Notes under the pieces: generated by a model | Seen by the model: the letters and a program-made list of their open reading frames with translations, nothing else | What the model was told of the DNA's origin: nothing | Databases searched by the model: none | Shown: piece by piece, positions 1 to 64,000 of the stretch | Numbering within the stretch: the first letter of the stretch is position 1 | How the letters are laid out: each line of letters opens with the position of its first letter | Translations under genes and position numbers: made by a program | Assembly (NCBI GenBank): GCA_965223265.1 | Contig: OZ244999.1 | Location: 5,088,001-5,152,000 of the forward strand | Length of the DNA: 64,000 bases | Source of the DNA: Planctomycetota bacterium | GTDB taxonomy: Bacteria; Planctomycetota; UBA8108; SXIK01 | Direction: 5' to 3'

Positions 1-179
1 ACTTCGTCCGTCGTCTCACGCCGCACACGCATCCCCATAAGAAGCGCGCCGATCTGCGCTGGCGTCGCGCCGCCAGTGAGCAACACACCCATGACGTCGC
101 GCGCCTCGTCGGTACTCAGCGAACGGCCGTTGCTAACGTTTTTCAGAGCATCGACGATAGCGTTCTGATCGGATGTCAC
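1..179 (-). CDS. trpD: Anthranilate phosphoribosyltransferase, N-terminal part (continues beyond the window edge)
   Basis: Manual translation from GTG at 179 (GTGA overlap with the trpG stop): MTSDQNAIVDALKNVSNGRSLSTDEARDVMGVLLTGGATPAQIGALLMGMRVRRETTDE, a typical TrpD N-terminus; follows trpE-trpG. Confidence 0.9.
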   Translation of the reverse strand, partial: MTSDQNAIVDALKNVSNGRSLSTDEARDVMGVLLTGGATPAQIGALLMGMRVRRETTDE

Positions 180-751
180 GAGTCGATTTCTCCGCAAATC
201 TTGAGAAAGTTCTGCAGCAATTTCGGACCGGTCGGCGTCAGGATTGATTCCGGATGAAACTGCACTCCGAACGTCGAATGCTCGCAGTGCTCGATGCCCA
301 TCACCAGCCCATCCTGAGTGCGTGCGGTAACGCGCAGAGCTGCCGGCAAATCGGGTTCAACGAACAACGAATGGTACCGCCCAGCCGAAAACGGGCTCTC
401 AAGCCCCGCAAAAATCCCGACGGCGTCATGATACACCATACTCGATTTACCGTGCACAGGCTCGCCGCATGCAACCACACCACCGAACGCAGCGGTGATG
501 GATTGATGCCCAAGACAGACGCCCAAAATGGGAATCGAGCCGGAGAGTTCGCGCACAGCTTCGACTGAAATCCCCGCCTCCTTAGGAGTACACGGCCCCG
601 GCGACACGATCATCCCCTTCGGCGCTCTCTCGGCGATCTGCGCCGGTGTTGTCGCATCGTTACGACACGTCACAGGGTCGGCTCCCAACTCGCCAATGAA
701 TTGTACGAGGTTGTACGTGAAGGAGTCGTAGTTATCGATGACGAAGATCAT
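176..751 (-). CDS. trpG: Anthranilate synthase component II (glutamine amidotransferase)
   Basis: IDNYDSFTYNL, SPGPCTP, GVCLGHQ and QFHPES motifs. Confidence 0.95.
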   Translation of the reverse strand: MIFVIDNYDSFTYNLVQFIGELGADPVTCRNDATTPAQIAERAPKGMIVSPGPCTPKEAGISVEAVRELSGSIPILGVCLGHQSITAAFGGVVACGEPVHGKSSMVYHDAVGIFAGLESPFSAGRYHSLFVEPDLPAALRVTARTQDGLVMGIEHCEHSTFGVQFHPESILTPTGPKLLQNFLKICGEIDS

Positions 752-754
752 CCG

Positions 755-2260
755 TTACTCCTTCCCGGCTCGAGATTCGGCCAGTCGGATGGCGTCGAAG
801 AGCGCTGAAGCCTTGTGCACGGTCTCCCAGTATTCTCGATCAGGTACAGAATCAGCGACGATTCCAGCTCCAGCCTGAACGGTCGCAATGCCTCCGTGGA
901 TGCAGAGCGTTCGAATCGCGATGCAGGTGTCAAGGTTTCCCGCAAAGTCAAGATAGCCGACAGCTCCGGCGTACGTGCCGCGGCGCGACGGTTCGAGCTC
1001 ATCGATGATCTCCATGGCACGAATCTTTGGCGCTCCGGAGACCGTGCCGGCAGGAAAACCGGCGCAGAAAGCGTCGGTCGCTGTCAGCTCGTCTCGCAGC
1101 TCACCCTCTACTTGACTGACAATGTGCATGACGTGGGAGTAGCGCTCAATCTCCTCGAGTCGCGACACATTGACGGTTCCAAACTTAGCGACGCGACCGA
1201 TGTCGTTCCTCCCGAGGTCGACGAGCATCCGATGCTCGGCAAGTTCTTTCTCGTCCTCCAGCAGATTGCGTTCGAGTCGCATATCCTCTTCCGCGTTCCC
1301 GCCGCGGCGTCGCGTCCCTGCGATCGGCCTCACCATTGCAGTGCGACTCTGAACGCTCACCATCGTCTCAGGCGAAGAGCCAAGAAGCGCTGTGTCGCCC
1401 CACTCCAAATAAAACAAGTACGGCGACGGATTCAGTGACCGCAGTGCGCGATAGACATCAAAGGGCGAGGCATTGAGAGGACGCCGAAACCGCTGCGACA
1501 ACACGATCTGAAACGCGTCCCCCGCCGCAATGTACTCCTTAGCGCGACGCACAGCCGCTTCGAACTCCTCTTGGCTAAAGTTCGACTCCATACCTTCATG
1601 GATGGACGCCGGCTCGAGCTCGAAAAACGGCTGCAACATCTCCTCCGGTGGCAAAGGCTGATCAAGCTCGTGCTCGAGTGAATCGAGGCGTGCGTACGCG
1701 CGTTCGAGCTTGCGTTCAAGAATCTTGTGGTCACCTGCCGCTTCAGAAACGAGAACGTTGGCAATCAGAAAAATGCGGTGCTTCGCGTGGTCGAACGCGA
1801 TCAGCTCATTGAAGAAATGGAACTGGGCGTCGGGGAGTTCACGTTGATCGACGTGGCGGTCAGGAATCGTCTCTATGTAGCGCACCGCGTCGTAGCCAAC
1901 ATACCCAGCCGCGCCTCCGGTCAGCGGGGGCAGCCCCGGGACGTCGACACTTCGAAACGACCTCACCTCCCGATCAAGGACGGTGAAAAAACTCTCGTTG
2001 CTGGTGGTGCTCTCGTCGCCGCGCTCGACGACGACTGCGGACTCTGTCGCGCTGACGGTTTGAAACGGACTGCGACCGATGAAGGAATAGCGCCCCAAGC
2101 GTTCCCCGCCTTCGACACTCTCCAAGAGAAAAGCCGGTTCCCCCGCATGTCGCAAGCGAAGAAAAGCAGTGACAGGCGTGAGCGTATCGGACGACAACTC
2201 TCGAAAGACGGGGACGACGTTTCCTTGTTCGGCGTAGCGGAAAAAATCTTCGGGCTGCAC
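755..2260 (-). CDS. trpE: Anthranilate synthase component I
   Basis: LLESVEGGERLGRYS, NPSPY, GSSPE, EHRMLVDLGRND and GTVSGAPKIRAM motifs. Confidence 0.96.
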   Translation of the reverse strand: MQPEDFFRYAEQGNVVPVFRELSSDTLTPVTAFLRLRHAGEPAFLLESVEGGERLGRYSFIGRSPFQTVSATESAVVVERGDESTTSNESFFTVLDREVRSFRSVDVPGLPPLTGGAAGYVGYDAVRYIETIPDRHVDQRELPDAQFHFFNELIAFDHAKHRIFLIANVLVSEAAGDHKILERKLERAYARLDSLEHELDQPLPPEEMLQPFFELEPASIHEGMESNFSQEEFEAAVRRAKEYIAAGDAFQIVLSQRFRRPLNASPFDVYRALRSLNPSPYLFYLEWGDTALLGSSPETMVSVQSRTAMVRPIAGTRRRGGNAEEDMRLERNLLEDEKELAEHRMLVDLGRNDIGRVAKFGTVNVSRLEEIERYSHVMHIVSQVEGELRDELTATDAFCAGFPAGTVSGAPKIRAMEIIDELEPSRRGTYAGAVGYLDFAGNLDTCIAIRTLCIHGGIATVQAGAGIVADSVPDREYWETVHKASALFDAIRLAESRAGKE

Positions 2261-2350
2261 TGGAGAACTCCAGAGAAAGGTGTTCGCAAGACTCGCGGGT
2301 GGTGACGGAACGACGAAAGCGTTTCGTAGCCGAGGCGAAAAGGTCAGGCC

Positions 2351-2378
2351 AAAAAAAAAACCTCCCGGCGAGGGGAGG
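2351..2378 (-). terminator. Intrinsic terminator (attenuator 3:4 hairpin) upstream of trpE
   Basis: Minus strand CCTCCC-CTCGCC-GGGAGG followed by T10, 90 nt upstream of the trpE start. Confidence 0.85.
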
Positions 2379-2407
2379 CGAGCTCTCGATTCTTCAATCC
2401 GTACAGA

Positions 2408-2452
2408 TCAGGCCTTCCCCGCGGTTGGTCGACACCAAGGCCACCAGTTCAT
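2408..2452 (-). CDS. trpL: Trp operon leader peptide MNWWPWCRPTAGKA (in-frame GTG starts at 2491 and 2497 are alternatives)
   Basis: ATG AAC TGG TGG CCT TGG ... TGA with three Trp codons just upstream of the terminator; too short for the ORF track. Confidence 0.8.
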   Translation of the reverse strand: MNWWPWCRPTAGKA

Positions 2453-2520
2453 GGGCTGACGAAGGATGACTGCACGCTTCTGTATCTTCACGGTCACGGC
2501 GTCTTCACCGACCTCACGGT

Positions 2521-2565
2521 GTCTTCACGATTGTAGTCTTCACGATTGTAGTGTTCACGACTGCG
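2521..2565. repeat. 15-bp tandem repeat x3 (GTCTTCACGATTGTA)
   Basis: Two identical units at 2521-2550 plus a degenerate third. Confidence 0.8.
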
Positions 2566-2666
2566 GTCTCGGTCTTCAGAGACCGTTTTCTTGGCACTGC
2601 TGGCTCCGTGCCCGAAGACGTGTTCCGGTATCTTTTCCGGAAAGTCCGAACGTCGCGATCAGAGCG

Positions 2667-5600
2667 TCAAGATCCTTTCCAACTATGCTCCCTGGACGCA
2701 TCTCTGTCAAGGCCACGATCGTCCACTTCCCGGCGTCGATGCTCCAGCCACGCGCGGAGACACTTCGCTGTGCGCGATGTGCGCCATTGATCCACGAGCT
2801 TCGCCGGCGGCCCTTCAAAGAGCAGCTCACCGCCCCCGTCGCCTCCCTCCGGCCCCAGGTCGAGGACCCAATCGGCACCCGCGATCAACTCGAGGTGGTG
2901 TTCGATCACAACAACCGCGTGTCCAGCCTCCGCCAAACGCCGAAGAATGCCCACGAGTCGCTCGACGTCAAGCATGTGGAGGCCAGTGGTCGGCTCATCG
3001 AGCAGATAGAGACACGCGCCGGACGCCGTCTTACTCAGCTCAACCGCCAGTTTGACGCGCTGCGCTTCACCGCCGGAGAGTGTCGTGCTTGCCTGCCCGA
3101 GTGCCAAGTAGCCGAGGCCGAGATCCTGAAGTGACTGCAGAATGCGTGAGACATCCGCGTATGCCTCGAAGAAGTCCAAAGCTTCGTCAACGGTCATCTC
3201 GAGAACGTCTGCGATCGACTTGCCGCGATACTTAACCTCGAGCGTTTCCGCATTGAAACGCCGGCCGCCGCAGACCTCACAGTCGACCGCGACGTCGGGG
3301 AGGAAATTCATCTCCATACGAATGCGTCCTTGACCGCCACACGTCTCGCAGCGTCCTCCAGCCAGGTTAAACGAGAACCTCCTTTTCTCGTAGCCAAGGG
3401 CCTTAGCCTGCGCCGTCGCTGCGAAGATCGTACGAACGCGATCCCACACCCCCACGTAAGTCGCCGGCGTCGAACGCGGTGTGCGCCCGATCGGGAGTTG
3501 ATCGACTTCTCGCGTCGCAGTCAGAAGCTCACCACCGCGCATCGAGGCACAGTTGACGGCGGGCGAGCGGCGCCCGTGGAGAGCCCGGCGGACGCTGGCG
3601 AGCAGCACTTCGCGAACGAGCGTCGATTTGCCGGCACCAGATACGCCCGAGACGACGGTGAGTGCTCCCAACGGGAAGCTCGCCGTCACGGACTTCAAAT
3701 TGTGCACTTGAGCGTCAACGATCTTCACGACTTCTGGCGTAGTTCTCGACAAGCCAAGGTTCGGCTCCACCGCGCGCTGCGAACGACTGCGCCAATAGGT
3801 CGCGGTTGCGGAGCGCTCGCTTTCGATCAACGACTCGAGCGGTCCCGCAGCGACCACTTCACCGCCGTGACGTCCCGGCCCTGGCCCCATGTCGATGATG
3901 TAGTCGGCTGTTTCGATCGTCGCGTCGTCGTGCTCGATCACCAAAACGCTATTGCCTCGGTCGCGCAGATCCTGGAGCGTGCTCAACAGTCGCTCGTTGT
4001 CACTGGCGTGAAGGCCGATCGTCGGTTCATCGAGTATGTAGCAGGCACCTCGAAGCTTTGACCCGAGTTGGGCGGCGAGCCGGATACGCTGCGCTTCACC
4101 GGTCGAAAGCGTACTGGCTTCACGTGATAGCGTCAGATACGGCAGCCCAACACGCTGGAGGAATTCGAGGCGGGAGACAATCTCCTCGATGATCGGACGC
4201 CCAACCTGCTCGTGCGTCCCGGAAAATCGGACGCGACGGCAGAAACGAATGAGATTCTCCACAGTCATGTGAGCCAGCTCCGCGATGCTGCGGTCACCGA
4301 CTCGCACACCAAGCCACTCGCTCTTGAGGCGTCCACCGCGACACGTCTCGCAAATGATGTCACGCCCCCAGCGCTCGTAGTACTCGTAGGCGTCGTCGGG
4401 ATCGAGTCGCTCAAGTCGCTCTGTAACGAGAGTTGCGAGGCCTTCGAAGACACCACCGCTGTCGCCCTCGAACAGCACGCGCACCGCGCTACGTGGCCAA
4501 CTCGCCAACGGCAGGTCGACGGTTCCACTTTTGATCTTCTTGCCGCGCTCGAGGCGCTGCAGGCATCCGACAATGCGCACTCGCTCCGATCGCGCTCGCG
4601 ACTTCGGAAACGGCGAGTCACTAAGAAACGCCAGTGGGCCGCGAGGGTCACTGAGCCGCGCGTCCCATACAGAGACGACACGTTCGGGGTCGATCTCAAG
4701 TTGTGCACCGTAGCCATCGCACTCGTCACACTGCCCGTGGCGCGAGAGGAAACTGAAGTGCCGCGGCTCTGGTGGCTCGAAACTGCACCCGCACTGCGGA
4801 CACGAACGCTCGAGATTGAAGACCGTCTCGAGACCGTCGTCGCCCAAGAACCGTATGACGCCGCTGCCAAAGTCGAGGGCACGCGCAACAGACTCTCGCA
4901 AGACGCGAGCGTCGACGTGTCCCGGCGCGAAGCGTTCGACGACGAAGTCGATGTCATGCGCGCGATGCCGTGACAACCTCAGCTCGGTCTGCTCGGGAAT
5001 AGCGACCCACTCCCCATCGATACGCGCATCAAGAACGCCGCGACGGCGCGCATCACTCAGCAGTTTCGAGTGAAATCCTTTCTTACCTCGCACGGCAGGA
5101 GAAAGGAGTCGGCCGCCGCCGGTAGCCAACGATCGCACGGCAGCGTCGATCTCTTCGCGCCGACGCGGGATGACTTCGACCTCGCAGTGAGGACAAAACT
5201 GCACCCCAACGCGGGAGTAGAGAAGGCGGAGGAACTGATAGATTTCGGTCACCGTACCGACGGTCGACTTCCTCCCCCCTACCGTCGTCCGCTGTTCGAT
5301 CGCCACGGTCGGTGGGATACCTTCGAGATGATCGATGTCAGGGCGATGAAGATCCTCGACGAACTGCCGTGCGTACGGCGACAAACAGTCGAGGAATCGC
5401 CGCTGGCCCTCAGCGAACACGATGTCGTAGAGAAGCGAAGATTTTCCAGAGCCACTGAGCCCCGTAACGACGACGAACTGGTTCAACGGGATATCGACGT
5501 TGAGGTTTTTGAGGTTGTTCTCTCGTGCCCCGAGAACGCGAATGCAAAGGTCGTCTGTGGTCGCGGGAGTGAGCGAAGAGGCTCCATTTTTCGGGCGTGG

Positions 5601-8453
5601 ACGCGGTTGCCGCGATGTAGCTTCCCCGGCGTGCGCTGTCTTGTTGCCGCCGGAACCGCCGAGCAAGCCGGCGCGCCGCAACCACTCTCCGGTCCTCGAT
5701 CCCGTGCGATCGGCAGCAGCAGCGATCTCTTCTGGTGAGCCGGCGGCGACGAGCCGCCCACCCCGATCGCCCCCTTCCGGACCGAGATCGATCAACCAGT
5801 CGGCGAGGGCGATGACGTCGAGGTGATGCTCGATGACGACGACGCTATGGCCGCGCTCGACAAGGCCGTGAAGCACCTCGAGAAGTTTTCGGACGTCTTC
5901 GAGATGCAGTCCAGTCGTCGGTTCATCCAACAAGAAGAGGATGCGCTCGCCGCGTCGAGCGAGTACGCGACTTGCCAACTTGAGTCGCTGAGCCTCGCCT
6001 CCCGAAAGGGTATTGATCGGTTGACCCAGCCGCAGGTATCCGAGCCCCAGGGAGTCGAGGAGCCCAAGTTTTTCCTGCAAATCCAACTCGCCGGCGAAGA
6101 ACTCCGCAGCTTCTTGCAGGGTCAGATCGAGAACCTCGCTGATGTTGAGGCCATTCCACCGCACTTCGAGAACGCGCTCTTTGAAGCGCTTGCCGCCGCA
6201 CTCCTCGCATGTGAGTGTGACGTCCGACAAGAACTGCATCTCAACCTGGGTCACACCAGCGCCGGAGCACTCCGGACAGCGGCCGCCATCGACGTTGAAC
6301 GAGAAGTGCCCCGCGCCAAGATCGAGGGCGGCTGCATCGGGCGTGGCGGCGAAAAGAGAACGGATGCGCTGAAAGATTTTGGTGTAGGTGGCAGGGTTGC
6401 CACGCGGCGTCTTCCCCAGCGGCGACTGGTCAACGAGCATGACCTCGTCGACGAGATCGAATCCCTCGATCGCGCCCACCGGAGCCGGCCCGCTATCACT
6501 TTGGCCAGCGCGGTGCTGCCATGCCTTCCAAACGACATCGCTGAGCAGCGAACTCTTGCCAGAGCCAGAAACTCCGGTAACCACGCAAAGCACGTTCAAG
6601 GGCAAGTCAACGTCGAGCGACATCAGGTTGTTTGCCGCGGCGCCACGCACTCGAAGTGCATGCTCCCGGCTGATCTCACGCGGCGGAGCCGTTCTTTCGA
6701 TCCGTCGCCGCCCGCTGAGATAGTCCCCCGTCAAAGACTGCGGCGAGGCCTTGACCTCGTCCACGGTGCCGGCACACACGATCTCCCCGCCACGCTCTCC
6801 GGACCCTGGTCCGAGGTCGATCAACTGGTCCGCCGCACTCATGATCGCAGGATCGTGCTCGACAACGACCACCGTGTTGCCGCGGTCGCGCACCGCGCGC
6901 AAGATCTCGAGTAGTCGGGCGTTGTCGCGCGCATGAAGACCGATCGACGGTTCGTCCAAGACGAACAAGGTGTTGGCCAGCGAAGCGCCTAACGCCGCGG
7001 TCAGATTGACGCGTTCAACCTCTCCTCCGGACAGTGTCCGCGATTGTCGCCCTAGCGACAGGTATCCGAGCCCGACACTGTCGAGGTACCCAAGACGCGA
7101 GCGGATCTCCTCGACGACGAGACGTACCGGTCGGGAAATCTCGGAGCCGTCGAACGCCGTGAATGCCTCGGCGAGATCGCGGATCGACATCTGCCACATC
7201 TGCGGCAGGGTGCGCCCGAGGACGTGGAAGCAAAGGGCCTCCGGACGCAAGCGATCGCCCAGACAATCAGGACAAGTTTCGTAGCCGCGATAGCGCGCAA
7301 TAAAGACGCGCACGTGCATCTTGTATTTCTTGCTCTCGAGCTGATCGAAAAAACCTCGCACGCCCGGAAAACCTGAGCCACCTTCGAGGATCAAGTCACG
7401 CGTGGCGCTGTCATAACTCGAAAACGGCACGTTCGTCGGCACGCCGAGTTGGCGGAGAGAGGCGATGGCGCGGCGCAACGCTGAGCGGCCACGCCCAGTC
7501 TTCCAGGGACGGATCGCGCCATCCTCGAGCGACAGGCTCGGCTGCGGAACGATCCGATTCCAATCGAGTTCGATGACCTTGCCAAAGCCGCGACATCGGG
7601 CACACGCACCGTACGGGTTGTTAAACGAAAAAAGGCCAGGCGCCGGACGAACCAGCGCGACGTCACAATCACCGCAGTGTAGTCCTTCCGTGAAGGTGTG
7701 CAGGACGACTCCGTCGCCGTCGCACAAATGCATGCTGCCGCCGCCGAGACGGAACGCTTGCTCGATGGAGTCGGCGCGGCGTGCCTGAGACACACGCGCG
7801 GATGCCAAACGATCGACAACAACATTAAGAAAAGAACCGTCAAGATCTTGAGGTTCGAGGTCATCCAGCCGCCGCACTTCCGTTGCACGCAAATAGCGTG
7901 CGTAGCCTTGCCCGACAATCGAAGTGCGGACAACGTCGACGTCGTCAAAGCCCCCCAGAGAAACCGGAGCGACGATCAATGCAGGAAAACGGGCTGAGAC
8001 CGTGTCGTTGAGTAGCGCGAGGACGCTTGCCGTGCCCTCGGGGGCGACTTCGCGCGAACACGACGGACAGTAAGCTTGGGAGGCGCGCGCATAGAGCAGC
8101 TTCATGTAGTCATTCAGCCCGGTCATCGTCCCAACCGTCGAACGGGACGTTTTGATCGCGCCGTACGGATCGATCGCCACAGCCGGCGGGATGCCTTCAA
8201 CGGACTTCACGTCAGGGCGAGCTATGCGCTCGAGAAACTGACGCGTGTAGGCGGAGAACGTCTCAAGATAACGACGTTGACCCTCAGCGTAGAGCGTGTC
8301 GAAGGCGAGCGACGACTTACCGGAGCCACTGACTCCGGTGATGACGGTGAACTCGCCGAGACGAATCTCACAGTCGAACCCCTTGAGATTGTTTTGGCGC
8401 ACGCCCCGCAGCTGAATGACGTTTTTTAAACTGGGTGCTTTTGAAGAGATCAT
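2667..8453 (-). CDS. uvrA: Excinuclease ABC subunit A, double-length form (four ABC ATPase domains)
   Basis: Four Walker A motifs (GVSGSGKS x2, [16 protein letters not shown]), four LS(G/T)GE signatures, several CxxC Zn fingers; likely start ATG 8453 rather than 8492. Confidence 0.93.
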
Positions 8454-8557
8454 TTGATATCGACCGCATCGATGGGCTGGCCAGTGCCGCAAGCTGGGAA
8501 AAACTCGGACTGTTTGTGTGACGTTGACATCACGATTGAAAAAGCTAGGATACCTGC

Positions 8558-9181
8558 ATGAAGTCTGCCACCGAAGTCAACGGGAAAGACCTTTTTGTCG
8601 TCGGGTTTGTGTTCGAGCTGGCCCTTGTTCTGATCGCGGCGGTGATCGGTTTCTTTGCCACCGGCAGTGCCTTTCCATTCAAGTTCACGCTTTTCGATCC
8701 CGACTGGCTCGCGAAGGGAGTGGGTTGGGGGCTCGCATTCACTGTTCCACCTGCACTCTTCGGCGCTCTGAACGCCTCGCGCTTCTATCGGCGCATCCCA
8801 CCGCTTGAAAGGATCTACGAACGTCTGCGCGAAATGCTCGGTGATGGACTGGTCCGCATGTCGACTGCAGAGCTCGTGCTGCTGGCGGCGGCGGCGGGTA
8901 TCGGAGAGGAAATCCTTTTTCGCGGCGTTCTGCATCCGCTCCTCGGAAACGTCGCGAATAGCGTGATCTTCGGGCTGCTGCACGCGGTAACGCCGACGTA
9001 CTTCATACTTGCGGCGGTCATGAGCCTCTATCTCGGGTGGGTCTTTCAGTTCTCCGGTGACAACGTGCTGGCGCCGATCATCGTCCATTGGCTGTACGAC
9101 GTCGTCGGCCTCATCGCGATTCGCCAGCGTATCCGACGCGACCAAGCCGCCGAGTCGTCGCAGCAGGCTGCACCTCAGTAG
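8558..9181 (+). CDS. CPBP (CAAX/Abi) family intramembrane glutamic endopeptidase
   Basis: EEILFRG, FGLLH and HWLYD motifs; several TM segments. Confidence 0.85.
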   Translation: MKSATEVNGKDLFVVGFVFELALVLIAAVIGFFATGSAFPFKFTLFDPDWLAKGVGWGLAFTVPPALFGALNASRFYRRIPPLERIYERLREMLGDGLVRMSTAELVLLAAAAGIGEEILFRGVLHPLLGNVANSVIFGLLHAVTPTYFILAAVMSLYLGWVFQFSGDNVLAPIIVHWLYDVVGLIAIRQRIRRDQAAESSQQAAPQ

Positions 9182-9243
9182 CGCCGCCGGCGAGGAAGGC
9201 GATGGCTATCGAGCTGAGTGTGGTGGGTGCTCGCGAGAAGCGC

Positions 9244-9576
9244 CTACCCAGGCGGCCAATCCAGCCCACGACCACCAAGAAGGTGGACGTGCAGATGGAA
9301 CACTGTCTGACCGGCACCGGACCCGTTATTCACGACGAGGCGAAAGTCGTCGAGCTGCTCATCCTTTGCAACGCCTCGCGCCACCCAGACGAGGTGCCCA
9401 ATCAATTCCCGGTCTCCTTCCGCCATGTCTGCGACTTTGGCAATGGGCTGTTTAGGAATCACGAGGATATGGACAGGAGCCTGTGGATTGATGTCGCGGA
9501 ATGCCAGCGCTCGGTCGTCCTCATAGACGATGTCCGCCGGGATCTCGCGATCGATGATCTTCTGAAAAATCGTCAT
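9244..9576 (-). CDS. Histidine triad (HIT) nucleotide-binding protein
   Basis: IFQKII, DINPQAPVHILVIPK, GQTVFHLHVHLLGGR and WPPG. Confidence 0.93.
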   Translation of the reverse strand: MTIFQKIIDREIPADIVYEDDRALAFRDINPQAPVHILVIPKQPIAKVADMAEGDRELIGHLVWVARGVAKDEQLDDFRLVVNNGSGAGQTVFHLHVHLLGGRGLDWPPG

Positions 9577-9603
9577 GGCACCATCCTTCGACCGCGGCAG
9601 CAG

Positions 9604-11130
9604 TCAGTGGTTCACCTCGTCGACTCGCCCGTCCTCGTCGGGGGGACGACTCTCGCTCGCCGACTTTGTTTTCATCATCGGAAACGCGATGACATCGCGG
9701 ATCGAGTGACAGTCGGTCAGCAGCATGACGAGTCGATCGATTCCGAGGCCAACGCCTCCGGTCGGCGGCATTCCGCACGCCAAAGCCTTGAGGAAGTCGT
9801 GATCGATCGGGTGGTGTTCGACCCCCTCGTCATCTGGCCCCATCTGTTTCTGGAGTTCCAAGCGCTGCCTCTGCTCAACCGGGTCTGTCAGCTCGCTGTA
9901 AGCGTTGCCGATCTCCATGCCGGCAATCATCGGCTCGAAACGCTCAACCAAACGGTCGTCACCGCGCTTCGCCTTGGTGAGCGGAGAGATGTCGACAGGG
10001 TGATCGCAGACAAAAGTCGGCTGCACCAAGGTGTGTTCGACCAACTCCTCGAACAGCGCCGCCACCCCGCGCCCCCATGAGAACGGCTTCGGCGCCTCAA
10101 GACCGCGCTCACGAAATTCATTCTGAAGCGCGGCCTCGTCCATGCCATCAGCAGAAAGCCCAACACCCTCTAGCCCTTCGAGCACCGTGAGGCGTCGCCA
10201 TGGAGGCGCCAACTCGATCTCCGTCCCCTGGTAGACGACTTTCGTTGTTCCACACACATCCTTGGCGACAGACGCAACCAGCTCCTCGAACTGCCGCATC
10301 TGAAACTCATAGTCGGTAAACGCCTCGTACCACTCCATCATAGTGAACTCTGGATTGTGGCTGCGGTCGATGCCCTCGTTGCGAAAGTTCTGGCAGATCG
10401 TGTACACCTTTTGGAAACCACCGACGATAAACCGCTTGAGCGGCAGCTCCGGCGAGATGCGCAAGTACGCCCTCTGATTCGAGAGGGCGTGGATGTCTGT
10501 GGCAAACGGGCGTGCCTCCGCACCGCCATAATTCATCTCGATCGTCGGTGTGGTCACCTCGAGAAAGCCGCGCGCCTCCAGAAAGCGGCGGATCGATGAG
10601 ATCACATGGGCGCGTTTCTCCATGACGGCGCGAGCCTCAGGCGCGGTGATCCAATGAAGGTACCGCTCGCGATACTTCGTCTCGGGATCAGAGAGCTGAA
10701 AGAACGTCTTCTCATCCGTCGACTTCGGGATCGGAACACGCATCACCGTCTTCGCAAGGAGCTCTGTTTCCTCCGCAGAAATCGTCAGCTCGCCACGCTT
10801 CGTGATGAAGAGCGGCCCGACGACGCCGATCCAATCGCCAAGATCGAGCTTGCGGCGAATCACATCCCACCGAGCATCGTCGTAGTGGTCCTTACGGAAC
10901 ATTACCTGCAGGCGACCATGGTCATCGGCGATGTCTGCGAAGATCATCTTGCCCTTACCGCGGTATGCCACGACCCGACCCGCGAGCCGCAATCGCTCGT
11001 CGATCAAGGACTCCTGCGCCTGACGAACGTCGGCCAAGGAATGCGTGCGCTGGAAGCTGTAAGGGTAGGGTTGTATACCCGCCTCCAGCAGGTCCTCCCT
11101 CTTCTTGAGGAGCTCGCTCTCGAATTCCAT
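9604..11130 (-). CDS. lysS: Lysine--tRNA ligase (class II)
   Basis: GGAEARPF, YLRISPEL, FRNEGID..HNPEFT, EIGNAYSEL and GMPPTGGVGLGIDRL. Confidence 0.97.
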   Translation of the reverse strand: MEFESELLKKREDLLEAGIQPYPYSFQRTHSLADVRQAQESLIDERLRLAGRVVAYRGKGKMIFADIADDHGRLQVMFRKDHYDDARWDVIRRKLDLGDWIGVVGPLFITKRGELTISAEETELLAKTVMRVPIPKSTDEKTFFQLSDPETKYRERYLHWITAPEARAVMEKRAHVISSIRRFLEARGFLEVTTPTIEMNYGGAEARPFATDIHALSNQRAYLRISPELPLKRFIVGGFQKVYTICQNFRNEGIDRSHNPEFTMMEWYEAFTDYEFQMRQFEELVASVAKDVCGTTKVVYQGTEIELAPPWRRLTVLEGLEGVGLSADGMDEAALQNEFRERGLEAPKPFSWGRGVAALFEELVEHTLVQPTFVCDHPVDISPLTKAKRGDDRLVERFEPMIAGMEIGNAYSELTDPVEQRQRLELQKQMGPDDEGVEHHPIDHDFLKALACGMPPTGGVGLGIDRLVMLLTDCHSIRDVIAFPMMKTKSASESRPPDEDGRVDEVNH

Positions 11131-11378
11131 CGCTTCACCTCACGCCGGAGCCGCCGCACACCTTTCACGCTGTATTCGCAAGGCAAATACCAGGTGTCAT
11201 TGAAGGGCGAAAGAGGATAAACTGCGGTATAGCGAAAAGCAATGTTGGATCGCGATGCGACAGGAGTCGCCCCCACCTAGCCCCACTTCATCGCGCCCCA
11301 AGGCCGCTCGACCGGTTCCTCGCCGACGGAAGCCGGCTTCGGGCACTAAGGTTCCCTTCGCAACCGACAGCAGCGTCA

Positions 11379-12377
11379 TTGAGAGGTATCAGCGTGTTCG
11401 CCGGCCAGATCCCCACACGAGAAAAGATCGAACTCATCGACATCGACGAACCAGCGTTCAGCGGCACAAGCGAAGAAGGTGAGCCGACGATCCTTTTTCA
11501 ACCCGAAGTGACTTGCCTCTGTGGTTCGGATTTGCCGTACTTCGTCGAAGAGCAGCCGAGCTACCCGTTGCCCGTCGGCCTCAGCCTTCACGAGATGGTC
11601 GGCACCGTACTCAAGACTTCTGGCAATCGCTTTCGAGTCGGCCAGAAAGTCCTCGCCGTACCCGTCGGTCAAGTGGGCTTTTTCGAACGCTACGAGGTCG
11701 CCGAGTCGCGAGCCATCCCGCTCGATTCCCGACAACCTTTTGAAGTGAGCGTTCTCGCTCAGCCTCTCGGCACGGCGATCTTCGCGCTGAGGAAGCTCCC
11801 TTCACTGCTCGACCAGGACGTCGTCGTGCTCGGACAGGGTCCTATGGGACAGATTTTCAACGCCTGCGCAAAACTGATGGGAGCCCGGCAGGTGATCGGT
11901 ATCGATCGCGTCGCCAGCCGCTTGGAACGAAGCGGCCCCATGGGCGCGACAACCGTGATCGACAGCAGCCAAGACGATCCGATCGCGGCAGTGAACCGAC
12001 TGACCCACGATCGCGGCGCCGACATTGTCGTTGAGGCCGTCGGCCACGCCAATATCGCGCTCAACCTCTGTATCGATCTTTGCCGCAGCTTCGGTCGCAT
12101 TCTCTCGTTCGGCGTGCCGCCTCGGTTCGAGGAAGTTTCCATTCGCTGGTGGGATCTCTTCTTCAAAAACATCACTGTGCACACGAGCGTCAACCCAGAC
12201 TTCCGTAGGGACTTCCCGCTCGCGATGCAGTGGGTCGGTGAGGGACGCATCGACTTGAGCCCCTTGATCACACACCGCCTGCCCGTCGAGAGTATCCAAG
12301 AGGCGTACGAAATCTTTCGCGACAAGCGGGACGGCGCCCTCAAAGTCATCGTCGACTTTCCCGCCAGCCGAAGCTGA
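11379..12377 (+). CDS. Zinc-binding dehydrogenase (MDR family)
   Basis: CLCGSD, HE, GQGPMG Rossmann motif, GADIVVEAVG and LITHR; lacks the structural-Zn cysteine cluster. Confidence 0.85.
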   Translation: MRGISVFAGQIPTREKIELIDIDEPAFSGTSEEGEPTILFQPEVTCLCGSDLPYFVEEQPSYPLPVGLSLHEMVGTVLKTSGNRFRVGQKVLAVPVGQVGFFERYEVAESRAIPLDSRQPFEVSVLAQPLGTAIFALRKLPSLLDQDVVVLGQGPMGQIFNACAKLMGARQVIGIDRVASRLERSGPMGATTVIDSSQDDPIAAVNRLTHDRGADIVVEAVGHANIALNLCIDLCRSFGRILSFGVPPRFEEVSIRWWDLFFKNITVHTSVNPDFRRDFPLAMQWVGEGRIDLSPLITHRLPVESIQEAYEIFRDKRDGALKVIVDFPASRS

Positions 12378-12425
12378 GACGGACTCTCGCCGCGACCGCT
12401 GGCTGTCGTTCTTTCTTGGTAGGAT

Positions 12426-14021
12426 CTACCCTTTGGTGTCCGCCTCAGATCGACGGCGCCCAAAAAGGATCGACAGTACGACGACAAGGATGAACACGGT
12501 CGCGATGTGATCCAGGCAAAGGGCCGCGAGCACGTTCCGCTCCGGGTCGTAGTGCAGGAGGTTGTAGATCCGCACGATGAGCGGCTCGACTCCCGGCGGC
12601 GCTAGGAGAATCGTCGCTGAAAGCTCCTGCATCGACAGCAGCGCAACCGAGAGCGCACCGGTCAAGAAGCCGGGCGCCATCACCGGAATGTAGACACGCG
12701 CCCAACGGTGGAAGCGGTCGCAGTGAACGCGAGCTGCGAGCCACTGGGCTTCCGGCACGCGCCGTTGAAACGCCGCCATGGCGAAAAACGCCAGGGGGAA
12801 GAATCTCCAAATGCCCGCGACGACGAGCACCCCCCAACTATCGAAAAACGCCAAGGCGAATCGTGGCACGTCGCCGCGAAGATTCAATATCGCGACGCCG
12901 AGAAGCGTCCCGGGCACGGCGAACGGCAGCCACAGAAGAAAATGAAACCGAGAGCGTGCGTGGCGGTCGATCGGTAGACACAAGACCGCGAGCACGACAG
13001 CGCCAACCGCGGTGAAGAACCCGACAAACAAGCTCGAGAGTATCCGTTCCCAGTCGGTAGCGAGCGCATCCCACCAAACCGAAAACTCACCGGCGATGGA
13101 GAGCAAGAGAGACACCGGCATGGCGAAGGAGAGCACGAACCAAATCAGGATCAGGGCCGTCCCGGCGAAACTCGCAGGTCGTTCGTCTTCCACGCGCTCG
13201 GGTTCGACGCCGCTGATAGCGAAACCGCGCCGATTCGCCCATAGCTGAGTTGCCAACAGAAAGAACGCCGCGACCGCCAGAAGCGGGAGAGCAAAAAGCA
13301 CTGCAGCGGCTGGCGTGTCGTCGGACTCTAGCCGAACGTTCACAAGCACGGCGTAGGTTTGCAGGTCGAGTAGTCGCGGCACTTCATAGTTGAGAAGGCA
13401 GAGTGTGAACGCGACGCCGCTACCGGCAAGAATCGCCGGCAAAGCAAGCGGCAGCACGATTCTCACAAACACAGAGGCGCGACCGCGATGAACTCGCGCG
13501 GCCGTAACCAACTCCCGCGGTACGCGCGCCAGAGCAAAGGTAGCGAAAAAGAGAACGATCGGCGCGTAGCTGAGACCGAGTATCCATACCGCGAAAGGTG
13601 CGTTTCTGATGGAAAGCGGGGAGTCGCGCTCCGAGATCGAGTCGCCAAATCCTGAGGCAAGCCACAGAAAAACCCGATGCAGAAAACCGTCGGCGGCGGT
13701 CAGGTTCTCCCACACGGCGACCTGAAACACGGGCGGCAGTAGAAGTGGCGTCATCGATATGGCGAAGAAGGCGTGGCGCCAACGCGACCGCCGTCCGGCC
13801 GCTGCAAGAGCTACGCAGGTGCCGAGGGTGGCAGCGACGGTCGCCGCAGCCACCGCGAGGCCAACGCTGCGACCAAACAGAGCCAGCAGACGCGGCAGGT
13901 CGAGCCCGCCTCGCAGCGCGGTCACGTCAGCTGCCGAGATGGAAGTACCGACGAGATGGACCAGTGGGAAGAAGAGGAGCAGCACCAATCCAACGCGTAC
14001 CAGGCGCCCGAGTATCAACAT
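12426..14021 (-). CDS. ABC transporter permease (Fe3+/FbpB-like, duplicated domain)
   Basis: About 12 TM segments with two EAA-like loops (ELVTAARVHRG, QWLAARVH); adjacent to a binding protein. Confidence 0.8.
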   Translation of the reverse strand: MLILGRLVRVGLVLLLFFPLVHLVGTSISAADVTALRGGLDLPRLLALFGRSVGLAVAAATVAATLGTCVALAAAGRRSRWRHAFFAISMTPLLLPPVFQVAVWENLTAADGFLHRVFLWLASGFGDSISERDSPLSIRNAPFAVWILGLSYAPIVLFFATFALARVPRELVTAARVHRGRASVFVRIVLPLALPAILAGSGVAFTLCLLNYEVPRLLDLQTYAVLVNVRLESDDTPAAAVLFALPLLAVAAFFLLATQLWANRRGFAISGVEPERVEDERPASFAGTALILIWFVLSFAMPVSLLLSIAGEFSVWWDALATDWERILSSLFVGFFTAVGAVVLAVLCLPIDRHARSRFHFLLWLPFAVPGTLLGVAILNLRGDVPRFALAFFDSWGVLVVAGIWRFFPLAFFAMAAFQRRVPEAQWLAARVHCDRFHRWARVYIPVMAPGFLTGALSVALLSMQELSATILLAPPGVEPLIVRIYNLLHYDPERNVLAALCLDHIATVFILVVVLSILFGRRRSEADTKG

Positions 14022-14024
14022 AGT

Positions 14025-15128
14025 TCACCGCACGAAGAGCTTCTCTAAGACCTCTCGCGCGGCAGCAACCCCACGGGCGACCTCGACGTAGTCAACCTCC
14101 ATCCACCGGAGGTCAGTCGGCATATCGGGGATCTTCGGGGGTTCTATGCCTGGGCGGAGCGGGATCTGGGCAGACTCCGAACGCGCTAGCGCTGCTTCAG
14201 TCTTGGCGCTCAACAGGTAGTCAACGAACATCTTTCCAGCGCTCGGGCTTGGCCCACGCTGAACGAGGCCCACAGTGTTTGGAATCACGAAGGTGCCTAG
14301 AGGTGTATTGACTCCTGGAAACCCAGGCTCTTGATCCGGAAAGACGATCCCGAGAGCTTGCCCCTTGCTGAGCGCGACGAACGCATCGTCCGTGTCCGTA
14401 AGCCCAACATCCAACTCGCCGCTGACGACGCGATCGCGGACGACAGAGTTGCCAGCAAGAACGCGGACGTCGTTCGCGAGCAATCCCCGAAAATACTCTT
14501 CTGCCTGAACGGCTCCGAGGTGCGCCCACAAAGCACCCGCGTGCGTCGCAGTCGTCCCGAAGAGGGGCAGTGCGATGCCGGCGCGGCCACGCCAGCGCTC
14601 GTGCATTAGATCGCCGATTGATCGCGGCGCCTCCTGCCGCGGCACTCGGGCAGGGTTGTAAACGATCACGCGTGCGCGCGCGGCAAATCCAGTCCATGCG
14701 CCTTGCGAGCCCTTGAAAGCATCGGGGATCCCCGCGGCCGTTGGCGCCCGGTATTCACTGAAAACGCCTAGCTCTGCGAGCTGCACAGTTCGCGCCACTT
14801 CAGAATTCCAAAAGACATCGGCGCGGGGACGACCAGTCGAATGCTCGATGCGCAGGCGGTGAAAAAGTCCCGTCGTCTTGTTCGCTTCAACATCAAACAT
14901 CGCGTCCACTTTGATGCCAGTCTCCGCCTCGAACCGCTCCAAAACCGGGCGCGCAAACATCTCGTCGACCGAGGTATAGACGACGACTACAGTGCCGTCG
15001 CGATCGCCGCTACAGCCGCTGCACGGCAGCATCGCAGCAAGGGCACAAACCGTCGACATCGTGATCCACAGCAGCAGCTCTAGTGTCGCTTGCCCCCGTG
15101 CCAGGTTTTCACGTCCTTTTGACATCAC
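14025..15128 (-). CDS. ABC transporter substrate-binding lipoprotein (Fe3+-type)
   Basis: VVVYTSVD, FEAETGIKV, ADVFW, ARARVIVYN and GLTDTDD; Cys-containing signal region. Confidence 0.85.
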   Translation of the reverse strand: MMSKGRENLARGQATLELLLWITMSTVCALAAMLPCSGCSGDRDGTVVVVYTSVDEMFARPVLERFEAETGIKVDAMFDVEANKTTGLFHRLRIEHSTGRPRADVFWNSEVARTVQLAELGVFSEYRAPTAAGIPDAFKGSQGAWTGFAARARVIVYNPARVPRQEAPRSIGDLMHERWRGRAGIALPLFGTTATHAGALWAHLGAVQAEEYFRGLLANDVRVLAGNSVVRDRVVSGELDVGLTDTDDAFVALSKGQALGIVFPDQEPGFPGVNTPLGTFVIPNTVGLVQRGPSPSAGKMFVDYLLSAKTEAALARSESAQIPLRPGIEPPKIPDMPTDLRWMEVDYVEVARGVAAAREVLEKLFVR

Positions 15129-15137
15129 GATTCGTTC

Positions 15138-16196
15138 TCACTCCTGAACACAACTCGGCGCCCCGAGTCGCCGTTCAAGCGCCACCGCGCGCGCAACGAC
15201 TTCAGCACTTGAAATCAAGCGCATGCAGCGATGATCGAGAGGACAGACCTTTAAATGACAGGGGCCGCACTCGACGTCGCGGCGCACCACCTCCGATCGC
15301 TCAAGATTCCACCCGGAGTAGCGTGGGTCCGTCGGCCCCATCACCACCACGACCGGCGTACCGAGCGCAACCGCATAGTGGCGAGGCCCCGTGTCAGTCG
15401 AAATCAATAGACGCAGGTCACGGATAAAAGGCTTCAGAACATCCAGCGGCAAGAGAGCGCGTGCCGTATTGACGACTGGAGTCGACATCGCAGCCTCGAT
15501 CGCGTCACCAATAGCCTCCTCGCCGGGCCCGACGAAAATGATCGTTCGCAACCCCATGCGTTCGTGCAGCGCATCGGCAGCCGCGGCAAAAGCCTCGGGT
15601 GGCCAGAGTTTGCTTGCCCCAAACGACGCCCCTGGGTTGAGGCCGAGCAGCTCCTCGCCATCGCCGACCCCAAGCTTGCTGCGGTAGTCACGCGCCGCCT
15701 CCTCACACTCAGGCGTTACCGCCAAATGAGTGCGCGAATCCCCCAGCTCCACCCCGATGCGCGCGCAGATCCGTGCGTAGAAGAGCGGCATGGGCATCGG
15801 TCGGCGTCGTCCAGCCTGCCTTTCGTACTCAACCACGTCGGTGAGGAGAAAAGCGCGGCCATCGCGACGGTACCCGATTCGCCGCGGAATGTTTGCGATC
15901 CACGCGACAAGCGCAGCCCGCAGCGAGTTCGGGAGGAGCAACGCAACGTCGAAACGTCTCTTGCGAAGCTCTCGTCCCTGCTTCCACAGGGATAAAAAAG
16001 ATTCCGCTGATCGATCGTCGATGACTTCGTCGACATACCCGAGTCCGTCGACGATCCCCCGACGCCCGGGCTTTAGGAGGAGGGCAATGTGAGCCACCGG
16101 GAACGTCTCCCGCACTGCAGCGAGGTTCGCAGTGGCCATGACGATGTCGCCGACCCACGTCGGACCAAAGATGAGGATACGCTGAACGTTCTCCAT
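15138..16196 (-). CDS. waaF: LPS heptosyltransferase II (GT9)
   Basis: PTWVGDIVM, LPNSLRAAL, NPGASFGASKLWP, DTGPRHYA and C-terminal CxPCxxxxCPLDHRCM. Confidence 0.9.
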   Translation of the reverse strand: MENVQRILIFGPTWVGDIVMATANLAAVRETFPVAHIALLLKPGRRGIVDGLGYVDEVIDDRSAESFLSLWKQGRELRKRRFDVALLLPNSLRAALVAWIANIPRRIGYRRDGRAFLLTDVVEYERQAGRRRPMPMPLFYARICARIGVELGDSRTHLAVTPECEEAARDYRSKLGVGDGEELLGLNPGASFGASKLWPPEAFAAAADALHERMGLRTIIFVGPGEEAIGDAIEAAMSTPVVNTARALLPLDVLKPFIRDLRLLISTDTGPRHYAVALGTPVVVVMGPTDPRYSGWNLERSEVVRRDVECGPCHLKVCPLDHRCMRLISSAEVVARAVALERRLGAPSCVQE

Positions 16197-16283
16197 AGAG
16201 TCAGCTTAACCCGCACGCCACGGAAGTTTCTACTGCGTCGCGTTGAGCGCTCAGCCGCGGCCGGAGCTCCGATCAACAGGCTG

Positions 16284-16469
16284 TTAACAGCCCGTTGAAA
16301 AAGTGCTTCGAGCCGAAAACTGGTCTCTTCGCGTCCAGATCGGCCGCGGCAAACGCAGGCAATCTTCGGGCCCTCTTCTTTCGATTCTGATGGCGAGTAT
16401 TGACGCGGTCGAGCTGGGCGTGAAGAGGCCAGTTTCCTCGGCCGAATGACTTTTTCAACAGGCTGTTAA
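16284..16469. mobile_element. Palindromic MITE-like repeat, copy 1
   Basis: Terminal IRs TTAACAGCCCGTTGAAAAAGT / ACTTTTTCAACAGGCTGTTAA; ~32-bp internal inverted arms; two more copies in the window. Confidence 0.8.
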
Positions 16470-16470
16470 G

Positions 16471-17538
16471 TTAAGACGCGAATCGCGCGAAGCGCTGCTT
16501 ATTCGAGGCGTAGAGATATGCGGTCTCACCTGAGATGAGGTCGGCTTCCACTCGCATCATGATCGACTCATCCATTGTCTGCATGCCTTCGCCTCGCCCG
16601 GCTTCAATGAGCGAGTCGATCTTTGCGACGCTGCCTTCCCGGATGATGCTGCGCAAGGCGAAAGAGCCTGTGAGGACTTCGTTGACGGGGACTCTCCCTT
16701 TGTTCTTCTGCGGCAGCAAGAGCTGGGCACAAACGCCTCGTAAAGTCTCAGCCAACATCGTCCGAATCTGACTTTGCTGCGATTCGGGAAACACGTCGAT
16801 AATACGATCGACAGTCTTCGCCGCAGAGTTCGTATGCAACGTCGCGAAGACGAGAATCCCCATTTCCGCAGCAGTGATCGCGAGGCCGATCGTCTCGGGA
16901 TCACGCATCTCCCCGACGAGAAGCACGTCAGGGTCCTGGCGCGTGGCGCCGCGCAAGGCCGTCGCGAAGCTCTCCGCATCAACAGTTACCTCACGTTGAG
17001 TGAAGAAGCTTCGACGATTCTTGTGGACGAACTCGATGGGCTCCTCAATCGTGATGATGTGCTTGCGTTGATGACGATTGATATGGTCGAGCAACGCGGC
17101 GAGCGTCGTCGACTTGCCGCTTCCAGTCGGCCCGGTGACGAGGACGAGTCCACTGCGCAGCTCGGCGAAACGAAGCACTTGCTTCGGCACGCCAAGTTCC
17201 TCAATGCTGGCAATCTGGGTCGGAATGACGCGGAAAACGACCGTCGGACCGTTCCTCGTCAGCGCGACGTTGACGCGGAAGCGCGCCACGCCCTCCAGTT
17301 CGTAGGCGAGGTCGAGATCGTTGCGCTCGCGAAAAATCCGCTTCTGACGATCATTCAAAAAATCGAAAATGATGTCCTCGAGTTGCTCGGCGGAGAACTT
17401 CTGCGGGCTAAGAGGGGAGAGACGTCCGTGAAGTCGGATTTTCGGCGGCACCGCCGATGCCAAGTGGAGATCCGAGCCCTTGAGCTCGGCAACTTTTTTA
17501 AGATAGGGGTCGATCTTTGCCATAGAGGCTCGAAGCAC
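16471..17538 (-). CDS. pilT: Type IV pilus retraction ATPase PilT
   Basis: SDLHL, GPTGSGKSTT, TIEEPIE, LVGEMRD, ATLHTNSA and GMQTMD. Confidence 0.9.
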   Translation of the reverse strand: MLRASMAKIDPYLKKVAELKGSDLHLASAVPPKIRLHGRLSPLSPQKFSAEQLEDIIFDFLNDRQKRIFRERNDLDLAYELEGVARFRVNVALTRNGPTVVFRVIPTQIASIEELGVPKQVLRFAELRSGLVLVTGPTGSGKSTTLAALLDHINRHQRKHIITIEEPIEFVHKNRRSFFTQREVTVDAESFATALRGATRQDPDVLLVGEMRDPETIGLAITAAEMGILVFATLHTNSAAKTVDRIIDVFPESQQSQIRTMLAETLRGVCAQLLLPQKNKGRVPVNEVLTGSFALRSIIREGSVAKIDSLIEAGRGEGMQTMDESIMMRVEADLISGETAYLYASNKQRFARFAS

Positions 17539-17553
17539 CTTTTCGTCAGACGT

Positions 17554-18921
17554 TTAAGGTATACGGCTCGGGTTTTCCGCGTGGTAAAGCGCCGTTTGCC
17601 GCGTAATCACGTCGCGGCGCAGCAAGTCGATGATCGAATCGTCCATCGTAACCATGCCCTGCTTCTGCCCGGTCTGCACAACCGATGGAAGTTGGAAGGT
17701 CTTGTGCTCGCGTATCAAGTTGCGCACCGCAGACGTCGCGAACAGGATCTCTACCGCGGGTTCGCGGCCGTAACCGTCCGATCGTGGCAAGAGCTGTTGG
17801 GAGACGACTCCGCGCAGAGATTCCGATACCATGGCGCGAATCTGCTCCTGCTCCTTAGGCGGAAAGACGTCGATGATGCGATCGACCGATCGCGTTGCGT
17901 TCTGCGTGTGCAGCGTGCCGAAGACGAGATGTCCGGTTTCGGCCGCTGTGATGGCAATCGAAATCGTTTCGAGGTCTCGCATTTCGCCGACGCAGATGTA
18001 ATCCGGGTCGGCGCGCATCGCTGAGCGGAGCGCAGTCTGATAGTCTTTCGTGTGCAGCTTGACCTGACGTTGATCGACGTTGCAGTTTTCGCTCTCGATC
18101 ACGTACTCGATCGGGTCTTCTACCGTGACGATGTGATCGTGACGCGTCCGGTTAACGATGTTGACGAGCGCGGCCATCGTCGCTGTCTTGCCGCTTCCCG
18201 CCGGCCCGGTGATCAGAATGATCCCGTGACGGTACTCCGTGAACCTCTTCAGAGTCGCGGGCAGATGAAGATCCTCGATCGTCGGCACCGTCTCCGGAAT
18301 GACTCGAAAGACGGCGTCGAACCCGAGTCGCTGGCGCAAGACGCCCGCTCGATAGCGGCCATGGTCGGCCTCATAGCAGAAGTCGAGGTCCCAATGTTTT
18401 TCCAGGATGTCCCACTGCTCCGTCGTCAAGATCTCCTTGATACGGGGTGCGGTGACCGCAGCGGTCAGAACCGGGTGTTTCAAGTAGACGATGGTGCCGT
18501 GGAGACGGAAGAACGGCGGCGCGCCGACCTGAAAGTGTAGGTCGGACGCCCCAATGCGGCGTGCCTCTCGCAGATACGCATCGATCGGTTGGCCCGCAAG
18601 GGCGGAGTAGTCTCGCTCGGCGATCTCACGCAGCCCGAAGCTCGACTGGCTGGAGTCCCTGGCTGCAGCGGACGGTCGCGCTGCGCGGGCGGCAGTCAGC
18701 CGCGGCGCCGACTTAGCCTCGACTGTGCCCTGCTGCAGTCGAGCTTCTAACGCCCGAAACTGTTGCTCGTTGATCAGCCCCTTCTTGAGTAACACCTGTC
18801 CGAGAGAAAGGCCATTACCTCCTTCTTGAAGAAACGCAAAGCACTCGCGAATCTTTTCTTCCGACACCAACTTGCTCTTGATGGCGAGCTTGCCCAACTG
18901 AACATCTTTTGGCGTAGGCAT
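17554..18921 (-). CDS. PilT/PilU family ATPase with N-terminal MshEN-like domain
   Basis: GPAGSGKT, TVEDPIE, VGEMRD, GTLHT and AVRNLIRE; N-terminal QLGKLAI...SLGQVLLKKGLI. Confidence 0.88.
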   Translation of the reverse strand: MPTPKDVQLGKLAIKSKLVSEEKIRECFAFLQEGGNGLSLGQVLLKKGLINEQQFRALEARLQQGTVEAKSAPRLTAARAARPSAAARDSSQSSFGLREIAERDYSALAGQPIDAYLREARRIGASDLHFQVGAPPFFRLHGTIVYLKHPVLTAAVTAPRIKEILTTEQWDILEKHWDLDFCYEADHGRYRAGVLRQRLGFDAVFRVIPETVPTIEDLHLPATLKRFTEYRHGIILITGPAGSGKTATMAALVNIVNRTRHDHIVTVEDPIEYVIESENCNVDQRQVKLHTKDYQTALRSAMRADPDYICVGEMRDLETISIAITAAETGHLVFGTLHTQNATRSVDRIIDVFPPKEQEQIRAMVSESLRGVVSQQLLPRSDGYGREPAVEILFATSAVRNLIREHKTFQLPSVVQTGQKQGMVTMDDSIIDLLRRDVITRQTALYHAENPSRIP

Positions 18922-19168
18922 CCTTGCTTTCCGTTCTCACGTCAGCCGTTTGCTCGATGAGGTCGCGATGTCTCCCGCGACTTCGTCGCGAGACGGTGGA
19001 GGCAACGTGACCGGCCGCTGCACGCTCGCGGAGTCTCCGACCTCATGCAGCACGCCAAGGTCTTAACGGATCGCACGAGAGACGCGGGCCAGAGCTATTT
19101 TAGCGGCTGACAACGCCATCCTCGAGCACGAGGAGCGGAATCAGCGGCTCGCCTCTGCTCAGCGCCCA

Positions 19169-20665
19169 CTACGAATTCCTCGGACCGGATCCCTGCGCCC
19201 CTGCCTTGAGAAGGGCGCTCGTCGAGAACCCCGGCAGATGCGGCACGATGACGACGCGCCCCCCGTAACTTTCAACGAACCGCCTGCCGATCACTTCGCG
19301 ATGAGTGTAATCGCCGCCCTTGACGAGGACATCGGGACGGAGCGCCTCGAGCATTGAGAGCGGTGTGTCTTCGTCGAAGACGACAACAAAGTCGACGAAT
19401 TCGAGCCAAGAAAGCATATGGAGTCGCTGGCGCTGCCGAAAGCGAGGTCGACTGGGTCCCTTGAGGCGCCGCACCGAAGCATCACTGTTGAGCGCCACGA
19501 TCAGGACGTCACCTTCCTGAGCTGCGCCCTGCAGCAGATGCAGGTGCCCGCCATGGAAGTAGTCGAAGCAGCCATTGGCGAAGACGATTCTCTGACCAGC
19601 ATCTCTCGCACCTTCGACGATGGGCTTCAGCTCCCGCAGCGTCTTCAACTTTCCAGTTCCGGGCCGCCCTTCGAACAGTATCTCGTGAACGATCTCTTGG
19701 CGCGATAGCGGCGTCACACCGAGGCGACGGATCTCCAAACCGGCCGCATAGTTGGCGAGCTGCACAGCCTGCGTGTTCGTCCCACCTTCAGCGGCGACCA
19801 GCCCAAGGACGCTGAGGACCATGTCACCGGCGCCGGCCACGTCTGTCAGATTGCGGGCGCGCGTCGGTATGTGTTTCTGCACGCCTTGGCGCTCGTAGAG
19901 GAAGATGCCGTCGGCATCCATCGTCAGCGCGATCGCTTCGATCTCGAGATCGTTTGCCAGCTTCGCGGCGGCGGCCGCGCAGCCGCTCACGTTCGTGCAC
20001 GAAACCTCGGTCGCCGTCTGTGCCTCGTAGCGATTCGGACAGATCAGCTGACAACCACGATAAAGCTCATAGCTCGGTCGTCGCGCCGGGTCGACGAGGA
20101 ACGGTAAGTGCTCTGGCGCGGCTTCGCGCAGGCGACGCACGAGCGTCGCATCCAGGAGCCCTTTGTCATAGTCCGAGATCAAGACCGCATCGAGAGACTC
20201 GGCGAGTTGAGAAAACACCAGCACCATCTCGTCCACAGCGCTGCGATCGAAGGGTGTCAGCACTTCGTCATCGACGCGAAGCAGTTGCTGCATGGCGCGG
20301 TTGGCGTGCTGCACGTAGCCAACATGCCTTGTCTTGACTGTCGTCTGGCGCCCAGGTTGTACGCACAATCCACGCAGATCAACGCCGTCGCTCTCGAACA
20401 GACGGCGAAGTTTCTCGCCGCCCTGATCGTCGCCGGTGATGCTGAAGAAGCTCACCTCTGCATCGAGGCGGGCCAAGTTGGCCACGACGCTTCCCGCTCC
20501 TCCAGCCCGTGTCTCACGTCGCTGAACGTTGAGAACAGGAATCGGCCCTTCGGGCGACACTCGCTTCACTTCTCCCCACACGTACTCGTCGAGAATCGCA
20601 TCACCGACGACGGCGATTCTCGGGCGACCAATGGATTCGAGATAACGAGCGAGTTGATCAGACAT
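19169..20665 (-). CDS. hldE: Bifunctional heptose-7-phosphate kinase / heptose-1-phosphate adenylyltransferase
   Basis: RVSPEGPIPV, SDYDKG and DVAGAGD (PfkB domain) plus NGCFDYFHGGH and LNSDASVRRLKG. Confidence 0.93.
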   Translation of the reverse strand: MSDQLARYLESIGRPRIAVVGDAILDEYVWGEVKRVSPEGPIPVLNVQRRETRAGGAGSVVANLARLDAEVSFFSITGDDQGGEKLRRLFESDGVDLRGLCVQPGRQTTVKTRHVGYVQHANRAMQQLLRVDDEVLTPFDRSAVDEMVLVFSQLAESLDAVLISDYDKGLLDATLVRRLREAAPEHLPFLVDPARRPSYELYRGCQLICPNRYEAQTATEVSCTNVSGCAAAAAKLANDLEIEAIALTMDADGIFLYERQGVQKHIPTRARNLTDVAGAGDMVLSVLGLVAAEGGTNTQAVQLANYAAGLEIRRLGVTPLSRQEIVHEILFEGRPGTGKLKTLRELKPIVEGARDAGQRIVFANGCFDYFHGGHLHLLQGAAQEGDVLIVALNSDASVRRLKGPSRPRFRQRQRLHMLSWLEFVDFVVVFDEDTPLSMLEALRPDVLVKGGDYTHREVIGRRFVESYGGRVVIVPHLPGFSTSALLKAGAQGSGPRNS

Positions 20666-20713
20666 TCGAAGTGGCGACGAAAAACGGGCGCAAACGAAAG
20701 AAACGTGAACGAT

Positions 20714-21742
20714 TCAACGAGCCGCGGGCACAGCAGCGAGAAGACGGTCAAGGGCGCGCTCGTACGCCTCGCCACCCTCGACGACGTCCTGCGCGATGCG
20801 AAGGAACTTCCAGTCGCTGAAAGGGGCGTGCGCCGGCAGTTTCACAGCGTCCTTTTGTGTCATGACAACGTCGTCTACACGCATTCGGCCGGCAATCGAC
20901 TCGATTCTCTGAAGATCCTCAAGAGTATATCGATGGTGGTCACGGAAACAAAGAAAGCGAGCTACCCTGAGGCCGAGTTGCTCAAGCCCGAGACGAAACG
21001 CCCTGGGGTGACCTAGGCCACAAAACGCCAATACAGTCCGCCCGACAAGGGCTTCTGTCGGCCAACTGGCTCCCTGGCCGTCCGTCCAGCCGACGGGGAG
21101 GGTGCGGAGCACGACGCGGTCAATGCCGGGAAATCTTCGCTGCAGATAGGTCTTTAGAGTTGAGAGCTGCGCCTCGGAAACGAGCTCAGAGCGTGTGATT
21201 CCGAACAGATCGGCGTGTTGGAGACACGAAAGCGGCTCACGAAGAAGCCCAGCGGGAAGGACGCAACCGTTGGAGAAAGGCCGCAGCGCGTCGACGAGAA
21301 CGAAGTCGAGGTCACGCCCCAGCCGCACGTGCTGAAAGCCGTCGTCGAGGATGATGACGTCAGAGCCGGCGGCAACCGCCCGATGTCCGGTCTCGACACG
21401 ATTCTTTCCCTGCAGATGAGGGACGTCGGGAACGTTGGCGGAAAGCACCGCAAACTCATCGTTCACGACCGCCGTGTCCTCGTGGCCAATCGCCTGGCGC
21501 GGGCGTGATGCGCGGTAGCCACGGCTCAGAATCGCCGGGCGGCGGCCACGCTCGGCGAGATCGCGCGCGAGCATCTCGACCGTCGGGGTTTTGCCTGTGC
21601 CCCCACAAGTGATGTTGCCGACACTCACCACCGGTACGGAGAGACGCTTGGCGCGCTGGCTCAGCCGAACTCGTCGACGTAGTGCGACCTGTCCATAAGC
21701 CCACGCTACCGGTCGGAGAAGCAGAGTCGTCGTCGAGTTCAA
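20714..21742 (-). CDS. lpxK: Tetraacyldisaccharide 4'-kinase (probable TTG start at 21742)
   Basis: [39 protein letters not shown] and TQKDAVK. Confidence 0.92.
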
Positions 21743-21746
21743 TCGG

Positions 21747-22337
21747 TTACTGGAGGGGTGGGAACTGTCGCATGGCAGCGAAAACCGCGCGCCGGATCGC
21801 TTTCGCCGGCCCACGCGGCACGCGCGAGTGAGGCTCCTCTCGGTATGCGGCGTGCGAGCGAACAGAGAAGAGCTTTTCCAGCGAATCCGTCGAGAAGAGC
21901 TCAATCTCGAATTCGAACCGCATGTTCGCTAGCGACCCGGTCTCGGCTTGCCACGTCAGAATCCTGGCGGCAATGACTGCGTCGTACGTCACCTGATCGT
22001 GTGCCCGCCCTGCTCCAATCGCCTCACGGATCTCAGGGATCGGTGAGGTTTCAAGCACCATCGTATCGTAGTTCTTCGAGCGCAAGTTTTCGTCAATTGC
22101 GGCAGCCAAAAGCTCGGGAACGTCATAGAGCTGCACGCCGAGAACCGAGCGCTGCAGCATGCCGCCAAACGACACGGCACCCAATGGATAGACGGTCTCG
22201 TTCGTCACGGGCGGAACCGCGACCACTTGCGGCGGATCCACGCCCATCCGCGCATCGACGAAAGCCGGCAACGCGCACCCCGCGACCAAAAGCACGAACG
22301 CGGCCAGTGTCGCCCCCCCAGGTGCGGCGGTGGCCAT
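21747..22337 (-). CDS. Putative lipoprotein
   Basis: Lipobox LVAG-C after a hydrophobic stretch; collinear with lpxK. Confidence 0.65.
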   Translation of the reverse strand: MATAAPGGATLAAFVLLVAGCALPAFVDARMGVDPPQVVAVPPVTNETVYPLGAVSFGGMLQRSVLGVQLYDVPELLAAAIDENLRSKNYDTMVLETSPIPEIREAIGAGRAHDQVTYDAVIAARILTWQAETGSLANMRFEFEIELFSTDSLEKLFSVRSHAAYREEPHSRVPRGPAKAIRRAVFAAMRQFPPLQ

Positions 22338-22389
22338 GCGGGATCGTTGGCGTCCCGCTTGAGAGCCGGGTCGGTCACAGAGATACGGC

Positions 22390-22614
22390 CTACTTGGCAG
22401 CGACCCTTTCGGCAACATGCAACTCGCTGAGGACCTCGAGAACTTGCGACTCTTTCATGTAACCGAGCTCGATCAGAATCTGGCCCAAGAACTTGTAGGG
22501 CTTCCCTGTCGCCTCGGCCTTCGCCTGCACGGTGAGAGCCTCGTACAGCTGTTCGGTGGTAACATATCCGTTCTCGAAGGCAACTTCACCGAATAATTTT
22601 CGATCTGCTGCCAT
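22390..22614 (-). CDS. Small stand-alone MshEN-like domain protein
   Basis: LFGEVAFENGYVTTEQLYEALTVQ...FLGQILIELGYMKESQVLEVL tandem half-motifs. Confidence 0.7.
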   Translation of the reverse strand: MAADRKLFGEVAFENGYVTTEQLYEALTVQAKAEATGKPYKFLGQILIELGYMKESQVLEVLSELHVAERVAAK

Positions 22615-23037
22615 AAAAAAGTCGCTCCGTCGTGAAAGTCAGTGCAGCCCACGCCTGCTCAGTTCCTCTGCCCTCTCAACAAGCTATCATCGGTTTCTAT
22701 ACTGAGCAAACGCACCTCGAGACGCTCGGCGGCACTACGTGCAAGTTTCTCCAAGGACACCTGGCGGTAATCCTCGGCGATCAGAGAGGTTGGCGCTGCA
22801 CTTGGTCAAGGTGCAAGGCGAAACGATCGATGAGAGGATAGGTCCCGTTCCGCAGACGATCAGGCGAGCTCTCTGCAAGTTCAGAAGTGACTTGCTGGCC
22901 GCAGCCGCTGACGTGATGCAGTCGAAACCCAGCAACTCATCGGCCGGGTATCCTTCTCCACCAAACTCCCAAGAGGTGCGACGCAACAGCTGAGTGCGCC
23001 TTGCAAGTCTTTTCGGTACCGAGTTACGCTACGAATC

Positions 23038-24087
23038 ATGAGCGAAAACGCCCAGCAAATCTTGCGACAGAGATTCAGCGGCGCCCTCTGCGGCGGCGCG
23101 CTCGGCGATGCGCTGGCCTTTCCTTACCAGGACTACTCGCGTTCGTTCCTGACCTCGAATTCCGCTCGGATCTGCGAGCGGTTCGAAGAGCATCACAGCA
23201 AGTTTTACCCTCTAGGACAGTACGGCGACGACACGCAAGTCACGTTGGCCGTGGCCGAGGGTCTCCTCGGCGAGCAGGAGTTGGAGCAACGCGGCGAGCA
23301 TGACGAGACGCTGCTCGTCCGCAAGCTCTTGCCTCTTTGGCGCGACCAACTACTCGTCGACCCTGAGGAGAGTTGTGCACGGGCGTTCGAACGAATGCTC
23401 GCTAGTGAGCGCCCATGGACGCCGCAGCCGCTGGCGAATGGGCACGCCGAGATCGCTCCGGTAGCGCGCACAGTCAGCGCTGGGCTCCTGTTTCACGAGC
23501 AACCCGATCGTCGTTGGCGCGAAGCTGCACGCATCGTCCTCGTCACGCACTCCGACGTTCGCGTGCTGGCATGTGCGGCAGCTTTCACGGCCGCGATTGC
23601 CTACGCCGTCAAGACCGAGGAGCTGATCTTAGGTGAGTTTCTCGACGAAGTCGTTGGCGCCGCACGCCACTACGACGAATCGCTCGCGGCGATCGTCGAG
23701 GACTTTCCGCTGCTGCTCTCACTCAACGAATATCGCTGCGTACAGCGACTCGAAAGGGCCTACCCGGATGATGCCTACCTCGCCTCGCCGACCGGGCTCG
23801 TCCCCTACTGCGTCCCGTGTCTTCTCCTGGCGCTCTATTATTTTCTGCGCTCGCCCCACGATTTCAGCAAGACCACAGAGGCATGCCTGCGCCTCGGTGG
23901 ACAGGCCGACACCACGGTGTTTTTGGCCAGCGCCCTGAGCGGCGCGCTGAACGGCTACGACGCACTTCCCGCATCGTTGCTGGAGACGCTGCTGAACGTT
24001 GACCAAATTCGCGCGACGGCGGAACGACTGTTTGAAGCTTCAGAGGAGCTGCGACGAAGCACGACCCAGTACGACGAGCCCGCGTAG
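23038..24087 (+). CDS. ADP-ribosylglycohydrolase family protein
   Basis: GALCGGALGDALA, GQYGDDTQ, VTH and GGQADTT..ASALSGA..G. Confidence 0.85.
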   Translation: MSENAQQILRQRFSGALCGGALGDALAFPYQDYSRSFLTSNSARICERFEEHHSKFYPLGQYGDDTQVTLAVAEGLLGEQELEQRGEHDETLLVRKLLPLWRDQLLVDPEESCARAFERMLASERPWTPQPLANGHAEIAPVARTVSAGLLFHEQPDRRWREAARIVLVTHSDVRVLACAAAFTAAIAYAVKTEELILGEFLDEVVGAARHYDESLAAIVEDFPLLLSLNEYRCVQRLERAYPDDAYLASPTGLVPYCVPCLLLALYYFLRSPHDFSKTTEACLRLGGQADTTVFLASALSGALNGYDALPASLLETLLNVDQIRATAERLFEASEELRRSTTQYDEPA

Positions 24088-24192
24088 CGCCCGAACGAGA
24101 CGCCCATGGCGGCCGCCTCGCGGAGCAGGGCGACATCCGGGTCTCGATCGCCCGCAACGCGCGCACCGCGCCTGGCGGCGACGACTCACGGG

Positions 24193-24903
24193 CTAGTCAG
24201 CAGCCGATCTCGCGACTCGACGGCCATGACGCAGATAAAGCTTGGCAATCGTCAAGAGGATCTTGTATCCGGCCCTGATGGTCCCCGACACCGTGCCCGT
24301 GATCTTCGACGTGCCGATGCGCCGCCGGTATGAGACGGGGACCTCATTGACTCGGAGCCCTTCCTGAAGCGCTCTCACCTGCATCTCAACCGTCCAACCG
24401 AAGTCCTGATCTTGCATCCGAAGCTCCCGTAGCGACGTCAACCGTATGGCACGAAACGGACCCAAGTCGGTGTAGCGATGACCCCAGATCAGTCGCATCA
24501 GAAAGCACGCGAGCCGATTGCCAAAGTACGCCTGCGGCGCGAGCGCGCCGTCTTCACGCTCGCCGAGCATACGACTTCCGATCACTAGGTCTGCGTCTCC
24601 AGTACGAATCGCCTCGGTGATCGACGTGATCTCTTCCGGTCGATCGCTGAAGTCCGCGTCGAGAAACACGACGCACTCGGTGTCCTCAGGCAACGCCGCG
24701 ATGCCGCACAGACACGCAGCGCCGTATCCGCGCTGTAGTTCCTCAACGACGCGGGCACCAGCCGCCGCGGCGACAGAGGCGGTCGTGTCGGTGCTGCCGT
24801 TGTCGACAACGATGACTTGTGCGATCGACTCGGGAAGCGCAGCGACAACTTTGCCGACAGACTTCTCCTCGTTGAACGCGGGGATGATCACTACCGTCTT
24901 CAC
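24193..24903 (-). CDS. Glycosyltransferase family 2
   Basis: IIPAFNEE, VVDNGSTD, GYGAAC, FLDADFSD and YTDLGPFRAIR; GTG start at 24903. Confidence 0.9.
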   Translation of the reverse strand: MKTVVIIPAFNEEKSVGKVVAALPESIAQVIVVDNGSTDTTASVAAAAGARVVEELQRGYGAACLCGIAALPEDTECVVFLDADFSDRPEEITSITEAIRTGDADLVIGSRMLGEREDGALAPQAYFGNRLACFLMRLIWGHRYTDLGPFRAIRLTSLRELRMQDQDFGWTVEMQVRALQEGLRVNEVPVSYRRRIGTSKITGTVSGTIRAGYKILLTIAKLYLRHGRRVARSAAD

Positions 24904-24937
24904 CCCGACGTCTCCCGGCTCGATTCCCGCCCCGCAC

Positions 24938-27676
24938 TCACCCGTCGTTGGCGTCTTCCTGGCCACCCTCGGACTCGTCGGGAGATTCCGGTCGCGGCAG
25001 TTCTTCGCTGCCGATCTGGCGCACTCGGGCGAGGAAGCGGACGCGGAAGCCGTCCGCAACGCCGTGCCAAAGTTTCGAGCTGGCCTCTTCCGTCAGCACC
25101 GCGATCGTGGCATCGCGGAGCGTCTGCTGGCGCTCGCGGTCCTCCAGCGCTGTCAGCTCACGCTCCCACCATAGCAGTTGAGCGAAACGCCCCACCACCG
25201 ATTCCTCGACGGCGAGCAAGCCACGGAGCTCGGAAATCGTCTGTTGCGCCTCGGCGCCTTCAAGGCTCCGCAGCCGCTGCTGAATCGTCTTACGCAGAGC
25301 AAACGCGCTCTCACCGCGCTCAAACTCGGCAACTCCAGCGGGGTGTTGAGTGCCAATTTCAGCGTGTTTCTCGATCAATTCGCGAAGCGTCTGGGTCGTA
25401 CCCAAGACCTCCTCGTCGAGCGCCAAGATGTCGCGGATTCTCCACACCTCGAGCGCCACGTTCCACCCCTTCATGAGGGTCGCTTGGTCACTCAGGTCCA
25501 GCTTTCGTGGCTCAAGAAACTCCGCGAGCTGAGGCGCGCGCAAGAGTGGTAGTGCGCTGCGTAGAACCCCGACCCCGCCGGACTCGACGGCGAGGCGAAG
25601 CAGTTCGCCGCTGAGCACAGGAAAAAGGCTCACCGCGTCAGAATCAAGCACTGAAAGGATCTTGCGGTGCAGAGCTTCCTCGACCGCTGGCCCGTGGGCG
25701 CCAAGAAAACCAAGAAACTGGCGAATCGCTTCGTCACCGGCCACGGACGAGGCCACGACGTCTAAGACGGCGAGGATCTCCTTTTCCTTGTACTGCTCGG
25801 AATGCTGCACGATCTCCAGGAGAGTGTTGAGCGCGGCCTGGTTGTCCGCGCGGACGAGAGAGCCAAGCCCCAAGATGACACGGACTCGCAGCGCCTGCTC
25901 TTGGCGCTTCGCGAGCAAAGATCCATAGAATCTCAGCAATAGCTCATGCTGTTCGGACTGCTTGGCGGCTGCCTCAAGCGCGCCGATGCACGCGCGACGA
26001 AAGTCACGCGCTGCCGGTTGATTCGAGTCATTCTCGTTGAAGAGCTCGACGATACGCTCTGCAGTCGCGTTCTCCATGCCTCGGTCTTCCACGATGCGAC
26101 CTAGCGTCGTGACTGCGCTGGTCATGAGCGCAAGATCAGGGGCGTCTCCGTCCGGTGTGCTGAGCAGGATCGATTCAACGAGATGCTGGACCGCCTCGAT
26201 GCGTAGTGCACCCGCAACGCGCACCGCTTCGAGAAAAATGGCCTGATCCGCCTCGCGTCGCGAATCCGCCAGACTCGTCATCAGAAGAACGATTTTGTCG
26301 GTCAATCGGCGACTCGCTTCCGTCGATTGATCTATGTAGTCGCGATACTGTGCCAGCCCTGCGAGCGCAGATCGAATCACCATCGAGCTCTCAAGCGGGT
26401 ATGACTCACGCTCGATCACCAAGAGCAGCAGCTCGATGGCCTGACGCTGCAGCGCCACCTTGGTGCCGGGAGGGCTCGACTCCGGAAGCGGTGCAGCCTC
26501 GAGCCAACGACCGAACTCCCCGAGTGCGCTGACGACTTCGAGCCGCGACTCCGCCTCGTAGATGAACCCAAGGGAGTCGCGCAGTGCAGAGAGCACGCGC
26601 TCGGCGTGCTGGGTTTCCTTGAGGTGATCGATCATTCTCGCCCAGGCGCTCATGAACCGCTTCCGCGACGTGGCGCCATGCTCGTAGAGAACTGTCTCAA
26701 GGGACTTGTCCTCCGCCGTCGCCCACCATTCCTCCCATGCTTTCGGCGTCGGGAAGTCGACACGGACGCGGCGCCGAAGCTCTGAGATCGACGCCCACAT
26801 GAGCGTCTCGCCGGTGTGGTGAGGCGGAACTGGCAGCGTCCGATTCTCCGCGTAATACGTCAGCGCGTTCACCAGCAGCTCAACTGCTCGACGTGGGTCT
26901 GTGGCCCAAATAATGGTGACACTGTCGCGCAAAGCGATCTCGGTCGGCGGTGGATCAGCGACGATCCTAGCGGCCAGATCACTCAGCGTCTGCGAAGCCC
27001 CCTCCGCGCGTTCGACCTTGATCGTCTCAACACACGTATCGGCGACCAGAGTCCGAAGCGTCTCCGGTCCGACGCCGACCATCGGCAACAAGTCCGCCGC
27101 GAACGTGCTGTAAGGAACGCCCTGGCGCGGAATCCACGTCCTGAGTTCGTGAACGACGCTCGCCGTGCACTCCCACGGCACCTTACCAGTACGAAGGGCT
27201 GCTGGATCGAGCAGCTCTCGCAAGAAATTTCGATGCCGAACCTGCGTGCCCGGCGATCCACCACGCTGCACGCGCTCGAGAAGCTGATGAGCCGCCCGAA
27301 GACCTCGCTGGCGATCGTCTCCTGCCAGTTCCTTCAGTAAAGTCGCGAAGGCTTCCTTATCGGAAAGGTTCTGGTCCCGAAGCAACTCGCCGGTCGCCGA
27401 GTCCAGTTTCGCACCTGGATCGGGCTGCTCGGGCGAGTCTTGCGCGGTCAGCGGGAGTATTGCAAGGAGAGTAGCCGAGCTCATCATGACGAGGGACGAG
27501 AAACGAAACAGATGGGAGCGCCGCAAGCAAGGAGCGAGAGCGGCATCGGACCGTGGCGAACTCGACACGGGGAGCGTGCAAGACGTTTCCGACATACCGT
27601 CAGCGGCGGCGAGAGGAGGTCCCAAGCCGCGTGCAGCCGCGGTGGGAAACGACACCTGTGACCGAGTAGGAATCAC
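24938..27676 (-). CDS. Large alpha-helical (HEAT/ARM-like) hypothetical protein, possibly exported; start uncertain (perhaps ~27488)
   Basis: 912-aa ORF of Leu/Ala-rich amphipathic helices; signal-like LLAILPLTA-QD segment. Confidence 0.7.
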   Translation of the reverse strand: MIPTRSQVSFPTAAARGLGPPLAAADGMSETSCTLPVSSSPRSDAALAPCLRRSHLFRFSSLVMMSSATLLAILPLTAQDSPEQPDPGAKLDSATGELLRDQNLSDKEAFATLLKELAGDDRQRGLRAAHQLLERVQRGGSPGTQVRHRNFLRELLDPAALRTGKVPWECTASVVHELRTWIPRQGVPYSTFAADLLPMVGVGPETLRTLVADTCVETIKVERAEGASQTLSDLAARIVADPPPTEIALRDSVTIIWATDPRRAVELLVNALTYYAENRTLPVPPHHTGETLMWASISELRRRVRVDFPTPKAWEEWWATAEDKSLETVLYEHGATSRKRFMSAWARMIDHLKETQHAERVLSALRDSLGFIYEAESRLEVVSALGEFGRWLEAAPLPESSPPGTKVALQRQAIELLLLVIERESYPLESSMVIRSALAGLAQYRDYIDQSTEASRRLTDKIVLLMTSLADSRREADQAIFLEAVRVAGALRIEAVQHLVESILLSTPDGDAPDLALMTSAVTTLGRIVEDRGMENATAERIVELFNENDSNQPAARDFRRACIGALEAAAKQSEQHELLLRFYGSLLAKRQEQALRVRVILGLGSLVRADNQAALNTLLEIVQHSEQYKEKEILAVLDVVASSVAGDEAIRQFLGFLGAHGPAVEEALHRKILSVLDSDAVSLFPVLSGELLRLAVESGGVGVLRSALPLLRAPQLAEFLEPRKLDLSDQATLMKGWNVALEVWRIRDILALDEEVLGTTQTLRELIEKHAEIGTQHPAGVAEFERGESAFALRKTIQQRLRSLEGAEAQQTISELRGLLAVEESVVGRFAQLLWWERELTALEDRERQQTLRDATIAVLTEEASSKLWHGVADGFRVRFLARVRQIGSEELPRPESPDESEGGQEDANDG

Positions 27677-27968
27677 AGCAAAAACGCTCCACTCCTCGTA
27701 CCGACGCGGCAGCCTGTCGTGCCGGCTGCCCGGCTATCGAATCAGCGAAGGGTGACGTTACCGCGTCGAGATGGTTCCAAGCTTTCGCGGCGTACCGTGC
27801 CAACCGGCGGTGCCGCGCTCGTCGCCAACCGAATGGGTTCTTAGGCGAGCTCTCAAGTCGTAACGGCGGTTTCCGCCTAGCCACCCACCACGAGACCGTG
27901 TGAGCGCGCAGCTCAGCCGAGCTTTCGCGGGCACCTACGCGTTCCCCCAGCGAGCACGAAGCTGAAGA

Positions 27969-27997
27969 ATTATAAGCTTAGGAGCATAAACTGTCGA
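27969..27997 (-). promoter_or_regulatory. Putative sigma70 promoter
   Basis: Minus strand TCGACA-N17-TATAAT in an AT-rich patch with an upstream A-tract. Confidence 0.55.
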
Positions 27998-28182
27998 GTC
28001 GCGGGAGCCGCGAGTCCCTGTTTTTTGCGGGCAAGTTCCCAATAGCCAGCAGCACGCGAAGTCAACCACAGCCGTGGCTGCGACGCGCCCGCGCAAGGCT
28101 TGATCAACTCGGAATGCGTCGTTCGGCGCCGCCTCCACCTTGACGCGTAGGCGTGTCTCCGCCCGGGACGGCACGAGACCCT

Positions 28183-29103
28183 TCACGAAAAGAGTCCGGC
28201 ACCGAAGTTATCTTCCGGTTCATCGTGCTCATCGAGCTGTGGCTCCCGCACGCGCTCGGGCTGCAGCCGCGATCCGCCGCGTGCGCCGGAAGGCTCGCCG
28301 GCTTCGAAGCGCTCACGCGCCACCCGATCCGAGGGCGAGGCGTCCAAGCGAGGCTCACCCCCAAGACGGCCCCCAGCGGCATCCTGCGTCACCGTACCGC
28401 GCTGCGGCTGCCGCCAGTGTGGAGCGCGCCCTCCGCGACGATCGTCGCCAGAGCGCGACCGGTCGCGGCCACGTCGATCACCGCGCCGTCGTCGACTCGG
28501 CGCACCGTCTCGATCCTGGCTCGAACGAGGCTCCGCAACTGGGTGAGATCCAGCGCTAGCCGCGCCGGGTTTCTCCCACTCTTCCTCCTCAGCGTGGGCA
28601 GCTCCGACAAGCTCCGGCTCGCTGGGAACGGACTTCCGCTGCGTCGGGGCCACGTCCGTCAACCGCGCCTCGTCATCGTCGAAGTACTCCTCGTCGTCGA
28701 AAACGTCGAGATCCTGAGGGCGGTAGTCCGGGTCCTTGGCCCGGTCGAGTTCTTCCAGATACGAGTCGAGCACGCGTCGCTGAATCGACTCCCGGCACTC
28801 CGAATTGATCGGGTGCGCAACGTCAGCGTGCAGTTTACGGCGGGGGTCACCGTTGGCGGCATCGCCGCTGAGACGGCAGCCGCACTCGTTGCAGTAGAGG
28901 GCGCGGTAGTGATTCTTGCCGGGACAGCGATGACAACGCGCCATCAGCTTGCGGCTCGGCATGGCGACGAAAGCGCCCTTAGCACCTTCGATCACCTTCA
29001 GGTCACGAACGACGAAGTCGTTGTCAATGGTTACGCTACAAAAGGCCCTGAGCTTCTCGTTTCTCCCTGACGTTAGCTTGATGCGAACCTCGGTGATCTC
29101 CAC
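28183..29103 (-). CDS. spoVG: SpoVG family nucleic-acid-binding protein with Zn-ribbon insert and disordered tail
   Basis: MEITEVRIKL, FVVRDLKVIEG..G.FVAMPSRK, CHRC...CNEC insert and DVAHPIN; strong SD AAAGGAG; follows ispE. Confidence 0.9.
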   Translation of the reverse strand: MEITEVRIKLTSGRNEKLRAFCSVTIDNDFVVRDLKVIEGAKGAFVAMPSRKLMARCHRCPGKNHYRALYCNECGCRLSGDAANGDPRRKLHADVAHPINSECRESIQRRVLDSYLEELDRAKDPDYRPQDLDVFDDEEYFDDDEARLTDVAPTQRKSVPSEPELVGAAHAEEEEWEKPGAASAGSHPVAEPRSSQDRDGAPSRRRRGDRRGRDRSRSGDDRRGGRAPHWRQPQRGTVTQDAAGGRLGGEPRLDASPSDRVARERFEAGEPSGARGGSRLQPERVREPQLDEHDEPEDNFGAGLFS

Positions 29104-29512
29104 AGGAAGTTCTCCTTTCGCAGAGGGCCGGTCACTGCGCGGCTGAACCCAGCATCACGGGTAGACACGCTGTAACTGACCGACACACAGCGTCGCGTCC
29201 CGTCACTGGTCCCGCTCAGAGACCCAGGCGCCTGGCAATCCACTGCGCTTTGGGGCCGAGACGACCGGAGCCGATGCGCTCTGGTTCCTTGTTGTGATGG
29301 GGGCGAATCGCTCACCCCGCGACTCATGCACGTAGCACGCCCGGCCGCCCAGAGATTGTCCCTGTCAGGCGCGATTCCCTTTGAGCACTTTTGAGCTATG
29401 AGCAACGAAGCACCTCAGCACGCGGGGCACCGAATAGCGGTCCTGATTCACGCATGCTCAGCACGAAAACCACTCGCCCCCGACCTAACCCAGAGAGGTC
29501 TCCCCCAACCTA

Positions 29513-30469
29513 TCAGCTTTGCTCGGTTTCGCAAGCTCCTAAGCCGTTCCAGGAAGCGACGCTGTGAACGACGAAACGCTGCGCGTTCGAACGTTCAGCC
29601 AGCAAGCGAGAGCACTCCAGCGCCTCCAAACGTGACGGGCAAACACCGTAGACCGTAGAGCCAGAGCCAGAGAGTAGAACCGCGGAAAAAGGCAACTCGC
29701 GAAGCTCGGAATAGAGCGCGCTGAGGGCAGGAAGAGATGCGTAAACAACGCTCTCGAAACGATTGAAAAACAGGTCGCGGTGGATCTTAGGACCATCCGC
29801 AGCGGCGGTGATCCTATCGAGGAGGGTCGGCGGTGTCAAGGTAAAATTAGGGTGCCGAGACGCCGCAAGATCTCTGTAAGCCTCGCCTGTATTAACACTT
29901 ATGCCAGGGAAGGCGAGCACGAAGTGAAGACTGGCGCACTCCTGCGCGAAGGCCGCGGCCACCGCCTGCACGACCTCACCACGGCCACGACAACGCGCCG
30001 TCCCGCCCGAGAGAAAAAACGGCACGTCGGAGCCAAGCGCCGTCGCCAGCCGGTGCAGAAGATCGGGGGGCGGATGGAGTTGCCAGAGGCGGCAGAGCGC
30101 CAGGAGCGTCGCGGCGGCATCGCTAGAGCCGCCCCCGAGCCCGGCACCCTGGGGAATCCTCTTCGTCAGACGGATCAGCACGCGGCCACCGTTCTGGGGA
30201 GGGCAAGCAGACCGGAGGGCTTCGGCAGCGCGGAGCACCAAATTGTCTCGGCCGGCACTGATCCCAGATTCTTCGAGAGTCACCGCCGCCGCACCGGGCG
30301 CTTCGCCCTGCAGGCGAATGAACTCCAGCTCGTCATACAGACTGACGGCCTGAAAGATGCTGTCGACCTCGTGGAAGCCATCCTCGCGTCGCGCGCCGAT
30401 CTCCAGGTGAAGATTGACCTTGGCCGGCGCCAAGACACGCAGTCCTCGCGGGATCGTCTCGAATTTCAT
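29513..30469 (-). CDS. ispE: 4-diphosphocytidyl-2-C-methyl-D-erythritol kinase
   Basis: APAKVNLHL, KRIPQGAGLGGGSSDAA, LGSDVPFF and LSGSGSTV. Confidence 0.95.
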   Translation of the reverse strand: MKFETIPRGLRVLAPAKVNLHLEIGARREDGFHEVDSIFQAVSLYDELEFIRLQGEAPGAAAVTLEESGISAGRDNLVLRAAEALRSACPPQNGGRVLIRLTKRIPQGAGLGGGSSDAAATLLALCRLWQLHPPPDLLHRLATALGSDVPFFLSGGTARCRGRGEVVQAVAAAFAQECASLHFVLAFPGISVNTGEAYRDLAASRHPNFTLTPPTLLDRITAAADGPKIHRDLFFNRFESVVYASLPALSALYSELRELPFSAVLLSGSGSTVYGVCPSRLEALECSRLLAERSNAQRFVVHSVASWNGLGACETEQS

Positions 30470-31371
30470 CTCTTCACCGCCGCCGGGCCCGCGGCTCCTG
30501 AACCTGCCGCTTGCGGGCCCACGGCGACGACCTCATTGTCGATCAGACGCGCCGAGCCAACGGTGGCCGCGACGGCAATCACGTAGCGCCCGTCGAGAAG
30601 ATCACCGTCGTGCGGCGACTCGAGAGTCTCCGCGACGCGGACTTCGACATAGTCGACCTCCAACCCTGATCCGCTCGTGAGCACGTCGAGCACCGCGCCG
30701 CGGATGCGCTCGCGATCACGCTCACCCGCGGCAACGAGCCGCCGACCCGCAACCAGGCTGCGATGGAGGGCGAGCGCAGTCTGGCGCTGCGCAGCGTCGA
30801 GGTAACGATTCCGTGAGCTCATCGCTAGGCCGTCGGCCTCTCTCACGATCGGACAGACCTCGATCTCCGTCGACATCTTTAGGTCGCGCACCATGCGGCG
30901 AATCACATAAGCTTGCTGATAATCCTTCTGGCCGAAGAACGCCCGGTGCGGCCGGACGACCTCAAGGAGTAGGCTGACGATCGTCGTGACGCCGCGAAAA
31001 TGGTGCGGGCGCGACAGCCCACAAAGATCGGTGGTCATCTTCTCGACGTCGACCCAAGTCTCGAACTCCTTTGGATACATGGCGTCAGCCGCTGGCATGA
31101 AAAGCAGGTGCACGCCCGCATCTTCACACACTGCCTGATCTCTTTCGGGAGTTCGCGGATAAGCAGCGAGGTCCTCTTTCGGCCCAAACTGGGTCGGATT
31201 CACGAAAGCGCTCACGACGGTCCTATCGCATTCGGAGGTCGAGCGCTCGATGAGCGATTGGTGCCCGGCATGCAAATCACCGAGCGTTGGGACAAAGCCG
31301 ACAGAGAGACCAGCCGCCCGGTAGCGGTCGCACCACGCGCGTGCACCGTCGAGCGTGCGTTCGACTCTCAC
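30466..31371 (-). CDS. panC: Pantoate--beta-alanine ligase
   Basis: FVPTLGDLHAGH, FVNPTQFGP, FGQKDYQQ, GLAMSSRN and RLIDN; GTG start overlapping the folK stop. Confidence 0.95.
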   Translation of the reverse strand: MRVERTLDGARAWCDRYRAAGLSVGFVPTLGDLHAGHQSLIERSTSECDRTVVSAFVNPTQFGPKEDLAAYPRTPERDQAVCEDAGVHLLFMPAADAMYPKEFETWVDVEKMTTDLCGLSRPHHFRGVTTIVSLLLEVVRPHRAFFGQKDYQQAYVIRRMVRDLKMSTEIEVCPIVREADGLAMSSRNRYLDAAQRQTALALHRSLVAGRRLVAAGERDRERIRGAVLDVLTSGSGLEVDYVEVRVAETLESPHDGDLLDGRYVIAVAATVGSARLIDNEVVAVGPQAAGSGAAGPAAVKR

Positions 31372-32000
31372 CCGTCCTCCTCCTCGGTCAGCTCCTGGAC
31401 AGCGGTGACGTCGACAGCCTCGCCCGCGCCCGAATCCGCCTGTAGCCGCAGCCAATGGTGCTGGATTGAGCGCTTGGTTTCCGGGTGGATCCAGTCAGGA
31501 GCGATCTCGGCTGCCGGCTGCAGCACGAAGGGACGCTCCAGCATCCGCGGATGCGGGACTTCCAAGCCCGGGGCTACGATCCGTTCACTCTCGTAGAAAA
31601 GGAGATCGAGGTCGATTGTGCGTGGCCCATTTCTGACGCGGCGCACTCGCCCAAGTGCGGCCTCGACCGAATGGAGAATCCCGAGAAGGTCGCTCGGCGT
31701 CAACGTCGTCGTCAACACGAGTGCGCCGTTAAGAAACGCTCCCTGCGGCGGCCCTCCCACAGGGGCCGTCTCGATCAGTGAGGAGACACGGTCAACGGTG
31801 ATTCCCGGCGTCGCCTGGAGCATCTCGATCGATGCTGCGATCGCGGCTCGCCGATCTCCGAGGTTGGCGCCCACTGCAACCAGAGCCGCTGATTCCGGTT
31901 TGGATGCTCGGTCCCGCGGCGCAGGCGCCGCCCCGTCAATTCTCTTCACGGCCACTCTCTTCGCGGGCGCTCTCTTCACGGGCGCTCTCTTCACGGGCAC
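31368..32000 (-). CDS. folK: 2-amino-4-hydroxy-6-hydroxymethyldihydropteridine diphosphokinase
   Basis: GANLGD, FLNG, RNGPRTIDLDLL and PHPRMLERPFVL; start lies within a 15-bp repeat, exact start uncertain. Confidence 0.93.
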   Translation of the reverse strand: MPVKRAPVKRAPAKRVAVKRIDGAAPAPRDRASKPESAALVAVGANLGDRRAAIAASIEMLQATPGITVDRVSSLIETAPVGGPPQGAFLNGALVLTTTLTPSDLLGILHSVEAALGRVRRVRNGPRTIDLDLLFYESERIVAPGLEVPHPRMLERPFVLQPAAEIAPDWIHPETKRSIQHHWLRLQADSGAGEAVDVTAVQELTEEEDG

Positions 32001-32928
32001 CGTTCCGGCCTTCCGTCGGCGAGGAGTGACGCGTCAGGCGCCGCCGCGACACCCCCTCCTGATCCGTTGGCGATGCGTCATTAGGCTGTTTGGATTGTCC
32101 AGCCCTTCCCATGGCAGCGCGAATACAGAAAGCGACCGGACTGTAACAAACGTAACTCAAAAACACGATCGGTAGGACGACCTCTGGAACGACGCAAGCG
32201 AGCACTGCTGCAAAGATCAAATAGGCGAACAAGTCAAAGCTGTGTTTGCGGGCAAAAAACCAGCTACCGGCGTGGCCATACACCAGTCGGTTGGAAACCA
32301 TTGTGAAACCAAGAAACAGTGCCAGTACAGGCAGTACGACGGGAACCGAATCGACGATTCGCTGAATGCCGACCTCCCCCGTGTGACTCGCTAGCCACCG
32401 CAGCTCAGGCTTGTCGAAGCTCGACAGATACGCATAGAAAATCGACAGCGATGCGATGCAGCCCGCCGCGCCGGGGGTCGGCAACCCCTTGAAGGCCATA
32501 TGACTGCTCTCGTCCGGAGAATTCTCGGCCGTAAAACGAGCCAGACGCAGAGTCGCCCCAACGAAGTACGCCAACGAAAAAATCGTCACGATTCTACCCC
32601 ACGTCGGCGACGCCGCATGGCTCATCTGGATGATCATGAACGCCGGAACGAGCCCAAAGGTGATCAAATCGCAGAGTGAATCGAGCTGCGCCCCGAGCGC
32701 ACTCGAGCCACCGGAGACGCGCGCCACCTTGCCGTCGAAGACGTCGAAAACCATACCGACAAAGACGAGCCAGGCAGCGGACGCCAAGATCTGAGTGACG
32801 TCGACGCCGTCGGGCACCGGAGCGCCAGGGCCGGGGATCTTCCGCAGAAGAACGATCGCCATGAAACCGCAGGCGCCGTTACAGATCGTCAGTAGACTCG
32901 GGAGCAGCACGCTACGGTTGACTTCCAT
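31936..32928 (-). CDS. pssA: CDP-diacylglycerol--serine O-phosphatidyltransferase
   Basis: DVFDGKVAR...GAQLDSLCDLITFG, LRLARF and FKGLPTP; next to psd. Confidence 0.9.
   Translation of the reverse strand: MEVNRSVLLPSLLTICNGACGFMAIVLLRKIPGPGAPVPDGVDVTQILASAAWLVFVGMVFDVFDGKVARVSGGSSALGAQLDSLCDLITFGLVPAFMIIQMSHAASPTWGRIVTIFSLAYFVGATLRLARFTAENSPDESSHMAFKGLPTPGAAGCIASLSIFYAYLSSFDKPELRWLASHTGEVGIQRIVDSVPVVLPVLALFLGFTMVSNRLVYGHAGSWFFARKHSFDLFAYLIFAAVLACVVPEVVLPIVFLSYVCYSPVAFCIRAAMGRAGQSKQPNDASPTDQEGVSRRRLTRHSSPTEGRNGAREESAREESAREESGREEN
31941..32000. repeat. 15-bp tandem repeat x4 (TCTCTTCACGGGCGC) spanning the pssA end and folK start
   Basis: Units at 31941, 31956, 31971 and 31986; read as (REESA)n in pssA and (PVKRA)n in folK. 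Confidence 0.85.
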
Positions 32929-33082
32929 CGACAAACAGGATCTCCGCCAATTTCGGGACCGCGGCAAAAACTACGGACGACTTCCAGCCGCAAAGCGCAG
33001 CTGTGGGTTGCCCGCCATGTTCTAGCCTCGAGCTTGGCCGTTTCGCGCCGGCCTGGCCGGACGAGCTTGCCGGGGAGCGTCG

Positions 33083-33919
33083 TTAACGCTGCGGTATCAC
33101 TCCCGCAGAATCAACATCAAACGTCGCCAAAACCGTCTCGCCGCCACTCACCTTATCGCCAACACGTACCCGCACATCCGGACGCAGCCGCTCGGGAATC
33201 AAGATCTCGGTTCGAGAACCATACTTGATCATACCCAACAGGCCACCCCGCGCAACGCCAACACCCGTGCCGAGAGGGCAAATAATGCGTCGTGCCACCG
33301 CCCCGGAGATTTGACGGATCGCGATGCAGACGCCAGGAGGAAAGGGAGGCTCCGTGCATTCAAGCACGATCGTGTTCGACTCGTTTTCCTGTGCCGCACG
33401 TCGATCGCGCGCGTCATGAAAGAATCCAGGTCGATAGCGAACAGCGCGAATGCAGCCGGACGTTGGAGCTCGGTTGACGTGGACGCTAAAGATCGAAAGA
33501 AAAATACCGATGCGCACGCACGGTTCGTCGATCTCCGCTGGAATCCCGTCTGCGGCGGTTGCCAGTGATTCGATATCCCAGATGGTGCCGTCGGCGGGCG
33601 CGACGAACAGCGCCGGGGCGTCCGGCACACGTCGCTTCGGGTTGCGAAAGAACAGCACCCCCAAAGCCGCAGCCGACGCGATCGGGACCAGGGCGAGAAA
33701 CCACCAGATCGACGCGGTCAACGCTAACACCACCGTGAGGCTGGACAAAGCCAACGCGAGAGTCAAGTTGATCAAGATTTCGCGATCGCCCCACGCCACG
33801 AGGTATCTCTCATCAGCACGGAGCAGGTGGTCGGGATGCGCGCGGCGTTCGATCACTGCGTCTGTGGCGACGCGCAGCGCGCCACGGTGTCCGACGGCTG
33901 TGGTAGAATCGTCGATCAC
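33083..33919 (-). CDS. psd: Phosphatidylserine decarboxylase proenzyme (start uncertain)
   Basis: FFRNP, APADG, IFLSIFSVHVNRAP, ARRI and the KYGSRT cleavage motif. Confidence 0.9.
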   Translation of the reverse strand: MIDDSTTAVGHRGALRVATDAVIERRAHPDHLLRADERYLVAWGDREILINLTLALALSSLTVVLALTASIWWFLALVPIASAAALGVLFFRNPKRRVPDAPALFVAPADGTIWDIESLATAADGIPAEIDEPCVRIGIFLSIFSVHVNRAPTSGCIRAVRYRPGFFHDARDRRAAQENESNTIVLECTEPPFPPGVCIAIRQISGAVARRIICPLGTGVGVARGGLLGMIKYGSRTEILIPERLRPDVRVRVGDKVSGGETVLATFDVDSAGVIPQR

Positions 33920-34295
33920 TCACCCTCCCGGCTGGATTGAAGTTGACAGTTCTTTCAGGCTCCGTTAGAAGCCGAGGTTACTCGGATCGGTCCCCAGGAG
34001 AAAGAGCCTCACGTCGAAATCGGATCAAAGGTGCCGCGGTTGGCCACGGCAGCGCGGAAACCCGAATCCTCCTTGACCCTCGTGACGTTTGCCTCAAGGC
34101 GCAACGCCGAAACAAGGAGTGAGGGGCTAACAGGACGTAGCGGGTGCACCTGGTCCAACGACACACGCGCTCAAAAGCAGCCATCCCGTGGCGCGGGAGT
34201 CACCGTCTCCGCTTCTACCGGGACCAGACTGTGAGCCATGCGCTGGGCGAACGGGCCCAGAGAGAAACACGCAGGAAGAAATCTATAGGAACTGA

Positions 34296-36084
<1,789 letters not shown>

Positions 36085-36175
36085 CGAGCAGACGGCGCAT
36101 CGCGATCAGCTGTGGAGGTGAACGATCCTCGCGGCAGCTCGCAATCGCGTCGGTCGGCGTAGGAAGTGGATCCAA

Positions 36176-37669
36176 GTGAAGAGAAGAAAGAAACGCGCGC
36201 GACAGGGGCGCCAGGCGCGCCGGGAATCGAAGCCAACGCCCTGCTCGTCCCCAGAGGAGAAGGTCGCCGATCGCGAAATCAGCCAAGCAACGGCCGCACC
36301 GCCCCGACTCGACGAGCAGACGAGCAGCGCGCCTGCCGCAGACGACTCGCGACCACGCGATGACACGCGTGAAGACTGTCGCGAAGCGAGGGGAGAGAAA
36401 GACACGGCGCGCACCGACGCAAACAGTACCGCGCCAACGCTCGACGCCCCGGCCCGCGCCCTCGCGGCCAAACTCTCGGCGCTCTCCAGTGATTCACACG
36501 ACCGCCGCAGTGTGCGGGGCCGACAAGAAACACCCCAGTCAAACGCAGCCGACTCGATCTCTACATCGCGCCAGCCGGGCGAATGCGACGTCGACCGAAT
36601 CGATCGAGATGCGATGGCGGCTTCGCGGCAGCGAACTCCCGACGTCGAGTCGTCGACTCTCGTTCCACGAGCTGGCTCAACGCGCCCTCCACGGCACAAA
36701 TTCACAGCGCAAAAGAACTTGACGCCCACGCAGCTGCGAGGTCTCGAGAATGCGCACAAGAATTTCGCACGCGCCGCACAAGCGAAGATGGCGGCAGTTA
36801 TCCGGCGCAAGGTCAACGTCGAGCTCACTGAAATCCATCAGACGACATACTTTGAATTCTTGCGCACCCTGCCTAACCCCACCTGTCTCTTCGTCGTCGA
36901 GGCCCTCCCTGAATCGCTCGAACTCGTCGTCGAGCTCGGCCAGTCGATTGCCGGCCCGCTGATTGACCAGCTGCTGGGAGGACGCGCAGAGGACGCAACG
37001 CATGCCTCCGCTCCGCTGACGATGATCGAACAGGAAATCATCGCAACAGCACTCGATGATCTTCTTGACTCACTTGCCGATAGCTGGGCGCCGTGGTCGA
37101 GAATCCAGTTTCAACGCGGACGATGTGAGCGCACGCCCCTCAACTTACAGATCTTCGACGCGGATCAACTCGTCGTCGTCGTCGCGATGCGCCTGCGCTG
37201 TGCTGGCCACAGCGGCACCTTTCATCTCTGTTTACCAGCGCGCCCCTTCGCTGCCATCCTGTCGAGTTTCAGCTCCTCGGGGAAAACACAGGCCCGCGGT
37301 AGCGACAAAGACGCGAGGCGGCAACGCCTCTTCGAACGACTGGCTGACACGTCCGTCGAACTGCAGGCCGATTTACCGTCGATCCCCGTACGGCTGCATG
37401 ACCTGCTCACTCTACGCTGTGGCGATGTTCTCGACACACAGCTGGCCCGCGCCACGGAGGTGTCCGTGAAGGTGCAAGATCGATTGCTGCACCGGGGCCC
37501 TTTGACGAACTCGCAAGGACGCCGCGCGGTGCGCGTGACCGAACGCCTCTCCGAGACGAGCAGCGTCCGACGGACGCCGCGGTCACAGGCGGCAAACGGG
37601 ACCTCTGAGTCGCTCAGCGACACGTCGGAATCAGCGGTTGACAGCGCGAAGAACGGCGAGGAGGCGTAG
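36176..37669 (+). CDS. fliM: FliM-like flagellar motor switch protein with long disordered N-terminus (start uncertain)
   Basis: HKNFAR, QTTYFEFLRTLPNPT, LIDQLLGG and PLTMIEQ; C-terminal SpoA domain (LLTLRCGDVL). Confidence 0.75.
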   Translation: MKRRKKRARQGRQARRESKPTPCSSPEEKVADREISQATAAPPRLDEQTSSAPAADDSRPRDDTREDCREARGEKDTARTDANSTAPTLDAPARALAAKLSALSSDSHDRRSVRGRQETPQSNAADSISTSRQPGECDVDRIDRDAMAASRQRTPDVESSTLVPRAGSTRPPRHKFTAQKNLTPTQLRGLENAHKNFARAAQAKMAAVIRRKVNVELTEIHQTTYFEFLRTLPNPTCLFVVEALPESLELVVELGQSIAGPLIDQLLGGRAEDATHASAPLTMIEQEIIATALDDLLDSLADSWAPWSRIQFQRGRCERTPLNLQIFDADQLVVVVAMRLRCAGHSGTFHLCLPARPFAAILSSFSSSGKTQARGSDKDARRQRLFERLADTSVELQADLPSIPVRLHDLLTLRCGDVLDTQLARATEVSVKVQDRLLHRGPLTNSQGRRAVRVTERLSETSSVRRTPRSQAANGTSESLSDTSESAVDSAKNGEEA

Positions 37670-37849
37670 CCTGTTGAATACGTGCTTCGAGCCGAAAACT
37701 GGTCTCTTCGCGTCCAGATCGGCCGCCACCAACGCAGGCAATCTTCGGGTCCTCTTCTTTCGACTCTGATGGCGAGTATTGACGCGGCCCGTCTGGGCGT
37801 GAAGAGGCCAGTTTCTTCGGCCGAATGACTTTTTCAGGCGGGCTGGTAG
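37667..37849. mobile_element. Palindromic MITE-like repeat, copy 2
   Basis: Near-identical to 16284-16469 in the same orientation; begins at the fliM TAG stop. Confidence 0.8.
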
Positions 37850-37918
37850 GCAAAGACGCCGCAGTCTCGGTGGCACGTGAAATCTACGCCTCCCACAGCA
37901 GCCGGCTGCCGATTCCGG

Positions 37919-39151
37919 CTACCTCTGAGTCCGCCGCGGAATCCGGACGGTCTCTCCGGCGCGTAGATGCAGGTTACGACGCCGCTTGAGCGCCGGGTTG
38001 GCCTGAACGATCTCGTGCATGCGCCCTCCATCACCAAGGAAGCGCTGCGCTAGACCCCAGAGAGTCTCACCCTCACCCACCTTGTGGCTGAACGTGCCTT
38101 GGCGTTTCGGTGCTGACCGGTCGCGGGCAGTCTGCGCGTCAACGCCACGCCCGTTCGGCGTCGCCGGGTTGTTCGAAACCTGACGCGGTCTCTTCGCGGG
38201 GGGCGCCGGCACGGTCACCGTCTTCCCGGGATGCATCTTCACGCCGGAGTTTGCGGCTTGAATGAGCTCGTACTGGGGTGCGAATTCGGCTCCCCAGTAG
38301 CGTTCCGCAATCGCCCACCAGCTATCGTTCGGACGAATCACATGCCGCGTAGGAAAACGGCCGCTCTTCTCGGCGTTCGGCCGGGGCCCTGTGTTTCTCA
38401 CAACCGTTGGCGGCGCGGTGTTCTTCTCATTCTTTGACCGGTCGGGCGGAATGTCGACCGTGACAATTCCTCGGTCCACCGATCCTTCGTCGGGCGCAAC
38501 GCTGACGATCGGAACCGTGCTATCGCGGCGCTTAGGTGCCGCTGGTTGGCGTTTGTCGTCGGCGCCGAGGCTAACGGGCGGGATCGGCAGCCCGGACGGA
38601 TCCCGTGGGCCAACAATGCTCACATCCCCGAGGGGGCCGACATTCGCACTGCGGAGCCGCCCCTGACGGCCACCGCCGCCATGCTGCCCTGTGGGCGGCG
38701 AAGGAACCGGGGCCCTGGCCAAATCGCCTCTCTGTTGCGACTGGGTGTCACGGGACGGCGGCGTTCGCGGCGCTCCAGGGGACTGCGAACCCGTTGTTCG
38801 CGATGGCGCGGTCGAATCGCCGTTTTTCATGTCACGGTTCGACGCCGTGTTGTCCCGACCCGTGGGAGGCCTGGCGGGCCCCCGATTGCCGCTGACTGTC
38901 CGATTCCCCGACACGGGACGGCGGCCGGTATCGCGGGAGGTCGACTTGACCGCGGGCTTTTTCTCTCCTTGTCGCTGCACCGATCTCTTGTCGGCGGCGA
39001 TGTTCGCGGCCGTCGTCTTCGCCGTCTCTTCAGAGCTTCGAGCATCGACCGTGGAGTCCGACGGTTCAGAGCTATCCTTTACGGCCCGCGCAATCACCGC
39101 CACCAGAATCACGAGCAAAGCAACCAGGGCAACCTTCGTCCCGCTGCTCAT
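37919..39151 (-). CDS. Membrane-anchored protein with two LysM domains
   Basis: N-terminal TM, Pro/Thr/Arg-rich linker, HVIRPNDSWWAIAERYWG and HKVGEGETLWGLAQRFLGDG. Confidence 0.88.
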   Translation of the reverse strand: MSSGTKVALVALLVILVAVIARAVKDSSEPSDSTVDARSSEETAKTTAANIAADKRSVQRQGEKKPAVKSTSRDTGRRPVSGNRTVSGNRGPARPPTGRDNTASNRDMKNGDSTAPSRTTGSQSPGAPRTPPSRDTQSQQRGDLARAPVPSPPTGQHGGGGRQGRLRSANVGPLGDVSIVGPRDPSGLPIPPVSLGADDKRQPAAPKRRDSTVPIVSVAPDEGSVDRGIVTVDIPPDRSKNEKNTAPPTVVRNTGPRPNAEKSGRFPTRHVIRPNDSWWAIAERYWGAEFAPQYELIQAANSGVKMHPGKTVTVPAPPAKRPRQVSNNPATPNGRGVDAQTARDRSAPKRQGTFSHKVGEGETLWGLAQRFLGDGGRMHEIVQANPALKRRRNLHLRAGETVRIPRRTQR

Positions 39152-39762
39152 ACTTCACTTCCTTTCACCACACCGCCATTCACCATACCGCAGAATGCTA
39201 CTGAGCCGCGAACCGGCGAGGCGTGCACCGACAGACAGCGTCTTCCGAGCACACACAGTTTCGGCACGGCGCAGCCGCAAGGTCCTCTGACCGCAGCTCG
39301 ACCTCACCTGCAAGTAGCGCCAAAATGGAATCTGGCCCACTCGCGTCTCCACAGGCGAGCGTTGGTCCTCTTCACTCTCTTTTTCCCGCTCTCCCGCCTC
39401 GTCCTCTCGTCTCTCTTCTGGATTCTCTCTTCCGCTTCCCTTCTCTCGCCGCTCCATCATCGTTCGGAGCGCGTCCTCTCGTTCTTTCCATGCACGCGAC
39501 GCGTGCACGTCCGACACGAGATTCAGTCGAACCGGCCGTATCCGGCGGGACAAGATAGGCCGGTAAACTTTTGGGAATTTAAGCGGCGGCAGGGCCAGAC
39601 GTCAACAATGAATCTTGACGAACCGCGGGAAGGGCTCGTAGCGCGGAACGATCACGCCGCCGGCCGTGGTGAAGCAGCATCCCGCCTCGCCACGGCCGAC
39701 AGCTCGATCTGGCACCTTGAAGACCCTATTGTCGGCCCATTGTCGATGGGCTCCGAAGGTCT

Positions 39763-42700
39763 CTACACCTGCTCCATCGCGATGCGCTCGCGTCTCGCAA
39801 CCGAACGCGCATGCAGGATGATCAGCACGGGGCTGGCGACAAACACTGAGGAGTAGGTTCCTGCGAGGATGCCGATCAGGAAGATGAAAGCAAAGCCGCT
39901 GACCGCCTCGGTCGCAAAGAAGAGCAGGACGAAGGTCACACACAGCGTCGTCAAGGATGTCCAGAGTGTACGCGTCAAAGTCTGGTTGATGCTCAGATTA
40001 ACGATGTCTTTGAAATCCATCCGCTTCTTGGCAAACAACTGCATGTTTTCGCGGATGCGGTCAAAGATGACGATCGTGTCGTTGATCGAGTAACCAACAA
40101 TCGTAAGAATCGCCGCCAGCTCGGCGAGATTGATCTTCACAGAAAACGTGCCGCCGAAGAAGTAGTCGACCATGGCGACAAGTCCGATGCTGATGAGAAT
40201 ATCGTGAACGAGCGCCACAATGGCGGCGACACCGAAGATGAACTCAAAGCGCAGCGAAACGTAGAAGATGATCCCGAGCATCGAGATGAAAAGTGCGACA
40301 ATCGCATCCTGCTGAAGCGTCGAGGCGACCTTAGGCCCGACGGTCGCAACTTCGGAAAACGCCTCCGACAGTTCAAAAAGTCGATCGTTCCCGGCCGCTG
40401 TGGCGCCTGGTCCGTGACTATGAAAAAAATCTGTGAACGCCTCCTCGACGACGGTTTGCGGCGGTGATTCGTTCGACCGAAGGGCCTGGACCGGCGGCTG
40501 ATAGGCGTTGGTGACAAACTGATAGCGTTTGACACCGTCGGTGTCCGACACCAGAGACACTGACTCGACCGAAATCCCTGTGAAGCTTCCCACCGGCGTC
40601 CCTGACTCCGACAGGCGTGGCTGCAGATCCGGATTCGCAGCGAACGCGGCGTTGAGTCGATCCTTAAAGTCCTCTTCGGTGAGGTCCGCTTCGACTCGGA
40701 GAAAATTGACGTCCATCGTCAGATAGAAGTTGCCTTCGCTGCCAGCGTCGGTCGCCAACTTCCACTCCCGCAACGGAATGAGCGGCGGCAGGAGCAAGTT
40801 GTCCGCGCGCAGCATGTCTTCGAGTGCTGAACGGACGCGCTGGGCCGGTCCAATCTGCGACCCCGCGTCGATAGTGCCGTCTGCGACACTCGGCGCTGCG
40901 GAGATGCTGGTGCCCGCATCCGCAGGGGGCGTTGAGGCGCTCTGCGAGGTCGCCGCGTCTTCCGCCGGTGCTGATTCCGACTCTTGGGCATTCGCCGCCG
41001 GCAAACCGCCATGCCCCTCGCTGGCTCGCGTTCGCAGCGCGAACGCACTCGCCTCGTCGGACGATCCGGCCAAGGTCTGTAGAGTCCAGTCGCGGAAGAG
41101 CTCTGGCTGGGCGGTGGCAAGCGTGGCGATCTTGCTCTTCATGTCTGCGACTGAAATCGGGCGACTCAGCTGCATGTTAATGCGCGCGCCACCCGTGAAA
41201 TCGATGCCGTAGTTGTTGCTGCCGCGCGCGATCACGAGGACCCAAGTGGCGACGATCACAAACACCGAGCCCGTCAGAAAACGCCTCTGCACGCGCGGGA
41301 AGTTGATGTTGGGCGTCTCGAAGGCCTGAAGCATACGAAACGATTTGACGATCCCGACGTTGACGAGGAAGCTGACGATGAGTCGAGTGACAAAGATCGC
41401 TGTGATGAAGCTGATCACGATGCCGCTGATGAGCGTGACGGCGAATCCTTTGACGGGTCCGGTGCCGAACTGAAAGAGGACCATGCCAGTGATGAACGTC
41501 GTTAGGTTGGCATCAAAGATGACCCAAAAGGCGCGTCGATAGCCCGACGCGAGGGCCTGCAAGACCGGCTTCCCCTTCTTCAGCTCCTCGCGCACACGCT
41601 CGAAAATGAGAATGTTGGCATCCACGGCCATACCGACGGTGAGCAGAATGCCCGCCATGCCTGGGAGCGTGAGCGTCTGGCGAAAGCACGCGACGTAGGT
41701 GAGGATAAAGAAGATGTTCAGCACCAGCGCGAAATTCGCCACGAGGCCGCCGGCGAGGTAGTAGACCGCCATGATCAGCATGACGATCGCAAGGGCGCAC
41801 AAAACCGCCTGCAAGCTCGACTGAATTGAGTCTTGCCCCAAGACCGACCCGACGGTGCTCTCAGAGACAAGCGCCGGTTTGGCCGGCAAGCTGCCGCCGC
41901 GAAGGATCGTGACAATGCCGATGACATCGTCCTGTGTGAACTGCCCAGAGATCTCGCCGCTGGCGCCGATGCGCTCGCTGATGTTCGCGACCTGAATGAT
42001 GTCATTGTCGAGCGTGATCGCAAGGCCGCGGTCGACATTGCTGCCAGTCAAGTTGCCGAATTGAAAGGCGCCTTCACCGTCGAACTCGAAAAACACCGCC
42101 GGTCCGTATGTGCGCTGGCTACGAGTTGGGCTGACGCGCTTGAGGTGGCTACCGCTCACGATCTTGTCGGGCGAGTTCTCAAGCGTGCGCTTGATCGGGC
42201 GGCCGGCTTCGTTCCTCTGGGGCTGGAATCCGGCGGCTGGGTTGTCGGGATCCTTCTCGACGACGACGCGAACGACGTAGAGCGGGCGTTCCGGGCGCGG
42301 TCCCTGAAAGTTCGGGTCGGCGACTTTCTTCTCAACCCACTCGCGCTCAGCGTTGACGTAAGCCAGCTCTTCGCGCTCGATTTGAGCTTGCCGCTCGGGC
42401 GTCTGCTCGGACTCGATCGCCTCCAATCGAAACTCAAGCGTGCCGGCCGTTTCGATCTGCTGCTTGATGGCGCCGACCGACTGGGCGTCCTGGCCGGGGA
42501 GCTGAACGACCAGCTGATCCCGCCCCTGAACCGCGACGCTGATGTCTTTGAGTCCGTAGACGTTCAGGCGATTCGTGATGATGTCCTTCACTTCGCCGGC
42601 GACCTTGTCGCGCTCAGACTCAACGCGGCTGAGATCGATCGAGTAGGTCAGCTCGGAGCCGCCGACGAGGTCAATGCCGTACTGGAGTCGGGTTTCGGCG

Positions 42701-42768
42701 AGAATCCACACCCCGAGTCCGATCACGAGTGCGAGTAGGGCGAAGCCCCAGCGTGTTCTCTTGTACAT
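39763..42768 (-). CDS. secDF: Fused protein translocase subunit SecDF
   Basis: GIDLVGG, GMAVDANILIFERVREE, GPVKGFA, GIDFTGG and GYSINDTIVIFDRIRE. Confidence 0.95.
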   Translation of the reverse strand: MYKRTRWGFALLALVIGLGVWILAETRLQYGIDLVGGSELTYSIDLSRVESERDKVAGEVKDIITNRLNVYGLKDISVAVQGRDQLVVQLPGQDAQSVGAIKQQIETAGTLEFRLEAIESEQTPERQAQIEREELAYVNAEREWVEKKVADPNFQGPRPERPLYVVRVVVEKDPDNPAAGFQPQRNEAGRPIKRTLENSPDKIVSGSHLKRVSPTRSQRTYGPAVFFEFDGEGAFQFGNLTGSNVDRGLAITLDNDIIQVANISERIGASGEISGQFTQDDVIGIVTILRGGSLPAKPALVSESTVGSVLGQDSIQSSLQAVLCALAIVMLIMAVYYLAGGLVANFALVLNIFFILTYVACFRQTLTLPGMAGILLTVGMAVDANILIFERVREELKKGKPVLQALASGYRRAFWVIFDANLTTFITGMVLFQFGTGPVKGFAVTLISGIVISFITAIFVTRLIVSFLVNVGIVKSFRMLQAFETPNINFPRVQRRFLTGSVFVIVATWVLVIARGSNNYGIDFTGGARINMQLSRPISVADMKSKIATLATAQPELFRDWTLQTLAGSSDEASAFALRTRASEGHGGLPAANAQESESAPAEDAATSQSASTPPADAGTSISAAPSVADGTIDAGSQIGPAQRVRSALEDMLRADNLLLPPLIPLREWKLATDAGSEGNFYLTMDVNFLRVEADLTEEDFKDRLNAAFAANPDLQPRLSESGTPVGSFTGISVESVSLVSDTDGVKRYQFVTNAYQPPVQALRSNESPPQTVVEEAFTDFFHSHGPGATAAGNDRLFELSEAFSEVATVGPKVASTLQQDAIVALFISMLGIIFYVSLRFEFIFGVAAIVALVHDILISIGLVAMVDYFFGGTFSVKINLAELAAILTIVGYSINDTIVIFDRIRENMQLFAKKRMDFKDIVNLSINQTLTRTLWTSLTTLCVTFVLLFFATEAVSGFAFIFLIGILAGTYSSVFVASPVLIILHARSVARRERIAMEQV

Positions 42769-42952
42769 ATCCTGGTCCTCTCTTGAAGTTCCGCGATGCC
42801 CCGAACGCGTGAATCGTCGCTTTTATCGGCGCTCACGCGCTCGCGCGTTGAAGAAAAATCTCACGCGCAGGCACTCTTCACCTGTGCGCGTTCTTCCGCC
42901 ACGACTCGATCGTTTTGGCGTCCGTTCGATGAGCAGTCCGTGCCGCGAACGG

Positions 42953-43402
42953 CTACATGGACGTCGCGTGCGGAGGAGCGCGCGGGGCGCGGAGGAGCGT
43001 CGCGGGGTCTTCGCCCGCGCTCCCAAGGGGCGGCAGAGTCCGACCGCGCCAAAGAGCCAGAGGCGGTCGCTGCTGGCCGGGCGTCGCGCGGTGCGCCGCG
43101 TGCACGAGACCGTCGCCCTCTCGGGTCGGACGGCGTTCGACCACATCGCGACTCGCCGCGTTGCAAGCGTCGGCCAGCGGCTGGCCGGGCGGGTTCTGGC
43201 TGCCGCCCCGCGGTGACGGCTCTTCCTCATGCGTTGCGTCGGGCGGCGCCGCGGCCGTCAGGCTCCCCCACCCACCGACAACACAGCTACCGAGGAAACC
43301 CAGCACCATCGGCAAGAGTGCCGCCACGCGACGACGTCGTCGCTCCGCGGCAGAGGTCGCGTCGAAATCAGCGCTGTGGTTTTTGGTGGTGGTGCAGCTC
43401 AT
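42953..43402 (-). CDS. Putative secDF upstream arrest peptide (secretion monitor) ending LLRAPRAPPHATSM
   Basis: 149 aa from ATG 43402; RRRRR plus hydrophobic signal-like segment, disordered linker, RAPP 5 codons before the stop; directly upstream of secDF. Confidence 0.65.
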   Translation of the reverse strand: MSCTTTKNHSADFDATSAAERRRRRVAALLPMVLGFLGSCVVGGWGSLTAAAPPDATHEEEPSPRGGSQNPPGQPLADACNAASRDVVERRPTREGDGLVHAAHRATPGQQRPPLALWRGRTLPPLGSAGEDPATLLRAPRAPPHATSM

Positions 43403-43480
43403 ATCTACTCGGGGCGCGAGGCGCGGCACCCGGTCAAGGGCGCCCCCTGCCCGCTCGGCCCGTCGCCGGTGCTCGCTGAA

Positions 43481-43510
43481 TGAATTCGTCTGAATTCGTC
43501 TGAATTCGTC
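43481..43510. repeat. 10-bp tandem repeat x3 (TGAATTCGTC)
   Basis: Three perfect copies between yajC and the RAPP ORF. Confidence 0.85.
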
Positions 43511-43532
43511 GCTTCGACAGCCGGTGGACTGG

Positions 43533-43955
43533 TCACTGCTGCGCTCGCTGCTCGATCTCACGCTGCGTGTGGTCGTCAGGAGCCTCGGCACCATCCGGCA
43601 TCACTTCGAGGATCGCAGCTTTGACGAAGCGGACCTTGACGTCCTTATCTTTGTCGATCTGCACGACAACGTCGTTGCCGTCGACGCGCTTGACCACGCC
43701 CCGCATGCCGCCCGTCGTGATGACTGAGTCACCCTTCTTGACCGCCGCGACCATCGCTTCGCGCGCCTTGCGTTTCTTTGATTCTGGTCGGAGGATCAGG
43801 AACCAAAAAACGACGCACATCAGTGCGATCGGAACGAACATGCCCCCCAGCGGTCCCACCGGCTGCTGCGCTCCGGTCTCCTCTGCGGCTTTGACGGCCG
43901 CTTCACCCGCGGCTCCTGTCTCCTGCGCCCAGAAAATCACCAACCGAGTCAACAT
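43533..43955 (-). CDS. yajC: Preprotein translocase subunit YajC
   Basis: FWFLILRPESKKRK and VKKGDSVITTGGMRG; tgt-yajC-secDF order. Confidence 0.93.
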   Translation of the reverse strand: MLTRLVIFWAQETGAAGEAAVKAAEETGAQQPVGPLGGMFVPIALMCVVFWFLILRPESKKRKAREAMVAAVKKGDSVITTGGMRGVVKRVDGNDVVVQIDKDKDVKVRFVKAAILEVMPDGAEAPDDHTQREIEQRAQQ

Positions 43956-44324
43956 GTTCTCGTTCTCGCATCAGCTGAATTGGATGGCACTTACGTGACG
44001 CTCCACAACATTCGGTGCCACGATTCCGATTCCTTCCACGAGGGTCACGGTCGCCGACGCGGAGAAAGCGAAGCGGCTATCTTACGAGCTTCGTTGTCGC
44101 ATTGGTAGGGTCTGTCTCGCGGGAAGCGCGCACCGCAGTCGCCAGCAAGACAAACGGCCGGCCGGTCAACGACCTTCCCGCGTCCTGCCACTCGCCCACC
44201 CGGCCTCGTCTCCGTGCGCAGCTTCACTCTGATGAGCTTGCGACTTGTCCGGTGCAGCAAAAGGAAAGTCGGCAAGAAGCACCCTCGGAAGCCATATTCT
44301 TGCCGCGTTGGGGCTCACTTCGCT

Positions 44325-44500
44325 CAACAGGTGAAAAAGTCATTCGGCTGAAAAACCGGCCTCTCCACGCCCAGATCAGCCGCGGCGAGCCTCGCCGTGT
44401 ATGAGAAGAGGGCTCGAAGATTACCTGCGTTTGCCGCGGCCGATCTGGACGCGAAGCGACCAGTTTTCAACTCGAAGCACCTTTTCAACGGGGCTGTCAA
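44325..44500. mobile_element. Palindromic MITE-like repeat, copy 3 (inverted, more diverged)
   Basis: Reverse complement of copies 1 and 2 with a shorter loop; its end overlaps the tgt TGA stop. Confidence 0.75.
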
Positions 44501-45651
44501 CTCTCGCCGCGCGAGCGCTCCTGTCGCCACAGGCGGCAGAAGTCGCCGAAGGTTCCGCCGCGGATCGCCGCGCGCATACGCTCGATGAGATCGTGGTAGT
44601 AGGTCAGGTTGTGGAGCGTCCCGAGGATCGGCGCCAACATCTCGCCGCGACCGTAGAGGTGTCGTAAATAAGCCCGTGTCACATGCTTACAGGTATAGCA
44701 GCGGCATCCAGGGAGAACAGGTGAGAAGTCGTCGGCAAATCGTTGATTGCGCAGATTGAGACTGCCGGTCGCACCAAAGAGGCTGGCGTTGCGGGCGTGT
44801 CGGGTCGGCATCACACAGTCGAACAGGTCGACGCCAAGGGCCACCATGTCGACGAGGTCGTCCGGCGTGCCGACTCCCATGAGGTAACGCGGACGTTCTC
44901 GCGGCAGCTGTGGTGCAGTCACGGCGACCACGCGACGCATCGCTTCTGGCGTCTCCCCGACGGAGACCCCGCCGATCGCGTAGCCGGCGAAGTCGAGACT
45001 CTTGAGCTCAGCGCTGGACTGCAGCCTCAGATCGTCGAAGCGCCCCCCCTGGACGATCCCGAAAAGCGCTTGCTCGGCTGGCCGCCGGTGCGCCGCCAAG
45101 CTGCGCTGCGCCCAGCGGCTGGTGCGCTCGACGGCGCGCTCGACCTCCCGCCGCGGCGCGTCGTAGGGCGGGCATTCGTCGAACGCCATAATGATGTCCG
45201 CACCGAGATCATTCTGGATCTCCACCGAACGCTCAGGAGTCAACCGCAGCAGCTCACCGTCGACGTGGGACCGAAACGTGACGCCGTCATCGTCAATTCG
45301 GTTGAGCGTCGACAGGCTATAGACCTGATATCCACCGCTGTCGGTGAGGATGGGGCGGTCCCAGCCCATAAAAGCGTGGAGGCCACCGGCGCGCCGAACC
45401 AAGTCGCTGCCGGGACGAAGTGCGAGGTGGTAGGTGTTCGCCAGAAGGATTTCGGTGCCGCACTCGCGCAGGTCGCGCGGCGTCATCCCTTTGACGCTCG
45501 CCTGGGTGCCGACCGGCATGAAAACTGGCGTTTCGACAGGCCCATGCGGCAATTCCAACCTGCCGCAGCGCGCACCGCAGGTGGAATCTTCCGCCTCGAG
45601 GCGGAACTCAAACCCACTCACGACTCTGCCCGAATCGTACGCCGCAGCCAC
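44497..45651 (-). CDS. tgt: tRNA-guanine transglycosylase
   Basis: TPVFMPVGTQ, NTYHL, TDSGGYQV, GIVQGG, DCVMPTR and CRCYTC. Confidence 0.97.
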   Translation of the reverse strand: MAAAYDSGRVVSGFEFRLEAEDSTCGARCGRLELPHGPVETPVFMPVGTQASVKGMTPRDLRECGTEILLANTYHLALRPGSDLVRRAGGLHAFMGWDRPILTDSGGYQVYSLSTLNRIDDDGVTFRSHVDGELLRLTPERSVEIQNDLGADIIMAFDECPPYDAPRREVERAVERTSRWAQRSLAAHRRPAEQALFGIVQGGRFDDLRLQSSAELKSLDFAGYAIGGVSVGETPEAMRRVVAVTAPQLPRERPRYLMGVGTPDDLVDMVALGVDLFDCVMPTRHARNASLFGATGSLNLRNQRFADDFSPVLPGCRCYTCKHVTRAYLRHLYGRGEMLAPILGTLHNLTYYHDLIERMRAAIRGGTFGDFCRLWRQERSRGES

Positions 45652-45673
45652 ACGGCCTTCTTCCGTGGCACGT

Positions 45674-46741
45674 TCAACCTAAGTGAAACTCCGCCTGGCG
45701 CATGCCGCCCCTCCGCGCGGCGACAAACTGCGGGTAGGACGCGACCCCCGCCTCACTGACGCGGCGACCACGAGGCGTGCGGACCAGCATGCCTTTTTGG
45801 ATGAGGTAGGGTTCGTAGACGTCCTCGATCGTCCGCTCCTCCTCACCGACCGAGACAGCGAGCGTCTTGAGTCCCACCGGCACGTCGTGGAGGCAAAGCA
45901 CTTCGAGGATGCGACGATCGATCCGGTCGAGCCCGTTGGCGTCAACGCCGAGTCGCTCGAGCCCGGCGGTGACGTCGTCGACGGTGATCTCCAGCGCCCC
46001 GTTACCGTCCCACTGCGAGCGGTGCTGCGCGACATCACGGATGCGACGCAAAAACCTGTTCGCGTAGCGTGGTGTGCCGCGACAGCGCTCCGACAACACC
46101 GCAGCGGCTTGGCGTTCGATCGTACAATTGAGTAGCCGTGCGGAGCGCAGAATGATTTCGACAAGCTCGGTCGGTGGGTAAAGCTCCAGCTTCTCACAAA
46201 TCCCGAAACGGCTACGAAACGGCTCGCTCAGCATTCCCTCGCGAGTCGTCGCTCCAATGAGCGTGAACGGCTCCACCGGAATGCGATACGACCGCGCATC
46301 GGGACCACGGTCAAGCACGATATCGACGCTGAAGTCCTCCATCGCCGAGTAGAGGTACTCTTCGGTCTCTCGAGACATTCGATGGATTTCATCGATGAAC
46401 AGAACGTCACCGCGGTGTAGACCTGTCAGCAACCCAAGAATGTCCTTCCCTTTCTCGAGCACCGGCCCCGAGGTTGAATGGAGCTCGGTGCCGACCGCCT
46501 CGCGAACGAGGCCGGCGAGTGTCGTTTTGCCGAGCCCCGGCATGCCGGAGAGCAGCACGTGGTCGAGCACTTCGCGGCGCGCCATGGAAGCGCTAATCGC
46601 GATTCCGAGATTCTCGACGACGCGACGCTGGCCGATGAACTCCTGGAATCGCTGAGGTCGCAGACTCTTCTCGGCGCGCACCTCCTCGTCCGTCGCGGGA
46701 GCGGGCTCGAAAGAATGCTCCCCGTCCGTTCTCTCTGTCAT
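45674..46741 (-). CDS. ruvB: Holliday junction branch migration helicase RuvB
   Basis: SLRPQ, GMPGLGKTT, FIDEIHR, GATTR, RGTPR and EPYLIQ.G...RTPRGR; SD GGAGG before ATG 46741. Confidence 0.97.
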   Translation of the reverse strand: MTERTDGEHSFEPAPATDEEVRAEKSLRPQRFQEFIGQRRVVENLGIAISASMARREVLDHVLLSGMPGLGKTTLAGLVREAVGTELHSTSGPVLEKGKDILGLLTGLHRGDVLFIDEIHRMSRETEEYLYSAMEDFSVDIVLDRGPDARSYRIPVEPFTLIGATTREGMLSEPFRSRFGICEKLELYPPTELVEIILRSARLLNCTIERQAAAVLSERCRGTPRYANRFLRRIRDVAQHRSQWDGNGALEITVDDVTAGLERLGVDANGLDRIDRRILEVLCLHDVPVGLKTLAVSVGEEERTIEDVYEPYLIQKGMLVRTPRGRRVSEAGVASYPQFVAARRGGMRQAEFHLG

Positions 46742-46894
46742 CCGCTCTCCTCCGTGCAGGCTTGGGACGGCGCAAACAGCGCGCACAGCCTGTCTCCTGG
46801 TTCTCTGACTTCTACTTCTTTTGTGTTGGGGCGAAGTCGAACCGACGGTCTCGACACGACCCGCTCTGATTCGAAAAGTTGCTGCTGCACGAAC

Positions 46895-47083
46895 TCAGGA
46901 AGGCGTGCGTCGCAGAAGAACGTTGCCGATCAAGAAACTCGCCGCACCAACGCCGAGAATCATCAGCTCGCCGAACATGAGCGTGGACTCATCGGCGCGG
47001 CCCTCGTTGGCGAAGTAATAGATGAGAGCCATCGGCACCACGATGAGGCCGAAAAGTTGCAGCGCGCGACCAAGCATTTCCAT
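46895..47083 (-). CDS. Small two-TM membrane protein
   Basis: MEMLGRALQLFGLIVVPMAL...ELMILGVGAASFLIG. Confidence 0.6.
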   Translation of the reverse strand: MEMLGRALQLFGLIVVPMALIYYFANEGRADESTLMFGELMILGVGAASFLIGNVLLRRTPS

Positions 47084-47292
47084 GCGCTTACGATACTGCG
47101 TGCGACGGTGGATGAGAAGCGCTTTCGAGTTGAGACCGCGCGGAACCGCCAGTCGACCAAAGGCGTGCAACTCGCCGGCAATCGCCGCCGTCACCAGCGC
47201 CGACGACAACATCAGAAAACATTTGAAACGCCAGACCGAACGACGACAGCAGACCCGAAGGGCCTCGTGCGCACGCGTCAGCGCGCGCGTTC

Positions 47293-47778
47293 TCACTCGA
47301 GCATTTTTCTCAATTCAACGAAACTCTCGACATCCTGGCCGAAGAGCAGCGCCGTCGCACCCCATTCCCGAACGGGGAAAACGTTCTCAGGCCAATCGTC
47401 AAGGAAGAAGACCTCGTCGGGCTGTAGAGTGACCTTGTCGCGCTTGGCGATCTCTTTGATGATGCGGCGGATGGAGTCTTCCTTCGCACGCCAGCAGAGC
47501 TGCGGAAAATCGAGGTATTTGGCCAGATCGAGCGCCTCGAGAAGCTCCATCGTCGGTTTCGCGTCATTGCGACTGGCAAGCGAGATATAGCACTTCTCGC
47601 TCTTCAAGAACTCGAAGAGGTTGCGGACACCGGGATTGACCTCGATCCAGAACCCCTCCTCACTCTCGATGCGGTCTGGGTGAGGAAGCGTGAAGGGCGG
47701 ACGGACCAGGGTGCAGAGCCCCTCGGAAACCGACCAAATCGTCTCGTCGAGATCGAAAACGAACAGCTTGTACTTCAT
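47293..47778 (-). CDS. Magnesium-dependent phosphatase-1 family (HAD IIIC)
   Basis: FVFDLDETIW (DxD), LASRN, K and FFLDD motifs. Confidence 0.85.
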   Translation of the reverse strand: MKYKLFVFDLDETIWSVSEGLCTLVRPPFTLPHPDRIESEEGFWIEVNPGVRNLFEFLKSEKCYISLASRNDAKPTMELLEALDLAKYLDFPQLCWRAKEDSIRRIIKEIAKRDKVTLQPDEVFFLDDWPENVFPVREWGATALLFGQDVESFVELRKMLE

Positions 47779-48088
47779 AGTTGCGTCGACGAGGAAGGGT
47801 GAAGGACCGATCCAGGCGCCCGAGCGAAACACATGAGAAACCGGCGGCGTCGCTCAGACGGAATGCGAGCTGCGGATTGTACAGCGTTTTCGCGCGGATA
47901 CAACCGTGGCTGTGGGTCAGGATGCGTCCTGGTGGACCCGACTCGAGGTCGGAAAGCCCCTGCGCGCGCGGCGTTGTGGTCTTGGTGCCGCAGACGGTGA
48001 CCGGTGCCGGCTCGAGGGGGGAAAACCGGCCGTGTGGCCGTCAGCTTCGCTGGAAGAGGTGCCCTGGCACAGGGCACGTGGTCCCGGA

Positions 48089-48682
48089 CTATGGCGTCTC
48101 CTGTTGGGGGGAAACCGTGGCCGAGTTGTGGGCGTGGTCGGCAATCCTTGAGGTGGCGCCGTCGGCGGCGTCTCGCAGGTAGAGCCGAATGTTGCCAGAC
48201 GCATGTCGAACGAATCGAGCTTCGACTGCGGAGAGCGCCTCAAGCTCGTCGGCGAGGTCACGAAACTCCTCACGCAAGTCGAGAAGCTCGTCGCGGGCCT
48301 CAGGCGAGCAGTAGCCGACGAGCTCGGCGATCCGCGTCGGGTGTCCGATGCGGGCAGTGATGTGCTCCCCCAAGGCAAGGAGCAGCATGCGGCGTTCGCG
48401 CTCGAACGTGACGCAATCGCCGAGGACCTCCTTCTCCTGGCGTAGCAGCCGGGAAGTCTCGAATTCAGCAGATTCCGTCTCCACGAGTTTCTTGGCGTGG
48501 AGCAGCTGCAGAAGCTTGTGATTGTGGCGCAGCTCCTGATGCAGGACACCGATCAGATCGGCCACCAGGTCGGCGAAAGCGGCGTCGTTTTCGGAACGAG
48601 TAGCGAACAGGTTGCTCGTGTTCATGACCGTCACGTTGTCTTGACCAGCCGAAAAGGTTTCAGTTGATGGTGTTTTCGGCAT
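48089..48682 (-). CDS. FlgN-like flagellar export chaperone
   Basis: Helical pattern LIGVLHQE...LLQLL..K, ERERRMLL and ELLDLREEFRDLADEL typical of FlgN; start 48682 or 48625. Confidence 0.55.
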   Translation of the reverse strand: MPKTPSTETFSAGQDNVTVMNTSNLFATRSENDAAFADLVADLIGVLHQELRHNHKLLQLLHAKKLVETESAEFETSRLLRQEKEVLGDCVTFERERRMLLLALGEHITARIGHPTRIAELVGYCSPEARDELLDLREEFRDLADELEALSAVEARFVRHASGNIRLYLRDAADGATSRIADHAHNSATVSPQQETP

Positions 48683-48826
48683 TTGGCCCCCTTTTCCGCA
48701 TCGATTTTTTTGACAGGTGTTGGCCTCGAACTTGGTGCGGTGAGATTCGCCACGAAATGCGGCGGCGAATCTCAACCGAACGGCGCGGCGGCGATGCGCC
48801 CCAGGAAGGCAACGACGAGGCGGCGC

Positions 48827-48856
48827 TTGCGCGGCTGCTGGACCGCACTCTATAAT
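48827..48856 (+). promoter_or_regulatory. Putative sigma70 promoter of tRNA-Arg
   Basis: TTGCGC-N18-TATAAT about 100 nt upstream of the tRNA. Confidence 0.5.
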
Positions 48857-48958
48857 CTCGGCCGCACCCGTGAGCCAATGGGCCTCGGCGCGCGCCCTGG
48901 CGCCATACGCATCACTTGGTTCCCGGAAGCGATACCTCACCGGCGGTGAGGTCATTCT

Positions 48959-49035
48959 GCGCCCGTAGCTCAATTGGATAGAGTAGTGGTCTTCGAAACC
49001 ATTGGTTGCACGTTCGAGTCGTGCCGGGCGCGCCA
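48959..49035 (+). tRNA. tRNA-Arg (anticodon UCG)
   Basis: GCGCCCG/CGGGCGC acceptor stem, anticodon arm GTGGT-CTTCGAA-ACCAT, GTTCGAGTC T-loop, encoded CCA. Confidence 0.95.
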
Positions 49036-49054
49036 TTCTATCCGCCGCGAGGCG

Positions 49055-49086
49055 AAGGACTTGCAGCTTCCTGCAAGTCCTTTTTT
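49055..49086 (+). terminator. Intrinsic terminator after tRNA-Arg
   Basis: AAGGACTTGCAG-cttc-CTGCAAGTCC then T6. Confidence 0.85.
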
Positions 49087-49127
49087 CGTATCGCGGGAGC
49101 CGCGGGGCAAGTCCGCAGCGCTTTGCC

Positions 49128-50393
49128 TCAGACGAGCGGCAACTCGTAGCCCGCGCGCACCGGCCGTGAGATCAGTGCGTCGGCCTCGGCGTCGTCGACA
49201 AAGCGTTCGCTGTCAGGATTCCAGCGCAGTCGACGGCCGAGCTCCCGCGTGATGTTCGCGAGGTGACAGACGCTCACGGAGCGGTGGCCGATTTCAACGT
49301 CGGCGACCGGGAGCTCGCGCGTGCGGATACACTCGAGCCAGTCGCCGATGTGGTACTTGGCCTGCCAGCCAGGCCCCTCCCACATCTCGGCGAACTGCTT
49401 GGCGGGAGGCTCGCGCACGAGATCCTCGGGGGTGGCGCGGAAGCGGTTGCGGTCGATCTCGATCTGCCCTTTCTCGCCGATGAAGACAGCGCCCCCCTTC
49501 GGCCCCTTTTCAAGCTCGAGCTTGTAAAGAAGCCCGTCAGCATATCGGAACGTCACGGGCGCGTTGGGCCCGGGGGCCTCGGTCCACATCTCGACCGGTC
49601 CGGTAGCGTCGGCATCCAGCGCCCACTGCACTTGGTCGACACCATGCGCGCCCCAGTTCGTCATATCCCCGCCGGAATAGTCGCGACACCCCATCCAGCC
49701 CTTCTGCAGCCGTTCGTTGTAAGGCTTCAGCTCGGTCTGGGCGCACCAAAGATCCCAGTCGAGCTGGCGCGGAGTGGGCTGGCCCGGGAGGTTCGGGCAG
49801 GTTCTGGGGCTCGTGTACTTGTGCCCTTTGACCTCCTTAAGCTTGCCGAGGCCGCCGGAGCGGACGAAGTCGCAGGCGAAGCGGTTCATCTCCATGGAGC
49901 GCTGCTGCGTTCCGGTCTGGAAGACGCGGCCGTACTTTCGCACCGCACGCACGAGCACACGACCTTCGGAGATGGTGAGCGTCAGCGGCTTTTCGGCGTA
50001 GATATCTTTCCCGGCCTGGCAGGCGTGCACGCACGGGAGAACACGGCCATGGTCGGTGGTCGGGACGATGACGGCGTCGATGTCCTTACGCTCGAGAAGC
50101 CGGCGGTAATCTTGGTAGGTGTCCCACGTGCGCTTGAACTCATCGCGGGCGCGGGCGCAGCGGCTCAGATCGACGTCGCAGATGGCGACGATTTCGCCTT
50201 CTTTGGGTGTCTGCTTCATGAGCAGGCGGGCGCGGTGGCCCGAGCCGATGAAGCCGATGCGAATGCGCTCGTTCGCCGACGGGACTCCACCGAGCGCAAC
50301 GTGCGGAGCGGCGACAAAGGCTGCACCAGCGGCCGAGGCGGCGGCGCTCTGGCGGAGGAATTGACGACGGGAGATGTTCTTGCGCTGTGGCAT
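49128..50393 (-). CDS. Tat-exported Gfo/Idh/MocA oxidoreductase
   Basis: SRRQFL Tat motif, IGFIGSG, EKPLTL, QTGTQQRS and WGAHGVD; start ATG 50393. Confidence 0.92.
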   Translation of the reverse strand: MPQRKNISRRQFLRQSAAASAAGAAFVAAPHVALGGVPSANERIRIGFIGSGHRARLLMKQTPKEGEIVAICDVDLSRCARARDEFKRTWDTYQDYRRLLERKDIDAVIVPTTDHGRVLPCVHACQAGKDIYAEKPLTLTISEGRVLVRAVRKYGRVFQTGTQQRSMEMNRFACDFVRSGGLGKLKEVKGHKYTSPRTCPNLPGQPTPRQLDWDLWCAQTELKPYNERLQKGWMGCRDYSGGDMTNWGAHGVDQVQWALDADATGPVEMWTEAPGPNAPVTFRYADGLLYKLELEKGPKGGAVFIGEKGQIEIDRNRFRATPEDLVREPPAKQFAEMWEGPGWQAKYHIGDWLECIRTRELPVADVEIGHRSVSVCHLANITRELGRRLRWNPDSERFVDDAEADALISRPVRAGYELPLV

Positions 50394-50776
50394 GTGCGGG
50401 CTCCGTGGTTTCGAGCGAACTATGACGCGGTGAAACGCAGTCGAGGCGAACGAAGCGGACGACTCGGCAAGAAGGGATTTGCCGCCGACGCGGGACGAAG
50501 CAGCTGCGGCAACGAGGAGTGAGCCACGCGTCGATCGTCGCCGGGAACACATTGTCCTCGCGGAAGCGCTCGAATTCCAGTGCACGGCGGCGCGCGACTG
50601 AGCTCTGACGCACTCCGCAGCGTTGATCCAGGCCCACCCAGGTTTTCTTTTGACAGCCACGGGGTGGATCCCGAAAATCGGCGCTCGCTCAACGATCGCT
50701 GCCCTGGACGCCCGGCGGCAACGATCGACAGAACGCCGCGACGTCACCGTGAGTCACCGCGATCGAAACACAATGC

Positions 50777-50852
50777 GCGCCCTTAGCTCAGTCGGCAGAG
50801 CAGCTGACTCTTAATCAGCGGGTCCGGGGTTCGAATCCCTGAGGGCGCACCA
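50777..50852 (+). tRNA. tRNA-Lys (anticodon CUU)
   Basis: GCGCCCT/AGGGCGC acceptor stem, GCTGA-CTCTTAA-TCAGC anticodon arm, GTTCGAATC, CCA. Confidence 0.96.
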
Positions 50853-50857
50853 AGTTG

Positions 50858-50896
50858 AAGCTCCGCCGCAGCCGAGAGTTGCGGTGGGGCTTTTTT
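50858..50896 (+). terminator. Intrinsic terminator after tRNA-Lys
   Basis: AAGCTCCGCCGCAGC...GTTGCGGTGGGGC then T6. Confidence 0.8.
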
Positions 50897-51244
50897 GTTC
50901 GAAGATCTGGTGACCTGTGGTCAGTCGGGCGCGTATCGGGCACTACGATCCCAGCACAACAGGAAACGGACGCTGCTTGGTATGGTCGCGAGGGGGATGA
51001 GAAGAGTGATCTTGCCCCGGACTGCACGCCCACCTTCCGCGGGATTCCGGATCGCTTGCCCCCACCCCCCGTCCCTGATAGCGGCGAAGTTGCGGCGACA
51101 GCAAGTCGCCACGATGAACCACGGCGGGAGCGGCACAGTGAATACCGCCCCTCGTCGGGTTTATCTAACAGGTGCCGTATGGGCAGAACGGCTCGGAACA
51201 CCCTCCGGAGGACACGTGACATGACTCCCCATGCATGAACAAAT

Positions 51245-52253
51245 TCATTCACATGGTGAGAAACTCTCGCACTCAAACCGATCCACAACGACATCAGGAC
51301 CGCAATCTGGGAACGGAGTCGATATTATCGTGCCGTCGACAAAGAGGGCGTTAAGGAGAAACACCACATCCGCCAACTCAACACCATCGTCATCGTTTAT
51401 GTCTCTCGCCTCATCACAACTGGCAGACTCTCCACCGCGAAAAAGGGCATTGAGCAAAAAGATGGCATCACTCAGATTTACAGCGCCATCGGTGTTCGAG
51501 TCGCCTCTCACAAATGGCTGCCCCGGCCCCTCCCTAACGATCACCTCCATTGCAAACCCGTCGTCCAACGCTCCCGCTCTACCGGCGATCACATAAGACC
51601 CCTCACTGCTGTCGACTATGTCGAATCCCGCTCGTCCCACAACGGTGGCCTTTCCTCGGAATACGCCCTGTGGATTCGTCAGTATCAAACACGTATTCAT
51701 TGAGGTATCGTTCGATTGTCCCATCACTAAGAAACCCGACGTCAACTCTTGGACCGAGTATCCGATTTCACGTCCGCTTCCCGCCAACCTCTTCTCCCAC
51801 ATCAACCCCCCGACCTTGTCCAACCGCACAAGATAAACAGAGGAAATTCCTCTTCGATTACTATAACCAACCACAACAAAACCTCCGTCCCGAGCAGATT
51901 GAATATCTAACCCACCGTTGGACCCCATCCCGCCGAAAGTCCTCTGCCAAGAAACGTTTCCTTCGGAATCAGACTCAAAAACATAGACATCCGTCTGCTC
52001 CGCCCCAAACGAGGCACTCTTGCCAACCACAACGTGGCTTTGGCCGTCTTCCGTGACCGCCACATCATAACCGTAGTCATTCCTTTCACCTCCGACCTTT
52101 CTCTGCCACAAAGGCTCTCCTGCCGCGTTAGTTCTAATAAGCAAGACGTCGAAACCATTAATTGTTTCAACCCTCGTACTACCCGCTAAAACAAACCCGC
52201 CATCTGGCCGCTCCTCCACTACATAAGCCACGTTCTCCGCTTGCTCACCAAAC
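51245..52253 (-). pseudogene. 3' part of a secreted beta-propeller plus dockerin-like protein interrupted by the transposon
   Basis: W.r.fGG repeats and FVRGDSNTDGAVNLSDAIFLLNALF...C..A.DINDD module; joins in frame with 56319-56770 once the element is removed. Confidence 0.85.
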
Positions 52254-52387
52254 TGCTAAGTCCCACAGTATCTGGCGCGGAAATCCCAGATTAAATGGCA
52301 TGGTGCTGATTCGCGGGTGCGAGATGCGATTTGCGAGGCGAGAAGGCGCGGGTCGTCGTGTCCCGGACGGCACGACGACCCGGGGAA

Positions 52388-52705
52388 TCACGAAGGGCGA
52401 GGCGTGGCGCGAGCGTCACCGCGACGATCGCGGAGCTCGGCGAGGAACTCGACGGCGTCGACGAAATTCAGCCGCTTGACGATCATGACCAGGTCGATCG
52501 GGTTGAAGTTCGTCTCGCAGCGAAAGCAACGCGCGAGGTTGGTGGACGCCTTCGTCGCGGTGTTGAATTCGCGACACCGCGGACAGAGGAAGCGCACGTA
52601 GCCCTCGGAGATTTTCGCGGGGACGCCGAGCAGATCGAGGAGCCACGCGATCGGTATATCGTTTCTCAACGACCGCAGGAGCTTGCCGGAGAATCGTCCT
52701 GTCAT
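52388..52705 (-). CDS. Stand-alone primase-type (CHC2-like, C4) zinc-finger protein
   Basis: FLCPRC...ARCFRC..NFNPIDLVM....NFVDAVEFLA resembles the DnaG Zn-binding domain; ATGA coupled to the upstream ORF. Confidence 0.8.
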   Translation of the reverse strand: MTGRFSGKLLRSLRNDIPIAWLLDLLGVPAKISEGYVRFLCPRCREFNTATKASTNLARCFRCETNFNPIDLVMIVKRLNFVDAVEFLAELRDRRGDARATPRPS

Positions 52706-52995
52706 GCGACGCCACCTCCACCGCTCGGCGCCTTCAAATATCGGATTCGTTGCAGGCTCTCGAGATACTCTTCGAGGACGATCTGGAGCGCTCGCAGCTG
52801 AGCGCCCAAGGCGGCGAGATAGGCGTCTTGCTCGGTGTAGGAGGAGCGTTGCGTGTAGTCGAAGTCGAGATCGGGGTACGCGGCGTTCAGAGCGAACAGG
52901 GCGATCTCGAGGTTCGTCGCGAGGGTCATCAAAACGGCGAGCTCAGGATACTCGGCGAAGTCGTTGACTCGAGGCATCAGGGTCTTGTGGAACAT
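52702..52995 (-). CDS. Small helical hypothetical protein of the transposon
   Basis: 97 aa, GGAG SD, translationally coupled to the downstream Zn-finger gene. Confidence 0.7.
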   Translation of the reverse strand: MFHKTLMPRVNDFAEYPELAVLMTLATNLEIALFALNAAYPDLDFDYTQRSSYTEQDAYLAALGAQLRALQIVLEEYLESLQRIRYLKAPSGGGGVA

Positions 52996-53014
52996 GGCGC
53001 GTCAGTCTCCGTTC

Positions 53015-53806
53015 TCAGGGCAGATGGAACTCGGGGGCGGTGTCGTTGACGAGCGCCTCGGAGATCTTCTGGACGTTCTTGCTCGCGGCCTGAATGAGGC
53101 AGGCGGTGGCGATGTTGTTGATGCGCCGCGGCACGCCGCTTGAGTAGTCGTGGATGAGCGACTTCGCTTCAGGCTCGAAGACTTTCTGCGAGGCGCCGGC
53201 TGCGCGCATCTGAAAGTCGATGTACTCGACCGTCTGCTCCTTGCTGAGCGGCGGCACGTGGTAGCGCACGCTGAGCCGATGCGTGAGATCGGCGTGGCGC
53301 GCTCGGGTAAGCTCCTTTCTCAGGGTCTCTTGTCCGCTGAGGAGGATCTTCAATGGCGGGCCGTCCTCGAGTCCGGAGCTGACCAGAAGTCTCAGATCGG
53401 TGAGCGACTCCGAAGGAAGCAGGTGCGCTTCATCGATGACGAGGATTGTCGTGTGCTCGTTCGCCCCGACGCGATCCAGGATCTGGAGGAAGAGCCGCTC
53501 CTTGCCACGGCGGGGCTGCTCGCCGAGGCTGGAAACCAGGAGCTTCAGAATGCCGTTTGCCCCGACGTAGGTCAGCGAGAGATAGATCGGGTCGTAGAGG
53601 TTGCGGCTCAGCGAGCGCACGAAGAGCTTCACCAGAGACGACTTCCCCACCCCGGTGAGTCCGGTCACCAGGCCGATCGAGCCCGACTTGGCGAGGTACT
53701 CCAGTCGAGCGAGTCCCTGGGTGATGCGCTCGTCGGAAAGAATCTGCTCGACGGGCGCGCGCTCGAGAAAGGGCTGCGTCGTCATCTTGAAATGGGTGGT
53801 GAACAT
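53015..53806 (-). CDS. ExeA-like AAA+ ATPase (transposition helper, MuB/TnsC/IstB analogue)
   Basis: MFTTHFKMTTQPF, Walker A GLTGVGKS, Walker B LVIDEAH and GVPRRINN; TGATG overlap with the transposase. Confidence 0.88.
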   Translation of the reverse strand: MFTTHFKMTTQPFLERAPVEQILSDERITQGLARLEYLAKSGSIGLVTGLTGVGKSSLVKLFVRSLSRNLYDPIYLSLTYVGANGILKLLVSSLGEQPRRGKERLFLQILDRVGANEHTTILVIDEAHLLPSESLTDLRLLVSSGLEDGPPLKILLSGQETLRKELTRARHADLTHRLSVRYHVPPLSKEQTVEYIDFQMRAAGASQKVFEPEAKSLIHDYSSGVPRRINNIATACLIQAASKNVQKISEALVNDTAPEFHLP

Positions 53807-55368
53807 CAGTCCTCCTTTCTGCCTGCGAGTCGTTGAAGCTCGTAGGCGATGTAGGGAATGGATTTCTCCGGAGCCTTCTCGAAGGCCCTCAGCAAGAGGA
53901 CTTCGGTGAGGCTGGGAGTACGGTTGTAGAACTTCTTGAGTTCCTCGAGCTCCTCGGCGGTGAAGCTCGAGAGGGCGCCCTTGCGCCCCATGAGCCGGCC
54001 GAGAAGGCATGCGAAGTCGGTGAAGGGCCACTGGCGAGAGGCGATGACACGACGGTAGTCGATCCCCTGGGCGCGCTTCTTGAGCTCCTCGTCGTGCTCA
54101 CGGCGAAGAAGCTCCAGATAGTTGTGCTTCGCTTTGGCGGGAGGGGCGGGAGCACCGGCGTCCTCGCCCTCTTCGCGCTCGTGAAGGACGCCCTTTCCGA
54201 GGTACTCTTCGTTGCTGGAGTAGATGAGAACCGTGTCGGGCGCGGAGAAGGGATCGTAGCGGACTTCGACCTTGTCACCGCGCAGACTCTTGTCGACGCG
54301 ATAGAAGCGGCGATCGAGCTGGACGTCGGAGAAGTCCGGGTGAACGCGCCGCGTCTCGCGGCACATGAAGAACTCGGTGACGCGCTGAATGTCGACGTGT
54401 CGGATAGGCCGTTTGAGGCCGGCCTCGGCTCGTGCCTCGGGTGTTTCGCCGGTCTCGGTGTTGACCTGGCGGTGGTAGGCCACGGTCTTCCAGGAATCGA
54501 AGCTTCCGTTGAGCGAGTCGAGAGTGAGGATCTCGCCGGCTCTGACCTCGGCCTCGAACTGGCCCTGTATCGTCTCGATGAGTCGTTCGACGAGACCACC
54601 CGGTGGCGGATCGCCCTTGCCGCGATGGATGAGCCGGGTGACAACGGCAAGGCATGCCGCCTTGAGCGCTTTGGAGATATAGACCTTCGCCTGATCGACA
54701 TAGAGCTCGTCCGAAGCACCGTGCTTGGCCCACGCCCGCAGCAAGCAGTCGATCAAGACCTCGAGATTTTGCCGAAGGTAGTAGCGCCCCTCGACGAGCG
54801 AGCGGCTGTAGCAGTCGATGAGAACACAGAGGAAGGTGGGGACGACTTCGCCGTCGTGCAGCACGTAGGGTCCATCGGCGAAGTCGCCGACCCAGAGGGC
54901 ATGGGTGGAGTCACGAGTCCAGCGTTTCCGGACTTTCCTCCTCTCGACACCGAGCTTCAGCCGCGTCGCGCCGGCGATCTTGAGGTAGCGGAAGAGGGTC
55001 GAACGCGGAATGGTCTTTCCGTGCTGAGCCTGGAGGAACTTGTTGATGGCGAAGTGGGAGCGCAGTGGCTGATCACGCTTCAGCTCGACGGCTTTCTCGA
55101 CGAGCTCTTTGCCGTGGGCACGCGGTTTCCCGCGATCGCTTCGCGGCCTGCGGGCAAGACCCTCGAAGCCCTCCTCGCGATAGATGCGAAGCTTCCGCCT
55201 CAGGGTCGAAAGAGCCGGCTTGCGTCGCGATCCGTCGGGAAAGATGCGCTCTTCTTTGGCGAGCTCGCGGAGAAATCGCGCGGCTTCCTCCTCCGGCACC
55301 TCGCCGATGACGACGGGCTGGAGAAGAGCCGCCCAGAAGATAGCCCAATCGAGATCTTTCGCTTTCAT
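53806..55368 (-). CDS. DDE transposase/integrase with HTH domains and Mu-transposase-like C-terminal domain
   Basis: WVGDFADG (D), LYVDQAKVY (D), GLVERLIETI (E), RSDRG and VEVRYDPF; SD GAGGTG before ATG 55368. Confidence 0.9.
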   Translation of the reverse strand: MKAKDLDWAIFWAALLQPVVIGEVPEEEAARFLRELAKEERIFPDGSRRKPALSTLRRKLRIYREEGFEGLARRPRSDRGKPRAHGKELVEKAVELKRDQPLRSHFAINKFLQAQHGKTIPRSTLFRYLKIAGATRLKLGVERRKVRKRWTRDSTHALWVGDFADGPYVLHDGEVVPTFLCVLIDCYSRSLVEGRYYLRQNLEVLIDCLLRAWAKHGASDELYVDQAKVYISKALKAACLAVVTRLIHRGKGDPPPGGLVERLIETIQGQFEAEVRAGEILTLDSLNGSFDSWKTVAYHRQVNTETGETPEARAEAGLKRPIRHVDIQRVTEFFMCRETRRVHPDFSDVQLDRRFYRVDKSLRGDKVEVRYDPFSAPDTVLIYSSNEEYLGKGVLHEREEGEDAGAPAPPAKAKHNYLELLRREHDEELKKRAQGIDYRRVIASRQWPFTDFACLLGRLMGRKGALSSFTAEELEELKKFYNRTPSLTEVLLLRAFEKAPEKSIPYIAYELQRLAGRKED

Positions 55369-55408
55369 GATCACACCTCGCATGGGGCGAGCGAGGCGTG
55401 ATTCTCGC

Positions 55409-56077
55409 TCACGCCCAGGCTGCGGAGGTTGCCAAGTCGGGGAAGATCGATCGGCCGAAGAGGGAACGGAACACCTGGTCGATCGAGAGAGCTCGAAGTG
55501 CCGCGACGAGAGTGTCCCGCCGTGATTCGCTTCGGTACTTGGCTGGACGGACGGCGAAGACCTTGCGGAAGATGTCGGACCTCGCCGAGCGCTCTCGGAT
55601 GAGGCGGAGAGCCTCCAGGAGCGTGGCGTTGAGAGAGCGAAAGAACGAAAGCCAACGATGAAGTGTTGAGTGCGCGAGGCTGCGCTCGTCGATCGCTCCC
55701 CTGTCGTCACCCTCGTGGAAGACGGGCATGTGTTCGACCTTGACGGCTTCGCGATACGAAAGCTCGTCGATCTGGAGGTAGCGCCGAGCGTGATCGAAAA
55801 CGCAGTCGCGAACGTAGCGTTTCCCCGGCAGCGCGAAGGGCGGGTAGAGCGTGAAGGAGCGCTTACACAGAGGACACTTCCAGCGACTCAGAAGCGACAG
55901 GACAGGTTCGACCAGACGCCTGACGATAACGAGGAACACGCGCTCTCGGTGACCGCGGTAGCGGAACCGATCTGGCTCCCCGCTGCAATTCGGGCAGCGG
56001 TTACAGGTCGGCTGGATCTCACGGCGGCGAACAGCTTCGCCATAGCTCTGTATCGCGTTGACCAAATGGGGTAGCAT
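55409..56077 (-). CDS. Zn-ribbon plus HTH protein (DUF6431-like), first gene of the transposon
   Basis: CPNC...WKCPLCKRSFTLYPPFALPGKRY and STLHRW. Confidence 0.7.
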   Translation of the reverse strand: MLPHLVNAIQSYGEAVRRREIQPTCNRCPNCSGEPDRFRYRGHRERVFLVIVRRLVEPVLSLLSRWKCPLCKRSFTLYPPFALPGKRYVRDCVFDHARRYLQIDELSYREAVKVEHMPVFHEGDDRGAIDERSLAHSTLHRWLSFFRSLNATLLEALRLIRERSARSDIFRKVFAVRPAKYRSESRRDTLVAALRALSIDQVFRSLFGRSIFPDLATSAAWA

Positions 56078-56318
56078 CGCTCTCTCCGTACGGGGACTTG
56101 CGGAGAGAAGTGCACCAACACCGGTCTCTCCGCTCCCCTCTTTACTCGAGGTGAGGCGAGGAGTCGAGCGAAGGTCCAGGGCGCAGCGTCGAACGGGGGG
56201 CGCGGGGTAGGCGGGGTATGATCGGACGGTCGGTTCGGCGGGGTATGCCGGGGCGTTTCCGGGTCAGTGAATCTGAGACTCGTCGCTGCTCACGAGCCAG
56301 AGTTTGTGGGACTCAGCA

Positions 56319-56770
56319 CCAAACCTCTTCTCCCACATTACCTCCCCGACTTCGTCCACGCGAAGAAGGTAAGCTTGTGACCCAGTAGTGCCGCTCCCGT
56401 CCAACCCGAAAGGTGCACTTCCCCCTGATGCCCCCGAAACCACGAACCCGCCCTGATTGGAGGCGACCTGCCGAACGCTCAACGCTTCGTCATATCTCTC
56501 CCCGCCGTAGGAACGCTCCCACATCACTCGTCCGAACTCATCCAATCTCGCCAGATACGCATCTGCTCCTAAAGGGTGGTCGATTCGAACGATTGAACCG
56601 GCAATGATTGAACCTGAGTGCGCCCGATCCACCGATAGCGCTCGGTCATGATTGTCGCCGCCAAAAAACGTCTCCCAGCCCACCTGCGTCTCGAATCCAA
56701 AAATGCCGCGATCAGCCGGCGAAAGGACAGCCCAAGCTACCAGACCAACAATCCGTGTGAACACACTCAT
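56319..56770 (-). pseudogene. 5' part (signal peptide and first propeller blades) of the transposon-interrupted gene
   Basis: MSVFTRIVGLVAWAVLSPA..., WETFFGG, WERSYGG and WEKRFG, then reads into the element end. Confidence 0.85.
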
Positions 56771-56883
56771 GACTTCATTGACCAAAAGTGCACCCGATAT
56801 CCTCCTCTGCCCCCGCGGGTCACGTGGCGTCCAAGAGGCACCTGGACGTGCCCCGAGATCCGACGCCGCCGAACACGACTCTT

Positions 56884-57306
56884 TCACTGCGCGTCGGCTC
56901 GAGCTTCGAGTTCGAGCGCGTAGTTTCCTGGCTCGAAGGCCCGCGGGAGCCTCAAGCGCTCACCATTTTCGCGCAGTGTCACTCCCGAGAGCCCGCGAGT
57001 GTCGAATTGAATCGCCTGCTGCACGTCGAGAGTCAACTTCATTTGCAGCTTGCTCTCAACCCACGTGGCAACACCCTGAATCGACGCAATGACCTGACCG
57101 TCGAACGACTTCGCCTGAAACTGCACTGTGGTCTTGCCGTCGACGTCGCTGAGAGTGATGTTCGGCTGTCCGTTGCCCTCGTAGTCGATGGAGACTTTTC
57201 CGGGCCCCTGAGCGGAAATGACAGCTCTCGGAGCCGCCGAGACGAAACGGTAACATCCCGCGGGGAGTGCGATCGCTAGGAGAAGAACGAATGCCTGGGG
57301 TTTCAT
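56884..57306 (-). CDS. Putative lipoprotein (beta-rich)
   Basis: MKPQAFVLLLAIALPAG-C lipobox; AAAGG SD. Confidence 0.7.
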   Translation of the reverse strand: MKPQAFVLLLAIALPAGCYRFVSAAPRAVISAQGPGKVSIDYEGNGQPNITLSDVDGKTTVQFQAKSFDGQVIASIQGVATWVESKLQMKLTLDVQQAIQFDTRGLSGVTLRENGERLRLPRAFEPGNYALELEARADAQ

Positions 57307-57560
57307 GATTGCCTTTCTTTAGCTATCGCGAAGATGGGGCGCGAATGCCGAACCACAGATCTGACGAGCGGAGAGCCGGTCGACTTTCTGCGGCGACGGT
57401 ACGAGTCTACGCCACCAGTCAGGATCGAGAAACTCAACTCTTGACGATTGAGCGCCTCTCGCTCGTCGCACGAGTTGGTCAAGGTGCAGACGAACACATG
57501 ACGCATTCGAAGGGTGCGGGCTGCGATTGATTGATGAGCCCCCACCGGCGCTTGGGGCGG

Positions 57561-60143
57561 TCACTCCTGCACTCGCCCGGGAAGCACACCGAGCCCGGTG
57601 CTGTCGAGCACAACAATGTCGCCGAACTCGTCCTCGTTCATTCTTGCGAGGCGAAACACCCACATCCTGCGAGCGTTCGCTGCGTAGTTCTCGGGCTCCC
57701 CGAACGTCCCGTCACCATTGCCACGATAGACGGAGACGAACGACCCTTCGTCGTGGTTCATCAGGAGATCAACAGCGCCATCTTGGTCCACGTCGCTGCT
57801 TCGCACGGACCTGGCCCGATATACAGGCCTCTGGTTCCACTTCTCCACGAAGGTCGCACCCCTCTCGCCAAGATACATCCCGACGACGCCGCCATCGACG
57901 ATCACGACATCCAGGACACCGTCCGCGTCGAAATCGTCAACGCAAAGCGCCTGCGGCGGTGTACCCGATCGAAAGCGGCCTCGATCCACGAAGCGCCCCT
58001 GCTCGTTCAGCACAACTCGATCGCCGACCAGCAATTCGTTCACTCCGTCACCGCTCAGATCCGCGACAACTACAGATTCGGTGCCGCTCAGACCGTCCAT
58101 GGGAAGCGTGATCAGTGTGTCGAACGTTCCACCTGCGGTCCCGAACAGAACTGAAACCGATCCGTGGTGCGAGAGTGCAACATCAGGGAAAGGGTCGGCA
58201 TCAAGCATGCCGACCGCAGCAGCTTCGACCTGAGGCAACGCGTGCCCCGTCTCTATGGGGTCAAAAAAGGTCCCATCACCGTAGCCGAACGCGACGGAAA
58301 CGGATTGTCGATTCGCGACCACCACATCTTCGATACCGTCACGGTCGAAGTCCGCAGTCGCTATCGCAGAAGGCTCGAGCCCGACCGTGATGAGCCCCGC
58401 CATAACCAACACGCCCTCGCCAGTATTGTGCATCAATGTGACTGAACCACGACGAGGACTTGCTGAGCGCGTCAGAACCGCAACGTCATCAAGACCGTCA
58501 TGGTCGAAATCGGCAACCGTCATACGATCACCCCCCGGCGAAGGTATGGACATCGTGACGCCAGGATCAAAGACTCCCGGCGCCCCCATTCCGTATCGAA
58601 TCTCCAAGCCGGAACTTCCGGAGCAGAGCAGATCAAGCATGCCGTCCGCGTCGAGATCGACGATGGTCTCCCGATAACACGTTCCGCCAGAACTCACACC
58701 CACCACTGCACCGTCGTTACGTTCGGGGCGGTTAAGAATCGACACAACGCCGTCACGATCTCGCCACACGCCAGCAGCGAGCAAATCTTGAACACCGTCG
58801 GAATTGAGATCGGCTACGGCGATCGGCCGGTCGAACGCGAGAAAACCGTCAATAGCGAACTGGCGAGCCTCCAGGAAAGTACCTGAGCCAGTGCCGAAAG
58901 CGACGAGGACCGGACCTGGTGTGGGTGTCGGTGTGGTATAGACAAGCGTGCCATAGACAAGATCCACATGACCATCGCCATCAATGTCGGCAACCGAAGT
59001 CGCCGCGCCATGTCTTGGACCACCTTGGACGACCTTCACGGGTGAGGCGAACACACCGTTTCCGTTGTTAACGGAGAGCCAGGTGGCCTCCCTCCCCTGG
59101 TCGTCCGAGAGCCGGTCGCCAACGAAGAGATCTGCAAGCCCATCGCGATTGACGTCGGCGACGGTTACGCGGCTCGGACAGCCAAAGCCGTCAAGGAGCA
59201 GCCGCCCGCCGAATGTCCCATCGCCTCGACCGATCGAGACGACAACATGGACAGTAGAGATTGAAGGGTCGCGACACACCGCGACCACGAGGTCTGGAAT
59301 TCCATCGCCGCTGAGGTCTTCGACGACGACATCGACACTCAGTGCGCGGCTACCGAGCGGCAGCGGATCTCCGGCGCTCGTAAAGTTTCCGGCGCCGTCG
59401 TTCAGATAAGACCACGCCTCGTACGGCGACGAACTCAGGCCCACGACGTCCAAATCCCCGTCGAGATCCAAGTCACTCAGTTTGACGTTCGAACCGTTCA
59501 TCCTGACGCTGAAATCGATCGGCTGAGAGAGTTCGAGCGGCTTCCACGCGAACTCTCTTCCGCCAAGGTTTTCGAGCATGCGAAGACTAGGGCGAAGTGT
59601 GTGACGGTCGATCACCGCCATCGCGACGTCGATGTCGCCGTCGCCATCGACGTCGCCAACGTTGAACTCGCGTGTTGTCGGATCAAACTGGTCGGTGGGA
59701 AGATAGTTCGGCACTCCAAACAGCTCCTGGAAGCCCAAAACTCCGCAGCCGTCTCCCGGCGGACGGTAAGACGCGCAGTCGAGATCATCGGGCGTCGGGT
59801 CTCGGCCGCAGGTGTCAGGACCAGGCGCCGGCGGCGCGTCGCCGGAGCGAAAGAGGTGCAGGATCACAAAAATGGCGTCGGAAACGTCCACTTCACCGCC
59901 ATCGTTGATGTCCCCGGCATCCTGGCACGGCAATTCACCGCCGCCGCGAAAGAGAGAGTTGACGATCGCAAGTGCATCGCTCAGATCGACGACGCCGTCG
60001 ACGTTCGCATCGCCGCGGCGAAAGCGCGCTGACGCTGCCAGCGCCGGCCATGAACTCGCGACGCAAAGCGCCACCACCCCCAAAACCAGCCACGTGCGCC
60101 GGAAAACGATCCACCGGACACTCAACGCGGGGTCTCTTGTCAT
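57561..60143 (-). CDS. Secreted FG-GAP/VCBS repeat protein with N-terminal dockerin-like domain
   Basis: Signal peptide, FRRGDANVDGVVDLSDA..., many DxDGDGxxD repeats; SD AGGGAGG before ATG 60143. Confidence 0.88.
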   Translation of the reverse strand: MTRDPALSVRWIVFRRTWLVLGVVALCVASSWPALAASARFRRGDANVDGVVDLSDALAIVNSLFRGGGELPCQDAGDINDGGEVDVSDAIFVILHLFRSGDAPPAPGPDTCGRDPTPDDLDCASYRPPGDGCGVLGFQELFGVPNYLPTDQFDPTTREFNVGDVDGDGDIDVAMAVIDRHTLRPSLRMLENLGGREFAWKPLELSQPIDFSVRMNGSNVKLSDLDLDGDLDVVGLSSSPYEAWSYLNDGAGNFTSAGDPLPLGSRALSVDVVVEDLSGDGIPDLVVAVCRDPSISTVHVVVSIGRGDGTFGGRLLLDGFGCPSRVTVADVNRDGLADLFVGDRLSDDQGREATWLSVNNGNGVFASPVKVVQGGPRHGAATSVADIDGDGHVDLVYGTLVYTTPTPTPGPVLVAFGTGSGTFLEARQFAIDGFLAFDRPIAVADLNSDGVQDLLAAGVWRDRDGVVSILNRPERNDGAVVGVSSGGTCYRETIVDLDADGMLDLLCSGSSGLEIRYGMGAPGVFDPGVTMSIPSPGGDRMTVADFDHDGLDDVAVLTRSASPRRGSVTLMHNTGEGVLVMAGLITVGLEPSAIATADFDRDGIEDVVVANRQSVSVAFGYGDGTFFDPIETGHALPQVEAAAVGMLDADPFPDVALSHHGSVSVLFGTAGGTFDTLITLPMDGLSGTESVVVADLSGDGVNELLVGDRVVLNEQGRFVDRGRFRSGTPPQALCVDDFDADGVLDVVIVDGGVVGMYLGERGATFVEKWNQRPVYRARSVRSSDVDQDGAVDLLMNHDEGSFVSVYRGNGDGTFGEPENYAANARRMWVFRLARMNEDEFGDIVVLDSTGLGVLPGRVQE

Positions 60144-60568
60144 CGGAGCCTCCCTTCGCTGTAGGGCGTCGGCCCCAGGGACGCGCGTTCGTGCCCGATC
60201 GCGCACCGACGCCAGTGTGTACGTGCATGCGTGCATGACACAGCCCCAGTCCACAGTTCCCGCCGCGCACCCTCAGGTGTGAACGCGTCGCGAGGCATCT
60301 TCGGTCCAGCCCGCTGACGGTGACATCGTCGCCGACGACATCGCTGCCGACGTCAGGAGCGATGTCCGCACGCTCAAGCTCAAGCGCGCCGGGCCGCAGA
60401 ACGTGCCGGAACGGAGATGCTGCCTGGATCGAACAGGCGTCATTGTAGCGCTGATGCGGACAAGAGGCGGCGAGCAAAACGGCAGAAAACGCGTCAACCT
60501 CCGTGCTCTTCTCTCCTCCACGATCGGACCCAGGCAGACGGAGTTGTGCAACCGCTGGCCAAACCGAA

Positions 60569-60920
60569 TCACTCTCTGATTCGAATCCGACTCTCGTCGA
60601 CAACCCAAAGCTTACCTGCTGGATCTTCGTTAGCTAGCGTGGCGACGAGACGCTTCAAGATGCCCAGAACGTGAGCGTTGTCCTGACGGCGGAGACGCAG
60701 AACGATGATCCCCATGTGATTTCCCGGAGGATAGCTCCGAAGTCTCTGAAGTCCGTATCCAACGACACCAGAACGCGGCCTTCCTGCTCGCAGACTGCCG
60801 CGATGTCACCGTCCGAAAATCCCCCATCGCCTGGTCGATGACTGTGACTGCGTCGTGCCCGCTATCGCGCAGGATTCCCGCGGCACCTGAGGGTAGGTTT
60901 TCGTCGACTTTGAATCGCAT
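60569..60920 (-). pseudogene. DUF5615 PIN-like toxin with two single-base deletions
   Basis: MRFKVDENLP...GHDA | DIAAVCEQEGRVLVSLDTDF | YPP...GIIVLRL...LWVVDESRIRIRE lie in three successive frames. Confidence 0.8.
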
Positions 60921-60936
60921 CCGCCGCCCTGCAGAA

Positions 60937-61176
<240 letters not shown>

Positions 61177-61486
61177 TCAACCGGTTTTGGGCCTTGTGAG
61201 TATATCATAAGGGTCGCCCAAGAGAGGTCCGCGATTTCGCGACGGGTCGTCTCCGATTCTAACCGCTCACTGTGATCGAAAGCGCCCCTGAGCTCCCCCG
61301 AGCCGAGCTTCGTTGACGCACTAAGACTCCGAACATCCATGTTTCCCCTCCATGAGAAATCGAGAACAGCGTGCCAGAGACAGCTGTGATCTCTCTTCAA
61401 GGGACAGACACATTGGCCGTCTCAAATGCCGCTCCAACCGGATCCCCCTCACAAGAACCATTTCGGCACTCAATCAACGTACGTCG

Positions 61487-64000
61487 TCACGAGCAAGCGG
61501 TGTACTCCGCGCAGCTCACCCTGTCCGTCGCTGCGTCCGTTCCACAGGCACCCTGAGGTGGCGCCGGCGCCGGGCCGCCCCGAAAGAGTGAGTTCAGGAG
61601 ATAGATCGCGTCGTTGACATGGATCGCACCGTCGTCGTCCACGTCCGCGGTCTTACGGCAGGTGATACGCGCGCCGTCGAACAAGTAGAGGAGAATCGAC
61701 ATGGCGTCCGCAGCGTCGAGCCCGCTATCGGCATTCACGTCCCCGCGCACAAACGGCTCCGGATTCACCACCCAGAGGGTGCGCCCGAAGTCATCGTCCA
61801 AGGCGCTAAAGAACAACTTGCCGCCAGCGACGACAAGTTCGCGGGGAAACGAAGAATCAGGCCCCACCGAAAAGTCACGCACGAGCTCCGTTCCCTCCGT
61901 CGTGCCGTCGCTGCGCCAAAGCTCCCACCCGGTCTCCCTGCGCTCGCCGACGAAGTAGAGAACGCCGTCGACGTTGATGAACTCGCGTGGACCATCGGGC
62001 AGAAGAAAACCGAGGTCACGCCACCCATCAGCGAGCCTCACGGTGCCCGCCGCGGTACCGTTGCTCTTCCATAGATCGATGGGACTGCCGTGGAATCTCT
62101 GAGTCGTAAAGAACAGCTCGCCGTTGACGACAGCCGTTTCACTATAGAAAAATGTATGAGCGCGCAATGAACTGACGAAGCGCGATCCGCCGGCGCTACC
62201 ATCGCTCTTCCAAAGCCCGGTACGGTCGTTGCTTGCGGCGTCAGCGAAAAAGAACAAAGTGTCATCGACGATCGAGAGGTGCTTTGGCCACGAGCTCTCC
62301 TGGCCAGGCTGCAAATCGTCCAGAAGCGTCGTTCCGCTCTCCGTGCCGTCGCTGACCCAAAGCTCGGTGCCGAAATCTTCATTCTCCGCGGCGAAAAAGA
62401 CTCGATTTCCCGTCACTGCGAGCTGGCTACGAAGCGCGCCGTGTAGGAGGAACGTCCCCTCCGCCGTGCCATCGCTGCGCCAAAGCGTCCGACCGTTGAC
62501 GACGAAGAGCAGCCTCTCGCCGGACGTGAGTCCGGCAAAGAACTCAGGGAACGAGGCCACTTCGACGGTGCCTCCACCTGTCCCATCGCTTCGCCAAAGC
62601 GTCCGACCGATCACGAAATACAGTGCGTCGCCAAGGCTCGTGAAACGCCGTGGAGCGGTCGGAAGTGAGGTCACGGCGACTGTGCCATCGGCGCTGCCGT
62701 CGCTCTTCCAAAGCTCGTTGCCCGGGCCAAAGAAGAACACGTCTTCGCCTAAGCGACCGAGTTCGGCGGGCCCCGTCGCATTGCGGCCGCGGTGGACGTC
62801 TGCAACGAGCACCGTCCCCGCAGCGCTCCCGTCAGTCACCCAGAGTTCGCGACCGTGAATGCCATCGTCCGCAACAAAATAGACTCGATCGCCGACCGCG
62901 CGCAGCGCTTGTGGAATCGATCCACTGCGATCCGATTCGAGATCCTTGACCATCGAAGTAGATTCTTTGGAGCCCGCCGTACGCCAGAGTTCGCACCCAT
63001 GGACTCCATCGTTCGCACCGAAGTAAACGGATTCTTCGAGAACAACGCCAAGGGCGCCGCAAATTGATCCCGACGGGCCTTCACGAATGTCTTTCACGAG
63101 CGAGACGCCCTCGCTCCTCGCGTCGATTCGCCAAAGCTCAGCGCCGAGGTTCGACACGGGGTCATTGCCGACGAATAAGACCGAATCGCCAAGGCTCAGA
63201 AGTGATTTCGCCGTGACGCCGTCAGGGCCCGGTACGAAGTCAGTTAGCATGCGCGTCCCGACGGCGGTGCCGTCGCTGACCCACACCTCAGATCCGTGCA
63301 CCCCATCATCAGCCAAGAAAAACAGCCCTCCCCGAAATGGTGTCAGCAGCTGCGGCGAGGCGAGTGTGTCCATCTCGGGATGGATGTCGCGGACGAGCGT
63401 CGTCGACTCGGCAGTGCCCTCGCTCCTCCATAATTCGCGACCGCTCGGCCCGCCGTCTGCGGTAAAAAACAGTGTGCCGTTCACGTCGGTCAATGCTGTA
63501 GGAGCCGACGATGCGGCGCCTGGTCGAACGTCTGCCACCAGCTCCGTGCCTGCGGCTGTGCCGTCACTCTTCCACAGCTCGGTGCCGCTAGCGCTGTGAG
63601 TTGCCGCGAAGAAAAGAGCCCCCGCCACTTCGGCGAAGCCGTGCGGAACGGAGTCACCGTCAGGATTGATGTTGCGGACCAGCGCCGTCCCAGCCCGCGT
63701 CCCGTCCGTAGCCCAAAGCTCGCGGCCATGCTCAAGGTCGCCGACGGTGAAGTACGCGCGACTGCGGTAGCTGAACAGCTCGCTGCCATGGCGACGCTGA
63801 CGGCTCACGGATTGGATCTTGTGCGTACCCACGGGACGCCCATCGTTCGACCAGAGCTGAGTGTCCTGTGTCGAGCTGAAGACAAAGACGACCCGGTTCC
63901 CCAACGTGGCGATGTCATGCACTCTCCCAACGTTGCCAGCAGGTCCGTCGGGAAATCGCCGGAAGATGTCATAGGTTCCTTCCGTCGTTCCGTCGCTACG
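61487..64000 (-). CDS. ELWxxDGT-repeat beta-propeller protein with C-terminal dockerin-like domain (5' end outside the window)
   Basis: More than 12 ELW.SDGT..GT repeats; FVRGDVNADSGLDAADA module; frame stays open to 64000 (RSDGTTEGT...). Confidence 0.9.
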   Translation of the reverse strand, partial: RSDGTTEGTYDIFRRFPDGPAGNVGRVHDIATLGNRVVFVFSSTQDTQLWSNDGRPVGTHKIQSVSRQRRHGSELFSYRSRAYFTVGDLEHGRELWATDGTRAGTALVRNINPDGDSVPHGFAEVAGALFFAATHSASGTELWKSDGTAAGTELVADVRPGAASSAPTALTDVNGTLFFTADGGPSGRELWRSEGTAESTTLVRDIHPEMDTLASPQLLTPFRGGLFFLADDGVHGSEVWVSDGTAVGTRMLTDFVPGPDGVTAKSLLSLGDSVLFVGNDPVSNLGAELWRIDARSEGVSLVKDIREGPSGSICGALGVVLEESVYFGANDGVHGCELWRTAGSKESTSMVKDLESDRSGSIPQALRAVGDRVYFVADDGIHGRELWVTDGSAAGTVLVADVHRGRNATGPAELGRLGEDVFFFGPGNELWKSDGSADGTVAVTSLPTAPRRFTSLGDALYFVIGRTLWRSDGTGGGTVEVASFPEFFAGLTSGERLLFVVNGRTLWRSDGTAEGTFLLHGALRSQLAVTGNRVFFAAENEDFGTELWVSDGTESGTTLLDDLQPGQESSWPKHLSIVDDTLFFFADAASNDRTGLWKSDGSAGGSRFVSSLRAHTFFYSETAVVNGELFFTTQRFHGSPIDLWKSNGTAAGTVRLADGWRDLGFLLPDGPREFINVDGVLYFVGERRETGWELWRSDGTTEGTELVRDFSVGPDSSFPRELVVAGGKLFFSALDDDFGRTLWVVNPEPFVRGDVNADSGLDAADAMSILLYLFDGARITCRKTADVDDDGAIHVNDAIYLLNSLFRGGPAPAPPQGACGTDAATDRVSCAEYTACS

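Follow-up and report, generated by a model that had tools for sequence, protein, structure and literature searches.

The yajC-secDF junction of a planctomycete genome carries a 149-codon upstream open reading frame (uORF) that probably is translated as a secDF leader peptide and acts as a secretion "monitoring substrate". It was found in the window, a 64,000-nucleotide stretch of DNA from a Planctomycetota bacterium (contig OZ244999.1), where an earlier note made from the sequence alone had taken it for a ribosome arrest peptide of the RAPP type. All predictions of that reading that could be tested at the sequence level held, and two families of one planctomycete order share the design of the uORF. 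That the ribosome stalls at the motif, that a pulling force releases it and that secDF is induced would follow by analogy with published work on RAPP peptides.

The uORF and its locus

The gene order in the window is tgt-yajC-uORF-secDF, with the Pfam match to TGT farther upstream. Pfam identified the flanks of the uORF as YajC and a fused SecDF, in line with the earlier claim of an ORF inserted into the yajC-secD junction. The distance from the yajC stop to the secDF start is 764 nt in the window, versus –4 to 202 nt across the class-level relatives with a recognised yajC (n = 19). A search of the same genome with PF02355 gave strong matches solely to the two halves of the window's secDF ORF; the other matches (E ≥ 1e-8) fall in open frames of 1030–1280 aa, which we take to be other transporters. 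By this search the window's secDF is the only SecDF in the genome. The features of the locus, in the order of transcription, are:

43533..43955, minus strand: yajC, 140 aa (ORF list; Pfam YajC PF02699, E 9.2e-25)
42953..43402, minus strand: uORF, 149 codons plus stop (ORF list and translation)
43259..43342, minus strand: predicted targeting signal, RRRRR (residues 21–25) plus hydrophobic segment (residues 26–48), from the translation
42986..43258, minus strand: Pro/Gly/Ala/Arg-rich linker, residues 49–139, poorly conserved in alignment A2
42970..43007, minus strand: two-copy tandem repeat, period 19, with one indel (Tandem Repeats Finder)
42971..42985, minus strand: candidate arrest motif P140-R141-A142-P143-P144, with R, P and P shared by 15 of 15 syntenic ORFs
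42769..42952, minus strand: untranslated spacer from the uORF stop to the secDF start, 184 nt, strongly structured by folding
42776..42783, minus strand: Shine-Dalgarno-like AGAGAGGA, 7 nt 5' of the secDF ATG, from the sequence
39763..42768, minus strand: fused secDF, 1001 aa (Pfam SecD_SecF_C, 3e-74; SecDF_P1_head, Sec_GG, SecD_1st)

At the coordinates given earlier, the uORF runs on the minus strand from ATG (43402) to TAG (42953–42955). This ATG is the most probable start. Upstream, the frame has no stop as far as 43594 and offers an alternative GTG nine codons 5' of the ATG, and a "gagtag" ahead of the ATG recurs in relatives. No strong Shine-Dalgarno sequence was seen at the start codon, and the start position is not certain. 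GC content by codon position was 0.75/0.65/0.77, and codon log-odds were highest in the uORF frame. Sequence searches of the peptide against Pfam, NCBIfam and PDB gave no match.

The basic patch and hydrophobic signal-like segment noted before correspond to RRRRR followed by the 23-residue stretch VAALLPMVLGFLGSCVVGGWGSL (43342–43259). The localisation signal was called by Kyte-Doolittle hydropathy alone; the best 19-residue window scored 2.04 (residues 26–44), behind an n-region of net positive charge. All 15 members of the family showed the same pattern, with a hydrophobic 19-residue window of at least 1.73 and a net positive n-region. The N-terminus is predicted to be either a signal peptide or an N-in signal anchor. 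Most relatives have acidic residues after the hydrophobic segment (e.g., LPLLLDDRGE in genus g5) and no small-x-small cleavage site, which makes the segment look closer to a signal anchor than to a cleavable signal.

The linker, called low-complexity in the earlier note, is indeed low in complexity, and alignment A2 contains no invariant column across residues 49–139. The absence of invariant residues from the membrane segment to the final ~6 positions is what a spacer would show, not a domain that folds or interacts. Between the end of the best hydrophobic window and the Pro predicted to occupy the P site there are 99 residues in the window's uORF and 99–128 among the 15 members.

The C-terminus reads LRAPRAPPHATSM before the stop codon, with PRAPP five residues ahead of the stop and the codons CGC GCT CCT CCG at 42982–42971, where the RAPP codons had been placed. 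The doubling to RAP-RAPP, also pointed out before, is present in the window but does not extend to the family, since its first Arg (R138) occurs in no relative. The last linker codons and the RAPP codons lie within the tandem repeat (2.0 copies, 94% matches, score 69), each copy of which holds CUCCUCCGC. Because of an indel, the two copies are read in different frames.

Conservation, distribution and chance expectation

The earlier note had proposed looking for ORFs with a signal and RAPP upstream of secDF in relatives. We scored the yajC-secDF junction for an ORF that has a hydrophobic segment near its N-terminus and R[AG]PP 2–5 residues from the stop. Among the 21 genomes of the order, 15 of 17 readable junctions held a syntenic uORF of this design (3/3 in family f1, 12/12 in f2 and 0/2 in f3), while it was found in none of 20 class-level relatives. 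Two genomes were dropped, one where the match was not linked to yajC (G014) and one whose contig ends 166 nt upstream of secDF (G009); in two others, 80% and 62% complete (G003 and G019), no secDF was found and they were not scored. In a SecDF tree, from which G006 was omitted for its truncated SecDF match, the uORF carriers formed one clade, sister to the family without uORF. The insertion can therefore be placed on the tree, and the order offers a natural comparison of loci with and without it. That family f3 of the same order has no uORF counts against the arrest reading.

Homologues surfaced first via synteny and then by profile. A single-sequence search with the 149-aa peptide against 40 relatives gave a best foreign match of E 0.0046 and none at the secDF locus. 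An exhaustive search of 1.84 billion proteins with the family profile yielded 13 cluster representatives, all from the uORF-bearing planctomycete clade; 12 of them had PR[AG]PP or a variant of R[AG]PP at their C-terminal end. When the profile was run against 401 Planctomycetota genomes, matches fell in f1 and f2, besides a weak one elsewhere (E 8.1e-4, three in-frame stops). Metagenomic homologues mostly ended in RGPP plus two residues (32/35). A scan of genome contigs flagged 14 secDF loci, whose uORFs were identical with those of order members already found; none of 66 other loci, mostly from Verrucomicrobiota and six of them with less than 400 nt upstream, was flagged.

The 15 sequences of alignment A2 stem from seven genera, are 136–177 aa long and share 17–29% identity with the window's peptide. 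Its invariant columns were M1, R25, R141, P143 and P144 only. The concern raised earlier that the motif might lack conservation was not borne out: R141, P143 and P144 were constant in all 15 syntenic uORFs, and position 142 was A or G. The conserved core was P-R-[A/G]-P-P, with P-V-R-G-P-P in one genus. The motif codons varied synonymously, with CGC, CGA or CGG for R, CCT, CCG or CCA for the first P, and CCG, CCT, CCC or CCA for the second. Among five closely related members of genus g5, changes at third positions were 2–3 times as frequent as those at first or second positions, and the two shifted frames gave the opposite pattern. Synonymous codon changes equalled or exceeded non-synonymous ones in nine of ten g5 pairs (closest pair, 9 versus 13). 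The uORF is real, with coding selection acting on it in relatives.

We considered the possibility that a frame open by chance in GC-rich DNA between genes had acquired a coincidental RAPP, a risk also named in the earlier note. The region has 72% G+C and long open frames on both strands. However, R[AG]PP within five residues of the stop occurred in just 27 of 38,217 open frames of at least 100 codons in the window's genome (0.07%), the frame, design and motif are kept across seven genera with synonymous variation, and the substitution pattern by codon position is that of coding sequence. We regard a chance frame as extremely improbable. A scan of the 9.18 Mb genome for the full design (hydrophobic segment, spacer of at least 30 aa, C-terminal motif and an ORF of at least 250 aa within 300 nt downstream) yielded three matches, the window's uORF among them.

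Within 3,882 long ORFs of the window's genome, the observed/expected ratios were 0.45 for RAPP and 0.22 for RGPP, compared with 0.92 and 1.01 for the reversed words PPAR and PPGR and 1.67 for AAPP. Such avoidance of RAPP and RGPP has also been seen in bacterial proteomes, Planctomycetota being among those plotted (PMC12992588). It bears on another explanation, namely a small membrane or secreted protein of the ordinary kind, possibly an accessory subunit of SecDF/YajC, whose C-terminal PR[AG]PP works in the mature protein with no stalling involved. The conserved N-terminal membrane segment and the operon of membrane translocon subunits would fit such a protein, and most tested cellular proteins with RAPP-like motifs do not stall (PMC10987492). 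Yet the low-complexity stretch without invariant residues, the position of the motif 2–5 residues from the stop in every member, its avoidance elsewhere in the proteome, and the lack of any family, structure or homologue outside the clade make this account improbable.

Predicted arrest and coupling to secDF

According to the arrest reading, the Arg patch and hydrophobic segment would direct the growing chain to the Sec translocon. With the ribosome at R141-A142-P143 and Pro144-tRNA in the A site, peptide bond formation would fail and translation would pause five codons before the stop. The Pro143 codon (42976–42974) would then occupy the P site and the Pro144 codon (42973–42971) the A site, a position that derives from toeprints of the RQH family (PMC10987492). 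Given the ~99 residues between the targeting signal and the peptidyl-transferase centre, the signal would by then be outside the ribosome. Active translocation would pull on the chain and release the pause, while low export capacity would let it persist; the ribosome held at the uORF's 3' end could then remodel the 184-nt structured spacer and raise secDF expression.

The di-proline at the motif could also point to a leader that senses the capacity for proline translation (Pro-tRNA or EF-P status) instead of secretion. The two prolines are invariant, and 11 of 15 members encode the predicted P-site Pro by CCT, a less common codon (13.6% of the Pro codons of long ORFs). A proline sensor, however, would need neither the invariant Arg nor the conserved targeting segment, the downstream gene is a secretion component, and the RAPP arrests of ApdA and ApdP are reportedly refractory to EF-P (PMC12992588). 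We therefore hold proline sensing to be very improbable and retain the secretion-monitoring arrest reading.

How a stalled ribosome would act on secDF is less apparent. The region 42745–43010 folds with a minimum free energy of –115.6 kcal/mol (z = –3.09), and none of 200 shuffles folded as well. Spacers measure 69–184 nt in the relatives and the window. The 184-nt spacer contained no terminator-like or promoter-like site, the three terminator-like matches lying within yajC or the uORF. Likewise, Rfam gave no match in the spacer at E ≤ 1, with two sub-threshold matches outside it. A purine-rich AGGA-type site precedes the secDF start in most relatives (GAGG in G001).

When positions –15 to +15 around the P site were forced unpaired in 10 representative loci, the predicted accessibility of the secDF ribosome binding site (RBS) rose by only about 0 to 0.14. 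When possible pairings were ranked within each of the 10 loci, direct complementarity between footprint and RBS came first only in G002, ninth in G001 and 27th to 52nd in the other eight. An RNAalifold consensus of nine g5 spacers did not mask the RBS. Taken together, constraint folding, parsing of minimum-free-energy helices, RNAalifold and duplex ranking revealed no consistent SecM-like masking helix. We also considered whether the CCU CCN Pro codons serve as an anti-Shine-Dalgarno (CCUCC) to the secDF Shine-Dalgarno sequence. Such pairing was found in G002 (7 bp) and partly in G000 (5 bp) and, from neighbouring codons, in G001 (6 bp); it was rejected as a general mechanism because it fails in G012, G016 and G017. 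As we found no helix that consistently masks the secDF RBS, we infer rather than observe the link between the uORF and secDF expression, and this link is the weakest step of the arrest reading.

These results also bear on a variant in which the peptide stalls at R[AG]PP but the sensed signal or the action on secDF departs from the SecM model, for instance by monitoring SRP/YidC insertion instead of Sec/SecDF translocation, or by acting on transcription termination or mRNA stability in the spacer instead of unmasking the RBS. The signal-anchor-like segment of most relatives, the lack of a conserved masking helix and the long spacer, significantly structured in the window, speak for it. On the other hand, the spacer lacks an intrinsic terminator-like site, a masking structure may have been missed, since thermodynamic folding has little power on GC-rich RNA, and the sole tested uDF_RQH case uses a stem-loop over the Shine-Dalgarno sequence (PMC10987492). 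On balance we consider this departure unlikely.

A further reading, a doubtful one, is an independently evolved arrest family, gained once in the ancestor of the two families of this uncultured order, that controls the only, housekeeping SecDF without a SecM-type RBS helix. Here the parked ribosome might melt the base of a long, multi-branched spacer structure or affect transcription or mRNA fate, and the 19-nt tandem duplication at the arrest site, with its two CUCCUCCGC boxes opposite two GCGGAA boxes of the spacer, might be part of the switch in the window's genome. Under the secretion-monitoring reading in general, the lack of an obvious masking helix makes this locus a place to seek other ways in which a stalled ribosome may be linked to the gene that follows.

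Relation to known arrest peptides

Recurrent origin from a short "seed" motif has been proposed for RAPP-like arrest peptides. In its sequence, the uORF shows all four features published for the RAPP-like "RQH" class of Sec/YidC monitoring substrates (Fujiwara 2024; Sakiyama 2021). It is a small ORF (<300 aa; here 149 aa) of no assigned function, lying 184 nt upstream of a gene of the secA/secDF/yidC set on the same strand. It has an N-terminal secretion signal or transmembrane segment, called by hydropathy in 15/15 members. Its C-terminal RAPP-like motif, for which conservation in at least three species of the order is asked, occurs in 15/15 syntenic uORFs, and its signal and arrest point are 99 residues apart, where more than 30 are expected. 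RAPP by itself is not sufficient for arrest (PMC10987492); a structural mechanism for RAPP arrest has been described (PMC10951233).

The closest parallel is uDF_RQH_WSZJ01, a planctomycete RAPP uORF upstream of secDF that stalls ribosomes in vitro (R104APP, fAP>0.9; PMC10987492). As this uORF has already been shown to stall, the window's family would be a new, clade-restricted and, from its sequences, well-supported addition to a known type of arrest peptide. The uDF_RQH groups, WSZJ01 included, share with it a small uORF without assigned function directly 5' of secDF that has an N-terminal signal and, after a long spacer, R-A/G-P-P shortly ahead of the stop; the motif is kept within a bacterial order while the rest has diverged (Fujiwara et al. 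2024, PMC10987492). WSZJ01 likewise belongs to the Planctomycetota (PMC10987492, Supplementary Data 1). By its description it is shorter, at ~110 aa versus 136–177 aa. The genome list of PMC10987492 places WSZJ01 in GTDB class MHYJ01, whereas the names of the window's relatives, which are labelled Planctomycetota, are UBA1146, UBA8108 and UBA1662; in that list UBA1146 and UBA8108 name an order and a class, respectively, so that the class presumably differs from that of WSZJ01. Neither the window's C-terminal peptide nor a uDF group bearing the name UBA1146 was present in the accessible supplements of PMC10987492 (those other than the secDF table, Supplementary Data 3). The family's members, with R-A-P-P in some and R-G-P-P in others after highly divergent upstream sequences, form a natural set that could be used to test for further determinants of stalling. 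For annotation, it illustrates that such uORFs are easily missed or labelled "hypothetical".

ApdP of Alphaproteobacteria and ApdA of Actinobacteriota, likewise encoded 5' of secDF, are arrest peptides with RAPP (Sakiyama et al. 2021, PMC7897499; Morici et al. 2024, PMC10951233). No homology of the uORF to either was detected, the profile search of the 1.84 billion proteins retrieving its own planctomycete clade only. They differ from the planctomycete family in phylum and precede a presumably secondary SecDF2, whereas the window's uORF precedes the sole SecDF within a conserved tgt-yajC-secDF cluster.

The arrest sequence of VemP (Vibrio) is not known to be related to RAPP. VemP resembles the proposed leader in regulating a secDF operon according to SecDF activity, but forms its own family in the published classification and controls a second, alternative SecDF2 (PMC10987492). 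SecM of Gammaproteobacteria resembles the proposed leader in its signal sequence, in an Arg- and Pro-containing arrest motif at the C-terminus and in the sec gene downstream on the transcript; it differs in its RAGP with Gly in the P site, its place upstream of secA and its defined stem-loop over the secA Shine-Dalgarno sequence. An identity with SecM was rejected, as the uORF combines RAPP with secDF instead of the motif FxxxxWIxxxxGIRAGP (PMC10987492) with secA. Since the uORF precedes the only SecDF, unlike ApdA, ApdP and VemP, which stand before an extra SecDF2, the arrest proposed here would constitute feedback control of a core export component.

An open reading frame between yajC and secDF

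Translation, together with Pfam identification of the flanking genes, confirmed that an upstream ORF (uORF) with a basic patch and a hydrophobic segment lies between yajC and secDF, as the earlier note had described, and the RAPP codons were found in the sequence at 42971-42982. On the minus strand of the window, tgt, yajC, the uORF and secDF are consecutive:

44497-45651, minus strand: tgt, first of the four consecutive genes
43533-43955, minus strand: yajC (Pfam YajC, E 9e-25)
42953-43402, minus strand: uORF without assignable annotation, 149 residues, ATG at 43402
Within the uORF peptide (minus strand, by translation): polar N-terminus of 20 residues, then RRRRR
Directly after RRRRR (minus strand, by translation): hydrophobic segment of 23 residues, VAALLPMVLGFLGSCVVGGWGSL
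After the hydrophobic segment (minus strand, by translation): linker rich in Pro, Gly, Ala and Arg
C-terminus (minus strand, by translation): LRAPRAPPHATSM*
42982-42971, minus strand: RAPP codons, from the sequence
39763-42768, minus strand: secDF, fused, 1001 aa (SecD_SecF_C, E 3e-74)

The uORF frame is open to 43594 and contains an in-frame GTG nine codons upstream of the ATG. We took 43402 as the start because the preceding gagtagat resembles the sequence found before the ATG of relatives' uORFs. The frame resembles coding sequence in its G+C content per codon position (0.75/0.65/0.77, with the minimum at position 2 and the maximum at position 3, like secDF, yajC and tgt) and in its codon usage, where log-odds trained on four neighbouring genes were positive in this frame only out of six; this resemblance is weak evidence on its own. 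In the 130 nt that separate the yajC stop from the uORF start, a 10-nt unit (TGAATTCGTC, plus strand) occurs three times in perfect tandem at 43481-43510.

Occurrence and conservation among relatives

A search of 40 related genomes with the uORF peptide as query found no homologue; the best match outside the window's genome (E 0.0046) lay away from secDF. Since the peptide search alone found nothing, secDF was located first (query: its first 300 residues, matched in 39 of 41 genomes) and the upstream region was read instead. A locus counted as a carrier if yajC and secDF were separated by an ORF that encodes a hydrophobic segment at the N-terminus and has RAPP or RGPP 2-5 residues before the stop. 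The order of the window's genome comprised 21 species-level genomes in three families (f1-f3).

uORF occurrence at yajC-secDF junctions
Family f1 (the window's genome G000, G001, G002): 3 loci scored, uORF in 3
Family f2 (three genera): 12 loci scored, uORF in 12
Family f3 (G005, G007): 2 scored, uORF in 0; yajC end to secDF 153 and 41 nt
Class-level relatives: 20 scored, uORF in 0; yajC-secDF gap -4 to 202 nt (yajC recognised in 19 of 20)

Conserved signal-plus-RAPP ORFs before secDF, which the earlier note had named as a check, are thus present at 15 of the 17 readable junctions of the order. Its designation "planctomycete" also holds, the relatives being labelled Planctomycetota or Planctomycetia. 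Left unscored were G009 (contig end 166 nt upstream of secDF), G014 (match unlinked to yajC), and G003 and G019 (secDF not found; 80% and 62% complete). A SecDF-alignment scan with one genome per GTDB species covered 80 loci, 14 of which had a carrier-type uORF, all matching ones already found in order members; the remaining 66 (mostly Verrucomicrobiota; six with <400 nt upstream) had none. In a maximum-likelihood tree of the 300 N-terminal SecDF residues (32 rows, unrooted, single protein; the truncated G006 omitted), 14 carriers occupied one side of a branch with moderate support (86/79), sister to family f3. This placement would fit a single gain of the uORF, as far as an unrooted one-protein tree can indicate. 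In f3, the uORF-less locus of G005 (L046) carries an additional 376-aa SecD-like ORF between tgt and yajC, besides the full secDF after yajC.

Profile searches with A2, the alignment of 15 syntenic peptides from seven genera, delimited the family. Against 5.8 billion proteins they retrieved 35 further proteins, all of the type found in genus g5; 32 end in RGPP plus two residues, and the other three, short-contig singletons or small clusters, differ at the C-terminus, one of them matching the neighbouring reading frame, which suggests a frameshift. An exhaustive search of 1.84 billion cluster representatives yielded 13 proteins at E <= 0.001, all of the uORF family and 12 with the C-terminal motif, including three new variant ends (SPRAPPRA, APRAPPGE and APRGPPFVTA). 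When 401 Planctomycetota genomes were searched in six frames, the profile recovered f1 and f2 members (8 including the window's genome) and, outside these families, nothing except one weak match with three in-frame stops.

The A2 peptides are only 17-29% identical to that of the window. Invariant are the start, Arg25 directly before the hydrophobic segment, Arg141, Pro143 and Pro144 (numbering of the window's peptide); position 142 is Ala or Gly, and the motif Arg is preceded by Pro in the six sequences outside g5, the g5 peptides reading P-V-R-G-P-P. The doubled RAP-RAPP of the earlier note exists in the window's sequence but is no family feature, its first Arg (R138) being conserved nowhere in A2; judged by this alignment, the doubling is peculiar to the window's genome. 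The motif codons differ synonymously (CGC/CGA/CGG; GCT/GCC/GCG or GGC/GGT; CCT/CCG/CCA; CCG/CCT/CCC/CCA), and therefore the amino acids are what is kept. In all members the n-region is net positive and a stretch of 19 residues has a mean hydropathy of >=1.73; 99-128 residues separate this stretch from the putative P-site Pro. Among five close g5 genomes, third-position differences were 2-3 times as frequent as first- or second-position ones, and synonymous codon changes equalled or exceeded non-synonymous ones in 9 of 10 pairs, while the two shifted frames showed a 3- to 13-fold non-synonymous excess. This reversal indicates, at the level of sequence, that the uORF is under coding selection.

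The candidate arrest motif and the proposed control of secDF

The caveat that RAPP arises often by chance in GC-rich frames was not borne out in the window's genome (9.18 Mb, 61% G+C): R[AG]PP stood within 5 residues of the stop in 27 of 38,217 open frames of >=100 codons (0.07%), and PR[AG]PP near the stop in 5. The entire design (a frame of 50-320 codons with a hydrophobic segment, a spacer of >=30 residues, R[AG]PP or RAGP <=12 residues from the stop, and an ORF of >=250 aa beginning <=300 nt downstream) occurred at three places, the uORF among them. A second frame (G000:C1:3778815-3779327, minus; L148), with a hydrophobic segment and ending ...GTPRAPPVC*, is followed after 98 nt by an ORF of 468 aa that has no Pfam family and whose N-terminus looks signal-like; this second frame may be another RAPP-type leader peptide. 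The third (G000:C1:6992940-6993446, plus; L147) ends ...QARAPPDAIGLS* and is followed after 79 nt by the gene for an outer-membrane efflux protein of 496 aa (Pfam OEP, E 1.7e-43); small ORFs with RAPP or RGPP before genes of varied function were reported in a 2025 paper. Separately, an element present in five copies (G000:C1 near 7451532, 8303162, 8370767, 8977996 and 9141518), each carrying an open frame that encodes a hydrophobic stretch and ends ...SCATRGPPWR* with no close downstream gene, probably represents a dispersed repeat or a mobile element rather than a regulator.

Published searches for monitoring-substrate arrest peptides use four criteria, among them a small ORF without assigned function immediately before a sec gene, a signal or TM segment at the N-terminus, and >30 residues between this segment and the arrest motif (PMC10987492; PMC7897499). 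In sequence, the uORF matches all four point for point. In RAPP-type peptides the A-site tRNA is accommodated and the peptide bond is not formed (PMC10951233); toeprints located the third residue of the motif at the P site for every RQH-family member tested (PMC10987492), and arrest was most robust with RAPP and RGPP and refractory to EF-P (PMC12992588). From stalling onward, we infer the scheme by transfer from these peptides: ribosomes would stall five codons short of the uORF stop, at the codon for Pro143 (42976-42974); they would be released once the exposed N-terminus is translocated, and secDF expression would rise if the stall persists. In 3,882 long ORFs of the window's genome, observed/expected ratios were 0.45 for RAPP and 0.22 for RGPP, compared with 0.92 for PPAR, 1.01 for PPGR and 1.67 for AAPP, an under-representation consistent with motif-sensitive ribosomes in this organism. 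Within the limits of sequence evidence, the arrest-peptide interpretation of the earlier note is supported. Less common codons occur at the candidate arrest site (Ala142, GCT, 15%; Pro143, CCT, 14%).

The switch sought was of the SecM type, a helix masking the secDF ribosome-binding site (RBS) and opened by the stalled ribosome, for which in silico folding of GC-rich RNA is a weak test. The 184-nt uORF-secDF spacer is significantly structured (z -3.09; 0/200 shuffles fold equally well). In the predicted MFE structure it pairs with the arrest-site codons, the closing helices stop a few nt 5' of the Shine-Dalgarno-like AGAGAGGA, and the RBS itself lies in a 4-bp hairpin only. With the footprint forced open, the accessibility predicted for the RBS rose from 0.55 to 0.65 in the window and by about 0 to 0.14 at nine other loci. 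Direct footprint-RBS complementarity ranked first in the region at one of 10 loci (G002, 7 bp), ninth in G001, and between 27th and 52nd among 65-102 windows at the eight remaining loci. Folded to a consensus, nine g5 spacers (L019, L020, L033, L037, L049, L021, L039, L038, L042) share a hairpin with three compensatory pairs that does not cover the RBS; also conserved in g5 spacers are a CCGTCGA block, a GATTTAYCC block and the ribosome-binding site AAGGAAAGA. In the window's spacer, scans for terminator-like and promoter-like sites and for Rfam families found none. A two-copy tandem repeat (42970-43007, minus; period 19, 94% matches, one indel) spans the arrest-site codons; the indel puts its copies in different frames (PATLLR vs APRAPP), both contain CUCCUCCGC, whose two occurrences pair, according to the MFE structure, with separate GCGGA boxes of the spacer (42895-42899; 42790-42794).

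Relation to known arrest peptides

Profile searches with A2 detected no similarity of the uORF peptide to ApdA, ApdP, SecM or VemP beyond the motif. Since, in addition, the phylum differs and the uORF precedes the genome's only SecDF rather than an extra SecDF2 copy, the peptide does not appear homologous to any of them. Its sequence agrees with the RQH family described by Fujiwara et al. 2024, which comprises RAPP-like uORFs preceding secA or secDF in order-wise groups; 11 groups plus orphans precede secDF (PMC10987492). One of these, uDF_RQH_WSZJ01, is a Planctomycetota group, placed in class MHYJ01 in the paper's genome list (PMC10987492); a RAPP uORF before secDF was therefore already known in this phylum. 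The window's relatives include genomes named UBA1146 and UBA8108, names that stand for order UBA1146 and class UBA8108 in the same list (PMC10987492), and we infer from these names that the two uORFs come from different classes. The annotation-based pipeline described in PMC10987492 may well have caught the present order too, since NCBI lists some g5 peptides as hypothetical proteins. By its sequence, the uORF family is a well-delimited new addition to the RQH-type peptides, or possibly one already catalogued; its points of interest are the missing masking helix and the proposed control of a sole, housekeeping SecDF.

Follow-up and report, generated by a model that had tools for sequence, protein, structure and literature searches.

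A probably active transposon of a four-gene family that pairs a DDE transposase and an AAA+ ATPase with two predicted zinc proteins

Tools for targeted DNA insertion are being developed from DDE transposons that work with an AAA+ helper (Mu, IS21, Tn7 and the CASTs), and how the transposase is controlled by the ATPase and by extra factors is an active structural question. IS481 elements have a single transposase gene and measure about 1–1.3 kb, Mu makes a target duplication of 5 bp, and Tn552/Tn5053-type transposons carry a resolvase and a res site for cointegrate resolution. According to a figure legend in PMC10293859, neither a target selector nor a third protein has been reported for IS21.

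The element described here lies in a window of 64,000 nt, the whole stretch of DNA that was analysed (contig OZ244999.1, GCA_965223265.1, 5,088,001..5,152,000 of the forward strand); all coordinates are window positions. It is probably an autonomous, currently active IS-like transposon belonging to a widespread four-gene family, A-B-C-E, that falls outside the NCBI IS models, and this copy has a lineage-specific fifth gene, D, in addition.

Ends, copies and insertion sites

The features outside the genes are as follows.

52254..56318: transposon proper, 4065 bp, TG at the start and CA at the end
52248..52253: target-site duplication copy 1 (CCAAAC)
56319..56324: target-site duplication copy 2 (CCAAAC), the same 6 bp on the other side
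52254..52276: terminal inverted repeat at the 3' (E-gene) end, TG first on the plus strand
56296..56318: terminal inverted repeat at the 5' (A-gene) end, CA last on the plus strand
52281..52295: inner end-repeat (AAATCCCAGATTAAA), in which the end motif recurs about 28 bp inside the terminus
56267..56281: inner end-repeat at the 5' (A-gene) end
52350..52381, minus strand: 11-bp perfect inverted repeat (GGGTCGTCGTG...CACGACGACCC) directly past the E stop codon
51245..56887, minus strand: host gene split by the element into the pieces 56264-56887 and 51245-52231

The two ends match as an inverted repeat at 19 of the 23 terminal bases, which was equalled by none of 200,000 random pairs of 23-mers of the same composition. 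The TG...CA ends, the 19/23 repeats and the CCAAAC duplication had all been recognised in the initial annotation, and each is borne out by the sequence; its coordinates, 52248..56324, include both copies of the duplication. The motif TGCTAAGTCCCACA of the 52254..52276 repeat is kept in family members from other phyla. The inner repeat AAATCCCAGATTAAA resembles GAGTCTCAGATTCAC of the opposite end, and a GTC(C/T)CA motif about 30 bp from the end is also present in three relatives (L016, L047 and L062); the inner end-repeats are putative transposase binding sites. The inverted repeat at 52350..52381 has no T-run and was not flagged by the terminator scan. The promoter/terminator scan gave no promoter-like site and one terminator-like site, below the number in shuffles.

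Ten full-length copies were found in the 9.18-Mb genome. Eight are identical and two have one synonymous SNP in common, and every copy is flanked by its own, different, perfect 6-bp repeat. A prophage relic or a Tn7-like island was ruled out because of these ten near-identical copies with their own duplications and because phage, TnsA and TniQ genes are absent. In four sequencing runs (two samples from one study, possibly the assembly's own data) the 4065-bp element formed a separate unitig with 8–17 times the depth of its flanks. No joints, either of the empty-site form or of a circle junction, were found among the run contigs, in which rare forms are invisible. Several run contigs exit the element at internal positions, as loose ends.

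When the element and one duplication copy were excised in silico, a single 547-aa open frame was obtained across the site. The downstream piece of this host gene has a weak match to Dockerin_1 (21.7 bits, under the cut-off).

An exact 6-bp duplication was seen at 23 of 31 insertion sites; the duplication was 7 bp at three, 5 bp at one and absent at four. Among the 23 sites, which come from four genomes, position 3 of the duplication was T in 15 (binomial P 5e-4) and position 4 was A in 16 (P 1e-4), the P values being those before correction for 136 tests. Within its own genome the element occupies ten different, scattered sites, at least five of which break open frames of 411–1260 aa. These scattered sites, often within long open frames, therefore argue against a Tn7-style selection of safe sites.

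Seven of the ten copies in this genome are co-oriented with replication. In two other genomes (G001 and G002) the counts were 5/10 and 2/10 by local GC skew, with G-rich leading strands assumed and with |z| <2.5 at many sites, so that confident calls amounted to only 2/5 and 1/5; pooled over the three genomes, co-orientation stood at 10/20. A 95%-strict bias is rejected by the own genome alone (P 0.012). A check of the insertion sites for a bias of sequence or of replichore orientation had been suggested at the outset: a short sequence preference with a central TA was found, but a strict orientation bias was not.

Gene content of the element and its relatives

All five open reading frames lie on the minus strand.

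55409..56077, minus strand: gene A, 222-aa DUF6431 protein with a four-Cys zinc ribbon (C28, C31, C68, C71) and a helical C-terminal half
53806..55368, minus strand: gene B, 520-aa DDE transposase (D162, D225, E261) with an N-terminal HTH, an IS481-like core and a Mu-type C-terminal barrel
53015..53806, minus strand: gene C, 263-aa ExeA/AAA_22-type AAA+ ATPase, Walker A GVGKS at residue 52 and Walker B IDEAH at 124
52702..52995, minus strand: gene D, 97-aa ORF, a lineage-specific accessory with no family match
52388..52705, minus strand: gene E, 105-aa stand-alone protein of primase-type zinc-binding domain with four Cys (C41, C44, C60, C63)

B and C overlap by 1 nt, C and D are separated by 19 nt and D and E overlap at ATGA. 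A frameshift fusion of A and B, as in IS3, was ruled out, since 40 nt separate the stop of A from the start of B.

Protein B matched Mu-transpos_C (PF09299) with 32.8 bits, above the cut-off of 21.7, as well as rve (31.2 bits) and HTH_32 (27.8 bits). The NCBIfam IS481 model scored 104.4 bits (cut-off 224; E 7.6e-30) over residues 48–304, the PHROG 'transposase' family phrog_310 was matched with E 9.2e-29, and the nearest solved structure by sequence was ShCAST TnsB (E 1.7e-10). The protein carries a conserved tail of about 130 aa, and its DDE triad is invariant in the family alignment. Protein C, whose Walker motifs are likewise invariant, matched AAA_22 (64.4 bits), the ExeA-like model TIGR03015 (E 6.5e-35) and phrog_296, 'DNA transposition protein' (E 2.6e-25). 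By sequence it has no significant similarity to MuB, TnsC or IstB (PDB E 0.26–0.42; IstB model 13.3 bits), and a PDB sequence search with C returned nothing under E 0.04. A tblastn search of a phage collection with C gave a single weak match, the 'putative transposase B' of phiSHP3 (28% identity, E 3e-4). These domain matches uphold the initial assignment of a Mu/IS481-like transposase with an AAA+ helper. It had also been said that there is no TniQ or passenger gene, and this agrees with the profile searches: no TniQ, TnsA or resolvase/recombinase was detected in the five proteins with Pfam and NCBIfam (E ≤ 0.1), and there is no cargo.

Protein A scored 21.1 bits with Pfam DUF6431 (cut-off 26.6) and its nearest Atlas clusters are DUF6431 (score 0.99). 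A Streptomyces relative, encoded at the equivalent gene position, reached 38 bits with DUF6431, and a Streptomyces homologue showed a match to HTH_23 (E 8.7e-6). The zinc-ribbon cysteines of A are invariant in 27 sequences. The AF2 model (pLDDT 89.6) gave no Foldseek match at E ≤ 0.001 and no VIA match at Z ≥ 5; the best partial fold matches include the zinc ribbon of NrdR (Z 3.8 over 45 residues).

Protein E scored 22.0 bits with Pfam Zn_ribbon_DnaG (PF01807), under the cut-off of 24.9, and a paralogue at locus L214 scored 27.6 bits, above it. The AF2 model of E (pLDDT 87.8) had as its top Foldseek match 1d0q_A, the DnaG zinc-binding domain (E 2.8e-4, TM 0.64, probability 1.00, rmsd 2.8 over 91 columns), and also superposed on the N-terminus of 2au3. 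The 50 best Foldseek matches were primases; TniQ structures, which are present in the PDB, were not among them. In an alignment of 25 sequences, 25 columns are invariant, C41, C44, C60 and C63 among them. The predicted fold of E therefore matches the DnaG zinc-binding domain (ZBD), with four putative zinc ligands, just as the first description of this ORF as a DnaG-like Zn-binding domain had it. The E profile also reached frames of about 600 aa in other genomes (E 1e-9 to 1e-10), which we take to be DnaG.

Relatives of the transposase at E ≤ 0.001 numbered 1114 of 7999 scored, and 221 were found in one-genome-per-species contigs. Gene content was surveyed at the best 80 related loci, from 54 assemblies as counted by accession prefixes. 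A was present at 74 of the 74 loci with room for it, and E at 71 of 74. The family gene order is A-B-C-E, over about 3.7 kb, and multi-copy relatives of 3693, 3716 and 4321 bp occur in three other genomes; several copies of the family are found in Desulfoferrobacter suflitae DRH4, a cultured isolate.

Gene D is found at only one of the 80 loci (L013), where it is placed after E and not before it, and the core of the family is therefore A-B-C-E, with four genes and not five. No Pfam, NCBIfam or PHROG family matched D, an Atlas search gave a best score of 0.79 and no lead, and a large protein collection held three homologues, D itself included. D would be dispensable for the family. The initial annotation had described a complete five-gene transposon, with A, D and E as a possible accessory module, and had asked whether the five ORFs co-occur across genomes. 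The element is indeed complete and autonomous and has five ORFs here, and A, B, C and E do occur together, but D belongs neither to the core nor to the module. In one sublineage (L027 and L035) an unrelated 116-aa ORF stands in place of E, and distant relatives on Streptomyces and Thermobacillus plasmids are without E. It follows that E is not universally required for the transposase/ATPase pair.

Possible roles of the zinc proteins

In the proposed working of the element, transposase B would bind the bipartite ends and nick at the terminal CA. C, by its family resemblance to MuB, IstB and TnsC, would be the ATP-dependent partner, capturing the target DNA, presenting it and activating strand transfer. 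The duplications show that this transfer is staggered by 6 bp, and it would preferably occur across a central TA step, a statistical preference from a modest number of sites. Copies would increase with the donors remaining. As TnsA and a resolvase are both absent, the pathway is probably replicative or copy-out-paste-in, as for IS481, IS3 and IS21; B is under the cut-offs for both IS481 (104 vs 224) and IS21 (22 vs 160), however, so the analogy with those families is weak. A, with its zinc ribbon and helical, HTH-like half, would be a DNA-binding accessory, most likely in end recognition or regulation. E would be a conserved zinc module of primase-ZBD fold within the transposase/ATPase machinery and not a site-specific selector, and as a best guess it would bind DNA that is single-stranded or branched, either when the target is captured or once strand transfer has taken place. 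The roles given to A, C and E are predictions from family resemblance.

E-like modules also accompany other transposons. In addition to the 71 of 74 family loci, E-like genes follow an ExeA/AAA_22 ATPase at four further Planctomycetota loci. They follow IstB at three loci in two genomes: directly after IstB in the same genome (L213; NCBIfam IS21 helper 207.1, cut-off 200) and in G380 (L219), and after a truncated IstB at L214. At one locus the preceding gene encodes an AAA_25 ATPase. E-like domains are also fused to the C-terminus of IS3-family transposases, two of which (P0148 and P0150) are above the IS3 cut-off; L133 is an orfA/orfB IS3 element.

This position immediately downstream of three kinds of ATPase would fit an adaptor or target selector, a minimal functional counterpart of TniQ by which the ATPase is loaded or placed on particular DNA. 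TniQ is likewise described as a small zinc-finger protein (PMC9798831, PMC10293859). Against such a role, the IS3-family fusions place the domain on the transposase itself in elements without an ATPase gene, no TniQ is among the 50 best Foldseek matches of E, and the insertions are scattered, frequently intragenic and subject to only a short TA-centred preference. Selection of targets by E through the ATPase is rather unlikely.

The model of E retains the whole 91-residue fold of the primase ZBD, which in primases contacts the single-stranded template and is able to work in trans on the polymerase domain, and replicative or copy-out pathways are commonly ascribed to all the element families with E-like modules (IS481-like, IS21 and IS3). 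E might then steer transposition to forks or ssDNA, as the initial annotation had suggested, or, by extension of that idea, recruit host priming to the branched transposition intermediate. The lack of a replication-orientation bias speaks against this and makes it improbable, although fork targeting that is neutral to orientation, or a priming role after insertion, may apply.

It is similarly doubtful that A, E or both are regulators that hold transposition down from outside the transpososome, as transcriptional repressors or, in the manner of IS3 OrfA, as inhibitors of the transposase. IS elements often encode small DNA-binding regulators, A comes first in the gene order and adjoins the presumed promoter-bearing end, and its zinc ribbon and HTH-like half, together with the HTH_23 match of the Streptomyces homologue, would suit such a function. 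A pure repressor is hard to square with an E-like domain fused to the transposase C-terminus, and the very high conservation of E, with its invariant columns extending across phyla, suggests a structural partner.

The family might also be already catalogued, in ISfinder, TnCentral or other papers, with its accessory ORFs known, in which case the element would simply belong to an established IS group. Because it is abundant and multi-copy in a cultured host, curators may have met it. This too is unlikely: the NCBI IS-family models, which follow the ISfinder families, do not claim the element (the best being IS481), source annotations name the relatives no more precisely than 'transposase InsO family protein' or 'DDE-type integrase', and a search of full-text articles found no published description of the A-B-C-E architecture and mentions of DUF6431 in just two articles, both unrelated. 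The family is widespread and apparently unnamed.

E could further represent a new class of transposition accessory. A stand-alone primase ZBD, repeatedly recruited by A-B-C-E, IS21-like elements and IS3 fusions, would link the transpososome with host priming and with DNA that is single-stranded or branched, so that these copy-out or replicative elements would exploit primer synthesis of the lagging-strand type at their intermediates. This is put forward as a long shot. The element is compact, cargo-free, clearly active and very widespread. It encodes two conserved zinc proteins for which no role has been described, and the primase look-alike, which accompanies IS21 and IS3 elements as well, may reveal a new contact between transposons and DNA or replication. 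Ten near-identical copies and a cultured host for a relative make it directly testable. For annotation, the family matters in that it fragments assemblies into contigs of about 4 kb and is labelled only 'DDE-type integrase'.

Comparison with known systems

IS481, for example that of Bordetella pertussis, provides the best-scoring IS-family model for the core of B, and has in common with the present element TG...CA ends and a 6-bp duplication with a central TA-type preference. The fine target choice resembles that of IS481, for which the consensus NCTAGN is given in PMC3053399. B is nevertheless under the IS481 cut-off and has an added Mu-type C-terminal barrel and a long tail; the element has 4065 bp and five ORFs (about 3.7 kb and four in relatives), with an AAA+ partner and two zinc proteins.

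The logic of a DDE transposase with a dedicated AAA+ ATPase is common to IS21 (IstA/IstB), as are IS-like small size, absence of cargo, multiple copies and bipartite ends, and genuine IstB genes, too, can be followed by E-like genes. B fails the IstA model (21.9 vs 160 bits), however, and C, which is of ExeA/AAA_22 and not DnaC/IstB type, fails that for IstB (13.3 vs 200).

With Mu and the B3/D3112-like phages, B shares the Mu-type C-terminal domain, and both B and C have PHROG matches (phrog_310 and phrog_296). Unlike these phages, the element has no phage genes, only five small genes in 4065 bp, and its duplication is 6 bp in all ten copies. The Tn7-like and type V-K CAST systems (TnsB, TnsC and zinc-finger TniQ, no TnsA) also combine a transposase, an AAA+ ATPase and a small zinc-finger protein. 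Here TniQ, TnsA, CRISPR parts and cargo are absent, E is predicted to have the primase-ZBD and not the TniQ fold, and there is no attachment site, the insertions being scattered and gene-disrupting. In contrast to Tn552/Tn5053, none of the five proteins has a resolvase or recombinase domain.

Lastly, the model of E superposes on the DnaG zinc-binding domain (Zn_ribbon_DnaG/zf-CHC2) over the 91 columns of 1d0q_A. Whereas that domain is part of a primase, E is transposon-encoded and stands alone, without the RNA-polymerase and helicase-binding domains, and its putative zinc ligands are four cysteines in place of the Cys-His-Cys-Cys of DnaG.

Structure and mobility of the element

The transposon proposed in the initial annotation was confirmed in the sequence. 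It has TG...CA ends and is flanked by CCAAAC repeats, and 19 of the terminal 23 bases are identical between the two ends, a degree of identity that 200,000 random pairs of equal composition never reached. Five open reading frames are arranged head-to-tail, all on the minus strand.

Features of the element in the window
52248-52253 and 56319-56324: CCAAAC target-site duplication
52254-56318: element proper, 4065 bp, starting with TG and ending with CA
55409-56077, minus strand: gene A, 222 aa, DUF6431 at 21.1 bits (below cut-off)
53806-55368, minus strand: gene B, 520 aa, Mu-transpos_C above cut-off, rve and HTH_32 slightly below
53015-53806, minus strand: gene C, 263 aa, AAA_22 at 64 bits, ExeA-like TIGR03015 at E 6.5e-35
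52702-52995, minus strand: gene D, 97 aa, no family match
52388-52705, minus strand: gene E, 105 aa, Zn_ribbon_DnaG at 22.0 bits (slightly below 24.9)

B scored 104 bits against the NCBIfam IS481 model (cut-off 224), and source annotations describe it only as 'transposase InsO family' or 'DDE-type integrase'. C matched the PHROG family 'DNA transposition protein' (E 2.6e-25). B and C overlap by one base and D and E have a common ATGA; A and B are 40 nt apart, which rules out an IS3-style frameshift fusion of the two. No TnsA, TniQ, resolvase or cargo gene was found in the element, in agreement with the original remark that TniQ and passenger genes were absent.

Ten full-length copies are present in the single-contig 9.18-Mb genome. 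Eight have exactly the sequence of the window copy and two have in common an A/G difference, synonymous at Gly217 of B. All ten lie between perfect 6-bp direct repeats, each different from the others. When the element and one repeat were removed in silico, at least five of the sites fell within open reading frames 411-1260 aa long; the window copy interrupts a 547-aa frame (pieces at 51245-52231 and 56264-56887, minus strand). The element is an autonomous IS-like transposon, mobile and recently active, whose insertion is scattered and gene-disrupting. The C-terminal piece of the split host gene gave a weak dockerin-type match (21.7 bits, below cut-off).

In four public sequencing runs, which come from two samples of one study and are possibly the assembly's own data, the element assembled as a 4065-bp unitig of its own, with a depth 8-17 times that of its flanks. 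Single contigs in these runs follow the element as far as certain internal positions, beyond which their sequence is unrelated to it; some of these recur between runs. The breaks, at about 52408, 53060, 53217, 53699, 54324, 54528, 54788, 55104 and 55846 of the window, might represent additional copies that are partial or rearranged, or insertions into the element.

The A-B-C-E family and its insertion sites

Among 7999 candidates scored, 1114 were related to B at E<=0.001. The best 120 (54-76% identity, 483-546 aa) are mostly on contigs of 2-5 kb, as expected because a repeat breaks assemblies. A scan of one genome per species gave 221 relatives, and the best 80 of these loci, from 54 assemblies counted by accession prefix, were examined. 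They are labelled Planctomycetota, Desulfobacterota, Chloroflexota, Cloacimonadaceae and others, including some archaeal MAGs, although taxon labels of 4-kb MAG contigs call for caution. Members on long contigs belong to Planctomycetia, several Desulfobacterota, including the isolate Desulfoferrobacter suflitae DRH4, and one Cloacimonadaceae MAG.

Gene content of the 80 loci (phmmer, the window's five proteins against all ORFs)
A+B+C+E: 70 loci
all five genes: 1 locus
B+C+E: 1 locus
A+B+C: 6 loci
A+B: 2 loci

Of the five genes first described, four recur across the family. A is present in 74/74 loci with room for it, contig ends being allowed for, and E in 71 of 74 having at least 300 bp after C; D is found in only one of the 80 (L013, in the order A-B-C-E-D). 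In most loci E directly follows C and there is therefore no space for D. An HMM built from two D sequences found nothing further, and a collection of 5.8 billion clusters contained just two more (86% and 58% identity). Given this rarity, D is a lineage-specific add-on to a family core of A-B-C-E. The three loci that have this room after C but no E are a truncated copy (L053) and a near-identical pair, L027 and L035. In this pair, from Desulfobacteraceae/Pseudomonadota MAG contigs, an unrelated 116-aa ORF without a Pfam match replaces E (3583-3933 in L027).

Kin at about 30% B identity were found on plasmids of Streptomyces, Rhodococcus, Mycobacterium, Thermobacillus and others, with the gene order DUF6431 - DDE transposase (rve + Mu-transpos_C) - (small ORF) - AAA_22 ATPase. 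E is absent from these distant relatives, and A-B-C is therefore an older trio that E joined in the clade of the window element. On Thermobacillus composti plasmid pTHECO01 (L094, 3265-3864) and a Streptomyces plasmid (L093), which both show this order without E, the small ORF is of 92 aa; the DUF6431-like ORF lacks annotation in the Thermobacillus record.

Three other genomes have multiple copies, with elements of 3693, 3716 and 4321 bp. Their ends have the same starting motif as the window element, T-G/C-CTAAGTCCCACA; about 30 bp further inside lies a second repeat, of the GTC(C/T)CA type, and duplications are mostly of 6 bp. Full-length copies without matching duplications were seen in two other genomes (L016, L017, L067 and, with 5/6 matching, L073). 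Such mismatched flanks suggest recombination between copies or intramolecular events; inspection by eye showed no pairing of them as simple reciprocal exchanges. The A-B-C-E family has undergone a burst in a second closed genome: G135, a complete 4.4-Mb genome of the same phylum, gave 11 identical matches to the E gene, preceded by AAA_22 and Mu-transpos_C genes, and would be useful for insertion-site statistics.

At the 31 sites examined the repeat was of exactly 6 bp in 23, 7 bp in three and 5 bp in one, and there was none at four. Within the 23 exact 6-bp duplications, T occupies position 3 in 15; at position 4 there is an A in 16, and either A or T in 22 (binomial P 5e-4 and 1e-4 for positions 3 and 4, before correction for 136 tests).

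The initial annotation had also raised the possibility that insertion is biased towards replication forks. A strict orientation bias is characteristic of the TnsE pathway of Tn7 and of IS200/IS605. In the window's genome, with its origin near 7.95 Mb and terminus near 3.52 Mb by cumulative GC skew, the genes of 7/10 copies run in the same direction as replication (P 0.17). Local skew (2 x 20 kb), which in this genome agrees with the global skew at 283 of 288 randomly chosen positions, gave 5/10 and 2/10 co-oriented copies in two other genomes, or 2/5 and 1/5 when only sites with |z|>=2.5 were used. The pooled count for the three genomes is 10/20. A strict bias is excluded by these counts and fork targeting is not supported in that form; a weak bias, or fork targeting that is neutral to orientation, may still operate.

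The proteins and E-like modules elsewhere

In 14 sequences compared, the DDE triad of B (D162, D225, E261) does not vary. Among solved structures the nearest to B in sequence is ShCAST TnsB (E 1.7e-10), and a conserved tail of about 130 residues extends beyond the Mu-type barrel of B. Walker A and Walker B of C are intact and invariant; by sequence, C did not significantly match solved MuB, TnsC or IstB. In A, four cysteines are invariant (C28, C31, C68, C71) and an 'ST.HRW' helix is conserved. Its AF2 model (pLDDT 89.6; range over five models 57.7 to 89.6) predicts a beta zinc ribbon with a helical half, for which solved folds gave no convincing match. The counterpart of A in Streptomyces matches HTH_23.

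Conservation in E extends over about 95 residues; 25 columns are invariant, among them C41, C44, C60 and C63. The top match of its model (pLDDT 87.8) was the zinc-binding domain (ZBD) of Bacillus stearothermophilus DnaG (1d0q_A; E 2.8e-4, probability 1.00, TM 0.64, 91 columns), which bears out the original description as a primase-type zinc finger. The N-terminus of the Aquifex primase was another match, and TniQ was not among the 50 best structure matches.

At E<=0.001 a profile of E matched 1350 representatives, of which 133 reached E<=1e-30; the best 150 of the 1350 are all of 87-245 aa. Longer matches include three clusters (P0148-P0150) of IS3-family transposases with a C-terminal E-like domain 54-56% identical to E, two of which (P0148 and P0150) are above the NCBIfam IS3 cut-off. 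On a metagenome contig (L133) orfA is followed by a 466-aa orfB with the E-like domain at its end, the one such fusion in 80 related IS3 loci. Frames of about 600 aa in four genomes were also matched (E 1e-9 to 1e-10) and are presumably the DnaG proteins of those genomes.

The window's genome has three further E-like genes outside the ten copies, 45-57% identical to E.

E-like genes outside the ten copies
L213 region: directly after IstB (207.1 against the IS21-helper cut-off of 200), itself preceded by a Mu-transpos_C_2 fragment
L214 (G000:C1:804001-814000), locus 5070-5354, minus strand: directly after a truncated IstB fragment
L213 region: after an AAA_25 ATPase gene that follows three consecutive tyrosine-recombinase genes

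The L214 gene, at 27.6 bits, is the only tested member of the E family above the Pfam Zn_ribbon_DnaG cut-off. The L213 region (G000:C1:2463001-2481000) is a patch of mobile-element debris and modules. Besides the genes listed above, it has a degenerate copy of the A-B-C-E family, made up of an ORF resembling A, B in split fragments and one fragment of C, together with a large serine recombinase and a further DDE gene.

Of 401 genomes sampled from the phylum, 15, the window's genome among them, have E-like genes.

Upstream neighbour of the E-like gene at 16 loci outside the window's genome
AAA_22 ATPase gene: 4 loci
IstB gene: 1 locus
no recognisable ATPase (several partial matches): 7 loci
contig end: 3 loci
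576-aa frame without a Pfam match: 1 locus

The 576-aa frame (L221, G066:C183, locus 1-1728) is open at the contig start, has no Pfam match at E<=1e-4 and at its end partially matches the E profile (positions 29-90); it may be another E-like fusion.

Proposed mechanism and known systems

B would nick at CA and join the ends to a target staggered by 6 bp, and C would act in target capture and activation, by analogy with MuB, IstB or TnsC. A replicative or copy-out-paste-in pathway seems likely, since donors persist, a second-strand nuclease is absent and the core is IS481/IS3-like. A is probably a DNA-binding accessory concerned with the ends or with regulation. As E adjoins three kinds of ATPase, is fused to IS3 transposases that lack an ATPase and keeps the primase-ZBD fold, the evidence points to a module acting on DNA inside the transposition machinery rather than a site selector, its substrate perhaps being single-stranded or branched DNA. 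The role of E may be that of an ATPase adaptor, a DNA-structure binder or priming link, or a regulator.

A search of full-text literature found no description of the A-B-C-E architecture or of a primase-type zinc finger in a transposon; an existing entry for the family in ISfinder, TnCentral or a paper supplement is possible but unlikely.

The element follows the same logic as IS21, Mu and minimal Tn7, a transposase with an AAA+ helper. Its proteins fail the IS21 and IstB model scores; according to a figure legend in PMC10293859, no target selector has been reported for IS21 itself. Mu differs in its phage content and 5-bp duplication, Tn7 in TnsA, TniQ and an attachment site, and Tn552 in its resolvase, all missing from the element. 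IS481 is alike in ends and target, the TA-centred 6-bp target of the element resembling the 6-bp NCTAGN site reported for IS481 in PMC3053399, but B falls below the IS481 model cut-off.
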